From Thermoproteota archaeon (GTDB taxonomy: Archaea; Korarchaeota; Korarchaeia; Korarchaeales; Korarchaeaceae), in the NCBI GenBank assembly GCA_015522685.1, contig WALU01000009.1, positions 1 through 51,290 on the forward strand: a stretch of DNA of 51,290 nt. Reading direction: 5' to 3'. Below the pieces are notes generated by a model. That model did no database searches. It saw nothing but the letters and a program-made list of their open reading frames with translations, and was not told where the DNA came from. The position numbers were made by a program, and so were the translations under genes. Positions 1 to 51,290 of this stretch are shown piece after piece; position 1 is the first letter of the stretch, and every line of letters starts with the position of its first letter.

Positions 1-69
1 AGCAAAGTATCCAATTAGTAGACCTATAATTAATAATATTATCCCTATAGTCCATGCTTTCGTATTCAT
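1..69 (-). CDS. N-terminus of a probable ABC solute-binding protein; runs off the left window edge
   Basis: Manual translation from ATG at 69 gives MNTKAWTIGIILLIIGLLIGYFA, with SD GAGGTG at 77-82 on the minus strand. The anchor closely matches that of the binding protein at 49292-51004 (MTGKDWGIFIILLIVGLLIGYFA). Confidence 0.7.
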   Translation of the reverse strand, partial: MNTKAWTIGIILLIIGLLIGYFA

Positions 70-147
70 AGAACGACACCTCTAAGGTGCTTGGCTGATA
101 GCATACAACTATAATATAAATATTAGAGTAGTAATATAAGTATAGAA

Positions 148-220
148 CAGCTAAAGAAGACGCACCATTAATTTCAGCTAAAAAAATGAAGCTATTCTCC
201 TTTTTTATGCTACAGCTAAA
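148..220. promoter_or_regulatory. Three direct copies of CAGCTAAA upstream of the left-edge gene; possible operator array
   Basis: Copies at 148-155, 175-182 and 213-220 in AT-rich non-coding DNA. Confidence 0.3.
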
Positions 221-249
221 AAATAAAAAGTTTTCATATATCTGTATAT

Positions 250-915
250 GTATTTCCAACGGCCGCGCGCGTCAATAGCACCGATTGCCTGATTCATTTG
301 ATCCTTTGCTATAATAAGTAGTAGATTTATTCTTACTCTCAATTCGGTCCGACTAGGTGAACCTATTATAATATCCCTTCCCTGAGCTCTATCCTAACTT
401 AGCTGTCTCATCTACAGACGGCTCCTTCATCTTTTCTGTCCTTTACGAGCTCCATTTCTATAAGGAGATCTTTCTTATTAACTTCTTCCATAATTTCGTG
501 GCCATTCATGAGTTCTCTGAGCTTCTTAATTAATATTCGCCGTTCTTAGCTGCTTTATCAACGAGATAGCCTTCTATCACTTCTATGGCAGCGAGAGCGG
601 CCGCCGTTGTGATAGAATTGTTACCATAAGTAAGATAATAGTTTAATTATCTAAAGCAGTATTTACCACCCTTATTCGCTATTTGCTGTAGTACAGAGAC
701 CACCGAGGGCCATCATCACTGTATCAGGTTGTATATCAGAATACTTTTATTGTGAACATTTTTCCTGCCTTACCGAAACCAGCTATTCCATTATCTATAA
801 AGAGTATTCCATACCAATCAAACAAGCAAGCATATTCTTTACAGCTCTAAAGTAACTTCGAAGGAACTATGTTACCAGCAATTCTCTGAATAGGTTCAGC
901 TATGAATGTGGCTAG
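250..915 (-). pseudogene. Decayed class-III PLP aminotransferase (C-terminal half)
   Basis: Fragments across frames: LATFIAEPIQRIAGNIVP, YGILFIDNGIAGFGKAGKMF, DIQPDTVMMALGG, TYGNNSITTAAALAAIEVIE, KKLRELMNGHEI, MELVKDRK. They are collinear with class-III aminotransferase motifs but broken by stops and frameshifts. Ends are approximate. Confidence 0.8.
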
Positions 916-957
916 CCACATTCATCAAGCATAAAAGTATGCTAGAGATTATACAAA

Positions 958-1554
958 CTATCTCCTTCTATATAGCCCAATTAACTGCGTTTGAGCTAAT
1001 ATATGACCCTTTATGGCATTTTCTACTTCTCTCTTGCTGGCTCCAGGAGGAAGACTTAGTTTAACATCTATGGCATACAGCTTAAAGAAGTATCTGTGAG
1101 ACTTACCTCTAGGTGGGCAGGGTCCTCCATATCCTATCCTCCCAAAATCGTTTCTTCCTTGAATACCATAAGCAGTTTCCTTTTGCTTGGGAACGTTCTC
1201 AGGTAGAGAGTTTATGTTTGTAGGTATATTATAGAGAACCCAGTGAGTGAATATCCTTCCAGGAGCGTCAGGATCATCTACTATAAGCACATAGCTAACA
1301 ACTCCACTAGGCTGGCCCCTCCAGCTCAGCGGGGAAGAGATGTCTTCTCCATCACATGTATATTTAACAGGGATTCCTTCCATATTCCCAAAAATAGACC
1401 TTAAAATGAAATTTTCACTCATATTACCACCTCCAGAGGTAGATGTCTGGCTGGAAACTTTAATGTTCTTCCTTGCCCAACCATAATAGGCTGCTATAAG
1501 GGCAATCAATATTATTAGAGCTAGTACCAGAGTATTACCTCTCATTATGTTCAA
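958..1554 (-). CDS. YbhB/YbcL-family (PEBP, Raf kinase inhibitor-like) protein with N-terminal membrane anchor
   Basis: DPDAP, FTHWVLYNIP, GYGGPCPP and HRYFFKLYA motifs. Confidence 0.92.
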   Translation of the reverse strand: MNIMRGNTLVLALIILIALIAAYYGWARKNIKVSSQTSTSGGGNMSENFILRSIFGNMEGIPVKYTCDGEDISSPLSWRGQPSGVVSYVLIVDDPDAPGRIFTHWVLYNIPTNINSLPENVPKQKETAYGIQGRNDFGRIGYGGPCPPRGKSHRYFFKLYAIDVKLSLPPGASKREVENAIKGHILAQTQLIGLYRRR

Positions 1555-1575
1555 GCAAAGAAAAAAGAGAAAAAG

Positions 1576-2190
1576 TTAACTCTCAAAAAGATTAACGAGC
1601 ATTGAGGCCCACTCTCTTATCTGAGTGTAATCTTTAGCCCATCTTGGTATCACTCCTTCCTTCTTCATTCTCCCTAACTCTCTCCCTAGAGCTTCTGGCG
1701 TTAATTTAAGCTTCTCAGCAGCATTAAAGAAGCTTTTAGATTCGGATAATATCTTTACTACTGTCACATTATCTTCAGTTAATTTATGAGGCCTTAAAAT
1801 ACTTGGTAATACTTCAATTAGGACAGATCTTATCTCCTCCCTAATTAAAGTTCTAAGCTCTTGGGGATCTGAGATAAATAAATCCTCAAGTTCTATTACT
1901 TCTACGCCTAGCTCTTCAGCGAGAGCTTCGGCTGATGGATCAGAAAAACCTCTGCACATAATTAGAGGCTTGGCCTTAAGGAGGAGGGCATTAACATAAG
2001 CCTGCCTCAAGCCTCCAACGTCTACTCTACCACTCTTAACCTCTACTGCATATAATCTTTCATTCTTCTTAGCTAAAAGATCAACGTCGCTAACCTGAAA
2101 GCCTGATATCTTAATAGGCTGGTTATATGCAATTATTTCGAATCCTTTATCTCTCAGAATTCCCTTTGCTACCTTTAGCGAGTTTTTCAT
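1576..2190 (-). CDS. PD-(D/E)XK (RecB/YraN-like) endonuclease domain with C-terminal HTH-like region
   Basis: SDVDLLA...AVEVKSG nuclease core; C-terminal FFNAAEKLKLTPEALGRELG resembles an HTH. Confidence 0.75.
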   Translation of the reverse strand: MKNSLKVAKGILRDKGFEIIAYNQPIKISGFQVSDVDLLAKKNERLYAVEVKSGRVDVGGLRQAYVNALLLKAKPLIMCRGFSDPSAEALAEELGVEVIELEDLFISDPQELRTLIREEIRSVLIEVLPSILRPHKLTEDNVTVVKILSESKSFFNAAEKLKLTPEALGRELGRMKKEGVIPRWAKDYTQIREWASMLVNLFES

Positions 2191-2974
2191 CCTTACTTTT
2201 CACCTCCAAGGTCACCAGTCCTTTTTCCCTTTCAACCTCAAAGGTAATCCAACCCGGATAGTGGTAGGAGCCGCTCATCCTCCTGACCCTCATCTGTTTT
2301 ATTAGATACATCTTTATCGTATCAGGATCGAACCTCAGGTCGATAACTCCATCAGAGGCAACTTCTAATGTATATCTGAATTCATCAAAGAAGCCGAAGT
2401 GAAATGTGTAGATGAGAGGGACCAGATAGTATTTGCAGACCACCGCCTTAGATGCCTTGAGGAGATCGAGCAGCGAATCCGGATCTGTTGATATTGTGAG
2501 GCACTCAGTTAGGGAATCCATAAGGATTAGCCCCTTCCCTCTCATCATTCGTCCTTCCCTCTCTAAGTGAGACCATATCTCATCTATGTCCCTTGGATTC
2601 TCTATTTCTACCACCGATCCCTTTATCCTTTCCTTCAGCTCGAGAAGTTGTTTGGGAAATTCAAATCTCCTTTCAGCTAGCCTGAAGGAGAAGCAGTCTA
2701 GGAACCTGAGTTTATCCCTTTCTAGATAAGGAATGACGTCAAAGCCCAGATGCTTCATATTAGATATTCTAGAGAGAGGGGTATCCTCCAATAAAATGAA
2801 AGAAACGGTCTCACCCTCCTGGAGAGCTCTATAGGCTATTTCATTCAAGAGAACACTCTTCCCTGTACCTGTCTCTCCAAATATCCCAATCATACTGTTC
2901 CTAAGGATCCCCTCAGGTAGCAGCTTATCTAGGAGATCCATGTGAAAGGAGAACCTCTCAACATTCATGGCCAT
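2147..2974 (-). CDS. KaiC/RAD55-family RecA-fold ATPase (single domain)
   Basis: Walker A GETGTGKS, Walker B LILMDS, SDGVIDL and VRRMSGSYH motifs. Confidence 0.88.
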   Translation of the reverse strand: MAMNVERFSFHMDLLDKLLPEGILRNSMIGIFGETGTGKSVLLNEIAYRALQEGETVSFILLEDTPLSRISNMKHLGFDVIPYLERDKLRFLDCFSFRLAERRFEFPKQLLELKERIKGSVVEIENPRDIDEIWSHLEREGRMMRGKGLILMDSLTECLTISTDPDSLLDLLKASKAVVCKYYLVPLIYTFHFGFFDEFRYTLEVASDGVIDLRFDPDTIKMYLIKQMRVRRMSGSYHYPGWITFEVEREKGLVTLEVKSKDEKLAKGSKGNSER

Positions 2975-3076
2975 GAAAAGTGTATAGTAGGGGTAAGGTA
3001 TAACTGTAGATGAATTAAATTACTGCAATTCTCTTCAATTAATCGGGTTAATTATTAAAGAAGCTTTATGAAGTGA

Positions 3077-3730
3077 TCATTTATTAGCAATAACAACGTG
3101 ATTTTCGGCAAATAATCTTGATCTGAAGTTTCTCTTGTAGTATCTCATATTAGTACCAGAGAAACCTGCCTCTCTCACAAGGCTGAGGAGTTCTCTCCTC
3201 GTGAAAAGGTGATAATAACGTTGATAGGTCTTCTTTTTTGTCCTCCAAGGAATATAGAGATTACCTAGCTCTCTTCCTCTAAGAGAATTAAGTACTATTT
3301 TAGGGAGTTTTCTAAAGAATCTAGGTTGAAATAAGGCCCAAACTGATATTACAGCTTTACCATCCTCCTTTAAGACCCTTCTAACTTCTCTGAGGGACTT
3401 TAATCTAAGCTCTCTTGAAGGAATATGATGCAGGGTTGCCAAATATAAAACCGTAGAGAATGACTCATCCCTGAAGGGAAGATGCGCAGCATTGCACTGC
3501 ACCTTCTCCCCCTTAAATTTCATCTCTGCTACCTTCAGCATACCCCAGGATATGTCAGCGCAGACGACTTCAAATCCTTTCCTCTCTAGGTAGGCTGCAT
3601 GTCTCCCATTGCCGCAGCCTAAATCAAGGACGGGGGGTCTCCTAACTAGCTTAACCTCTGGCCATGGCCTGCCTCGAGTATGATCAAATCCTCTAGCTAT
3701 TGCATCGTATACCTTTTGAACCTCTTTCAT
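3077..3730 (-). CDS. Class I SAM methyltransferase, Trm9/ALKBH8-like (tRNA U34 carboxymethyl methyltransferase)
   Basis: VYDAIARGFDHTRGRPWPEV, LDLGCGNGR, ATLHH, ISVWA and IPW...YQRYYHLF motifs typical of Trm9. Confidence 0.75.
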   Translation of the reverse strand: MKEVQKVYDAIARGFDHTRGRPWPEVKLVRRPPVLDLGCGNGRHAAYLERKGFEVVCADISWGMLKVAEMKFKGEKVQCNAAHLPFRDESFSTVLYLATLHHIPSRELRLKSLREVRRVLKEDGKAVISVWALFQPRFFRKLPKIVLNSLRGRELGNLYIPWRTKKKTYQRYYHLFTRRELLSLVREAGFSGTNMRYYKRNFRSRLFAENHVVIANK

Positions 3731-3928
3731 CTAGCTATATTGTTATATAAGAACTTAAGGCTTCCTCTTTCATACGATAAGACCAGAGGCGTACCAGCTC
3801 CAAAGAAAGAAGTTAGAGGAATAAGAGTTTTTATTTTATAATGGAGTTCAGATTTCGGTAAATGAGAGTTTTTTTATCAACAACCAATTTTTACATACTA
3901 TCGTCTATACAATTTTCAGGGTGGTCAT

Positions 3929-4255
3929 ATGCCGATGGCTGAGATAACAATAGTGCCAGTAGGTGTGGGAGCTAGTGTGAGCGATTATGTGGCTGAAGCT
4001 TTAAAGATCATAGAGAGGAGCAGATTGAAATATAGGATAACTCCAACTTCTACCATAATAGAAGGGGGTCTAGACGACTTGTTTAAGATAATGAAAGAGA
4101 TGCATGAGTCTCCTTTTAAGAAAGGAGCTCCTAGAGTTGTTACTGTAATAAAAATAGATGATAGGAGAGATAAATCCATTACCATGGAATATAAGGTGAA
4201 GATAGTAGAGGAGAAGATCAAGATGGGATCGAGGGGATTCTCCTCGACTCCGTGA
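3929..4255 (+). CDS. MTH1187/YkoF-family thiamine-binding protein
   Basis: AEITIVPVG, SVSDYVAE, TIIEG and RVVTVIKIDDRRDK motifs. Confidence 0.9.
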   Translation: MPMAEITIVPVGVGASVSDYVAEALKIIERSRLKYRITPTSTIIEGGLDDLFKIMKEMHESPFKKGAPRVVTVIKIDDRRDKSITMEYKVKIVEEKIKMGSRGFSSTP

Positions 4256-5381
4256 TCCTCTCAATTATCCTTATTCCTCTCCATGAAAGCCATTCAGCAA
4301 TCGATGAGAACAGGCTTTCATCCATCCCTATGATTTCAGGAGGTATAACCCCTGGGCCTGGAATAGCTCCCTCGGTTATGAGTTTTAGTATTCCTGAAGC
4401 TGTGAAGGCAGTAGTTCTAGCTACGGCGCTGAAACTTGTAGATTCATCGTATCTGTCCACCATTCTATATTCTATCTCCACGTTATCGAGACTAGACCTT
4501 CCAATGGCAATTACCTTAAGAACTACCATGTCTTTACTATCTCCCTTCAGCTTCTCTCGGAATAACTTTGCTGTAACATCGGCAGGGGTTACATTTGAGT
4601 CATTCAAGTTAAGAGATATCTTATCAAGATATCCTAGGGTTTTAAGGAGCTCTATTTTCTCAGCATGACCAGGCCAGCGAAGAGTTTTTTCTTCCATTGT
4701 ATCCACTCCCTTGAGGGTCCTGAGCATAGTCCTAAGCCCGTCGGTTAGGAATGCTTCTAGTTCGCCAACTCCTGGCATGAATATCTTCTCAAGTTCGCTA
4801 ACAGCTGGTTTTTCTACGACCTTCCCACTATGGATAACTCTTGCAGGCCTTACATACTCCTCAATTAAATCTTCAGGACTCCAAGTTACTAGATAGCCAA
4901 GAGGAGGTATTGGTCTTTCAGGAATACCTCCTACATATATTTTGAGTTCTTTTGCTTCTTCTAGCTGGGCATACGCCCTACCAGCCATCATACTACTAAG
5001 CCCGGGGGCGACACCAGCGTCGGGAACTATGGTAACTCCCGCATCGTTTGCTTGAACGTGGTATTGAGTGGGGTCATTCGGTGAGTATGAGACATCCACT
5101 AGATCAACACCCGCCTTTATCGCAGTAAGCCATGAATACTTTCCAAACTTGCCAGGAAGGGCATTTACAACTACATCCACATCTTTAATCGATCTATATA
5201 TATCTTCTGTATCCTTTAGATATACATTCCTCGTTTCGACCTTATTGATCAACATTGCTACTTCCTCTAAACATTTACGACATCTATCTAGGATGATCAA
5301 ATCTGATCCGGTCACTCTCTCATACAGATCAAATGCTATTGCTTTACCAACAGGTCCGGCACCCAAAACTGCTGCTCTAAT
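4218..5381 (-). CDS. Saccharopine dehydrogenase / lysine 6-dehydrogenase family protein; probable start at ATT 5381 (ORF track starts at 5366)
   Basis: Rossmann motif (I)RAAVLGAGPVG, VVNALP, DAGVAPG, VGGIP, TWS, TDGLRT and TLRWPGH motifs. Confidence 0.85.
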   Translation of the reverse strand: MRAAVLGAGPVGKAIAFDLYERVTGSDLIILDRCRKCLEEVAMLINKVETRNVYLKDTEDIYRSIKDVDVVVNALPGKFGKYSWLTAIKAGVDLVDVSYSPNDPTQYHVQANDAGVTIVPDAGVAPGLSSMMAGRAYAQLEEAKELKIYVGGIPERPIPPLGYLVTWSPEDLIEEYVRPARVIHSGKVVEKPAVSELEKIFMPGVGELEAFLTDGLRTMLRTLKGVDTMEEKTLRWPGHAEKIELLKTLGYLDKISLNLNDSNVTPADVTAKLFREKLKGDSKDMVVLKVIAIGRSSLDNVEIEYRMVDRYDESTSFSAVARTTAFTASGILKLITEGAIPGPGVIPPEIIGMDESLFSSIAEWLSWRGIRIIERITESRRIPSIPS

Positions 5382-5598
5382 GGGAGGACACCCCCTCCTC
5401 TCATTCTGAAGGGATTACTTAAAAAATCAGATTGAAGCGAATATTACAATTTTTGAAATGAAACTGTGTATATCTAATAAATTATCCACATGTAAAATGA
5501 AATTTCTTACTCTGCTTGATAGTTTTTCTATCATAAGAGTATCTTTGAATAAATTTAAGGGAGCGTATTCCCCTTAGATATACTCGATTTGCGCACGC

Positions 5599-6021
5599 TT
5601 ACTTGCCATCCGATTCACCTTCCTCAATCCCGTAATACTTCTTAACCAACTCGTAATAACTTTCAATGCTACCATATCTCTTTAGGAAACTTTCTACCAA
5701 ATCATAGCCAAATAGCTTCTTAAACTGTTCTTTTCCCTGCTCAGTCATTTCAAATGGGGTCCAAGGTGGAAACACTTCCAGTTCTACTTTAACCTCCTGT
5801 AGCTCCGGTATTGCTGCCTTAATGCCTTCTTCCACCTGTTGTAATATCATAGCTGAGTAGGGGCATCCAGGAGCAGTTAGTACAACCTTCACATAAACCT
5901 TAGAATCTTCAACCTCCATCTTCCTTATCAGGCCCAAATCTACAATACTTATCGGAATCTCAGGATCTGTAACGAACTTAAGAGCATATAATATCTTAGA
6001 CTTTATCTCATCTGGATTCAT
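5599..6021 (-). CDS. DUF59/SufT-like metal-sulfur cluster assembly factor with a C-terminal helical extension
   Basis: VTDPEIPISIVDLGLI, LTAPGCP and PPWTP motifs. Confidence 0.9.
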   Translation of the reverse strand: MNPDEIKSKILYALKFVTDPEIPISIVDLGLIRKMEVEDSKVYVKVVLTAPGCPYSAMILQQVEEGIKAAIPELQEVKVELEVFPPWTPFEMTEQGKEQFKKLFGYDLVESFLKRYGSIESYYELVKKYYGIEEGESDGK

Positions 6022-6078
6022 CAGCTATGCACCAGCATTAACTTATATAATAATGAATAAAAATAACTATTGTGATTA

Positions 6079-6918
6079 TCAAGTGCCTCCTTTCTCACTG
6101 CGAGGAATTGCCGGAAAGAACTCAACACTTTGAGTTCTAGTCTTCAGCGGCTGCGGAAATAGGTCCATGAGCTGATAGACTTCAGGTGGAACGTCGGTGG
6201 AGACAAGCAAGCCAATCTCCTTAGCTGCTTCAACCGTTATTGGATAATCATGCGTCCATCTTCCCTCCGTAAGGATCTCAGCGACTTTTTCTGCTTTTTT
6301 CTTCCCCAATTTATCCTCTAGAAGCCAAGCCACTAGCTCTCTAACTTGTTTTATTGCCTTCTCCGCTATGTCCGCAAGTATTAGCGTCTGATCGTCCACC
6401 TTATCTAGTTCTTTCTTATTGATAACCCTCACTAGGGAAGGAGCTGGATACTGACCTAGTTGAGGATCAACAGGACCTAGCACTGCATTTTCATCCATAA
6501 TTATCTCATCTGCTGCTAGAGCTATTAAAGTACCGCCGCTCATTGCATAATGAGGCACTATCACCGTAGTTTTAGCAGGATGTTTCTTCAAAGCTCTGGC
6601 TATCTGAGTTGCCGCTAGAACCAGCCCTCCTGGTGTGTGAATGATAAGATCTATGGAAGTATCAGAGGGCGTGGCTCTTATAGCCCTAAGAACACTTTCA
6701 GAATCATCTATATTTATGTACCTATAGAATGGGATGCCAAAAAGTCCTATAGATTCCTCCCTGTGGATTAGGGTAATGACGCTACTCTTTCTTTTTTTAG
6801 CAATTAAAGCCATTACCTTCCTCCTAGCTGATTGAATCGACCAATGCCGAAACTGAGGCGCCATGAGTAAGTAAAAGATGAATAGCCACCATAGCAGAGA
6901 TATCGGATCGAACCACAT
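6079..6918 (-). CDS. SDH-family ClpP-fold membrane-anchored serine protease (DUF114)
   Basis: IHTPGGLVLAA, YAMSGGT, GPVDPQ and WTHDYPI motifs; N-terminal TM segment. Confidence 0.9.
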   Translation of the reverse strand: MWFDPISLLWWLFIFYLLMAPQFRHWSIQSARRKVMALIAKKRKSSVITLIHREESIGLFGIPFYRYINIDDSESVLRAIRATPSDTSIDLIIHTPGGLVLAATQIARALKKHPAKTTVIVPHYAMSGGTLIALAADEIIMDENAVLGPVDPQLGQYPAPSLVRVINKKELDKVDDQTLILADIAEKAIKQVRELVAWLLEDKLGKKKAEKVAEILTEGRWTHDYPITVEAAKEIGLLVSTDVPPEVYQLMDLFPQPLKTRTQSVEFFPAIPRSEKGGT

Positions 6919-6961
6919 GAGATAAATATGTAAGAGGATAACCTTAAACTAACCGGTTCTA

Positions 6962-7527
6962 TCATGCAGATATAAAATCACTGCAAATGCTAAGAGAAAT
7001 TCTAAAAGCGATATTATGAAGGTTTCGGGCCCAAAATATCCTCCAGAGAGGGGAGTTGGCACATGAAGCGTTAATATGAATATGCTTTCCTCTCTGATAT
7101 CGTTTAGGGTAAACTTCTATATATAACCTATCACTATATTCCATGTTAGATGAAAGGATATCGTTGATAGCAGCCCCAAAAGCATCTTATGATACCTAAT
7201 GGATAGGCTTGCTGAGAATATACTTATAAAGGCCATGCTAGGATTAAATGCGTGTATTAAGGAGAACAGGAGAGAAGAGAAGATGAAAGGGATTAGGGTT
7301 CTCTTGTGCAAGGGCTCTATATAAACGATCCCCTCTCATGTAAAGACAAATAGGAGGGAAAGAATCGTAATAGAGACAAGAAAGGAAGCTTCAGCCATAC
7401 CAAGTAAATTACTCAAGCTAGCATTGAACTTCTCAAATTTAATGATCATTAGAGGAGATGCTACCAAAATTAGGGCTCTTAAATAGAAGGAAGGGCTTGC
7501 TGCAACTATAAATGTCATAGCTAGCAT
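6962..7527 (-). pseudogene. Decayed CPBP/Abi-family intramembrane glutamic endopeptidase
   Basis: Pieces read *EGIVYIEPL (degenerate EExxxR), FSSLLFSLIHAFNP, FHLTWNI and PLSGGYFGPE, split by in-frame stops and frameshifts across track ORFs 7336-7527, 7117-7311 and 6962-7144. Confidence 0.78.
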
Positions 7528-7569
7528 ACAGTCTTATAGCTCTAGTATCGTGGTCTAAATCTAGTCCTC

Positions 7570-8319
7570 TCATTTGCTTTTCTTATACTTCTTCTTTTTC
7601 TTCAGCTTCTTGGTCTCATGTGCCTTTAACGTTTTGAAGTACCATAGGCCGAATATTAAGAGGACAATTACTGCTAGAGCTATTAGCATCATTACTCCCA
7701 TACTCATTCCCTTGCTCTCGCTGCGCTCCTTCGTTGTAGTTGATTGAGATGGAGTTGATGCATATGTAACAGTTGATTTGGTCTGAGTTTGGGTCTGGGT
7801 ATTGTTTACCTCCGGAGGCGAAATGCCAGCAAGCAATGCTACAGTTCTCAAAATGGTACCTGGAGGAACCTCACCTACTTTTACATCTGCTACAGCACTA
7901 TTCTTGTCTAGAACTATTACCGTAGGAACTCCACTAACTCCATACTTCTCAGCAATATAGTTAGCATCGGTCACAAGCTCCCAATTTGATGGAGGATTAG
8001 TAGCTTTAAAGAATCTAATTGCCTTATCCTCCTGGCTTGATACTATCATAACTATCCCTATGACATCCTTTACTTCTAATCCCATCTCCTTCCAGGCAGA
8101 AGATAGAGTAGGAATCTCCCTCCTGCAGTGAGGGCACCACTCAGCCGCAAACATCAGTACAACGATTTTGCCCTTTAACTTATAGAGAGAGATAGATCCG
8201 CCCCCGTAAGTCGGCGCTAAGAAGTTCGGAGCTTCCGTTCCTTTCTTAGGAAGAGCAAAAGCAATATTTAACGGTAGAAGAATGAGTAGTAGAAGAAAAG
8301 CTTCATATTCTACGTTCAT
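7570..8319 (-). CDS. Secreted TlpA/ResA-like thiol-disulfide oxidoreductase with Thr-rich linker, C-terminal TM and Lys-rich tail
   Basis: Signal peptide, APNF, WCPHC and YGVSGVP motifs; TQTQTQT linker. Confidence 0.85.
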   Translation of the reverse strand: MNVEYEAFLLLLILLPLNIAFALPKKGTEAPNFLAPTYGGGSISLYKLKGKIVVLMFAAEWCPHCRREIPTLSSAWKEMGLEVKDVIGIVMIVSSQEDKAIRFFKATNPPSNWELVTDANYIAEKYGVSGVPTVIVLDKNSAVADVKVGEVPPGTILRTVALLAGISPPEVNNTQTQTQTKSTVTYASTPSQSTTTKERSESKGMSMGVMMLIALAVIVLLIFGLWYFKTLKAHETKKLKKKKKYKKSK

Positions 8320-9239
8320 AACCTTACGACCTCCATCCTATTCCCATTGAATACCGCCACTGTTGGGGGTATTCCATAGTACCTGCAGGTGAATATAGAT
8401 AAGAGTATATGGTCCATGCCCTCTGTACTTGTCTTCCCTTTAAAGAGCCAAGCAAATCCATCAGGATATGCTTCGTGTGCTCTTACCAAACCTTCTAGCT
8501 TATTTCTATGTAGAAATCTCTCTAGAGCCTTTTTACCATAGTACCTCGTATCTCCTCCCCTACTGATGTTATCAGCAAATTCCTCAACTTTATCCGATGG
8601 ATCATTCCAGAGGATCTGAAATGCTATTCTGTTACTTGGGATCATATCTTTCTTCGGTAGGCTCTCTATCTGCTTAAGATCCCCAAGCTCCTCAGCAATA
8701 CCTCCATGAACTGCTAGCAATTTCTTTACCTTAGCAGCATACGGGAGATTGGCGAAGATCTCGTTATACCTTATAAAAAGAAAGGGCCATTCCGAGCTGT
8801 AAGTATGATAGAGTACGTCCATAAATCCATAATTCATATTCACAACAGGAGATTCATGATTTCCTCTAAGGAGAACAACTTTTCCATTTGATTTAAGGTA
8901 CTTGGCCAGCAAAAAATTTGCATTCTCAAGTTGCTGCTTTCCCCTATCAACATAATCTCCCAAGAAGATTATAGTATATTCCTCTGTCGAAAACTTCTCG
9001 AACACTTGCCTAGATGAATCTAGATCTCCATGAGTGTCGCCGACAAATACCGCTTTACCATCCAATTTAATTAGTTGAGACTCCTTAGAAAGCCTTTCCT
9101 CTGAGGAATTGAGGAGCGCCATTAATTCATCGAAACTAAGGATATTGCCTTTTAATGATTTGCCAATTACCTTCTCAAGATCAATTTCGGTGATTTTCCG
9201 TCTTCTTATAAGGGATATTATTTTACCTAGCAGCTTCAT
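8316..9239 (-). CDS. PPP-family Ser/Thr protein phosphatase
   Basis: GDTHGD, GDYVDRG, LRGNHE, VHGG, LWNDP, SRG and RAHE motifs. Confidence 0.92.
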   Translation of the reverse strand: MKLLGKIISLIRRRKITEIDLEKVIGKSLKGNILSFDELMALLNSSEERLSKESQLIKLDGKAVFVGDTHGDLDSSRQVFEKFSTEEYTIIFLGDYVDRGKQQLENANFLLAKYLKSNGKVVLLRGNHESPVVNMNYGFMDVLYHTYSSEWPFLFIRYNEIFANLPYAAKVKKLLAVHGGIAEELGDLKQIESLPKKDMIPSNRIAFQILWNDPSDKVEEFADNISRGGDTRYYGKKALERFLHRNKLEGLVRAHEAYPDGFAWLFKGKTSTEGMDHILLSIFTCRYYGIPPTVAVFNGNRMEVVRL

Positions 9240-9291
9240 AAGGTAGCTCGACCTTCCTCAACGATAAGCATTTTTGAGGCTTTTGTTGTTA

Positions 9292-10002
9292 TCACGGTTC
9301 GAGGGTGAAGTGAATTCTCCTGTTATTTTTCCCTTTATTCTCCAGTTTTAGGAATACTATTTTTCCAATTTCCTTGGTGTTGCCAACATGGGGCCCACCG
9401 TCAGCTTGTATATCAACACTTTCTATCTCTACTATCCTCAGTTTATCTACATTAGGAGGGAGAGCTTTCGCGAGCTTCACTATCCCTGGAATCTTCATAG
9501 CCTCTTTCCTAGGAAGGTAGTATATCTTCACGGGCAATCCCTCTGCTAATATTTGGTTTGTCTCTTCTATAGCTTCCTTCACCAGCTCCCTATCGGGCTT
9601 TTCCAAGTTCACATCTACCCTGCTTCTCTCTGGAGATATCTTGTTTCCGGTAACAAGCACGCCATATTTCTTATTCATTATTGATATGAGGGCATGAAGA
9701 GCTGTATGCATCCTCATAACCCTGTATCTCTTGTCCCAGTCGATTATTCCCCTGATCTCATCTCCCTTCTTGAGAGAATGCCCTAGAACTTTATGCCAGA
9801 TAATGCCGCTCTCCTTCCTCACATCTACAACCTTGTATTCTTTGCTGCCCTTTCTAATAACTCCAGTATCGCTAGAAAGCCCTCCTCCTTGGGGGTAAAA
9901 GGCAGTCCTATCGAGCCATACTTCATCTTGCCTCACATCCAAGACTCTAGCATCAAATTCCCTGAGATAGCTGTCATCCATATAGAGGAGTTCAGTACTC
10001 AT
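9292..10002 (-). CDS. alaXM: AlaX-M free-standing tRNA-Ala editing deacylase
   Basis: LYMDDSY, TAFYPQGGG..SDTG, MRMHTALH and QADGGPHV motifs. Confidence 0.9.
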   Translation of the reverse strand: MSTELLYMDDSYLREFDARVLDVRQDEVWLDRTAFYPQGGGLSSDTGVIRKGSKEYKVVDVRKESGIIWHKVLGHSLKKGDEIRGIIDWDKRYRVMRMHTALHALISIMNKKYGVLVTGNKISPERSRVDVNLEKPDRELVKEAIEETNQILAEGLPVKIYYLPRKEAMKIPGIVKLAKALPPNVDKLRIVEIESVDIQADGGPHVGNTKEIGKIVFLKLENKGKNNRRIHFTLEP

Positions 10003-10113
10003 CTGATCACCGAGTTATAGTAGAGCTGAGATAACATAATCATGTTGGTTGCAATTACATGCATAGGCTAAGAGCGAGAAAAGATATTTAAGGAGCCTTG
10101 AGAGTAGAAATAG

Positions 10114-11535
10114 ATGAAAGTGTGGAGAAAGGGATTTATCATTCTCTTAATAGCTTTATTATTCAATACCCTCCCTGTAATGTCCCAAAATCAATGGGAC
10201 TTGGGAATAGATACCGTTAAGCTGTTTCCCATAAATGGTGAGGTTCAGCAAGGTGAACCATTATACCTCTCAGTTTATATCAGGAATCATGAGCGCAAGC
10301 TATTCTCCGGTATAGTAAAGGTCAACGTGTATGTGGATGGCTCACTGAAGGTCGTGGAATTCTGGGATATAGGTAATTTATCGAAGGGCTCGATACCTAT
10401 ACCAGCTGGAGGTTATACTACTATTACAACTGAGATGAAGACATCCAACCTTACAGTAGGCATTCATGACCTCCGTGTTTCAATAGAGGTAAGGGATTAT
10501 GAGGACCCCAGACCAGAGGATAACTCTTTCAGCCTGAAGTTCTCAGTAATACCCTTTGTCAATGCATTTATGGAAGCTAAGAAGGAGATGATCCAAGGAA
10601 GGGAGTATTATATCAAGGTTCATGTCCCTAATCCTTCAGATGAGCCTCTGAATCTTAAGGTGAGGCTCTTCGTTAATGAAACGGAAGTCGACTCCAAGGA
10701 TATATATGTGCTTCCTAGGTCAATATCCTTAGCGGAATTCCCATATACTCCAAGGAGAACTGGAACCGAGGAGATAAAAGCTACTATAACAAAAGAAGGA
10801 CAGCCTTACAGTCAAGCATCGATATCTATTAAGATAAGGCCATCCTGCGATATGAAGATAGAGGAGATATTCATCTCGAGTAGTGTTTTTAAGGGAGGTC
10901 CTCTCAGAGGAAGGATAAGGATATATAATAATGGATTCTCCTCCTCAGCAGTAAATCTCACTATTCAGGTTGACAGTAAAACTGTTAATTCGCAGGTATT
11001 AGGGATAATACCCCCAAAGAAAGATAAAGTTATAGAGTTGGTAGTACCTACAATTAATATAGGCGTCGGGAATCATACTCTGACCGCATTAGTTTATCCG
11101 ACGGATGCCACGGACTTGGATGAATCGAATAATATTTACTCTCTCTCCTTCATTGTAAAGCCTCTTCCAGTTTCCCTCTCAATTGGAGGAGAGAATGGGA
11201 TAATTAGGACTAATGTAACGAACATGGGCGAGGTGCTTGGTAACTTCGACGTGATACTGCTAGAGAAAGGGAAGAAGGAGATAGATCGCAGTTCCCTAAC
11301 TTTGGAGCCTAAGACAAGCCAAGTAGTTATATTTAAGGGGATTGAACCAGGGAACTATTCTGTAATCGTTCTAAGTTATGGATTTCAAGTGGCTTCGGCT
11401 AATATTTTTATAGAGCACTCTCTACAGAGGAATGCTACATCTCCATACTGGACGCTTGTCTTAGGGATCTTGGTATCAGTTATCTTATATCTAGCATTCA
11501 CAAAGTGGCATAGAAAGAAGTGGCCATCTTCATGA
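10114..11535 (+). CDS. Cell-surface protein with tandem CARDB/Ig-like domains and C-terminal TM anchor
   Basis: Signal peptide; repeated patterns such as VGIHDLRV...DPRPEDNS and VGNHTLTA...DESNNI; C-terminal hydrophobic stretch followed by KWHRKKW. Confidence 0.75.
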   Translation: MKVWRKGFIILLIALLFNTLPVMSQNQWDLGIDTVKLFPINGEVQQGEPLYLSVYIRNHERKLFSGIVKVNVYVDGSLKVVEFWDIGNLSKGSIPIPAGGYTTITTEMKTSNLTVGIHDLRVSIEVRDYEDPRPEDNSFSLKFSVIPFVNAFMEAKKEMIQGREYYIKVHVPNPSDEPLNLKVRLFVNETEVDSKDIYVLPRSISLAEFPYTPRRTGTEEIKATITKEGQPYSQASISIKIRPSCDMKIEEIFISSSVFKGGPLRGRIRIYNNGFSSSAVNLTIQVDSKTVNSQVLGIIPPKKDKVIELVVPTINIGVGNHTLTALVYPTDATDLDESNNIYSLSFIVKPLPVSLSIGGENGIIRTNVTNMGEVLGNFDVILLEKGKKEIDRSSLTLEPKTSQVVIFKGIEPGNYSVIVLSYGFQVASANIFIEHSLQRNATSPYWTLVLGILVSVILYLAFTKWHRKKWPSS

Positions 11536-11603
11536 AATTTTTATCTCCCTTGTAAGTTTGATTCATTACTTCTATTAGAAATTGCTGAAGAAATTGATGT
11601 AGT

Positions 11604-11732
11604 ATGAGGGAATATGCCTATCTTGTAATGCTTCTAATAGCTCTTGTCCTCTTCTTAATGCTTGATCCGTTACTTTATCCAGCTGTAGCTGGCCTCGGTT
11701 ATTTCATTATATGGTGGAGGGTTAGAAAGTGA
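11604..11732 (+). CDS. Small two-TM membrane protein (42 aa), missing from the ORF track
   Basis: MREYAYLVMLLIALVLFLMLDPLLYPAVAGLGYFIIWWRVRK; its stop overlaps the next start (GTGA). Confidence 0.6.
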   Translation: MREYAYLVMLLIALVLFLMLDPLLYPAVAGLGYFIIWWRVRK

Positions 11733-12118
11733 AGGGAACCTTGGAAAGAGCACTTCTTATGGCGACTGGCCTCTCTATAATAGCTTATGCTGTAGCTGGA
11801 CCTATAGGTAATGCAGCCAATTTATTTGAGGAAAAAAGAGCAATAAATTGCGTAAACATAGCATTGAAATCGCTTGATTTGGCAATAACGAATTCCATTG
11901 GAGGAGGAACCGCTAGCGGGTATGTATACTTCCCATGTAATGTGATCTATGAAGCTGAAGGAACAGATGTAAGGGTGAGGTCTGGAAATTACTCGGCCTC
12001 AATCACATATCCCTTTGAAGTGGAAGGAGGTGGAAAAGCCATTGGTTATGGTAGGTTCGCTGCCATTTGGAGAGCCAAATATATATCTATAAGGTGGGAG
12101 AGTTGGAGGAAGGGTTAA
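11729..12118 (+). CDS. Pilin-like protein with a putative class III signal peptide
   Basis: MKG-TLE followed by a hydrophobic helix, an amphipathic helix and a beta-rich C-terminus. Confidence 0.5.
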   Translation: MKGTLERALLMATGLSIIAYAVAGPIGNAANLFEEKRAINCVNIALKSLDLAITNSIGGGTASGYVYFPCNVIYEAEGTDVRVRSGNYSASITYPFEVEGGGKAIGYGRFAAIWRAKYISIRWESWRKG

Positions 12119-12309
12119 GCTTCACTTTATCTGGAATTGGAGTTTTAGCCTTAATGGTCATTATATTCTTCTCTCTAAATCTTATTATTCCTCTAGTGAA
12201 GGCGAATAAATGCTGTGAGAGGAGAAAGATCGCTGAAAAGCTACAATCTCTATCTAATTACCTCCATATAAATGCAGCCAGCTATATAAAATGGGTGAGA
12301 AGATGCTGA
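12103..12309 (+). CDS. Small N-terminally anchored hypothetical protein (minor-pilin-like)
   Basis: TTG at 12103 after GGTGGGAG; MEEGLSFTLSGIGVLALMVIIFFSL hydrophobic N-terminus. The track ORF starts at 12067. Confidence 0.5.
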   Translation: MEEGLSFTLSGIGVLALMVIIFFSLNLIIPLVKANKCCERRKIAEKLQSLSNYLHINAASYIKWVRRC

Positions 12310-12386
12310 CGGAATTGATGGAGGGAATCATCACGATGGTTCTTCTGGTTCTAATGCTAGCTGCCTTAGTAGGTGCCTTGAGTTGA
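12303..12386 (+). CDS. 27-aa single-TM peptide, missing from the ORF track
   Basis: MLTELMEGIITMVLLVLMLAALVGALS; it fills the gap exactly and overlaps both neighbours (TTGA with the next gene). Confidence 0.5.
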   Translation: MLTELMEGIITMVLLVLMLAALVGALS

Positions 12387-12664
12387 AGTGGATTATCGCT
12401 TCTATATCAGCCTTAATCTTAATATCAAGCTTCCTTGCCTTACCTTCTCGCATATATCCTGAGTGGCAAGTTTTTAGTAAGGCTTATGCATGCTCTAAAT
12501 CGGTTAGAATACTGAATGAGCTTGGCTATAGAGTCTTGCTGGGAGAGAGTGGGGATGGAGAGCTTACGGTAAGATGTATTTTTAATAATAAGAAGATCTA
12601 TTACTGCCTGTTCATTCCAGGAGCACAACCTTCTAGGTATCTAGCTGTGGTGGGTAGGCCTTGA
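12383..12664 (+). CDS. Hypothetical N-terminally anchored or secreted protein
   Basis: Hydrophobic N-terminus; 4-nt TTGA overlaps on both sides. Confidence 0.6.
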   Translation: MKWIIASISALILISSFLALPSRIYPEWQVFSKAYACSKSVRILNELGYRVLLGESGDGELTVRCIFNNKKIYYCLFIPGAQPSRYLAVVGRP

Positions 12665-13479
12665 AGGAGATATATCTGCTAATAATAGCTCTGATGATGT
12701 CCTCTGTCATATTAAGCGTCCCTGAGAGGGATAGTGATTGGGTCTTATACAGAGGCGAATTAAGGATGTGGGAAATGCATGCAGAGGCTGATTCCTTGAA
12801 AGCAAGATCTATCATATTCGCCAGGTATTCTCTAGATTCCTGGTTATACAATGCGAATGGTAGCTCGTGCTATGCCGACCCTCCACCTCCGAATGGTTCG
12901 GCATTTCTAACGCTTCTAAGCAAGGATTGGGCAAGAAAGGAATTTTCATATAGAGGATCAATCTCATACAACATTTTTAGGTCGAAGGAAGGACAGAAGT
13001 CAGATCCTTTATTTGGTGGGCAATGCAGGGAAGGAGGTATAGGACTAGGGATTATGGGAAAGATGAGCATAGTAGATAACATGCTCTATATGAAAGCTGA
13101 TAGAAATTTCAAGGATCAAGCATGCCAGCCGACAGCATATTTCTCCTTGAAGGGATCTTTAGATTACTTAAAGCTTGAAACCTCTAGAATAGTGAGAAGA
13201 TCTTTCCTCATCAATAAAAACTTATCAGATGCCTTGAATGATATTAAATTGAACTTGAAGCATCTAGTTATTAAAATGAGAGCTAGACTCCTTCCTGAGG
13301 GCATAGATCTCAAGCTTTACTATTATACGAAAGTGGTTCTGAGGAGAAATGGAAAAGAAATCTCATTCGTATTCAATGTCATACTTAGAGATAATTTAGC
13401 TGAATATATACATCTTGGAAGGATCATGAGAAAATTTTACTGTATCAGGAACTGGGAAGTCAAGGTGAGAACTTCATGA
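12661..13479 (+). CDS. Hypothetical N-terminally anchored or secreted protein (272 aa)
   Basis: Hydrophobic N-terminus, several Cys, translationally coupled to the upstream gene. Confidence 0.65.
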   Translation: MKEIYLLIIALMMSSVILSVPERDSDWVLYRGELRMWEMHAEADSLKARSIIFARYSLDSWLYNANGSSCYADPPPPNGSAFLTLLSKDWARKEFSYRGSISYNIFRSKEGQKSDPLFGGQCREGGIGLGIMGKMSIVDNMLYMKADRNFKDQACQPTAYFSLKGSLDYLKLETSRIVRRSFLINKNLSDALNDIKLNLKHLVIKMRARLLPEGIDLKLYYYTKVVLRRNGKEISFVFNVILRDNLAEYIHLGRIMRKFYCIRNWEVKVRTS

Positions 13480-13536
13480 AAGTTTCTCCTCATCACTATA
13501 ATTGTCTAAGCCGTAATCTAAACAGGCCTCAGTCCC

Positions 13537-13836
13537 TTGATGAGATCAACCATCTACATTGCATCTTTAATAATTGCTTTGTTAATATCTCCTCTCATGG
13601 TTAGCGCCCAAGATCCATTTTCCGGCTTTCAGAATGCCATTCAAGATCTAACCCAGGATATCATAAATATCCTAAACACCTTGAAGGAGTCAGCCATTTC
13701 TATCGGGAGAGTAATGGCCGGCACCTTAATAGCTCTGGGCGTTATCCTATGGGCAAGCGATATATTCTCTTACAAGGGAAAGAGGCTTATACTTGCAGGT
13801 ATAATACTACTGATACTTATGGAACTGATCCCATGA
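13537..13836 (+). CDS. Putative TrbC/VirB2-like (CedA1/TedC-like) pilin
   Basis: Cleavable-type signal (…LMVSA|QDP), amphipathic helix, two hydrophobic helices separated by SYKGKR; 99 aa. Confidence 0.5.
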   Translation: MMRSTIYIASLIIALLISPLMVSAQDPFSGFQNAIQDLTQDIINILNTLKESAISIGRVMAGTLIALGVILWASDIFSYKGKRLILAGIILLILMELIP

Positions 13837-14231
13837 GTGTTAATAGATGTCCATGAAGAGAATAGGTAGGTTCCATTCGGCCTTTGTTAAGATAGTAGTT
13901 TTATCGATCTCATTATTCCTAGTAACTTTACCTTCCATTCTCTTGCTTGAGATGAGAATACATCTTTATTCAGTAGTAGATTGTTATATCATGAGCTGGG
14001 AGCCTGAATGTCTCCTACTCTAGATCAATTATATTGAGCGTTTCCAGAGAAATTGAGGCCCTTGAGTCGAGAACTCTCATAGGATTTGACCTAAGTGATT
14101 TACAGATATTACCTTTCTCTAAGGTGAAAAAGGTACTTTCAAGCCATAGCGGACCTTTTTCGAGATCCCTCCTCTAAGCTCATTCTATTCCATTCTATTC
14201 TATTTTTATTGTATCAAAGCGAGGGATACAT

Positions 14232-15167
14232 ATGCCCAGATTACCCAAGCCCGGATTAAGAAATATAGATGGACAGCTCTTCTACTTAGAGCATGCTGGT
14301 CCTTTATCAATCCTTACTCCTGTAAGCAAGATACTCTCGTCAGAAATGACCGAAGCCGGTCAGTTAGTTGAGGTAGTAGAGCTTCCTTTCTATGGGAAGT
14401 CTTTATTTATTGAGCATATAATCATGCTATCCCTTTACGATGAGTTTATATACCATGAAACGCTCGTTCATCCAGCTCTTTTAACTCTAGATAAACCAGA
14501 TAGTGTTTTAATAATAGGAGGAGGAGATGGAGGTGCCCTCAGGGAAATATTAAAACATCCTGTGAGGCAGGTTACTATTGTGGAACTAGATAAATCTGTG
14601 ATTGAGCTTGTGAGAAAGTATCTCCCAGAAGTTCCCTCCGGAGCCTTTGAGGATAGTAGACTAAAGTTATTGATAGGAGATGGCAGGAAGTTTATAGAAG
14701 AAACGAGTGAGAAGTTCGATCTAGTCATCTTAGACCTAACAGATCCTTATGGCCAGGCAGCAAGGCTCTATACTAAGGAGTTCTATGAGATGGTAAGGAG
14801 AGTACTGAGAGATGGCGGACTCATGGTTACTCATAGCACGGGCCTTCATATTAATAGGAGAACGTTCCCACGCATCTATAAGGCAGTAAGCAAGGTTTTC
14901 AGGAAGTATGCAATGGCCAGAGCTTATATACCCTCATTCACTGATGAATGGACCTTCTCATTCGGTTCAGATTCGATGGTTCCATCTGAATTAGACATCA
15001 ACTTATTAAGGAAGAGATTTGAGGAGAGAAACTTGAGAGAGAGAACCAGGTTCTACTCACCGGAGATTCATTCATCTTTATTTAAGCATCCTGTGTTTGT
15101 TAGTGAACTATTGAAGGAGAATGTTATACCAAGCATGGATTCCAATCCAGCTGAAATAGAGGGATAG
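14232..15167 (+). CDS. speE: Polyamine aminopropyltransferase (spermidine synthase family)
   Basis: DEFIYHETLVHP, IIGGGDGG, VELD and LDLTDP motifs. Confidence 0.93.
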   Translation: MPRLPKPGLRNIDGQLFYLEHAGPLSILTPVSKILSSEMTEAGQLVEVVELPFYGKSLFIEHIIMLSLYDEFIYHETLVHPALLTLDKPDSVLIIGGGDGGALREILKHPVRQVTIVELDKSVIELVRKYLPEVPSGAFEDSRLKLLIGDGRKFIEETSEKFDLVILDLTDPYGQAARLYTKEFYEMVRRVLRDGGLMVTHSTGLHINRRTFPRIYKAVSKVFRKYAMARAYIPSFTDEWTFSFGSDSMVPSELDINLLRKRFEERNLRERTRFYSPEIHSSLFKHPVFVSELLKENVIPSMDSNPAEIEG

Positions 15168-15959
15168 TTAGTCCTCATAGAGAGAGCTATAAGCTTTGTA
15201 AGGGTCTTTTATCTTCACCCATTTGCTATCATTCATCATAGCAATGTCTCTACGCAGTAGAGCCTTGGTGAATTTCTCAAATGTCTCAGGGAAGTAAGGG
15301 TTGAGAGAGATGAGCTCTTCAGTGAGTTCACTGCTTTGAGTTAATGAAGAGACTGCTAGCTCCAAAAACTTATTTAAAGTCGTAGTGAGGAGCTTGGATA
15401 TCAGATCTGCATACATATCAGAGGATTTGAGGAAGGCACGAAGTATGAGGTGTATTAAAGCAAGCCAAGCCATTGCACGATCGTGCTCCTTAGCATCTAC
15501 AGGGATTAGATGAAAAGGGAATATTGTAGAGGCAAGGGAGAGTTCTTCTCTCAGATCATTGACACGAATTAAGGCAGCTTTACCTCTCGTTAAGTCCTTC
15601 AATCCTGGGCCGAAGAGCGGATGGAGCGAGATTACTCTCATCCCTTCCCTCGATGCTTTCTTCAGGGAATCCATAATAGGCAATTTCAGAGATGAAATCT
15701 CTATTATAAGAGATCCCGAATTCATTCCTTCAGACAGGGAGTACACTACGCTTGAGGTTTTAGATATGGGAGTACATACAAGCGCTGCATCATAGTCCTT
15801 CAATTCCCTTAAGTCCCTCAGCGATGTACCTCCTATCTCCTGAGCTAGCCTCTCCGATTTAGATTTATCTATATCATATATACTCAAATCGTGATTTTTA
15901 CTGAGATAGGAGCTAAGAAGAGATCCCATAGCTCCAGCTCCTATGAGGAGTACTTCCAT
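15168..15959 (-). CDS. tyrA: Prephenate/arogenate dehydrogenase
   Basis: IGAGAMG, EISSLK, SLHPLFGP and EHDRAMA motifs. Confidence 0.88.
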   Translation of the reverse strand: MEVLLIGAGAMGSLLSSYLSKNHDLSIYDIDKSKSERLAQEIGGTSLRDLRELKDYDAALVCTPISKTSSVVYSLSEGMNSGSLIIEISSLKLPIMDSLKKASREGMRVISLHPLFGPGLKDLTRGKAALIRVNDLREELSLASTIFPFHLIPVDAKEHDRAMAWLALIHLILRAFLKSSDMYADLISKLLTTTLNKFLELAVSSLTQSSELTEELISLNPYFPETFEKFTKALLRRDIAMMNDSKWVKIKDPYKAYSSLYED

Positions 15960-17290
15960 TCCATCAGTGCCTCCCTGAGCAGGTCTAGTCCGGGATTTGC
16001 ATATAGGCTCGCAAATGTGATCCTAATTCTGTCTGGGTAGGGACCGAAGCCTATTCCTGGAGCAACTGCTATGCCCTTCTTCCTTAAAGCATAATTGGAG
16101 AACTTCATTGAGTCAAATTCATCTATTTTTACCCTTGGAAATAGATAAAGACCTCCATCTATTCTCCCTATCTCGAGGGGAGCTCCAGACAATGAGTTCA
16201 TTGCTAAGATTAGGTAGGAATGTAGCTCTTTCCTTACCTTCCCGACCCACTTGTCTCCCACCTCTAAAGCTCCAGCTGCAGCTTCCTGTATGAATTCCGG
16301 GACATTTGTTATTGTCAGTCCAATGAACTTAACCAGCTTATTTATTTTCTCCTTAGAACCATATATATAGCCTACCCTAAATCCAGTCATTCCGAAGGCC
16401 TTTGATAGGCTTCCAACGCTCAATGAATTCTCATATATAGATGGTGGAGCTCTCCTCCTAACAAAAGATAGTTCTGCATAAGCATCATCACTAATTAAAA
16501 TGGAATCGCTTTCCCTAAGAACTTCAGCTAACTTCTCAAGTTCTTTATCGCTCCAAACTTTTCCATCAGGGTTATTTGGAGAACATAGAATGAATGCGCT
16601 AACCCCTCTCAGCTTATCCACTTCCTCAGGAGATCTTATCTCTACTAACTCTAGTGAGAGGTTAGCGGCCATTCCTTTGTAGGTAGGCCAAGCTGGCAGC
16701 ATTATTCCTATCCTATCTCCAGGATAAAGGAAGGTCGATAAAATGGAGAAGATAGCATATTTAGAACTAGGGGTCGGTAATATTTGATCTGGTGATATTT
16801 GAATCTCATCTCTCCTAGATACCCACTCGCTTGCAGCTTTCCTGAATCTTTCATTGCCTGATGATATACCATACCTTGTCTTTCCTTCGTTCAAAGCCTC
16901 TAGCATTGAATCTATAGATTCCGGTGGAGGAGACCATGGTGGTTCCCCCACCTCTAAATGGTAAATCTTCTTTCCTTCCCTCTCCATTTCCTTAGCTTTC
17001 CTGAAGATTTCTATGTGAGGACCAGCTCCAACGTTCTTGGGTATCTGAGCCCTTAATGAGGACGATATTAAAAAGTTGAAGACTCTTCTACAGTTCCATT
17101 CATTAAGACCAACTTTAGCGCATTTCCCCTTCATATCATGCCATATGCCCTTCTCAACTTCCTCGTTCCTCACTGGAATATTTTCCCTAGCTTTTATTGA
17201 AGAAATTTTCTCAGCTAATGAAATCCTCTCCTCATAAAGCTCTATAATCCTCAAAGTTATTGCCTTAATCCTGCTCCTCAGTTCCTCCAA
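15941..17290 (-). CDS. Chorismate mutase (AroQ) fused to a class I/II aminotransferase
   Basis: N-terminal LRSRI...ERISLAEKISSIKARENIPVRN..VE...SLRAQ; then VGEP, PNNPDG, DDAY and SLSKAFGMTGFRVGY. Confidence 0.85.
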   Translation of the reverse strand: MEELRSRIKAITLRIIELYEERISLAEKISSIKARENIPVRNEEVEKGIWHDMKGKCAKVGLNEWNCRRVFNFLISSSLRAQIPKNVGAGPHIEIFRKAKEMEREGKKIYHLEVGEPPWSPPPESIDSMLEALNEGKTRYGISSGNERFRKAASEWVSRRDEIQISPDQILPTPSSKYAIFSILSTFLYPGDRIGIMLPAWPTYKGMAANLSLELVEIRSPEEVDKLRGVSAFILCSPNNPDGKVWSDKELEKLAEVLRESDSILISDDAYAELSFVRRRAPPSIYENSLSVGSLSKAFGMTGFRVGYIYGSKEKINKLVKFIGLTITNVPEFIQEAAAGALEVGDKWVGKVRKELHSYLILAMNSLSGAPLEIGRIDGGLYLFPRVKIDEFDSMKFSNYALRKKGIAVAPGIGFGPYPDRIRITFASLYANPGLDLLREALMEWKYSS

Positions 17291-17294
17291 GAGA

Positions 17295-18380
17295 TCACCT
17301 TAAGATACTTGAGATGAGGCCTGCCCTGATGGCATGATCCGCTAATATAAAGGCAAGCATGCTCTCTACCACCACTACAGCTCTCGGAACTATACAAGGA
17401 TCGTGCCTACCTTTAACTTTTATCTCTGTTTCTTTCATCTCCTCCAAGTCAACGGTTCTTTGAGGCTTAGCTATGGATGCAGTTGGCTTGAATGCAGTTC
17501 TAACTACTACTGGTTCTCCTGTTGTTATACCGCCTATAACTCCTCCATGGTCATTTTTCAGATAAGAAATCTTACCATTCTTCAAGATTAGGGGATCATT
17601 ATGCTCCGATCCCTTCATTCTGGCAGCTCTGAATCCAGATCCAAATTCCACTCCTTTAACGGCTGGAATCGAGAACATTGCCTTGGATATATCGCCCTCG
17701 ATTGTATCGAAGATAGGATCTCCTAGTCCAGGGGGAACTTTTAAAGCTACAGCCTCAACAATCCCTCCTACACTATCTCCCTCAGCTCTATCAATGGCTG
17801 ATGACATCCTCAGATAACTCTCTTTATTGGGAGCCCTAAGTGGATTAGAGTACCTATAGCTCTTTGCTTCTTCGAGAGTAAACTCCTTTGCCCTTTCGCC
17901 ACCTATTTCTAAGGAATAAGCTATTACTTCCACTTTAAGGGTTTCTAGGAGCTTCATGGCAACTGACCCAGCCATGCACATGGATATGGTTATCCTTCCT
18001 GAGAACCTTCCCCCTCCCCTGTAATCATTAAATCCTCCATACTTCAATCTAGCAATATAATCAGCATGCCCTGGCCTAGGTTTGCGCCTAAACTCCTCAT
18101 AATAAGAGGAGACTACATCTTCATTCCTAACAATCATAGTTAGAGGAGCTCCTGTTGTATATCCTCTAAAGATCCCGCTTACTATTTCAACCCGATCGCT
18201 CTCATGCCTTTGAGTCACGTACTTGGATTGGCCAGGCCTCCTTAAGTCCAAAATTCTCTGAATGTCCTCCTCAGCGAGTGGAAGGCCTGCAGGTACTCCC
18301 TCAAGTACAGCACCAATCAATTTTCCATGGCTTTCCCCGAAGGAGATTAAGCGGAGAGATCTCCCTAAAATATCTCCCAT
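17295..18380 (-). CDS. aroC: Chorismate synthase
   Basis: FGESHG, RRPGQS, PRPGHAD, GGGRFSGR, GDSVGG, FKPTASI and GRHDPC motifs. Confidence 0.97.
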   Translation of the reverse strand: MGDILGRSLRLISFGESHGKLIGAVLEGVPAGLPLAEEDIQRILDLRRPGQSKYVTQRHESDRVEIVSGIFRGYTTGAPLTMIVRNEDVVSSYYEEFRRKPRPGHADYIARLKYGGFNDYRGGGRFSGRITISMCMAGSVAMKLLETLKVEVIAYSLEIGGERAKEFTLEEAKSYRYSNPLRAPNKESYLRMSSAIDRAEGDSVGGIVEAVALKVPPGLGDPIFDTIEGDISKAMFSIPAVKGVEFGSGFRAARMKGSEHNDPLILKNGKISYLKNDHGGVIGGITTGEPVVVRTAFKPTASIAKPQRTVDLEEMKETEIKVKGRHDPCIVPRAVVVVESMLAFILADHAIRAGLISSILR

Positions 18381-18391
18381 GGTTATACCAC

Positions 18392-20005
18392 CTAGGGATG
18401 GAAGGGCTTCATCCTTATGAAATCCAAGTCAGATCCCTGATAAGATACTGAGATGCTGGCTCCCATTTCAGAGGTCCCCGTATAAAAGTTCATGCTTACT
18501 ATCTTCACATCGCCTGGACCTATCTCACCTATATTATAGGATCCCCACCGACTCCCAAGGAGGAACTCGTTCCCAGCCTTTCCGAGCCTTACCAGATGAG
18601 GATCATTTCCTCCGACCTTAACCTTACTTAGTGGATAAATTTGGGAGTTAAGCCTGAGATCTACGCTCCCTCTTTCCCCTATATTCGCCACTTTAGCTAC
18701 TACTGTTATACCATAACCTTTTCCTACTTTCCTGCTAACTATTGTATAATTAGCTATTAGGGGAACGGCTACATCATTCATCTTAACAACAAATACCGGA
18801 AATTCAGAGTAGTTCCAGCCTATCTCGTTTGCAAGCCATGCTAAGTCAGGTAGAACTCCCGGCTTAAAGAAAGCCGTTGTCTCCACATAATAGTACTTCT
18901 CGCCATCCATATTAAACTCTAAGGCGACTTTTCTTCCCTTCATTAGCTTTTGCTGTAGGTCTATAAGATTAATTAGAACTATAGGAGTTCCACCGTACTC
19001 AACTGTTCTATACTTGACTTTAGGCAGCTTCACCCATTTGGGAGGCATTGAGACAGCAACAGCTGCATGAGTCGGCATTATGAGTAAGACTGGATTATAG
19101 CCAGCCTGTCTATAGAGAGATATGAGGAGTATTGATAGATCCTCACAGTCACCAGCTCCCCTATATAAGGTCTCTATCGGATAGCTCGGATAATCCCCAG
19201 TTGGAGAGAACTCATTAGCTAGAGAGTACTTCATGCTCTGTACAAAAGAGGCTATGAACCAGAGCTTGTTATATCCTTCAATACCATTCTTTTCAGCCAA
19301 GTCATTGAGTTTTCTGACAAGCGTTGAAATGTAGGGATCATCATGAGGTGTCCTTACCATGAGATACCATGTGAAGATTAGGCTTTTTTTACTCTTATTG
19401 AACTCCGAAAGCCTCATTCTAGGCTTAACCTTGAAGAAATCTACTAATGGGAGTGGTACTTGAAGAGAAAGATTATATTCTTTACCTACTTTGGGAGGAA
19501 ATCTCCATTCATATTTCAATGTTGTTAAGTTTCTCCTTTCCTGAGGGGAGAGGGGGGGTGTCATACTAATGCTCTTATTCATGATAAAGCGTATGATCCC
19601 TTCATTTATCATAGACTTAGTTGCCGAGAATGTCTCCTTTCTCGTGTTACCTGCAATGACTATAATTTGGCTTTTTTCAGGCTTTATAACGAAAGTCCAA
19701 TATCCTTTAATCCCAATGAGAGCTTGGATCTCCAAACTAGGTAGGTATTTCTTAGATACCCTCCCAACGTCTTTAGCTAAGGGACCGCCTAGAATGAAAT
19801 AGCAATTATAACCATTATTCATCTTTGAACTTATCTCGACAGAAAGATTCAATTTGCTTAGCTCCTCTTTCAATAAATCTGCCGCTTTCATATCGTAATC
19901 ATTGGATATTATTAAAACTTCCTTACTAGCTTTAGTTGATGTAAACAGAAACAGCGAGGTTAAAAGCAGTAGAGCGAGTAAGATCTCCATTAAATGAAAT
20001 TTCAT
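18392..20005 (-). CDS. Secreted transglutaminase-like (Cys-His-Glu) protein with S-layer-like N-terminal domain
   Basis: YPIETL..GAGDCED, THAAVAV and YYYVETT motifs; N-terminal ILGGPLA...IAGNTRKET. Confidence 0.75.
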   Translation of the reverse strand: MKFHLMEILLALLLLTSLFLFTSTKASKEVLIISNDYDMKAADLLKEELSKLNLSVEISSKMNNGYNCYFILGGPLAKDVGRVSKKYLPSLEIQALIGIKGYWTFVIKPEKSQIIVIAGNTRKETFSATKSMINEGIIRFIMNKSISMTPPLSPQERRNLTTLKYEWRFPPKVGKEYNLSLQVPLPLVDFFKVKPRMRLSEFNKSKKSLIFTWYLMVRTPHDDPYISTLVRKLNDLAEKNGIEGYNKLWFIASFVQSMKYSLANEFSPTGDYPSYPIETLYRGAGDCEDLSILLISLYRQAGYNPVLLIMPTHAAVAVSMPPKWVKLPKVKYRTVEYGGTPIVLINLIDLQQKLMKGRKVALEFNMDGEKYYYVETTAFFKPGVLPDLAWLANEIGWNYSEFPVFVVKMNDVAVPLIANYTIVSRKVGKGYGITVVAKVANIGERGSVDLRLNSQIYPLSKVKVGGNDPHLVRLGKAGNEFLLGSRWGSYNIGEIGPGDVKIVSMNFYTGTSEMGASISVSYQGSDLDFIRMKPFHP

Positions 20006-20056
20006 AATAAGCTCAAGAATTTAGGAATTAAAAAGTTAGATACGCAAGATGGGTGG

Positions 20057-20093
20057 AACAAAATAAAAATGGGAAAAGAAGAGAAAAGGGAGA
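20057..20093 (-). terminator. Pyrimidine/U-rich archaeal terminator after the malic enzyme gene
   Basis: A long T/C-rich tract immediately follows the stop on the minus strand. Confidence 0.45.
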
Positions 20094-21476
20094 TTATGAT
20101 CCATAGCTCTCCAAGATCTCTTCCTCTGGAGGTGGGGAAGGTATCAACCCCTTCTCCATGAGAAGTTTGGTTGCCTCTCTTACGTTCTTTATCATATTGA
20201 CAGCTCTCTCATAGAGTTCATTTCTGCTTAAGATTTTCCTAGCAACCCCCTGTTTTATAGATTGCTCCGCTGCTGCTACTGCTTCAAGAGGATATACTTC
20301 CCATTGATCCATAGTTGGTATTATATAGTCTTCATGCAGCCCCTTTTCCTCCGCAAACTTAGCTAGCGCGTTTCCGGCTGCTATGCACATTTCATCAGTC
20401 ACTGTCTTAGCTCTTACATCCAATACTCCCCTGAATATAGCTGGGAATCCCAAGCTATTGTTAACTTGATTTGGGAAATCACTCCTTCCAGTAGCTACTA
20501 TTCTAGCTCCTGATTCCTTGGCTTCCCATGGCCATATTTCAGGTATGGGATTAGCACCGGCGAATACTATTGCATTGTTATTCATAAGTTTTATCCAGTC
20601 CTTCTTTATGACTCCAGGCCCTGGAGTGCTAAATGCTATGACGGCATCAGCTCCCTTAAATGCTTCTTCTATAGTTTTTGCTCCTTCTCCATTTGTTTTC
20701 ATTGCCAAATCATAATTCCATGGATCTTCCACCTTCATTTTTTCTATGTCCGGCCTATCAGCATAGAGCACACCATTGATATCTATCATTACAATATGCT
20801 TCGGCGGGACACCAGCCTTCATCATTATCATAGCGCTCCTAGTGCCTGCAGCTCCGGCCCCAAAGAATACTACCTTTGATTGCTTCATGTCTTTTCCTAA
20901 TAGCTTGAAAGCATTTACAGCTCCAGCATATACAACGGTGGCAGTTCCCTGCTGATCATCGTGCCATACTGGAATATTCAACCTTTTTCTTGCTTCCTCA
21001 AGGATATGATAACATTTAGGTCTCTCTATATCCTCTAGGTTAATTCCTCCAAAGCTTGGCTCAATCCATTCCAATAGTTTAAGTATCTCCTCGGCCTTAT
21101 GTGCTCTAATAACTATTGGGAAAGCATCAACCCCCCCAAGATATTTGAAAAGAAGAGCCTTACCCTCCATAACAGGGAGACCAGCCTCAGGTCCTATATT
21201 ACCTAAACCTAGAACTCTCGTACCATCGCTAACAACAGCAACATAATTCCATCTATTTGTATGATAAAATGATTGATCAGGGTCCTCCTTTATGACTTTA
21301 CATGAAGCTGCAACGCCTGGTGTATACCATATTGAAAAATCACTTACATCTCTTATTGCGCATTTTGGCATAACTTGGACCTTACCTTCGTAAAATGGAT
21401 GATAAGCAAGAGCCAGCTTAGAAGGCTTTTCAGCCTTCTTAAGGAGTTCTTCAACAGTCGGCTTATGCTCTGGCAT
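20094..21476 (-). CDS. NAD(P)-dependent malic enzyme
   Basis: YTPGVA, VSDGTRVLGLG, MEGKALLFK, NLEDI, HDDQQGT, GAGAAG and TGRSDFPNQVNN motifs. Confidence 0.96.
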   Translation of the reverse strand: MPEHKPTVEELLKKAEKPSKLALAYHPFYEGKVQVMPKCAIRDVSDFSIWYTPGVAASCKVIKEDPDQSFYHTNRWNYVAVVSDGTRVLGLGNIGPEAGLPVMEGKALLFKYLGGVDAFPIVIRAHKAEEILKLLEWIEPSFGGINLEDIERPKCYHILEEARKRLNIPVWHDDQQGTATVVYAGAVNAFKLLGKDMKQSKVVFFGAGAAGTRSAMIMMKAGVPPKHIVMIDINGVLYADRPDIEKMKVEDPWNYDLAMKTNGEGAKTIEEAFKGADAVIAFSTPGPGVIKKDWIKLMNNNAIVFAGANPIPEIWPWEAKESGARIVATGRSDFPNQVNNSLGFPAIFRGVLDVRAKTVTDEMCIAAGNALAKFAEEKGLHEDYIIPTMDQWEVYPLEAVAAAEQSIKQGVARKILSRNELYERAVNMIKNVREATKLLMEKGLIPSPPPEEEILESYGS

Positions 21477-21826
21477 AGCTAAACACCAAATATTTGTTCT
21501 AAGTACATTTGAAATAGTTTCCTTATTTTCATATATAAAATGATATTCTCTACTTATAATCTATTGGATTTAGTTTCATCGGTTATCATAACATTTTTAA
21601 TATTATAAATTAATTTGAGATAAAGACCAGAAATTAATATTATCCCAGCATAGAAGGCATTCCTCTCATACTCAGGGATATAGAGTTGTCTCTAGAGTTG
21701 AGGAAAGTAATGTAATCATGGAAATTTTAGTGTGTACTAGCAGGGGAATCGTTTTGAAACGTTATAGAACGATTTTATTCAATTTATATATAAACCTTAA
21801 GTGAATAGGATTAATAGGTGGTGGCG

Positions 21827-21997
21827 TTGAGAATCTTCAGTATAATGATAGGAAATGCCCTCGCTTATAATGCTGGATTGATTCTCACATTGATGGGTGT
21901 GGGTTGTGGAATTAGTTTAATGATAGCCACCATCAACTTTGCTTTGATATATCTAATCAGCAGGTACAGTCACGAGATTCAGGGGATTATATGTTGA
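21827..21997 (+). CDS. Small hydrophobic ORF (56 aa), possibly a membrane-protein remnant
   Basis: TTTATATA at about 21783, SD GGTGGTG and a TTG start; MRIFSIMIGNALAYNAGLILTLMGVGCGISLMIATINFALIYLI... Confidence 0.3.
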   Translation: MRIFSIMIGNALAYNAGLILTLMGVGCGISLMIATINFALIYLISRYSHEIQGIIC

Positions 21998-22769
21998 GGA
22001 CCCTCCAGTGGTAAGAGAGAATATCGGTGGATTCATGCACTTGAGGTACGATCGAGTGATTAACTTCGTAGAAATCACTCTAGATAAAGCGAGTGAGCTA
22101 AGATCTTCCTAGGAATAACTTCCAAGTATACAGGAGGTACTATATCTATTAGAAAGGGGATGAGGGATTTAGGAGTTGATGGTGTGGTAGTTGCGCGCCT
22201 TACTTCTTCAAACGGAAGGTAGGTTGGATTATCACTTCAGTAGGATAATTACTAAAGTCAATTTACCTGTAATAATCTATATATACGCCCTCCTTACAGA
22301 CGATATATCCGTAAGCGTTTATGTCAAGCTATCTCAGGAGTACTCCAATGTAGTTGGAGCTAAGGTATCTAAGGATATGTCTCGTACATTAGATCTTTGA
22401 TAAGTAGAGTTAAGACAGCAAGACAAGATTTTTCCGTGCTTACTGGCAATGGATGATCATCCTCTTGAACGTTCTAGCATTAGGAGGAAATGGCAGAATA
22501 ATGACTTTGGTAAATATATCCCCCAGCTCAGCTTCATCTCTTTGTCTATAATCCATGGATCGATGGCAGATTGGATGATGTCGATAACAGTTTCAAAAAG
22601 CTAGCAAATCTTGCTAGAGTGCATGAGTAGCTTTCTCATCTCCCAATGCAATAGTAATAGCTCTCTAGATATTGAGATCCCCAGTGAAGGAAGTTTATAT
22701 CCCCTTCTCATTATGGAATCTACCAAGGTGAGAATTAGGATAAGGAAGATCTTAGAGGAAGTTAGTATA
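21972..22769 (+). pseudogene. Decayed DapA/KDG-aldolase family class I aldolase
   Basis: (ACG)RFRGLYV, GGFMHL, LGVDGVVV/APYFFK, HFSRIITKVNLPVIIY, EYSNVVGAKVS (Schiff-base Lys), FSVLTG and LALGGNG fragments, with multiple frameshifts and stops. Confidence 0.8.
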
Positions 22770-23915
22770 TCACTTGATTGACTTAGAGAGGATTAATACT
22801 GCAGCAGCTTGTAGAATCAATGAAAAAATTGCGCCCTGCATAGTCCATTTCATTTGAAGGAATAAACCAAACATAGCTCCACTGACTAGAAATCCGAGAC
22901 CATAAAAAGTGTTAAAGACCCCATAAGCTGTTCCTCTTATGCTAGGGGATACCAAATCCGAAACTGCTGCTCTGTATATGGATTCCTGCATTCCATATAC
23001 AATTCCAAATGTTACCACGGCTCCTATCAGAAGGTTAGAACTTCCATATAGGGTGAGAATTGAGGGAATGGGGGAGAGTAAGAAGGGAATGTATAACACC
23101 TTCCTGCCTATCTTATCGTAGGATAATCCAGCAAGAGGAGCCGATATGGCATCCACTCCCTGCATTAGTACATAAAGGAAAGCTGCTAACCATGGAGAGA
23201 ATGTTATACTGGAGACTAGGACAATTAGGGATACTTGTATCAGGCCCATTGTGTTCAGAAGGACTGAAATTGAGTAAAACCAGAAGAGGATTGGAAGACT
23301 CTTGAGTTTCACAGTCTTGCTTTCTCCTAGTGGCTTTGTATGTCTATATCTTGAATATATGTAAGAAACTGTCAGGATAAGAAGTACATAAGGAATTAGA
23401 AGTATGAAGAAGGCCTCATTATACCTCCCTGGCATCCACATTAGGATTAGTCCCAAGATAGCTGGTCCTAAGACTGATCCAGTCTGATCTAGGAGCTCAT
23501 GCAGACCAAATGCCTTACCAGCACCTACTCCTTCCGAAACCGAGGATATAAGGACATCCCTAGCTGGAGATCTCAACCCTTTGGCGGCTCTCTCTATGAA
23601 GATTAGAAAAGCAACAACAATCCATAAATTAGTAAATCCCATGAGGGGAATTGATATAAGTAGACCATACCCTAATGAATAAAGAGACCAGTAAGCCTTA
23701 GTTTTATCTGCGAGTACTCCACTTACTAACCTCAAGGATAGACCTAAAAATTCAGAAATACCGAATGTAAGCCCAACTATGAGAGTTGTAGCCCCTAAAG
23801 CATTCAAGTAGGAGGGAGCAACTGCTCTTGCCCCTTCATATATCGTATCGCCCAGCAAGCTCACAAGCCCAAAGGATAGTATAGCCCTGTAGGCATCCCT
23901 CCTACTCAATAGCAT
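22770..23915 (-). CDS. MFS transporter
   Basis: About 12 TM segments; SGVLADK, ERAAKGLRSPARD, AFGLHELLDQTG and RGTAYG motifs. Confidence 0.92.
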   Translation of the reverse strand: MLLSRRDAYRAILSFGLVSLLGDTIYEGARAVAPSYLNALGATTLIVGLTFGISEFLGLSLRLVSGVLADKTKAYWSLYSLGYGLLISIPLMGFTNLWIVVAFLIFIERAAKGLRSPARDVLISSVSEGVGAGKAFGLHELLDQTGSVLGPAILGLILMWMPGRYNEAFFILLIPYVLLILTVSYIYSRYRHTKPLGESKTVKLKSLPILFWFYSISVLLNTMGLIQVSLIVLVSSITFSPWLAAFLYVLMQGVDAISAPLAGLSYDKIGRKVLYIPFLLSPIPSILTLYGSSNLLIGAVVTFGIVYGMQESIYRAAVSDLVSPSIRGTAYGVFNTFYGLGFLVSGAMFGLFLQMKWTMQGAIFSLILQAAAVLILSKSIK

Positions 23916-23922
23916 GATATCA

Positions 23923-24471
23923 CTAGCTCCACTTCAACGATCTCTGCAGCTTTATCATGGAATCTAGGAACCATATTAAGGTGACGAAGACTGATATTAT
24001 CTCAGGAATTGCCGCTCCGCAGCTACACAATCCAGATAGCGGGATTGCCCATACTATTGCTATAATTACAGCAATAGCAATGGGATAATTTGCCTTTTCC
24101 TCAAAACTATAAGTTAGAGAGGCAAAAGCTAATGTTAGGAAGAAAGCGAGGGACGCGAAGAAATGAAGCCTTCCATAAACTTCATCAAACGTTCCAATCA
24201 GTATTAGGAAGTAAGAATCTACTGCCACAAGCTTAGCTGTTAGGGGGAACCTCCTAGACATGTAATTCACAGAGTAGAACAGTAAGAGAAGTCCACCAGT
24301 TACCAGTCCAAAATTGAAAATTGGAGCAGCGGGACTCTTTATTGAATGACCTAAATCACTAAGAGCATTATTCATCCAGCTAAACCATGGAGAGAGCACT
24401 ATCGATATAAATATGGTAATTAAGGGCAGGAAAAATGATGATAATCCTAAGATTAAAGGCTTTAATTTCAT
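23923..24471 (-). CDS. DUF998-family membrane protein
   Basis: PWFSWMNNALSDLG, IFNFGL, LH and AIPE motifs. Confidence 0.8.
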   Translation of the reverse strand: MKLKPLILGLSSFFLPLITIFISIVLSPWFSWMNNALSDLGHSIKSPAAPIFNFGLVTGGLLLLFYSVNYMSRRFPLTAKLVAVDSYFLILIGTFDEVYGRLHFFASLAFFLTLAFASLTYSFEEKANYPIAIAVIIAIVWAIPLSGLCSCGAAIPEIISVFVTLIWFLDSMIKLQRSLKWS

Positions 24472-24507
24472 AAGGAGTAAAAGAAAGGAAGACTAAAAAA
24501 GCTGAAG

Positions 24508-26424
24508 TTACCTCATATCTGGTGGAATGAAGTCCTTCCTATAAGCATTTAGAAATTCCTTAAGCTCTATATCTCCTATGTTACCCTCTCCTTTTCGCCT
24601 CACGGCTACCTTGCCAGATTCTACTTCCCTGTCCCCTATGATCAGAAGGAGAGGTACCTTCCCAAGTTCTGCTTCCCTTATCCTATATCCTAAAGTTCCT
24701 CTGGCTTCATCTAGATCTGCTCTAACTCCTGCCTCATCTAACACTTGAAGGATTTCCCTTGCCCTGCCTACATGCCTGTCCGCCACTGGAAGTATCCTAA
24801 CCTGAATGGGTGCAAGCCATAGGGGGAAGTTGCCTTCATAATGCTCAAGTAGAATACCGAAGAACCTTTCTATAGATCCCAAAAGAGCTCTATGTATCAT
24901 TACAGCGGTCTTCTCATTACCGTCAGCATCTACATAGGTAACGTTGAACCTCTTGGGCAGATTGAAATCTAGCTGTATAGTACTAAGCTGCCATTCCCTT
25001 CCTATTGAATCAACAAGCTTTACATCTATCTTAGGACCATAAAATGCTGCTTCTCCTTCCATTATATCGTAATCATACCTTTTCTTCCTAAGAGCTCTCT
25101 CTAAAGATGATTGGGCTCTAAGCCAATCCTCTTCGCTTCCCATATATTCTTCCGGATGGCCCGGATCCCAAGTTGACAACTCTACCTTGAACTCCTTGAA
25201 ACCAAAGGACCTGAGCAGGTATTCATCAAGCTCTATAACATTGTATATCTCCTTCTCTAGATCTTCAGGAGTTGTAAATATGTGAGCATCATCCTGGGTG
25301 AATCCTCTAGCTCTCAGGAGACCATGCAAGACCCCAGATCTTTCATATCTGTACACGGTCCCAAGTTCAAAGAATCTTAGGGGCAGCTCCCTATAACTCC
25401 TCCTTCTAGACTTATAGACTAAGATATGGAAAGGACAGTTCATTGGTTTGACAGCATGCTCTATGCCTTCCTTATCGAACACATACATGAAGTCTCTATA
25501 GTAGCTGAGATGCCCTGATGTCTTCCACAAGTTTGTATAGGCTATGTGAGGAGAATAAACAAGCTTGTAGCCCCACTTAAGGTGAACTCTAACAAGGAAA
25601 TCTTCTATTATTCTCCTAATAATCGCCCCCTTTGGATGCCATATAACTAGCCCAGGTCCAATTATCTCTGAGGGCATTGAGAATAAATCCAGTTGGGGAC
25701 CTAATATCCTATGATCTCTCCTTTTAGCCTCTTCTCTCCTCTTTAGATATTCTTCCAATATTTCTTTCCTTGGAAAAGAAATTCCATAGATCCTCTGCAT
25801 GACCGGATTCCTTTCATTGCCTCTCCAGTAAGATGATGATGCATATAAGATCTTTAAATATTTTATATAGCCTGTTGAGGGTAAATGAGGGCCTCTGCAT
25901 AGATCCATGAACTCTCCCTGTCTATAGATGGATACAATTTTATCTTCAATCTCCTTAAGTAGTTCTACCTTGTATGGCTCTCCTCTTTTCTCAAATAAGA
26001 CCATCGCATTATCTTTCCTGATCTCCTCTCTGACTATCGGGAGATCTTCTTTTACTATGTTCCTCATCTCGTTCTCTATCCTCTCTAGGTCTTCAGGGGA
26101 GAAGGATTTTCCAGAAGTGTCGAACTCATAGAAGAATCCCTCGTCTATGGCAGGTCCTATCCCCAGCTTAGCATTTGAGAATAATCGCTTAACAGCTTGG
26201 GCCATGATATGAGAAGATGTATGCCAGTATACCTGCCTTCCCTCCCGAGAGTTGAAATTTAGTATGATGATCTCATCCACACCTTCACTCACTTGGGAAG
26301 TTAGGTCAACTAGTTGACTATTTATCTTAGCAACAAGACCTAAACCTTTTGGTATTGCATCTATTATTCTCTCTCCCGGTCTAGCTTCTAGCCTCCCTCC
26401 ATCTGGTAGCAATATTCTGACCAA
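24508..26424 (-). CDS. thrS: Threonyl-tRNA synthetase (bacterial-type: TGS, editing, catalytic and anticodon domains)
   Basis: WHTSSH, DLCRGPH, RDHR, KPMNCP, RGFTQDDAH, AFYGPKID and IHRALLGSIERF motifs. Confidence 0.97.
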   Translation of the reverse strand: MVRILLPDGGRLEARPGERIIDAIPKGLGLVAKINSQLVDLTSQVSEGVDEIIILNFNSREGRQVYWHTSSHIMAQAVKRLFSNAKLGIGPAIDEGFFYEFDTSGKSFSPEDLERIENEMRNIVKEDLPIVREEIRKDNAMVLFEKRGEPYKVELLKEIEDKIVSIYRQGEFMDLCRGPHLPSTGYIKYLKILYASSSYWRGNERNPVMQRIYGISFPRKEILEEYLKRREEAKRRDHRILGPQLDLFSMPSEIIGPGLVIWHPKGAIIRRIIEDFLVRVHLKWGYKLVYSPHIAYTNLWKTSGHLSYYRDFMYVFDKEGIEHAVKPMNCPFHILVYKSRRRSYRELPLRFFELGTVYRYERSGVLHGLLRARGFTQDDAHIFTTPEDLEKEIYNVIELDEYLLRSFGFKEFKVELSTWDPGHPEEYMGSEEDWLRAQSSLERALRKKRYDYDIMEGEAAFYGPKIDVKLVDSIGREWQLSTIQLDFNLPKRFNVTYVDADGNEKTAVMIHRALLGSIERFFGILLEHYEGNFPLWLAPIQVRILPVADRHVGRAREILQVLDEAGVRADLDEARGTLGYRIREAELGKVPLLLIIGDREVESGKVAVRRKGEGNIGDIELKEFLNAYRKDFIPPDMR

Positions 26425-26619
26425 TCATGACACCTTCTTGAGATATATGTAGAGAGATCTTGCTCCTTTGGGAGGTTCATCTCTCAACTCTTCACCCAAA
26501 TAGTGAAAACTCGGTTCAAGCATGAAGAAAATGAGTTTCTCGATCCCCCCTCAGCGAGATCACCTCTTAGCATTTCAGTAAGCCAATTTATAAACCTATC
26601 GAAGTAATCTCAACCAACC

Positions 26620-27110
26620 GAATGATCTAGCGGGTATCTTAGAGGATGTTGGGATAAGAGTAGTATGGTCAGACAGCTTAGGAGCTAAGAGCTTCTCCTT
26701 ATCCATAGAGATAAGCAGGAAGAATATAACAATAGATTCAGGAGTCATGAAGATACAACCTAGTTATCTTTTATCTCCCATAGAGAAAGAAAAGCTGAGG
26801 AGAATTGCTTTAGGCTTCATAAAGAAGGAATTAGCTAATGTCATAGCTGTAGTCATTATTGCCGTCGTAATCATTACTTTCTTCCAGAGAAAGAGTCCTC
26901 ATAAGTAAGCCTTCTCTTAGGAAGAAAGCTCATTTTAAAGGATCCTAGCAAATACATAAATAAAAGTCAGTGGAGAATAGCTCATCTTTTCCTTTCTATA
27001 ATTCTACAATCATCTGAAATACTTATAAGGGATCTTTTAGAGCCTCCTAGGAAGAGAAACCTCTCAGATCAACAGATCACCTTAAAAATAGGTTTATATC
27101 ATCGAGCTTT
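26620..27110 (+). pseudogene. Decayed MBL-fold metallo-hydrolase (N-terminal part)
   Basis: IRVVWSDSLGAKS...ITIDSGV..IQPSY; a frameshifted SHYCRRNHY (degenerate SHYHxDH); KLILKDPSKYINKSQW. Truncated; ends approximate. Confidence 0.65.
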
Positions 27111-27162
27111 CAACGATACTAAAGGGAATTCTAAGGCGGTGACTGAGTGACAAGGGGAGGAG

Positions 27163-28551
27163 ATGGAGCTGACGGTTATACCTCAGATCGTGAAATTTGC
27201 TTCAGAGAATACTAGAGAGATAGGAGATGTGCTAGGCATAGGACCTGAATTGAGAGTTAGATGGGCTGAGGGCCTCTTAGATAAGGGACCTGTGGAAGAT
27301 ACTATCTTTTATGCTGGTGAAATGTATCCTGTGATGGGATATGCTGAAGGAGCTTTTAGGCTTACGAAAAGACTGGAAGGGTTGATGAACATAAATTCTT
27401 TGGCGAGGATAGGGCCCATTATGAAGAAACTTAGGGTATATGCTATAGGAGCTAGGGCCCTATGGGGTAAGAACAATGAGATATATGAGAATGCTCTTCG
27501 AGATGCTGTTTACGTATTAAGGAACTTAGGAGTTAAGATGAGCTACCTTTTCGAGGAAGAACCTCCGTCGGGTGTGGCTCTTCATACATATGGTCTCCTC
27601 AAGGAGTTTAAGGAGCATGCTAAGTGGGTCCAGAATAGATTCAGGGAATTAGGCGTTAAGAGAGTGATAACATTAGATCCTATAGTAACTACGGCCTTTA
27701 GACTTTATTATCCAGAGTTTTTAGAAGATTGGGACGTTGAGGTATTGCATTTCGTCGAAATAGTTGCTAAGAGGATCGCTGAGCTAGGAATTAAGCTTAA
27801 GCTAGGGAGAAAGGAGAAGGTGACGTATCACGATCCCTGTTATTTAGCTAGGACTTTGGGCATAGTTGATGAAACTAGGTTCATACTATCGAGAATAGAT
27901 GGTTTAGAGTACTTAGAACCACCTAGACATGGAGTTAATACTGGTTGTAGTGGAGATGGAGGATTAGAATTAACACAACCGCTTCTCGCTAGAAAGATAT
28001 CTTTGGATAGGGTTAAGGAGCTAAGGGAGACGGGCGCCGAGAAGGTATACACATCGTGCCCAGCATGCATAATGATGCTCAGAACAGGTTTCAATGCTCT
28101 AGGTTACAGGACTGATGTGAATGATCTGGCCTCTCTGATAGCTGAGGCCATGAGAAATGGTATCATTGAAGAGAAACCGGCGACTGTGAAATTTAGGAGA
28201 TATCATGTCCTTCCTGAAAGTCCTAAGCCTAAGAGCCTAGATTCTGACGATCTAGCCGAGCTCCTCCTCAGAGAGACAGATAGGTGCAAGAAATGTGCTT
28301 TCTGTAATGTAGAGTGCCCAGTTGCTAGGGCCTTGGATAAGTTGGAGAGCCGCTCTGCTAGAGGTAGAATGACTTTGATCAATTCCCTCGTGAGAGGTGA
28401 TCCTGTAAGACCAGAAGCAGTACTTGACAGGCTATATTCCTGCGTCCTCTGTGCTCAGTGTTCGCAAACATGCCCTGTCGGCCTCCATGTCCAGGAACTG
28501 ATAATATATGGCAGAGCTTATGCTATATACTCCGGTAAGGCTGGTGTCTAA
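27163..28551 (+). CDS. GlcF/HdrD-like Fe-S oxidoreductase with CCG domains and a C-terminal 2x[4Fe-4S] domain
   Basis: YHDPCYLAR, GCSG and TSCPAC motifs; C-terminal CKKCAFCNVECP and CVLCAQCSQTCP. Confidence 0.85.
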   Translation: MELTVIPQIVKFASENTREIGDVLGIGPELRVRWAEGLLDKGPVEDTIFYAGEMYPVMGYAEGAFRLTKRLEGLMNINSLARIGPIMKKLRVYAIGARALWGKNNEIYENALRDAVYVLRNLGVKMSYLFEEEPPSGVALHTYGLLKEFKEHAKWVQNRFRELGVKRVITLDPIVTTAFRLYYPEFLEDWDVEVLHFVEIVAKRIAELGIKLKLGRKEKVTYHDPCYLARTLGIVDETRFILSRIDGLEYLEPPRHGVNTGCSGDGGLELTQPLLARKISLDRVKELRETGAEKVYTSCPACIMMLRTGFNALGYRTDVNDLASLIAEAMRNGIIEEKPATVKFRRYHVLPESPKPKSLDSDDLAELLLRETDRCKKCAFCNVECPVARALDKLESRSARGRMTLINSLVRGDPVRPEAVLDRLYSCVLCAQCSQTCPVGLHVQELIIYGRAYAIYSGKAGV

Positions 28552-28597
28552 TGAGCTAACCTATTATTTATCACTCCTTTTAGAGGTAGGTGTCTAC

Positions 28598-29992
28598 ATG
28601 AATGGAAATTCCTTTGATGATGCTATCTCAGAGATAAAAAGGAAGATTGGGAAGAAAAAAGTGCTTATAGAGCCGGGAGATCTCTATGCCTACTCCCTTG
28701 ATGCAAGCACTGAGAGAAGGGAGGCCCCAGGAGCGATTGTTAGGACATATGCAGATGAGGATGTTATAACCACACTGAAAGTTGCTGATGAAAAGCGTAT
28801 ACCGGTCATACCTAGAGGCGGAGGGACTTCCCTTACAGGAGCTTCTATTCCAGTGGTTCCCAAGTCAATAGTTCTAGATCTCACGCCGATGGATGATATC
28901 CAAGTGAATATAGATGATGGTTATGCAATGGCAGAGGCTGGAGCAACAGTTCTTCAGGTAGACCAAGCATGTAGAAACGAGGGATTCTTCTTTCCACCGG
29001 ATCCCGCTAGCTCCAGATACGCTACCATTGGAGGAGCATTAGCTGAGAATGCTGGTGGATTAAGAGGAGCCAAATTTGGGGTCATGAAGAACTGGGTTCT
29101 GGCAATGGAAGTAGTTATACCGGGAGGTAAAAAGCTCAGGATAGGAGAGCCCGTACTTAAATGGAGATGGGGACCTGATCTAATTTCCCTATTCATAGGC
29201 TCCGAAGGAACTCTCGGCGTCATAACTAGGGCTTGGCTTAGGATCTATCCATTGCCTGAAAAGGTAGTTAGAATAATGGGTGTATTCAATAAGTTAGAGG
29301 ACGCTGGAAGGGCTATCTCAGAGATAAGGAGAAGAGGTTACTTGCCCATGATGCTAGAACTTTTAGATAAGGAGACTGTTGATATAGTTGAAGAGGTGTT
29401 AGGCTATAAGTTTCCAAAAGGAGAAGCGATGGTAATCGTCGATGTTGATGGACCTATCGAAGCCGTGTGGAGATTGGCAAGGCAAGTTGAGAATGTTATG
29501 AAAGAGAATAGAGGAAAAACAGAGACCAGTGATGATCCGGAGAAGATGAAGAATCTTTATTTAGCGAGACAGGGAGCTTATGCTGCTGTAACGAGAGCTT
29601 ACCCAAGTGTCCTCCACGAAGATATAACAGTCCCCTTATCAAAGCTTGTAGATGCTTTGAGGGAGCTTGACAACCTTAGGAGGAAATATGGATTGAGAAT
29701 GCCTGTCTTCGGACATGCAGGTGATGGAAATCTCCACCCCGATATATGCTTTGATCCGTCAGATAAGGCACAGGCTAGAAAGGCTAAGGAGATGTTCAAA
29801 AAGGTCGGAGAATTAGCAGTAAGGTTAGGAGGGGCGGTAAGTGGGGAGCATGGTATAGGTTTCGTCAAGAAGGAGATCTTTTTAGAAGAGATAAAATCTG
29901 TAAGAGGAGAGAACTATCTAGAGCTTGTGAGAAAAGTAAAGAGAGTACTAGACCCTAATGGTATAATGAATCCAGGAAAATTGTGGTTCTAA
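28598..29992 (+). CDS. FAD-linked oxidase, GlcD / D-lactate dehydrogenase family
   Basis: PRGGGTSLTG, FFPPDPAS, GSEGTLG, GHAGDGNLH, SGEHGIG and DPNGIMNPGK motifs. Start moved from 28508 to ATG 28598, which follows GAGGTAGGTG. Confidence 0.92.
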   Translation: MNGNSFDDAISEIKRKIGKKKVLIEPGDLYAYSLDASTERREAPGAIVRTYADEDVITTLKVADEKRIPVIPRGGGTSLTGASIPVVPKSIVLDLTPMDDIQVNIDDGYAMAEAGATVLQVDQACRNEGFFFPPDPASSRYATIGGALAENAGGLRGAKFGVMKNWVLAMEVVIPGGKKLRIGEPVLKWRWGPDLISLFIGSEGTLGVITRAWLRIYPLPEKVVRIMGVFNKLEDAGRAISEIRRRGYLPMMLELLDKETVDIVEEVLGYKFPKGEAMVIVDVDGPIEAVWRLARQVENVMKENRGKTETSDDPEKMKNLYLARQGAYAAVTRAYPSVLHEDITVPLSKLVDALRELDNLRRKYGLRMPVFGHAGDGNLHPDICFDPSDKAQARKAKEMFKKVGELAVRLGGAVSGEHGIGFVKKEIFLEEIKSVRGENYLELVRKVKRVLDPNGIMNPGKLWF

Positions 29993-30016
29993 TGAACACA
30001 ACGCTCTAAAATAAAA

Positions 30017-31390
30017 TCATTCCTTTAAGGGCTTTTCCTTCAGAGGTATTATCTCCTCCTTTGGGGCTGCTTCAAATATCTTCAAATATTTCCTGAGGAT
30101 CTTAGGTATCTTAACGGTGCCATCTTCCCTTTGATGATTCTCTAAAATAGCGCAGATCGTCCTAGTGGTTGCTAAAGCCGTACTATTCAGTGTGTGAACA
30201 AACTCCCTCCTACCTTTTCTATCCAACTTTATCCTTAGCCTGTAACTCTGCCAATCAACACAGTTGCTGCAGCTCACCAGCTCTCTGTATCTCCCTTGAG
30301 CGGGAAACCATGCCTCAAGATCATATTTCTTCGCTGCAGGTGCTCCAAGATCTCCTGCGGCAATATTTACAATTCTATAAGGTATCTCAAGGGCCTGGTA
30401 TAATTCTTCAGCATTTTTTATCAGCCTTTCATGCCATTCCCAGCTCTCTTCTGGCTTAGAATAGACTACTTGTTCCACCTTATTAAACTGATGAACTCTG
30501 AATATCCCTTTAGTGTCCTTTCCATGAGTTCCTGCTTCCTTCCTGAAGCAGGGGCTCACACCGACATATAGTCTGGGAAGTTCTTCCTCTCTGAATGTAT
30601 CTCCAGCGTGCATCGCTATTAAGGGATGCTCTGATGTAGCTATAAGGTAAAGATCTTCTCCTTCTATCTTGTATATGCTGTCCTCAAAAGTTTCTAGATC
30701 CGTCACGCCAAGGTAGTACTTCCTTCTTAGCATGTAAGGAGGTATCACGGGTATGAACCCCTTGCTTGTAATGTGATCCAATGCAAACATTATCAGAGCA
30801 TGTTCAAGCCATACAATATCTTTAAATAGATAAAAGAATCTTTTTCCAGATAAATCTGCAGCTTTTATTGTATCCCCTTGCCTAAGAATGATTTCGAGCT
30901 GGTCTGCATGACCCTTTGGTTCCCAATCTAAGATCATATGCTCTACGTCGAACCCCTTAGTCTCTTCCCTAAATTTATCCAGTTTACTTCTTAGCACCTT
31001 GGGAATCCCCCAAAATCTTATTGGGACATTATACGTCTCGTCTGGTCCTTCTGGTACACTTTCATGAATTATTGAAGGCAGCGAGGCTAATATTCTATCC
31101 CTCTCCTCAGATAGAGTTTTCATGGTATTTTCAAGGTTCTTAATCTTAATGCCCAGTCCCTTGGATTCATCAATTAGCTTTTCCCTTTCTTCGTTCTTCG
31201 ATTTAGGTATCTCCTTATTTATCTCGTTTCTCCTCTCTCTTAACTTGTTTATCCTAGTGATTGCTTCTCTCCATCTAATATCTAGTTCTAGGGCTCTATC
31301 TACTAACTTTGTTGGTTTATACCTTTTCTTTAGGCTGTCTCGAAGCAGATCTGGATTTTCTCTTAGAGCTTTCAGTGATGACCAAGCCAT
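30017..31390 (-). CDS. serS: Seryl-tRNA synthetase
   Basis: Coiled-coil N-terminus; IATSEHP, FRKEAG, FRVHQFNKVE, KYDLEAW and ELVSCSNC motifs. Confidence 0.97.
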   Translation of the reverse strand: MAWSSLKALRENPDLLRDSLKKRYKPTKLVDRALELDIRWREAITRINKLRERRNEINKEIPKSKNEEREKLIDESKGLGIKIKNLENTMKTLSEERDRILASLPSIIHESVPEGPDETYNVPIRFWGIPKVLRSKLDKFREETKGFDVEHMILDWEPKGHADQLEIILRQGDTIKAADLSGKRFFYLFKDIVWLEHALIMFALDHITSKGFIPVIPPYMLRRKYYLGVTDLETFEDSIYKIEGEDLYLIATSEHPLIAMHAGDTFREEELPRLYVGVSPCFRKEAGTHGKDTKGIFRVHQFNKVEQVVYSKPEESWEWHERLIKNAEELYQALEIPYRIVNIAAGDLGAPAAKKYDLEAWFPAQGRYRELVSCSNCVDWQSYRLRIKLDRKGRREFVHTLNSTALATTRTICAILENHQREDGTVKIPKILRKYLKIFEAAPKEEIIPLKEKPLKE

Positions 31391-31454
31391 GTGACATCTA
31401 AGCTTCTTATATTATATCCTAATAATTTTTGCCTAAAGATGTAAAGAGAGAGGA

Positions 31455-31832
31455 TTATTTGATGTAGAGCGCTATAAATCCCCCTACTGCTCCTATAATA
31501 GCACCAACGACTAGACCAATTACTATTGCATTCAGCAAGATGAAAGAGGAGTATACAGCAGGCATCGGGACTATCGTACTCCATGTGAAGATATCTATTA
31601 TTATGCCTATGATAGCTACTATCAGGCCCATCATACCTCCTCTCTTAATGGATTCTATTTGATCCTTTGGAATATCTCCGAAATATATAGAGAAGTATGA
31701 GTAAAGAAAGCCGCCAGTTAAGGGACCTAAGGCTCCTATTGCCGGTATTATATCTATTATAAACCCAATTATTAGAGACATAATGAAATAATTTTCTTTC
31801 TTAATGAATGAGAGAGATTCAGCTAATGTCAT
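31455..31832 (-). CDS. Small four-TM membrane protein (DUF5518-like)
   Basis: Gly-rich TM segments: LGPLTGG, GAIIGAVGGFI. Confidence 0.55.
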   Translation of the reverse strand: MTLAESLSFIKKENYFIMSLIIGFIIDIIPAIGALGPLTGGFLYSYFSIYFGDIPKDQIESIKRGGMMGLIVAIIGIIIDIFTWSTIVPMPAVYSSFILLNAIVIGLVVGAIIGAVGGFIALYIK

Positions 31833-31981
31833 TCTATATCACCAGTCCAGATGAGAATCCTTGGATATAGTAGTTACCTATGTCATATTATTTAAATGAT
31901 TCTCTCGGATACTCCACCAAAAATGAAGATGTATGTATTGATTTTTTATTTATAGCTGGAAGTCTGTTCAATGAAACGAAA

Positions 31982-33679
31982 ATGCATTGGAGAAGAAAAC
32001 CGCCGTCTGGGCTTTATAAGCTTCTGGTAAAGTGGGTCACTATATCCACTCTGATTGGTATTATAACTGGAGCTTTAGTCTCTTTGTTAGAGCTTTCTGT
32101 GTTAGATGTATCCGAGTTTGCATTAAGGAGAGTTGCTGAGAGCGGTTATTTCTGGTTAGTACCTATAGTACCTCTCATTGGTTTAATGATCACAGGCATT
32201 TTGAGGGATAAGTGTACAAAGATACCTAGCCTACATGGAACAGAAGAGGTTCTCGATGCTTATCATTACAGAGATGGGGATTTAGTACTCAGGGATTCGA
32301 TACCCAAAACGATAGGTTCTGTTCTTACTATAGGATCTGGAGGAAGCGCTGGATTGGAGGGACCAAGCATACACATCGGAGGCGCTGTGGGAGTGGGCAT
32401 TAGAAGACTTCTGAAGAGACTTGGTATCGAGGAGGATGGGAGGGTACTACTACTTACAGGGGCAGCTTCAGGCATAGGTGCCATATTCAAGGCCCCTCTG
32501 ACGGGGCTCATGTTCTCCCTTGAGGTTCCTTACAAGGATGATATGGCCCATCAAGCAGTAATTCCAGCTCTTATATCTTCAGTAGTCTCCTATTTAACTT
32601 TAGTTTCAATTGTAGGTCCAGAACCGATTTTCAAGCATTTCAAACCTTTCGGTGAGGTCAATTTATATATCTTATCTATAGGATTGGTTGAGGGTCTTGT
32701 TATAGGAGCTGCATCTGTTCTCTTTGTTAAGCTTGTTCATATTGTAGAGAGAATTTTAGAGAGTAAAAGCTTCACTGTAAGGGGAATTATAGGAGGTATT
32801 TCCCTAGGAGCTTTGGCGATCCCTACCTTCTTCTCAACTGGGACTTTATACCCCTTTGGGCTTAGCTACGATTTAGTTAGACTCTCATTTAAGGGGGGGA
32901 ATTCTGCCTTTTTCTTAGGGATGGCTATTTTAAAAATGATAGCTACAGCAATAACCCTTGGAACAGCTGGTATAGGAGGTGTATTTATACCATCAATAGT
33001 AATAGGATCCTCCTTAGGCTCTTCCTTTAGCATAATCAATCCAAAGGATACAAGCCTCTTTGTAGCTATAGGAATGTCTGCCTTTCTATCGGCTGCATTT
33101 AAGACTCCTCTAACAGCTGTAACATTTGCAGCAGAGACAACCGGTTCAGAGGCTTACATAATTCCTGGATTGGTAGCTTCTGCTGTAGCTTACATAATAT
33201 CAGGCAAGCATTCCTTACCCAAAAATCAGAAGATAGTAGAAACTACTAAGATAGAGGAATTGGAGGGAACTAAAGTTAAGGAGCTGATGACACTCCCCCC
33301 TCCAGCTCTGATATGCGATACGACGGTAAAGGAATTCTTCAATAAGGTATTCCTCAAGCATAGGGAATATTTCATATTCCCAGTTAAATCAAGGAAAGGG
33401 AAGTTCGTTGGAGTAGTTGCCTTGAGGGATATAAATAAGCTACCACCTTCTAAATGGGATAAGGTTAAGCTCATAGATATAGTAAGAGAAGTAGAATTTC
33501 TGAAGCCCGATGACAACCTCATGACCGCTCTAGATAAAATGTATGAGTTTAGGGTTCTATGCATGCCTGTGATGGATCCAAAAACGAGGAAAGTTATAGG
33601 GATGATCTCAGCAGATTCCATAGCTATGCTCCTAGAACAAAAGAGAAAGCTAAAGAGAGCGGCTCTCTTCTTCAGATAG
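31982..33679 (+). CDS. ClC-family chloride channel/antiporter with CBS pair
   Basis: GGSAGLEGP, IFKAP, FSLE, GGVFIP and FKTP motifs; C-terminal CBS domains. Start uncertain (track gives 31880). Confidence 0.92.
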   Translation: MHWRRKPPSGLYKLLVKWVTISTLIGIITGALVSLLELSVLDVSEFALRRVAESGYFWLVPIVPLIGLMITGILRDKCTKIPSLHGTEEVLDAYHYRDGDLVLRDSIPKTIGSVLTIGSGGSAGLEGPSIHIGGAVGVGIRRLLKRLGIEEDGRVLLLTGAASGIGAIFKAPLTGLMFSLEVPYKDDMAHQAVIPALISSVVSYLTLVSIVGPEPIFKHFKPFGEVNLYILSIGLVEGLVIGAASVLFVKLVHIVERILESKSFTVRGIIGGISLGALAIPTFFSTGTLYPFGLSYDLVRLSFKGGNSAFFLGMAILKMIATAITLGTAGIGGVFIPSIVIGSSLGSSFSIINPKDTSLFVAIGMSAFLSAAFKTPLTAVTFAAETTGSEAYIIPGLVASAVAYIISGKHSLPKNQKIVETTKIEELEGTKVKELMTLPPPALICDTTVKEFFNKVFLKHREYFIFPVKSRKGKFVGVVALRDINKLPPSKWDKVKLIDIVREVEFLKPDDNLMTALDKMYEFRVLCMPVMDPKTRKVIGMISADSIAMLLEQKRKLKRAALFFR

Positions 33680-35098
33680 CTCCTCTATTCTCCATTTTGT
33701 CCCTTGAGGCGTGTCTTGTATTTCCACTCCTGTTTCCCTTAGTCTTGCTCTTATCTCATCAGCTAGCTCATATTCTCTTCTTTTCCTAAGTAAGGACCTA
33801 ATTCCTATTAGTATTGTTATCAGGTTGTTCAGCATAGAGATATCTGTTCCTCCTTTTATTCTCAGCCCTAGGATGTTTAAGAGATCATTGTAAGTAGAAG
33901 CTAAACTAAGCTTTCCTCCCTCAGTTATAAGGCCATGACCGTCGGCATATGCGTTAACAAGTTTCATCATCTCAAAAAGATCTGCTAACGCCTGAGCAGT
34001 ATTTATATCATCCTTCATAGAGTTAAAGAAATTCTCCTTAAGTTCTCCTATCTTTTTTATTAGCTTTAACTCACCTTCACTCGCTTCATCTGTTATATCC
34101 ATTTCTAGGAGATTATTATAACTATTTACTATTCTATCGAAGTTATTCTTCGCTTGATCCACTAGATCCCACCTGAAATCTATTGGAGAGCGATAATGCC
34201 TCGATAATAGAAATATCCTGAGGACATTAGCATCATATCTCTCCAATGCATCCCTTATGGTCACGAAGTTCCCGAGAGACTTGGACATCTTCTCTCCCTC
34301 AACTGTGAGGAGACCTGTGTGAACCCAGTATCTTACGAAAGGTTTAACTCCAGTGAAGCTCTCTGCTTGAGCAATCTCGGCCTCATGATGGGGGAAGGAC
34401 AGCTCTATAGCCCCTCCATGAATGTCATACTGCTTCCCAAAATGTTTCAGAGTTATAGCTGTATCCTCTATATGCCATCCAGGCCTTCCATAACCCCATG
34501 GAGACTTCCATCCAAATTCGTCTCTGGGCCTCGCCCTCCATAAGGCAAAATCTCCTGGATTCCTCTTTGTTAGATCTGGTTCTATCCTATGAACCCTGAG
34601 TTCCTCTGGTTTCTGACCAGACAGCTTCCCATAATCTGAGAAGGCTGTTATATCAAAGTAGACTCCAGTTTCAGTTACATAGGCATATCTGTTCCTTAGA
34701 AGTCCTTCTATCTGTTCAAAGATCTCAGGGAGGTAGTCCGATGCTCTAGCGTACAGATTCACGCTTGTGATGTTCAAGACTTTCATATCCTCATAATAAT
34801 GCTGTTCAAATTCCCTAGCCAGTTCCAATGGATGCTTCCCTTCCTCTTTAGCTCTGTTGACTATCTTATCATCGACGTCGGTTATGTTCTGTAGGTAAAA
34901 AACCGAGTAGCCTGCCCTTCTGAGAAACCTAGCCAAAGTATCGTAGAATACATAGGTCCTTGCATGCCCTAAGTGAGAGTAATCGTATACAGTAGGGCCG
35001 CAGACAAACATGAACACTCTTTTGCCATATAAAGGCTTGAATTCTTCCAAGGAACGAGAAAGTGTGTTATATACCTTTATCTCAGCAAAGATAGTCAC
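33650..35098 (-). CDS. cysS: Cysteinyl-tRNA synthetase
   Basis: CGPTVYD, HLGH, GRPGWHIE, HGG, FPHHE and KMSKS motifs. Confidence 0.97.
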   Translation of the reverse strand: MTIFAEIKVYNTLSRSLEEFKPLYGKRVFMFVCGPTVYDYSHLGHARTYVFYDTLARFLRRAGYSVFYLQNITDVDDKIVNRAKEEGKHPLELAREFEQHYYEDMKVLNITSVNLYARASDYLPEIFEQIEGLLRNRYAYVTETGVYFDITAFSDYGKLSGQKPEELRVHRIEPDLTKRNPGDFALWRARPRDEFGWKSPWGYGRPGWHIEDTAITLKHFGKQYDIHGGAIELSFPHHEAEIAQAESFTGVKPFVRYWVHTGLLTVEGEKMSKSLGNFVTIRDALERYDANVLRIFLLSRHYRSPIDFRWDLVDQAKNNFDRIVNSYNNLLEMDITDEASEGELKLIKKIGELKENFFNSMKDDINTAQALADLFEMMKLVNAYADGHGLITEGGKLSLASTYNDLLNILGLRIKGGTDISMLNNLITILIGIRSLLRKRREYELADEIRARLRETGVEIQDTPQGTKWRIEELSEEESRSL

Positions 35099-35225
35099 CC
35101 ATATTCAGCACCGTTTCATTGCTACATTTGTAAATTAAAAAGTTAGCAATCTATAGAGTGAATTGAATAGCCATATTGGAGAGATCTTAATAAAGGAGGT
35201 CCTAGGGATCTAGCTTGAGATATGT

Positions 35226-36022
35226 ATGTTTAGGGTAGAAAGTCAAAGAGAGTGGGAAGATCTAGTACTTAGAGGCCTTAAAGAAGAGCTTTGGGCATTG
35301 GAAGTCGCTGCTGAGATGTCTCTTGATGTGATCGAGGAGCCCGAAAAGCTAAAAATGAAGTTAGAGATTTCTTTTCCCACCTAGTTTGACTAGCTGATAA
35401 TTGCGAATCGCTGGTTTCTTAGGTAACGAAACCATCTTGTGCTAAGCTTAAGGAGAGGTTTATTAAACCTAGAGTCCTGCCTAGGAGGATGAACTTATCA
35501 ATACCCGATCTCGTACTCTTAAGAAGGATGTTTAACTCTATTCCAGTCCTCTAGAGGAGTCCATATGAGGAAGTTCTAGGAATGGCTCCCCACTCTCATA
35601 TCATTTTATCCAGTTCTAAGTAAGCGAATTCCAACCTTAATATAATGGTTCTTAAATCCTCGCAGTTGTTCAAGGCTTAGATGTGACTAGTAAGGATATA
35701 GGTCTTCTCTCCCCAGGAGTGACCCTCAATACTATAGAAGAGATTTATCAGGAATCTTCTGGTAGAGAAGAGATGAGGATAGAATTGTTTGGAGATAAGA
35801 AGAGGTCATGTTTTTACTATATATTATCTTCTCGATGAAAGACCTATTCCTATAGAGATATTCACGACTACTCTCTTAGAAGATCTATCACCGATGTTTG
35901 AAGGGCATATAACAGAAATTATAAGGTAGAGTGTAAAATTCCTCTCACTATCTGTGGAAGCTTATATGTTGCTTGAGGTAGCTAGGGGATTGAGATCTCT
36001 ATTGAAAGATTTAGGGGAGTAA
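35226..36022 (+). pseudogene. Decayed two-gene module: unknown protein followed by a nucleotidyltransferase-like gene
   Basis: First fragment MFRVESQREWEDLVLRGLKEE.... The second starts at ATG 35565 after GAGGAG and contains GS*ILAVVQGLDVTSKDIGLL (degenerate G-S...DxD), IPIEIF and LSVEAYMLLEV. Many stops. Confidence 0.4.
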
Positions 36023-36122
36023 TAATTGACTGAGAACGTGTGGAAGATTTAACAATAAAGTTAAATTTAGAGGAAAAACTTAGAAAATTGAAGGAGATTG
36101 TTCAAAGCTAGTCTATATGCAT

Positions 36123-36575
36123 TTAAGGCTTACTTGGTGGATAACTGTTTGTATTTTCATAGTACCACAGGAGGGTTTCTCCTTTGGAGACAACATATTT
36201 ATCGGCTGCCACTGGACCAAGGATCCATCCGGAACGCCCAGCCCAGTACCACCACATCCAATAATAAGGTTTCTTATTTTCAATGCCGTTAATTGAATTC
36301 ACGAAAGAGCCGGACGGGTAGGTCGTGTAGTTCACGTTAGCTGCAATCTTAGTTACATCAAGTAACGTGTTTCCCTTTATCACTTTAGTGTCATTATGCC
36401 AGAAAATCGTGCCATTCTTGCATTTGAATCCTATATTTACTGTTATTCCCTGCTTACTTTTGACTATCTTTATTTGCTGATTAATTTCATTAATCCATAG
36501 AGCTGTAGCAGCTATTGCCCATATCAAGAACAGGACAGAAAGTACTTTCCATCCCTTCTCACTCATTAACATCAC
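36123..36575 (-). CDS. DUF4430 (transcobalamin C-terminal-like) membrane-anchored protein
   Basis: GSFVNSINGI, YWMWWY and GPVAADKY motifs; N-terminal TM. Confidence 0.8.
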   Translation of the reverse strand: MMLMSEKGWKVLSVLFLIWAIAATALWINEINQQIKIVKSKQGITVNIGFKCKNGTIFWHNDTKVIKGNTLLDVTKIAANVNYTTYPSGSFVNSINGIENKKPYYWMWWYWAGRSGWILGPVAADKYVVSKGETLLWYYENTNSYPPSKP

Positions 36576-36637
36576 CTTGGATGGATTATCCGTCCATAAT
36601 CTATTTAATAAATATATGCTAGTGTTACTGGATCGAA

Positions 36638-37252
36638 TTGGAGATCCTAGATAAACTCAAATCTGCGCTGGAAAGAATGCCTGGACCTACTCCAAGCTTC
36701 AGCCTAGTACACGCCGTCTTGATGCTTCTAGTCTTAGAAAATGAATCAGTAGGGAGGAAAAGACTATCATCCATGGTGGACATTGGAGAGGGAAGTACTA
36801 GAAGCCTAATCAAACGTCTAAGGGAAATAGGATTGGTAAATGCGGATAGAAGTGGCTGCTTTTTAACTGAAAGGGGTAAAGAAGCAGTTAGAAAAATTAG
36901 AAGGGTAATGGTTGGTCCTGAGAAGCTTAGGTTGAGCATGATTAGCGATGAGGCATATGTCATGCTCATCAGAGGATTGAGGAGTAAGATAAATGTCTTA
37001 GAGATGAGGGATGAGGCCGTTAGGGTGGGAGGTAGAGGAGCTATAATACTAGTTAGGTCAGGCAATGCGATATTGTTTCCAGAGACAGGAGAGCCCCTGT
37101 CTAAGTACCATCCAGAGGATGAGGAAGTCATAATGGGGCTATCTCCATTAGAAGGAGATATCATTGTTATAGGAATAGGCAACGATCTAAAGGGATCTAG
37201 GACCGCTTCCATTGCAGCTTCTTTGAAGGCCTTGGAATATGCTCATGGCTAG
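36638..37252 (+). CDS. Winged-HTH protein with DUF4443-like C-terminal domain
   Basis: VGRKRLS..IGEGSTRSLIKRL...GCFLTERG; MRDEAVRVGGRGA. Confidence 0.75.
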   Translation: MEILDKLKSALERMPGPTPSFSLVHAVLMLLVLENESVGRKRLSSMVDIGEGSTRSLIKRLREIGLVNADRSGCFLTERGKEAVRKIRRVMVGPEKLRLSMISDEAYVMLIRGLRSKINVLEMRDEAVRVGGRGAIILVRSGNAILFPETGEPLSKYHPEDEEVIMGLSPLEGDIIVIGIGNDLKGSRTASIAASLKALEYAHG

Positions 37253-37308
37253 TTATATACTCAATGTCCCAATGCGCAACTTTCTTTATGTTCTCTAACG
37301 AAAAATAA

Positions 37309-38187
37309 TTGATCGCTATGAGAGATCTCCAGGAGCTTGTGGGTAATACCCCTATTTTGGAAGTAGAGGAGAATATTTTATTTAAGCTTGAGTATATAAA
37401 TCCAAGCGGGAGTCATAAGGACAGAATGGCCTTATCCATGCTTCTCGATTTAATAGATAGGAAGGGAGAAGATGGCGCCATAGTCGAAGCTACAAGTGGG
37501 AGCACTGGTGTTGCGCTTTCCCTTTACGGTAATCTAATGAGATTCAATGTCTACATAACAGCTAAGGAAGAGACGAGCCCTGTGAAGATATCTCTAATGA
37601 GAAAACTTGGAAGTAATGTGATGCTCTGCCCTGACGTCCCACCTGATGATCCAAGAAGTATCCACTCAGTAGCTAAGAGGATAGCCAAGGAGAAAGGAGC
37701 TTACTTCTTGGAGCAGGATTCAAATCCTGCTAATCCTAAAGGACAAGAAACTATGGCAGATGAAATAATGAAACAAGTTAAGCATGTAGATATATTTGTA
37801 ATGGGCGTAGGGACCGGAGGGACCGTAACGGGAGTTGCTAGAAAGCTAAAGAAGGAATTTGGAACTAGAATAATAGCCGTTACTCCAGAAGGATCTGCTC
37901 TGGCGAAGAAATTCGGGCTAAGTGGCGAGTTTAAGGGAGATATAGAAGGATATGGAGCCTTTGATATACCTGAAAACCTCGATCTGTCGCTGGTCGACGA
38001 GGTTTATGCCGTTAGTCCTCAGGAAGCAATGAATTGGACCTCTAAATTGGTTTCTAAGGGAGTCTTAGGAGGAATGTCATCGGGCGCTCATTACAAGGCA
38101 GCCCGATATGCCCGTGAGAAGTATGGAGGGACTGTGATCACTGTAGCAGCAGATCACGTTTTATTCCACCCCAGGCTGCTAGGATAA
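37309..38187 (+). CDS. PLP-dependent cysteine synthase / cystathionine beta-synthase family enzyme
   Basis: VGNTP, KLEYINPSGSHKDR, EATSG, GVGTGGT and GMSSGA motifs. Confidence 0.9.
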   Translation: MIAMRDLQELVGNTPILEVEENILFKLEYINPSGSHKDRMALSMLLDLIDRKGEDGAIVEATSGSTGVALSLYGNLMRFNVYITAKEETSPVKISLMRKLGSNVMLCPDVPPDDPRSIHSVAKRIAKEKGAYFLEQDSNPANPKGQETMADEIMKQVKHVDIFVMGVGTGGTVTGVARKLKKEFGTRIIAVTPEGSALAKKFGLSGEFKGDIEGYGAFDIPENLDLSLVDEVYAVSPQEAMNWTSKLVSKGVLGGMSSGAHYKAARYAREKYGGTVITVAADHVLFHPRLLG

Positions 38188-38267
38188 TTCGGAATATTTC
38201 AAACTTTTTCTCACATATTTTTATCCTTCAATTGGATAAAATCTTATGGAAGTTTATTCATTTTTTC

Positions 38268-38564
38268 TTATAGTGATTTTATGTAGCTCTCATAGTGGTC
38301 GGTTACTTTTACTATCCTAATGTTAAGGAAAAATTCTTCCTTCAAAGCAAATCTGTAGATGATTTCCAGAGCTACTACTATTATCATTATCTCAGCCATC
38401 GGAGCTCTCCAAATGAGTAGATCTAATATAAGTAAGAAGAGAGCTCCCACAATAATCAGGGACAATGGAATCATAGCACCTGGGAGGAAGATTTCGGTAA
38501 CAGTTCGCTTGACATTTACCATAAAGATGCCAAGGCAGTAGCAATGAAGGAAGGCCACGAGCAT
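38268..38564 (-). CDS. Hypothetical membrane protein (possibly a remnant)
   Basis: Three hydrophobic segments; GAGGGGG precedes the ATG; no recognisable motif. Confidence 0.35.
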   Translation of the reverse strand: MLVAFLHCYCLGIFMVNVKRTVTEIFLPGAMIPLSLIIVGALFLLILDLLIWRAPMAEIMIIVVALEIIYRFALKEEFFLNIRIVKVTDHYESYIKSL

Positions 38565-38802
38565 AGCCCCCTCGCTTGGAGGATATGTTCAATCTTCTAG
38601 CATACCAGACAAAGGAGATTATACTACCTTAGAGGTTCCAAGAGAGAGATTAAGCTAAACTCTCGTCATTAAAGTCTCTAGACAAGCTGGAGAAAGAGGA
38701 GTTCAATATGATCGATCTTACAAATAACATTATAGACATGGATGCCAGTTATTATAGTACTAGTTAATATACTATATCAGTAAGGAAACTAAAGGAGACA
38801 GG

Positions 38803-39891
38803 TTAAAGAAAGCTCATCCGCCCTCTACTTTCCCTACACCTGCCAACTATAGGTATTGATTGTCCGCACTTTGGACATTTATTATTCTCAGTAATATTGC
38901 ACTTCTCAACCGTAAACCCGTACCTCTTTATCAAGAGAGTTCCACAATTAGGGCAGTATGTATTCTCGTTTGGGTCTCCTGGCAAATTTCCTGAATATAC
39001 GTATTTGACTCCCTCCTCTCTTGCTATTCCCGTGGCCCTTTCTATGGTTTTTATAGGAGTGGGGGGTAGGTGCTTCATCCTGAAGTGAGGATAGAATCGA
39101 GAGAAGTGAACAGGAGTCTCATCTCCAACTTCGTTCACAACCCACCTAGCGAAGGCTTTTATTTCATCAGGATTGTCATTAAGCGTAGGAATTATTAGAT
39201 AGGTGACTTCTACATGTTTTCCAGCCCTTTTAAGAGCTATAACTGTATCTAACACAGGTTTAAGGAACGGGGTTTTCGTAACTTTCCTATAAAACTCGTC
39301 CGTAAATGCCTTTACATCGACATTGGCTGCATCTATCAACGGAATAAGCCTCCTTCTAGCTTCTTCACTCCAGTAACCATTAGTAACACTTAGAGTTGCA
39401 AGTCCGTGCTTCTTAGCGAGCTTAGCTGTTTTCACAACCCATTCCATACTTACTATAGTAGGTTCATTATAGGTAAAGGCTATACTCGAGGCTCCAAGCT
39501 CTATAGCCTCCTTGACAGCTACATCAGGCTGGAGATCTCTTAAATAGGAGAAGGTCTCTGGGTCTGATTGACTTATTATCCAGTTCTGACAATGGTCACA
39601 GAATAAGTTGCAGCCAACTGTTCCTATGCTGTAAGCATAAGTGCCAGGCATGAAATGGAAGAATGGCTTCTTCTCTATTGGATCCATGGCAACGCTACTT
39701 ACTTTCCCGTAATTTACCTCGCACAAAACTCCATCAACATTTAATCTAGTTTTACAGACTCCATACATTCCAGGAGGAATTATGCACTTCCTAGGGCATG
39801 CTAGACATCGAACTCTTCCATCTCCCAAAGGTTCTTGGAGCTCGGCAACAACATGATATGGATTATCATCTGGGCACTTCTTGACCATCAC
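38803..39891 (-). CDS. amrS: AmmeMemoRadiSam-system radical SAM enzyme
   Basis: CLACPRKC, DPIEKKP, GCNLFCDHCQN, FTYNEP, HFSRFYP and TYCPNCG motifs. Confidence 0.92.
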   Translation of the reverse strand: MMVKKCPDDNPYHVVAELQEPLGDGRVRCLACPRKCIIPPGMYGVCKTRLNVDGVLCEVNYGKVSSVAMDPIEKKPFFHFMPGTYAYSIGTVGCNLFCDHCQNWIISQSDPETFSYLRDLQPDVAVKEAIELGASSIAFTYNEPTIVSMEWVVKTAKLAKKHGLATLSVTNGYWSEEARRRLIPLIDAANVDVKAFTDEFYRKVTKTPFLKPVLDTVIALKRAGKHVEVTYLIIPTLNDNPDEIKAFARWVVNEVGDETPVHFSRFYPHFRMKHLPPTPIKTIERATGIAREEGVKYVYSGNLPGDPNENTYCPNCGTLLIKRYGFTVEKCNITENNKCPKCGQSIPIVGRCRESRGRMSFL

Positions 39892-39974
39892 TATTTAAGC
39901 AAGTGAAGAGATTAAATGCTTTCCTTCCCTTAAGTTTATTTCTAACCTAAAGCCGTTGCTTAGGAGGGATAGCT

Positions 39975-41096
39975 ATGCCTATTGGAAGAATAGAAGTCTA
40001 CACTGTAGAGCTTCCGTATATGCAGCCCTTTACCATTTCCTTAGGAACGTCCACGAGAAGCGTAGATGTCGTTGTTAAAATGATAGATGATGAGAGTAGA
40101 GTTGGATGGGGAGAGGCCTCCCCGGCAAAAAGGATTATTGGCGAGAGTGAGGAGACGATAGTAGCAGCTATGCATACCCTTGCACCTACGATAATAGGCG
40201 AGGATCCTATAAATATTGAGAGAATAGAGGAGAAAATGGATAGAGCCATATTAGGAAATACATCAGCTAAACTATGCTTAGAGATAGCTGCTCTTGATTT
40301 AAAAGGGAAGATCCTTGGAGTTAGGATGAGAGATCTCCTAGGCGGATATAGAGATAAAGTTGAGACCGATTTTACGATAGGGATAAAGAGCCCAGAGGAT
40401 ATGGCCAAAGAAGCATTATCTATCGTAGAGAGGGGCTTCAAGATAATAAAGCTTAAGGTTGGTACAAATGTGGAAGAGGACATTGCTAGAGTCAAAGCTG
40501 TGAGGGATGCCGTTGGTAAGGATATAAGGCTCAGGATAGATGCTAATCAGGGATGGACTGTAAAGCAAGCAATAAAGGCATTGATAGAAATGGATCGTTA
40601 TGACCTAGAACTGGCTGAGCAGCCTGTTAAATGGAATGATCTCGATGGAATGGCTGTTCTAACTAGCACGAGCCCTATACCAATAATGGCCGATGAGACA
40701 GTTCACACACCAGAGGATGCCCTTAGAGTTGTAGAAATAGGAGCAGCAGATTATATAAACATAAAACTCACAAAGGCTGGAGGGCTATTCAAGGCTAGAA
40801 GGATAGCTGCCATAAGTGAGACAGCAGGCATACCAAACATGATAGGATGTATGATGGAGGGGGGAGTTAGCATTACAACAGCTGTCCACTTCGCAGCTGC
40901 AACCAGAAACGTGGTAACTACGGATCTAGATTCCGACCTCTCGCTCAAGGAAGACTTTGTTGAAGGAGGATCTGGTTGTAGCAATGGATATAGAACGCTG
41001 CCAGAAGGCTCAGGACTCGGAAACCTCAAGATAAAAGAGGAAAAGCTAAGGTCAAGAGCTGTATTCGAGGAGGGTGGTACCTCTCAAACCTTCTGA
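39975..41096 (+). CDS. Dipeptide epimerase (L-Ala-D/L-Glu epimerase family, enolase superfamily)
   Basis: GWGEA, KLKVG, DANQGW, EQP, ADE, NIKLTK, GCMME and the C-terminal DLD motif. Confidence 0.88.
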   Translation: MPIGRIEVYTVELPYMQPFTISLGTSTRSVDVVVKMIDDESRVGWGEASPAKRIIGESEETIVAAMHTLAPTIIGEDPINIERIEEKMDRAILGNTSAKLCLEIAALDLKGKILGVRMRDLLGGYRDKVETDFTIGIKSPEDMAKEALSIVERGFKIIKLKVGTNVEEDIARVKAVRDAVGKDIRLRIDANQGWTVKQAIKALIEMDRYDLELAEQPVKWNDLDGMAVLTSTSPIPIMADETVHTPEDALRVVEIGAADYINIKLTKAGGLFKARRIAAISETAGIPNMIGCMMEGGVSITTAVHFAAATRNVVTTDLDSDLSLKEDFVEGGSGCSNGYRTLPEGSGLGNLKIKEEKLRSRAVFEEGGTSQTF

Positions 41097-41647
41097 TTCT
41101 TATATGAGTTCAATATCGCTCTCTTGAATGCCGATATAGCTTCAATTCCTTTTTTCTTTCCTGAATTTACTAAAATTTCGAAGTACCATGAATTTCCATA
41201 CCAGAGAGCCAATGTCTGGTTATCTCCTTTATAGGTCAGGTAGCCTCCTTCATTAGTCACAAGGTATTGGATCTTATCTTCAGGCACAGTTTCCTTTAAT
41301 GCCGTTAGCGCCCTTGCTCCAAATTGTATAGCTGATTGTTGATCAGGAAGCTTGGCTATTACGAAGGCTAGAGGTGTTTCATTTTTATAGCTTCCTAGGT
41401 AATAATAAGCTTCACTTCCCCAAGGAAAGTCAAACCCTTGACCCAAGCTTGTTACTGGCTGTCCTCCAAAGAAAGTGAAATCTGAGATATTTAGGCTGAA
41501 TGTAACGTTCTTAGTAGAGCATTCTATGGGAGGAAGGGGCCATTTATCACTTCCTATGGGAGAAGGAGGGGAGCTGAAGGCTAAGACCCCTAACATCATT
41601 ATTGCAGCTAATATTACTGAAGCAATAATCTTAATGTTAAGCTTCAA
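41084..41647 (-). CDS. Hypothetical secreted or membrane-anchored protein
   Basis: Signal peptide, Pro-rich linker and alpha/beta C-terminal domain. Confidence 0.65.
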   Translation of the reverse strand: MKLNIKIIASVILAAIMMLGVLAFSSPPSPIGSDKWPLPPIECSTKNVTFSLNISDFTFFGGQPVTSLGQGFDFPWGSEAYYYLGSYKNETPLAFVIAKLPDQQSAIQFGARALTALKETVPEDKIQYLVTNEGGYLTYKGDNQTLALWYGNSWYFEILVNSGKKKGIEAISAFKRAILNSYKNQKV

Positions 41648-41699
41648 GCCACCACCATGGTGGAAGCATTTTCCAAGTATTTAATTTAAGGGTGTTCGA

Positions 41700-42854
41700 T
41701 TGAAGGTGTCAGGAGTAGACTTAGGAGCTATAGCTGAAGAGTTTGGCACACCTACTTATATTATTGATTTTAAGAGAGTTAGAAAGAATTACATGAGGCT
41801 AGACAAGGCATTGAACTGTCCTCATGTTATAGCATATGCTTACAAGGCCAACTATGAACCTCAGCTCGTGAGAATGTTGGCGCTCATGGGATCAGGAGCT
41901 ACAGTCCCATCTGCCTATGGAGTAATGCTTGCAATGTGGGCAGGGGTTCCACCCGAGAAGGTTGTTCTTGTTGGTCCCAGTCCTTCTAGGCAAGATCTGG
42001 AGGAGGCTGTAATGTATAAAGCTTTGATTTCCGTAGAGAGCGAGTCAGAAGTGGAGGCTCTTGGAAGGATAGGCAAGGCTAGAGTAATGATCAGGGTGAA
42101 CACGGGTGTCGGTGCGGGTGCCCATCCCAGTCTAATTACTGGAGGGCAGAAAACCAAGTTTGGCTTACCTCCTTCTAGAGCTCTAAGCTTAGCTAGATTC
42201 CTTGGTTCTACTATGGAAGTTGAGGGCTTTCACACACATATCGGAAGCCAGATATTATCTGCGGAGCCTTTCAAGAAAGCAGTCGAGCTTCTCACGAAAC
42301 TAGCCAGAGATCTAGGCAAAGTGAACGTGATTGATATGGGAGGAGGACTGGGAATTCCCTACCTCAATGAAAAGAAGTTCCCTCTTGAGGAATATTCACA
42401 GGTAGTATGCAGGGCTTCTGAGAATATTGGAGCCCTCCTCGTCATTGAATCAGGGAGGTATATAGTTGGGGATGCTGGCTATCTGTTAACTAGGGTGAAT
42501 TATGTAAAGGAAGTTGGTAAGGAGAAATGGTTACTAATTGATGCAGGCATGAACGACTTCCTCAGGCCAGCTCTCTATAATGCCAAACATAGAATTACGG
42601 TTGATAAGGAGAAACCCAAGGAAAAGTATTTAGTAGCTGGGCCTATATGCGAATCAGCCGACTTATTTGGAGAATATGACCTACCTAAGCTTGGGGAAGG
42701 TGATCTCGTAGTGATAAGAGATGTCGGTGCTTATGGCTTCTCCATGGCAAGCAGGTATAACCTAAGACCATTGCCAGCGGTCGTAGCGGTTGACAATGGG
42801 AAGTACAACTTACTGAGAGAAAGAGAAAACTTCGGTCGGGCAATCTTTGGCTAA
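41700..42854 (+). CDS. lysA: Diaminopimelate decarboxylase (fold-type III PLP)
   Basis: YAYKAN, RVN, KFG, HTHIGSQ, DMGGG, ESGR, DAGMND, RPALY, CESAD and GAYG..M..YN motifs. Confidence 0.85.
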   Translation: MKVSGVDLGAIAEEFGTPTYIIDFKRVRKNYMRLDKALNCPHVIAYAYKANYEPQLVRMLALMGSGATVPSAYGVMLAMWAGVPPEKVVLVGPSPSRQDLEEAVMYKALISVESESEVEALGRIGKARVMIRVNTGVGAGAHPSLITGGQKTKFGLPPSRALSLARFLGSTMEVEGFHTHIGSQILSAEPFKKAVELLTKLARDLGKVNVIDMGGGLGIPYLNEKKFPLEEYSQVVCRASENIGALLVIESGRYIVGDAGYLLTRVNYVKEVGKEKWLLIDAGMNDFLRPALYNAKHRITVDKEKPKEKYLVAGPICESADLFGEYDLPKLGEGDLVVIRDVGAYGFSMASRYNLRPLPAVVAVDNGKYNLLRERENFGRAIFG

Positions 42855-43274
42855 TCATATAAATCTTATCCTATCTAAGAAGACTAGCTCACAAGTATTA
42901 GAAATACTTTTTCCAGTCTATCCCAAGCTATTCCATCTCAGGAGAAGGGATATATTACTCAAAATGAATCTTGTGCCCATTAGGGTGAATACTACGAATC
43001 TCCGGATTTTCTCATTATTGGGTATTACTTCCTTTACTTGAACATCATTTTTCTTTTCCCTATGAAGAGCTTTTATATGATATGATATGAGAGATATCTA
43101 AGAGGCATGTCCATGCCTAAGAATATGAACATCACAAAAAACAATCTGAAGGAATCCTCCTTACTCTTCATTTAACCACTCTATAATAGGTTTAAATGAG
43201 AGAATAAAAGATAAGATTCTCGTGAGGAAAGCTAATAAGCTAGATAAAGTTATTCCCGAAGGAGGATTCAAAGG

Positions 43275-43919
43275 ATGCCTTCCTTGCTAGACATGGAGAT
43301 AAGATCGATATTTGCTGAGGTAGTTAAATCTAGTGAACTATCTTTATCTCTTACAAAAAAGTGCGTTTCAGCCTTTTTGGGAAAGGAAGATCCGCAGTCA
43401 GTACTGAGAGAGGTTGACAGAGAGGCTCAAGTCTTATCTTTCACTCATAGAAAGTTAAGGACCAAGATAAGTGAAGTTTTGGCAAGGTTTCAGCCTATGG
43501 CTTCGGATCTCAGAACCTTAATTTCCTTGATGGAAATAAGTTATGGATTAGTGAGGCTAGGGAGATATGCTAGGAATATAGCTCAGACTTTGGTCCTCTT
43601 TGAAAAGGTAGGGAACTGCGATATAAATATCGTAGTGGAGCCGGCCAGAGTAACTGAGGAGATGGTAAAGAAGGCTATGAGGTCCGTTAAAGTGAAGGAC
43701 GTAGAACTAGCTAAAGAGGTTATAAAGATAGATGATGAGGTGGATGGAGCTTATGAGTCCTATCTTAAGGAGAGAGTACTAACAGGAAAGGAGAAAATCC
43801 CAGCATGCGCCGTTTCAATAACTCTTATTCTGAGATATTTGGAGAGGATGGCTGATCATGCCGTTCAGATAGCAGAGGAGGCAATGTACATAGCAGGTAA
43901 TCCTCGTCCTCAATCTTAG
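43275..43919 (+). CDS. phoU: PhoU-family protein
   Basis: RFQPMASDLR, DDEVD and LERMADHAVQIAE motifs. Confidence 0.88.
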   Translation: MPSLLDMEIRSIFAEVVKSSELSLSLTKKCVSAFLGKEDPQSVLREVDREAQVLSFTHRKLRTKISEVLARFQPMASDLRTLISLMEISYGLVRLGRYARNIAQTLVLFEKVGNCDINIVVEPARVTEEMVKKAMRSVKVKDVELAKEVIKIDDEVDGAYESYLKERVLTGKEKIPACAVSITLILRYLERMADHAVQIAEEAMYIAGNPRPQS

Positions 43920-43997
43920 CTTTGATTCAGATTGGGAGATTTTACTATACTTATCTGATAATAGAAGAGGTTTAATTAATGAGTCCCTTGATTCGTT

Positions 43998-45278
43998 ATG
44001 CCTAATCAATTTTGGACAGATATATTCAAATGTGATCCTTCTTTTCCAATAATAGTAAATAAGGGATTCAAAGCAGAGGTATGGTCTGTTGATGGACGGA
44101 GGTTTCTAGATTTCAGTGGTGCAGCAACCTCCCTTGGGCAGGCTCATCCTAAGGTAGTGGAGAGTATTAAGAGAGGAGTAGAGAGAATAACTGGATTCTC
44201 TGGTCTATTAGCTCCTACTGAACCTTTTCTTAAGCTGGGAGGGGAGCTAAGCAGGCTAGTTCCAATTAGTGAAGCATCCATAGCTTATGCTACCACTGGA
44301 AGCGAAGCAAGCGACTTCGCCATCCAGTTAGCTAGATATTCCACTAAGAGATCTGTTATTTTATCCTTTTATGGAGCTTATCACGGGCTCACTGGATATG
44401 CGCTCATGTCATCACCAACTGAGGGTATGAGGAGAGTTCCTCCTAGAATTTCTGAGACAGTCTTTTCACCTTACCCTAATTGCTTCAGATGCCCAATACC
44501 TGCTTCTGATTGCGAAGATTGCGTACAGGCGGTTCTTTCGTTTATAGAAGAGGAGATACTGGGAAGAGCTGTAGAAGAGGAAGATCTCGCTGGAATTATA
44601 GTTGAACCCCTTCAGTCACATGGCGGTATCTTATTCCCACCTAAGAGCTTCTTTGGGGGGTTAGAGAAGATTGCTAGGGAGGTTGGTGCGCTCTTACTGG
44701 TAGATGAGGTTTATACAGGATTTGGAAGGACGGGTAGATGGTTTGGAATAAAGCATCACAATACTACACCGGATATACTAATTATGGGAAAAGGGATAGC
44801 GGGAGGGATGCCTCTCTCTGCTGTAGCTTTCAGGAAGGATTTGGTGGACAAATGGTATCTCTGCAGCGGAGGAAGTCTAGGGACATATGCCGGCCATTTT
44901 CTCTCCGTTTTGGCTTCCCTTTCAACAATAGAAGCAATAAGAGAGGAAAATTTACTAGAAAATGCGAGAAAAAGAGGCGAAGAACTGAAGAAGGGACTAA
45001 ATGAACTGAAGGAAAAGTATGAATTTATCGTAGATGCTAGAGGAGTGGGGTGTGTCCAGGGGATTGAAATCTATGAGAAAGGTAAACCATCAGGAAAAAT
45101 AGCTGGTCAAATAAGAGAGAGCCTCTTCAGGAGAGGCTTACTTGCGATAGCTGTAGGAAGACACCATAATGTGATAAAGCTTACTCCTCCGATCACGATT
45201 ACGGAAGAGCAAGTGCAGGAATCAATAGATATTATAGGCAGATCAATAAAAGAAGTTAGCCAAGGAGCTGCACAATGA
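43998..45278 (+). CDS. Class-III PLP aminotransferase (GABA/ornithine aminotransferase or amino-acid racemase subgroup)
   Basis: DGRRFLDF, TGSEA, AYHG, VEPLQ..GG, DEVYTGFGRTG, GKGIAGG, GTY and LTPP motifs. Confidence 0.92.
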   Translation: MPNQFWTDIFKCDPSFPIIVNKGFKAEVWSVDGRRFLDFSGAATSLGQAHPKVVESIKRGVERITGFSGLLAPTEPFLKLGGELSRLVPISEASIAYATTGSEASDFAIQLARYSTKRSVILSFYGAYHGLTGYALMSSPTEGMRRVPPRISETVFSPYPNCFRCPIPASDCEDCVQAVLSFIEEEILGRAVEEEDLAGIIVEPLQSHGGILFPPKSFFGGLEKIAREVGALLLVDEVYTGFGRTGRWFGIKHHNTTPDILIMGKGIAGGMPLSAVAFRKDLVDKWYLCSGGSLGTYAGHFLSVLASLSTIEAIREENLLENARKRGEELKKGLNELKEKYEFIVDARGVGCVQGIEIYEKGKPSGKIAGQIRESLFRRGLLAIAVGRHHNVIKLTPPITITEEQVQESIDIIGRSIKEVSQGAAQ

Positions 45279-45414
45279 GATAGGACAGTAGGATTACAAG
45301 AATAGCTATAATGAAAAGAGGAAGTAGATTTGTAGTAAGTAGGGCTATTATGAAAGCTAGATAATCTTTCCAACACATTTTCTTCTTATTGTCTTCTCCC
45401 TCTGCTTCTGTCAT
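45256..45414 (-). CDS. Small membrane protein (52 aa) ending the Opp/Dpp operon
   Basis: [26 protein letters not shown]...; the ATG overlaps the oppF stop (TAATG). Confidence 0.6.
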   Translation of the reverse strand: MTEAEGEDNKKKMCWKDYLAFIIALLTTNLLPLFIIAILVILLSYLIVQLLG

Positions 45415-46394
45415 TACCATCTCCCTGCTATCTCTTCCCAAAAGTGACAAGCTACGAAATGACCTGGCTTTACCTCAACAAGAGGAGGCTCTTCCTTTTT
45501 ACATATATCTTTGGCATATGGGCACCTAGTGTGAAAACGACAGCCAGTGGGAGGATTAAGAGGACTTGGTATTTCACCCTTAAGCGCTATCTTTTCTCCC
45601 TTCTTAGCTAGCTTTGGATCTGGTACTGGAATAGCAGACATTAATGCATGTGTGTAGGGATGGAGGAGATTCTTAAATAGCTCATCTGAGTCAGCAACCT
45701 CTACTAGCTTACCTAGGTACATGACACCTATACGGTGACTCATATATTGAACCACAGCCAAATTATGGCTTATTAGGAGGAAAGTAAGCTGAAATCTCTC
45801 CTTAAGGTCATTCAATAAGTTTAGTATCTTGGCTTGTACACTGACATCCAAAGCTGATGTGGGTTCATCCAAAACTATGAATTTGGGCCTCGATATGAGG
45901 GCTCTAGCTATAACTATTCTCTGCCTCTGGCCTCCTGAGAACTCGTGAGGATATCTATCCATATGTTCAACATTTAGACCTACAAGTTTAAGCATCTCAG
46001 CAACTCTTTCCCTTATCTCGGATTCACTAGCTTTCTCATGTATTACTAGAGGCTCTCCAACTATATCTTTCACTCTCTTCCTAGGATGAAGTGCTCTATA
46101 TGGATCTTGAAATACTATTTGCATTTCTTTTCTTAAGGAAGTCAGTTCCTTGCCCTTCAGATGAGTTATGTCTTTACCATCGAATATTATATGGCCCGAT
46201 GTAGGCTCAATAAGCTTTAAAACAGTTCTTCCTAGTGTTGTCTTGCCGCTTCCAGATTCTCCTACAAGCCCAAATGTCTCTCCTTTCTCTATTGATATAG
46301 ATACTCCGTCTACAGCTTTAACATATCCTATCACTCTCATGGCTACGCCTCCTCTGACAGGGAAGTACTTCTTAAGGTCTTGAACCTCAAGCAT
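45414..46394 (-). CDS. oppF: Oligo/dipeptide ABC transporter ATP-binding subunit
   Basis: [25 protein letters not shown] and GCRFHTRC motifs; ATG 46394 is coupled to the upstream TAA. Confidence 0.93.
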
Positions 46395-47356
46395 TAGGAA
46401 GCGCCTCCAAAGAGAAAGCATGCTACTTGGTGACCACGTTCTACTTCTTTCAGCTTTGGTACTTCTTTATCGCAGGGATCAAACCTCTTTGAGCAGCGAG
46501 GGTGAAAACGACATCCAGGAGGAGGATTAATAAGTGGAGGTATTTCTCCTTCCATTGAGAAAAGTTCCCCTTTACGCCCCAGTTTTAGAATTGATTTGAG
46601 GAGCCCTTGCGTATATGGATGAAGAGAATTCTCAAATATTGTTTCGGTATCGGCAATTTCTACAATTCTGCCAGCATACATAACAGCTATTCTATCGGAT
46701 ATCTCTGCAGCGAGAGCCATATCGTGAGTTATGTAAACCACACTTGTTCCAAGTTCATCTATTAACTCTCTAAAGAGATCCATTATCTGAGCTTGTATAG
46801 TGACATCTAAAGCAGATGTGGGCTCATCAGCTATTAGAAGCTTAGGTCTAAGAGCCAAGGCCATGGATATTACTACCCTTTGAGCCATTCCTCCGCTTAG
46901 TTCATGAGGATAGCTTTTATAGATCCTATCTGGGTCTGGTAGTCCTACTTTCGCGAACATTTCAAGGACTCTTTTTCTGGCTTCTCCCTTGGATATCTCC
47001 TCATGAATTAGAAATGATTCAGCTACTTGATCTCCCACTTGTATTACTGGATTAAGAGCTGATTTAGGCTCTTGAAATATCATGGATATATCTCTACCTC
47101 TTATCTTCAGTAGATCCCTCATAGAAAGCTTCAATAGATCTCTACCTTCGAATATTATCTCCCCACTCTTAATCTCAGCATTCTGTCCTAATAATCTGAG
47201 GATGCTCAAACCGGTCACAGTTTTACCGCTCCCTGTTTCTCCTACCAAACCCAATACTTCTCCCTTACTTACATCTAGATTAACACCATCTAGAGCCTTT
47301 ACTATTCCTCTCAATGTATGAAAGTGCGTATAGAGGTCTTTTATCTCTAACAGCAT
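46394..47356 (-). CDS. oppD: Oligo/dipeptide ABC transporter ATP-binding subunit
   Basis: [25 protein letters not shown] and GCRFHPRC motifs. Confidence 0.93.
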
Positions 47357-47361
47357 CTAGA

Positions 47362-48249
47362 TCATCTCCTAGCTCTTACATTTAGGATATCGTTAATTCC
47401 GTCCCCCATTAAATTGAAACCTAAAGTCGCTAAGAGAATGGCTAAGCCTGGAAATGTGGAAACCCACCACTGCTCCACTATAAATCTTCTACCTTCGCTG
47501 ACCATAACTCCCCATTCTGGAGTTGGAGGTTGTGCTCCTAGGCCAAGAAAGCCAAGACCAGCTGCAGTGAGTATTACTCCACCCATATCTAGGGTCGCTT
47601 GCACTATTACAGGAGCCATAATCATAGGAAGTATGTGTAGGAAGAGTATTCTCTTATCACTAGCTCCTATTGCCCTAGCCGCTTCTATATATGTCTCTCC
47701 TCTTACCTGCAAGGTGCTGGCCCTAGCCAGTCTAGCATAGTAAACCCAAGAGACGAATGCTATGGCTATCATTGTATTGAACAAGCCAGGCCCTAGGGCT
47801 GCAGCAACAGCTAGCGCTAATACTAGCCTAGGAAATGCCATAAACATATCTGTTAACCTCATCAGAGTTTCATCTATTTTTCCACTGAAATATCCTGATA
47901 CTATCCCAATATTGGTTCCTACAACAAATGAAAAAGCAACGACTACCATGGATATGGATAAAGATATTCTAGAGCCCCAGATAACACGACTGAGTATATC
48001 CCTTCCCAGCTGATCGGTACCAAAGGGATGTTGCCAGCTTGGTGGTTGAAGCCTATGCTTCAAATCCTGTTTTAGAGGATTATATGGAGATATGACAGGA
48101 GCAAGAATTGCCACTGAGAGGAGAAATATTACTAATACTATTCCCAAGACAGTAAGTGGACTCTTCCTAATTAAGATCAGATTTATCCTGAAATCCTCCG
48201 ATTTAAAATATTCTAAGGTTCCCTTTAACATAAGCACCACCTTATGCAT
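47362..48249 (-). CDS. oppC: Oligo/dipeptide ABC transporter permease
   Basis: HPFGTDQLGRD, YIEAARAIGAS and PTPEWG motifs. Confidence 0.93.
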   Translation of the reverse strand: MHKVVLMLKGTLEYFKSEDFRINLILIRKSPLTVLGIVLVIFLLSVAILAPVISPYNPLKQDLKHRLQPPSWQHPFGTDQLGRDILSRVIWGSRISLSISMVVVAFSFVVGTNIGIVSGYFSGKIDETLMRLTDMFMAFPRLVLALAVAAALGPGLFNTMIAIAFVSWVYYARLARASTLQVRGETYIEAARAIGASDKRILFLHILPMIMAPVIVQATLDMGGVILTAAGLGFLGLGAQPPTPEWGVMVSEGRRFIVEQWWVSTFPGLAILLATLGFNLMGDGINDILNVRARR

Positions 48250-49255
48250 ATCTTATCCTAGGATCTAGAAATGCGTAAAGTATATCTACGATAAGATTCG
48301 CTAAGGAGTATACTACTGCAATTAGCAATGTTGATCCTATAACTGCCATGAAGTCAACAGATAAGAAAGAACCAGTTGCATATCTCCCTAAGCCTGGCCA
48401 TGCGAATATAGTCTCAGTGAGTACAGCTCCCTCTAACAGGCTCCCATATGTCATTCCTATAACAGTAGTAGTTGGAATCAAGGCATTCCTAAGGGCATGT
48501 CTAAAGAGCACTATTCTCTCCGGTAGCCCCTTAGATCTGGCTGTCCTTATGAAGTCTTGAGCAAATGCTTCTAATAGAGCTGATCTGGTTATTCTAGCTA
48601 TAGAAGCTGATGCATAGTAACCTAGAACAAAGGAAGGGAGTATGAGATGCCAAACAGCATTTAGAAATGCTGTAATATTTCCTGTGAGAAGGCTATCTAT
48701 GGTAAGCAATCCTGTTATCCTAGGTGGTGGAGTGATCGATGGATCGAGCCTACCTGGACCAGGAAATATACCAAGCTGATAATAAAGTATAAATAGCATT
48801 ATTAAGCCGAGCCAGAAGACTGGCATACTTACACCTAGTAAGGCGAATATCCTAGATATATGATCTGGCCACTTATCCTTCTTTACTGCAGATATTATTC
48901 CTAGAGGAATTCCAATTGCTATAGCTACTATCATTGCTGCTGTCGCTAATTCTATTGTAGCTGGGAAGAATCTAATCAAATCCTGACTGACAGGTCTATT
49001 CGTCCTTATAGATTTACCTAGATTACCTTGAAGCAAATTTATCACATACTCAATAAATTGCTCATGCAGTGGTCTATCGAAGCCCCACTCCTTTCTAATT
49101 TTTTCTACAAGTTCAGGAGGAGCTTGTGGCCCGAGTATAGCTCCAATGGGATCAGCAGGTATTACATGCGATACAATAAATGTAATAACAATTATCCCAA
49201 ATAATACAAAGGTCATTAAAGCCAGACGCCTTAATACATAAGTCCTGAGATCCAA
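48242..49255 (-). CDS. oppB: Oligo/dipeptide ABC transporter permease
   Basis: PADP, SMPVFW, TARSKGL, ETIFAWPGLG and LDPRIR motifs. Confidence 0.93.
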   Translation of the reverse strand: MDLRTYVLRRLALMTFVLFGIIVITFIVSHVIPADPIGAILGPQAPPELVEKIRKEWGFDRPLHEQFIEYVINLLQGNLGKSIRTNRPVSQDLIRFFPATIELATAAMIVAIAIGIPLGIISAVKKDKWPDHISRIFALLGVSMPVFWLGLIMLFILYYQLGIFPGPGRLDPSITPPPRITGLLTIDSLLTGNITAFLNAVWHLILPSFVLGYYASASIARITRSALLEAFAQDFIRTARSKGLPERIVLFRHALRNALIPTTTVIGMTYGSLLEGAVLTETIFAWPGLGRYATGSFLSVDFMAVIGSTLLIAVVYSLANLIVDILYAFLDPRIRYA

Positions 49256-49291
49256 AAGCTACACCCCGAAAAAAGATAGAAGAAAGAAGAT

Positions 49292-51004
49292 TTACCCTCT
49301 AGATACCTTTGAGACAGTAGATAAATCTTCAATGAAGAATGTTGGGTCAGGCAAATAGTTCTTTACGTAGTCTCTAGTTACATGCTGAGCTATAACTTGG
49401 TAGAGGATCGCAAATGGACCATGATCAAGCATATAATCATCGATCTGGAGATAAAGCTGCTCTCTCTTCTTGGTATCAAATTCCACAGCAGCCTTCTCAA
49501 TGAGATCGGCTGAATGATTATCATACCAAGAGTTTCTCCAAGCAAGTTGGTGTACCCTGTAATCACCGAATGCCTTAGCATTATCATCCGGATCTGGATA
49601 ATCAGACCCCCATCCAGCAAGGACAAGCTGAAGGCCCTGCTTTCTATACTTTTCATACATCTCGGATTGCGTCATCTGGACTATCTTAACCTTAATTCCA
49701 CATTCTGCAAGATCTGATTGTATCTTTGTAGCTATATCTATCTGAGGATATGTTGGTGGTGTCGTTAGTTCTACTGAGAAGCCGTTAGGTACCCCAGCCT
49801 TGACAAGCAGTTCCTTGGCCTTGGCTATATCCTTATGATATGGAGTCTTTGGACTCGCACCCATTATTCCCTTTGGTATAATTGTCTGCCATTTAATCGC
49901 TGCCCCAAGCAGTATATCATTTACAATTCCATCGTAGTCTATACAGTATCTTATAGCATCCCTTACTTCCTCTTTATCTAAGGGTTTCACCGCTACATTC
50001 ATTCCTAAGTACTCTACAAACGTTTCTGCAGTCCTCACTGTATCTATTCCAGGCTGACCTTTTACTTGATTTACTTGTTCTGCAGTAAGATCTGTGGCTA
50101 TATCAATGTCTCCCTTCTTTATGAGGAGAAGCTGATCTGTTGGTTCAGGCACATGCTTAATTATTACCTTCTTAAGCTTCGGCTGTCCAGGCTTCCAGTA
50201 GTATGGATTAGCCACTAGGTCTATCTCAGCCTCTCTTGCCCATTTTGCCAGAACATAAGGTCCGCTACCAGCACTGTGGTCAGTCATCCAATCACTGCCC
50301 ATATCACCATTCTTAGCATGAGCTTCAGCAACTTTTCTATCTACTACTGCAGAGGTAGTGAAGGTCAAGGTAGATAGGAAGAAGCTAGGCGCTACAGGCT
50401 TATCTAAAGTTATTTTGACTGTATAGTCGTCGATTTTCTGTATCTGCTCTGGCTTTGATACAAATTGGGTAAGAACCCATGAAGCAGTTTGCTTGAGCTT
50501 TATGACTCTTTGGAGGGAGTATACTACATCATCCGCTGTTAAGGGATTACCGCTTGCGAACTTCACGCCCTTCCTTATATGAAAGGTCCAAACCTTCCCG
50601 TCAGGACTCACTTCCCAGCTTGTGGCAATTTCAGGCTTAATATGTACAAGATCAGGCAATTGATAGTCTACAAGTTTATCATAAATTTGATTTACTACAT
50701 AGCATGAGGAGAACTCATAGGCTCTAGCAGGATCCATTGAAACGGCATCAGAGGTATCCATGGCTATTACTAGAGTATCAGAAGGAGTTTTCATCTTAGA
50801 TATTGGCTTCGTGGTTGTTGTCGTTTTTGTAGTTGTAGCTGGTGGAGCTCCAGTGGTTTGAGTTACAGTAACAGTCTTTACAGATGTTTTTGTTGCAGTA
50901 ACGGTGGTAGTCTTAGCAGGTCCTGAGGCAACTGCAGCGAAGTAGCCTATTAGAAGGCCTACTATTAGAAGGATTATGAAGATTCCCCAATCCTTTCCAG
51001 TCAT
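49292..51004 (-). CDS. oppA: Family-5 peptide/nickel ABC substrate-binding protein with N-terminal anchor and Thr-rich linker
   Basis: SMDP, IYDKLV, FASGNPLTADDV, GSGPY and WGSDYPDPD motifs. Confidence 0.93.
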   Translation of the reverse strand: MTGKDWGIFIILLIVGLLIGYFAAVASGPAKTTTVTATKTSVKTVTVTQTTGAPPATTTKTTTTTKPISKMKTPSDTLVIAMDTSDAVSMDPARAYEFSSCYVVNQIYDKLVDYQLPDLVHIKPEIATSWEVSPDGKVWTFHIRKGVKFASGNPLTADDVVYSLQRVIKLKQTASWVLTQFVSKPEQIQKIDDYTVKITLDKPVAPSFFLSTLTFTTSAVVDRKVAEAHAKNGDMGSDWMTDHSAGSGPYVLAKWAREAEIDLVANPYYWKPGQPKLKKVIIKHVPEPTDQLLLIKKGDIDIATDLTAEQVNQVKGQPGIDTVRTAETFVEYLGMNVAVKPLDKEEVRDAIRYCIDYDGIVNDILLGAAIKWQTIIPKGIMGASPKTPYHKDIAKAKELLVKAGVPNGFSVELTTPPTYPQIDIATKIQSDLAECGIKVKIVQMTQSEMYEKYRKQGLQLVLAGWGSDYPDPDDNAKAFGDYRVHQLAWRNSWYDNHSADLIEKAAVEFDTKKREQLYLQIDDYMLDHGPFAILYQVIAQHVTRDYVKNYLPDPTFFIEDLSTVSKVSRG

Positions 51005-51248
51005 TCAATATCACCCCTAAGGATGTAAGACTTACCATTGCCATTAACAAATATAAGTTTTTATGTTTTAGGATTGTATCTATGTAATTATTATTAACTA
51101 AATCGTCTAGTATTCTCCATTATATTTCTTTTGAATTCGTCATTCGTCTATTCTAAAATAAATATATTGCCTTTAATTCATATAAGCTTATTAAAATTAT
51201 AAAAAATTAGTAAACGCTAAAGAATATAAGTTATTTGGGCCATAACAA

Positions 51249-51267
51249 TAATTCATAGGGTGAATTA
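51249..51267. promoter_or_regulatory. Palindrome TAATTCA-N5-TGAATTA; candidate transcription-factor site
   Basis: Perfect 7-bp inverted repeat with a 5-nt spacer in AT-rich DNA about 245 nt upstream of oppA. Confidence 0.35.
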
Positions 51268-51290
51268 GTAATTCCAATGATTCTTTATAT

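Follow-up and report, generated by a model that had tools for sequence, protein, structure and literature searches.

What do the small, co-oriented genes at positions 10114 to 13836 of this Korarchaeal DNA encode? The window, the whole stretch analysed, is 51,290 nt long. Pfam found nothing significant in these ORFs other than A, and B to F matched no Pfam, NCBIfam or PHROG family. The original prediction took the run for a single surface-appendage operon, with a CARDB protein, a chain of minor or tip pilus subunits and a VirB2-like pilin.

Six overlapping genes form a conserved module

As predicted, the interval holds eight ORFs, all on the + strand and all with a hydrophobic segment at the N-terminus (Kyte-Doolittle hydropathy averaged over 17 residues, 1.8-2.9). 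Six of these overlap, three of the junctions being 4 nt long, again as described (Table 1), and MKGTLERALLMATGLSIIAYAVAG was confirmed in the window sequence. For an additional ORF, G, conservation was not found beyond the closest relative, G019.

Table 1 Genes and junctions of the locus
Feature	Coordinates	Strand	Description
A	10114-11535	+	473-aa surface protein; Pfam CARDB
B	11604-11732	+	42-aa hydrophobic micro-protein; first in coupled module
Junction B/C			B stop overlaps C start, GTGA, 4 nt
C	11729-12118	+	129 aa, pilin-like; hhalign to candidate-pilin family
Junction C/D			16 nt overlap
D	12103-12309 (ORF from 12067)	+	~68 aa; likely start TTG 12103
Junction D/D2			7 nt overlap
D2	12303-12386	+	27-aa single-helix micro-protein
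Junction D2/E			TTGA, 4 nt overlap
E	12383-12664	+	93 aa, N-terminally anchored, conserved cysteines
Junction E/F			TTGA, 4 nt overlap
F	12661-13479	+	272 aa, N-terminally anchored; largest module protein
G	13476-13604		Doubtful ORF; without hydrophobic segment
H	13537/13540-13836	+	98 aa (99 from TTG 13537); Sec-type signal, helical hairpin

Comparison with G019 revealed purifying selection in all seven genes tested. The dN/dS ratio was 0.19 for B, 0.06 for C, 0.27 for D, 0.15 for D2, 0.06 for F and 0.05 for H; for E, dS was saturated and dN was 0.19. The order B-C-D-(D2)-E-F is kept in all 12 loci that span the module, the remaining two of the 14 examined (L017 and L018) being interrupted by contig ends. 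Order and overlaps are conserved genus-wide, with F present in 17 of 20 other same-genus genomes, and C, F and a hairpin protein are conserved across genera. B-C-D-D2-E-F is one translationally coupled module, and A and H belong to another unit.

C is a pilin homologue that starts at the mature N-terminus

Profile comparison of the C family with the candidate-pilin family gave a 90% hhalign probability (E 1.6e-6) over 58 columns, against 1-4% for the F, D, E and H families used as controls. In this alignment, M1 of C falls on position +1 of the pilin, and both proteins carry Glu at position 6 when their N-termini are aligned. That Glu is invariant in the C family alignment, as are C41, DLAI and GGG. 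Judged by its sequence, C is a pilin homologue. Its layout, a pilin-type N-terminal helix without a leader followed by a small, cysteine-containing, putatively beta-rich domain, suggests a pilin paralogue that carries an extra globular domain.

The motif MKG-TLE of C had been read as a class III-like leader. Because C starts at the mature-pilin start and keeps the invariant Glu6, it is probably no such leader. The residue preceding T/S varies among relatives of C (G, E, A or L), none of C to F shows the conserved G/A at -1 that the usual class III test requires, and Table S4 of PMC4858521 records no FlaFind/PilFind call on what corresponds to C, E and the pilin in Korarchaeum cryptofilum.

Within the taxonomic family, 31 of the 35 other genomes have a member of the C family; the four genomes from outside the taxonomic family have none. 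As leads only, ESM Atlas neighbours of C are archaeal hypothetical proteins of 121-140 aa (at 0.94), and 12% of members in two clusters near C have Class_IIIsignal.

Relatives link the module to type IV pilus genes

In the two sister loci that were annotated, the module adjoins an ATPase gene of the FlaI/PilB type together with genes for a TadC-like protein and a short pilin resembling Flp. In G015, of the same genus, the genes directly upstream of the module are those of a PKD protein, a protein of 228 aa, a T2SSE ATPase (Pfam E 1e-10) and a membrane protein of 302 aa, and a candidate pilin gene is divergent to B; G012 has an identical layout. The linkage extends to other genera. An ATPase gene is within ~4 kb of the module in genus g2, and H is beside the pilin gene in all four genomes of g5. 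A g3 locus has C, D, E, F and H' and, after them, Peptidase_A24 (E 8.5e-11), two small membrane proteins, an ATPase, a pilin and a weak MinD/ParA-like protein. Synteny in relatives therefore bears out the proposed pilus connection.

In this genome the module is physically separate from the motor genes, as the prediction had expected. Contig C21 has the gene for a FlaI/PilB-family ATPase and also codes for a TadC-like candidate platform protein, a membrane protein of 227 aa and an Ig-like protein of 824 aa. The ATPase is orthologous to that of G015 (52% identity), and its best solved relatives are afGspE (2oap, 1e-11) and FlaI. A prepilin peptidase gene lies on contig C3, and contig C54 carries the putative major pilin, MALRKRRG|ITGTLEQALLIAV..., to whose family Pfam Flp_Fap matches in 1 of 17 members (E 0.018). 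Pfam T2SSF found no platform protein in this genome, and the 313-aa platform candidate has no Pfam match.

The ATPase of K. cryptofilum, a cultivated relative, is assigned to clade 4 (PMC4858521, supplementary Table S2). For the OPF8 locus, Table S4 of that paper gives TadC (arCOG01811), an ATPase (arCOG01818) and a PKD protein, and unassigned small ORFs of the sizes seen in the module lie beside TadC and the ATPase. In the Table S4 rows examined, the proteins corresponding to C, E and the pilin bear no arCOG or T4P mark, and none corresponding to D, F or the hairpin protein was found.

The other module proteins are anchored and diverse

Residues 1-31 of B are hydrophobic, and in L019, L020, L021 and L044 the gene just upstream of C encodes a counterpart of 41-45 aa. 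The likely start of D has GGTGGGAGAG 2 nt upstream and aligns with the Met of relatives; the protein then begins MEEGLS and has a single membrane helix ahead of a short, helical tail, with M1 invariant and E2 nearly invariant in the family alignment (A5). D2 begins MLTELMEG, after which comes a hydrophobic helix, and its counterpart terminates on the E start codon in 12 of 13 loci (27 aa in six of these). E is hydrophobic over residues 1-22, and its family alignment (A6) shows invariant Q29, K33, C65, Y74, C75, I78 and P79. Neither D (hhalign 2.7%) nor E (0.9%) has sequence likeness to the pilin family.

F has four invariant cysteines and an invariant M1-x-E3. Its AlphaFold2 model (13 sequences, pLDDT 89.7, pTM 0.80) confidently predicts two lobes, each of a helix and three strands. 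Sequence likeness to the pilin family was not found by hhalign, and Foldseek against the PDB found nothing (TM-scores ≤0.2). In a wide VIA-align search the best Z was 6.8, and the top matches (Z 6.8 and 5.5) were unrelated proteins. Type IV pilins and pseudopilins accounted for 10 of the best 50 matches, covering residues ~28-157 or ~155-272, at Z 4.1-4.9, which is under the tool's own informative level. The modelled fold likeness of F to pilins is therefore weak.

A probable accessory set for a type IV filament

We think it fairly probable that the module supplies a Korarchaeal type IV filament with its accessory subunits, which would resemble minor pilins or pseudopilins. The filament would be of the Tad/Epd kind, a term used here for filaments whose short pilin has no globular head, and the other parts of the machine are scattered over the genome. 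C would be translated from the +1 position of the mature pilin, so leader cleavage should be unnecessary. C, D, D2, E and F would use their N-terminal helices as membrane anchors and together make up a priming or tip complex with F as the large capping subunit, and the ATPase and platform would polymerise the short pilin onto it, Glu6 of C taking the role of the pilins' conserved N-terminal Glu. The tip or priming role is modelled on the minor pseudopilins of the type II secretion system (T2SS). The predicted minor or tip subunits are thus upheld in part: linkage in relatives ties B to F to a type IV pilus-like system and C is a pilin homologue, but D, E and F lack sequence likeness to pilins and the fold likeness of F is weak.

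B to F could instead serve the same machine as a membrane sub-complex for assembly, alignment or anchoring, functionally similar to PilN/PilO or the archaellar FlaF/FlaG, in which C, an adaptor derived from a pilin, remains in the membrane and none of the proteins enters the filament. Such a complex would account for the N-terminal anchor in every protein, for B, D2 and D being too small for a globular head, for the absence of pilin sequence signals from D, E and F and for the missing conserved class III cleavage motif; the genomic linkage fits it equally well. We nevertheless consider it unlikely. The 58 pilin-homologous N-terminal residues of C, its +1 start and its conserved Glu fit insertion into a filament better than a static anchor, and four or five small coupled genes with a large last one resemble minor-pilin sets such as GspH-K and TadE-G. 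Moreover, the weak matches of F, among the best 50, include pseudopilins and no PilN/PilO or FlaF/FlaG protein.

A and H are a separate conserved pair

The CARDB call was correct: Pfam CARDB matches A in three stretches (E 5.8e-12; 46.1 bits, cut-off 22.7). A opens with a signal-like segment, continues with CARDB/Ig-like repeats and ends in a C-terminal membrane anchor followed by a basic tail; its hydrophobic segments are at 6-25 and 442-465. It is genus-specific, with full-length homologues in 19 of 20 same-genus genomes and partial, weak matches elsewhere, and always lies beside H or beside B-F-H. ATATTTAA is found 23-30 nt upstream of its ATG.

A single operon from A to H did not hold up. 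In eight sister species of the same genus, A and H are adjacent and B to F lie elsewhere, and TTTTT occurs 3 nt past the A stop. The two form a conserved pair of their own, and in this branch of the genus the module stands between them.

H combines a Sec-type signal (..MVSA|QD), a 45-residue helix, a basic loop (SYKGKR) and a second hydrophobic helix; its AlphaFold2 model (pLDDT 85.5) has helices at 3-19, 28-72 and 77-96. Present once in 35 of 40 genomes of the class and in 23 of 23 high-quality ones, H belongs to the single-copy core of the class. In 11 same-genus genomes and in g5 it comes after F, and in eight it comes right after A. Since the module always ends in a gene for a hairpin protein, either H or H', which looks unrelated, H is probably a working partner of the module, associated with the membrane or the filament. 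Pelota, DnaG, nucleotidyltransferase and TtuA-like genes neighbour H in the 10 other loci examined.

If H were the predicted VirB2-like pilin, it would build a DNA-transfer pilus like those of the Ced/Ted systems (VirB2-type, lipid-bound), powered by a CedD-like ATPase encoded elsewhere, with the module and the CARDB protein as tip or adhesion parts. Its Sec signal, disordered stretch and helical hairpin with a basic loop correspond to the TedC layout given in the passages used from PMC9905601. ESM Atlas neighbours include TrbC/T4SS_pilin clusters (0.83-0.84, a lead only), Pfam TrbC matches 6 of 19 members weakly (best E 0.013), and 8dfu_B of the CedA1 pilus aligns with the H model at Z 6.4 (rmsd 1.8 over 61 residues). 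A HerA/VirB4-like ATPase with a membrane anchor is encoded in the genome and matches CedD best among NCBIfam families (E 3e-44), such a CedD-like ATPase occurs in 28 of 28 other Korarchaeia genomes searched, and RadA/RadB-like genes lie beside H in one f4 genome. Yet no solved pilin matched significantly in sequence, every TrbC match is far under the cut-off, and hundreds of unrelated chains match the hairpin equally (417 at Z of at least 5, CedA1 at rank 42). No VirB6/CedA/TedA-like polytopic protein or VirB4-like ATPase adjoins H in the window or the 10 other loci; the CedD-like gene scores 151.6 bits against a cut-off of 600 and lies 15-214 kb from H where they share a contig; and linkage ties the module to a type IV pilus ATPase rather than to a type IV secretion system. 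We regard this reading as quite improbable, and H is TedC/VirB2-like in form only.

Chance neighbourhood of unrelated small envelope proteins or partly spurious ORFs would suit the lack of family annotation in B to H and the shortness of several ORFs, but is barely credible given dN/dS of 0.05-0.27, order and overlaps conserved in the genus, C, F and the hairpin conserved across genera, and recurrent linkage to type IV pilus genes.

Comparison with known systems

H shares with TedC, CedA1 and VirB2 a cleavable Sec signal, two hydrophobic helices, a short basic loop and ~75 mature residues. Unlike them, it has no significant sequence match or discriminating fold match, and it adjoins type IV pilus or housekeeping genes without TedA/VirB6-like or VirB4-like neighbours.

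The accessory-subunit reading of the module recalls GspH-I-J-K of the T2SS, with four to five coupled genes, the largest product last and an extra lobe inserted in a pilin-like fold in that product. Weak fold matches of F among the best 50 include GspK (3ci0_K), EpsI/J and XcpV/W, at Z of only 4.1-4.6. The module differs in its archaeal host and in lacking sequence likeness, leader peptides and a secretin.

TadE, TadF and TadG are minor pilins or pseudopilins of Tad/Flp pili. The Korarchaeal system resembles Tad/Flp and archaeal Epd (related according to the passages used from PMC13705601) in its short pilin without a globular head, its run of small N-terminally hydrophobic proteins with a larger one last, and the conserved Glu soon after the mature N-terminus begins; the g3 locus adds a peptidase of its own, an ATPase of the FlaI/TadA type and small platform genes resembling TadB/C. 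It departs from them in that no above-threshold match to Flp_Fap or any Tad/Epd family was found, no G/A cleavage site is conserved in C to F, C begins at +1, the best solved relatives of the ATPase are afGspE and FlaI rather than CpaF, and the machine genes here are on four contigs.

The module is also like the clade 4 type IV pilus loci of TACK archaea, with their uncharacterised minor pilin sets; for Desulfurococcales loci, three to four untraceable extra components have been proposed as minor pilins (Makarova et al. 2016, PMC4858521). The link of C to pilins, the leaderless starts and the hairpin partner do not appear in the passages of that paper used here.

Results

Overlapping and conserved genes in the module

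The eight co-oriented ORFs that the original prediction had read as a surface-appendage operon are all present on the plus strand, each with a hydrophobic segment at its N terminus. From B to F, successive ORFs overlap by 4, 16, 7, 4 and 4 nt, and the three 4-nt junctions read GTGA, TTGA and TTGA; the predicted run of six overlapping ORFs is exact in its count if the mini-ORF D2 is one of them. The ORF listing starts D at 12067; TTG 12103 is the likely start, because GGTGGGAGAG precedes it and it aligns with the Met of relatives. The order B-C-D-(D2)-E-F is kept in 12 module-spanning loci (14 were examined, 2 of them cut by contig ends), and the D2 counterpart terminates on the start codon of E in 12 of 13. 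Against the closest relative (G019), dN/dS is 0.19 for B, 0.06 for C, 0.27 for D, 0.15 for D2, 0.06 for F and 0.05 for H, with dS saturated for E. These ORFs are real genes rather than chance reading frames.

As predicted, A is a CARDB protein (Pfam PF07705 in 3 stretches, E 5.8e-12, 46.1 bits against a gathering score of 22.7). Proteins B to H returned nothing significant in Pfam and no match in NCBIfam or PHROGs. A further ORF, G, overlaps the stop of F (ATGA), and AAGGTGA lies 8 nt ahead of it; lacking a hydrophobic segment and any conservation past the closest relative, it is unlikely to be a gene.

Features of the accessory module, its flanks and related loci
Feature	Location	Strand	Description
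A	10114-11535	+	473 aa
B	11604-11732	+	42 aa
C	11729-12118	+	129 aa
D	12103-12309	+	about 68 aa
D2	12303-12386	+	27 aa, mini-ORF
E	12383-12664	+	93 aa
F	12661-13479	+	272 aa
G	13476-13604	+	ORF, probably not a gene
H	13540-13836	+	98 aa
58-aa ORF	13847-14023	+	apparent remnant
+1-starting candidate major pilin	L115 1462-1698	-	same-genus genome
+1-starting candidate major pilin	L114 1474-1677	-	same-genus genome
+1-starting candidate major pilin	L045 10526-10789	+	same-genus genome
CedD-like gene	C49:80427-82163 (L120 5428-7164)		own genome (G000), 578 aa
HerA-like gene with intein	C26 (L122 3648-6206)	-	own genome (G000), 852 aa
Read-through matches to C and pilin	G024:C25:2823-3206; G047:C134:28483-28866; G045:C85:1507-1887; G047:C134:30820-31026; G024:C32:63397-63591		genus g5

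Two separate units at one locus

The arrangement does not extend to a single operon from A to H, as had been proposed. In a tblastn comparison across same-genus genomes, the order A, B-F, H was found in 11, our own included (8 contiguous, 3 split by contig ends). In 8 others of the genus, H lies directly after A within the same neighbourhood, from an AlaX-like gene to the spermidine synthase gene, and B-F lie elsewhere. On this comparison, A and H are one conserved pair and B-F a separate module, here lying between them. T-runs and TATA-like words, read by eye, fit a transcript of its own for A: a TTTTT run follows its stop and ATATTTAA lies 23-30 nt upstream of its ATG, which suggests independent transcription.

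Downstream of H, a 58-aa ORF matches only the N terminus of a secreted protein of ~540-560 aa. In relatives the gene for this protein and a carbon-nitrogen hydrolase gene separate H from the spermidine synthase gene (L034 9191-11570); since only 395 nt separate those two genes in our genome, the ORF looks like a remnant left by deletion.

Linkage of the module to type IV pilus genes

Relatives keep not only the order of B-F but also, in several lineages, its proximity to pilus genes. In G015, one of the same-genus genomes that we label type II, the module is directly downstream of genes for a 686-aa PKD/Ig protein, a 228-aa protein, a 521-aa T2SSE-family ATPase (Pfam 1e-10, above cut-off) and a 302-aa membrane protein, and it ends with a 78-aa hairpin protein, H', in the place of H; the layout in G012, also type II, is the same. 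In a second genus (g3, L079), downstream of C, D, E, F and H' come a Peptidase_A24 gene (8.5e-11, above cut-off), two small membrane proteins, an ATPase, a short pilin, a polytopic protein and a weakly matching MinD/ParA-like protein. A third genus (g2) has the ATPase ~4 kb or less from the module, and in a fourth (g5) the order is C...F-H, with a pilin gene adjoining H in 4 of 4 genomes. Matches to C and pilin in genus g5 read through in-frame TGA or TAG codons; alignment across frames, sequencing errors and recoding are possible causes.

The pilus ATPase and candidate platform genes, next to the module in G015, G012 and genus g3, do not adjoin it in our own genome (assembly of 1.48 Mb, 92% complete). 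The original prediction had placed the motor ATPase elsewhere, and an orthologue was indeed found on contig C21: a T2SSE ATPase above the Pfam cut-off, 461 aa long and 52% identical to that of G015, whose best solved relatives are afGspE (2oap, 1e-11) and FlaI, with VirB11 and CpaF lower. Alongside it are genes for a 313-aa TadC-like protein, a 227-aa protein and an 824-aa Ig-like protein, after which an SMC-like gene follows. Contig C3 carries a Peptidase_A24 gene, above cut-off. By Pfam T2SSF no platform protein was detected in our genome, and the platform candidates there and at the g3 locus likewise gave no T2SSF match, although a published table names the K. cryptofilum counterpart TadC (arCOG01811).

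A candidate major pilin of 75 aa, MALRKRRG/ITGTLEQALLIAVTLAFFLG... (slash, class III-like site), is encoded on contig C54. Its family is present in 31 of 40 genomes of the class and has a mature part of ~60-75 residues; Glu stands at +6 after the G in 15 of 17 aligned candidates, one of which (1/17) matches Pfam Flp_Fap weakly (E 0.018).

C resembles a pilin that starts at its mature N terminus

Profile comparison identifies C as a pilin homologue. By hhalign, the C family matches the candidate-pilin family with 90% probability (E 1.6e-6, 58 columns), and this is more than shared hydrophobic composition, because F, D, E and H reach only 1.3%, 2.7%, 0.9% and 3.9% in the same comparison. In sequence, the prediction of a chain of pilin-like proteins thus stands for C; D, E and F have hydrophobic N termini but no detectable homology to this family. 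Within the taxonomic family, 31 of the 35 other genomes have a member of the C family; in two neighbouring families, 0 of 4 do. A deep profile search with C across 1.84 billion representatives gave 18 matches at E <= 0.001, of which 12 are small, C-sized proteins. The other 6 are large repeat proteins (He_PIG, PKD, FG-GAP) matched over multiple short stretches; we considered them as a C domain family and read them instead as compositional or beta-strand matches. A word-based search with C reached 5 proteins only.

The alignment places Met1 of C on position +1 of the pilin, MKGTLERALLMA on ITGTLEQALLIA, and Glu6 of C is invariant. It was proposed earlier that C carries a class III-like leader, MKG-TLE. 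This probably does not hold: relatives have G, E, A or L ahead of the T/S-phi-E motif, so the would-be -1 position is not conserved as G/A, and Met1 falls on the mature +1. The candidate pilin of our genome, by contrast, has the class III-like site RRG/ITGTLEQ. For C, neither the window nor any of four type II loci has, by ORF definition, a further start codon between this start and the in-frame stop upstream, and D, E and F have no conserved G/A cleavage site.

Candidate major pilins that likewise start at +1 occur in three type II genomes: MINTME.. and MINTLE.. in G015 and G006, each with a stop 2-3 codons upstream, and MQQTIE.. in G012. A single phrase search returned no paper applying 'leaderless pilin(s)' or similar wording to pilins. 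G029, which belongs to another family of the phylum, has an 87-aa ORF ahead of H whose start is typically class III-like (..KSNKG/VSEVIGEALLIAASISLF), with RadB-like and RadA genes following (L036 9318-9906 and 7642-9107, both on the minus strand).

Predicted structure of F

The AlphaFold2 model of F (13 sequences; pLDDT 89.7, pTM 0.80) shows a membrane helix followed by two lobes, each of long helices and three long strands. Foldseek found no match. In a structure search independent of Foldseek, the best match was to an unrelated protein (Z 6.8), and type IV pilins or pseudopilins made up 10 of the 50 matches listed (PilX, K122-4 pilin, competence pilin, GspK, PilA5, PilE, TTHA1219, gonococcal pilin, EpsI/J and XcpV/W), each on one lobe or the other and at Z 4.1-4.9, a range that by the search tool's guidance may mean only a common arrangement. 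The modelled likeness of F to the pilin fold is therefore suggestive and no proof: the pilin-like matches appeared weakly in one search and were absent from Foldseek.

Complex prediction of C, D and E with F as partner gave ipSAE values of 0.80, 0.78 and 0.80 and led to no verdict for or against binding. Replacing the partner brought the score to 0.00 in both cases, and replacing C left it at 0.68, so it is not specific to this set.

The hairpin protein H and a class-wide CedD-like ATPase

H is a single-copy core gene of the class (35 of 40 genomes, 23 of 23 high-quality ones) whose database homologues are all labelled hypothetical. Outside its own genus and g5, its neighbours are Pelota, DnaG, nucleotidyltransferase and TtuA-like genes. 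Its model (pLDDT 85.5) has a signal helix with VSA/QD, a 45-residue helix (28-72), a basic loop SYKGKR and a second helix (77-96), the layout given for TedC in the available description (Beltran et al. 2023). The proposed VirB2-like pilin thus has the architecture of VirB2, TrbC, CedA1 and TedC, with a signal peptide, two hydrophobic helices and a short basic loop. Sequence comparison did not bear the proposal out: profile and sequence searches of PDB sequences found no pilin, NCBIfam gave none, and Pfam TrbC was reached by 6 of 19 members (best E 0.013, all far under 27.9 bits) and T4SS_pilin by 1 of 19. ESM Atlas neighbours carrying TrbC/T4SS_pilin scored 0.83-0.84. Foldseek found no match to the model, and the CedA1 pilus (8dfu_B; Z 6.4, rmsd 1.8 over 61 residues) ranked 42nd in a search in which 417 chains reached Z >= 5. 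No VirB6/CedA/TedA-like or VirB4/CedB/TedB-like gene adjoins H in the window or at 10 other loci. The evidence for kinship with TedC/VirB2-type pilins is thin.

H' takes the position of H after F in other genomes, and none was found in our own. The two are alike in position and architecture only, hhalign giving 16% with a single sequence and 4% with profiles.

We looked for a hidden VirB4 among six DUF87 matches in our genome, none of which is near the window. Three are HerA-NurA pairs (one with Mre11 and Rad50), one has a 398-aa partner without a Pfam match, one lies alongside a presenilin-like protein and one is a CedD-like gene. The product of the last has two membrane helices at its N terminus and a HerA/VirB4-like ATPase domain. 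Among NCBIfam models it matches CedD best (E 3e-44, 151.6 bits against a cut-off of 600), followed by CedB, TraC and VirB4. This CedD-like ATPase is present in 28 of 28 other Korarchaeia genomes searched. Its gene lies 15-214 kb from H in relatives that have both on one contig, and on another contig in our genome. Separately, an HerA-like gene adjoining a NurA gene is interrupted by an intein (Pfam Intein_splicing 1.4e-16).

Discussion

The observation behind the original prediction is confirmed and its interpretation partly supported. Most likely, B-F supply a Tad/Epd-like type IV filament with its accessory subunits. Anchored in the membrane through their N-terminal helices, these would come together in a priming or tip complex, with C as the pilin-derived member and F as a large cap, and the short pilin would be polymerised onto this complex by the ATPase and platform. 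A would be a separate anchored surface protein, and H (or H') a constant small partner. The analysis shows that the genes are real and keep their order, that they are linked to pilus genes in relatives and that C is homologous to pilins; entry into a filament, a place at its tip and the lack of processing are inferred.

Archaeal type IV filaments have four core parts, namely an ATPase, a platform protein, a class III signal peptidase and leader-bearing pilins, and genome censuses recognise pilins by the leader. In this lineage a pilin paralogue, and in sister species the candidate major pilin, starts at the mature N terminus. Genes of this sort are missed by FlaFind-type scans: in the published table the K. 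cryptofilum counterparts have no call. If these proteins do enter a filament, leader cleavage would not be obligatory for type IV assembly, with consequences for the part that the N-terminal Glu and the free amino terminus play in it.

A further-reaching reading, which we consider rather unlikely, is that Korarchaeia build a type IV filament from leaderless subunits starting at +1, namely C in every genome read and the candidate major pilin in the three type II species whose pilin N termini were inspected, the cultivated K. cryptofilum among them (MQQTIE.., MINTME..). Assembly would then be independent of prepilin peptidase, and the Sec-exported H/H' would be a second, TedC/VirB2-like component that, with the class-wide CedD-like ATPase, ties the pilus to DNA exchange. 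The analysis also flags the class-wide small hairpin protein and the CedD-like ATPase as candidates for DNA exchange outside Sulfolobales and Thermoproteales.

One member of the Korarchaeia has been grown in enrichment, and its cells are ultrathin and filamentous. Our analysis also provides an initial inventory of components for the class's only pilus-like system: candidate pilin, ATPase, candidate platform, peptidase, six-gene accessory module and hairpin partner.

Systems of this kind are already known: passages of PMC4858521 describe clade 4 T4P loci in TACK archaea whose 'minor pilin sets' are untraceable, and passages of PMC13705601 describe Epd/Tad pili with headless pilins. For K. cryptofilum OPF8, the relevant rows of Table S4 of Makarova et al. 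2016 hold TadC (arCOG01811), the ATPase (arCOG01818) and a PKD protein, alongside three small ORFs that carry in those rows no arCOG, T4P mark or FlaFind/PilFind call; their sizes and positions there match those of E, C and the pilin candidate in G012. In the passages of literature examined, the Korarchaeal module, its leaderless pilin-type N termini and the hairpin partner are not described. Tad/Flp and Epd systems have a short headless pilin with a G/xxxxE-type N terminus, a type to which the Korarchaeal candidates may belong. Such systems also combine a TadA-type ATPase, a TadB/C platform and a dedicated peptidase in one locus; the locus of genus g3 has an ATPase and Peptidase_A24, with platform candidates that Pfam T2SSF does not match.
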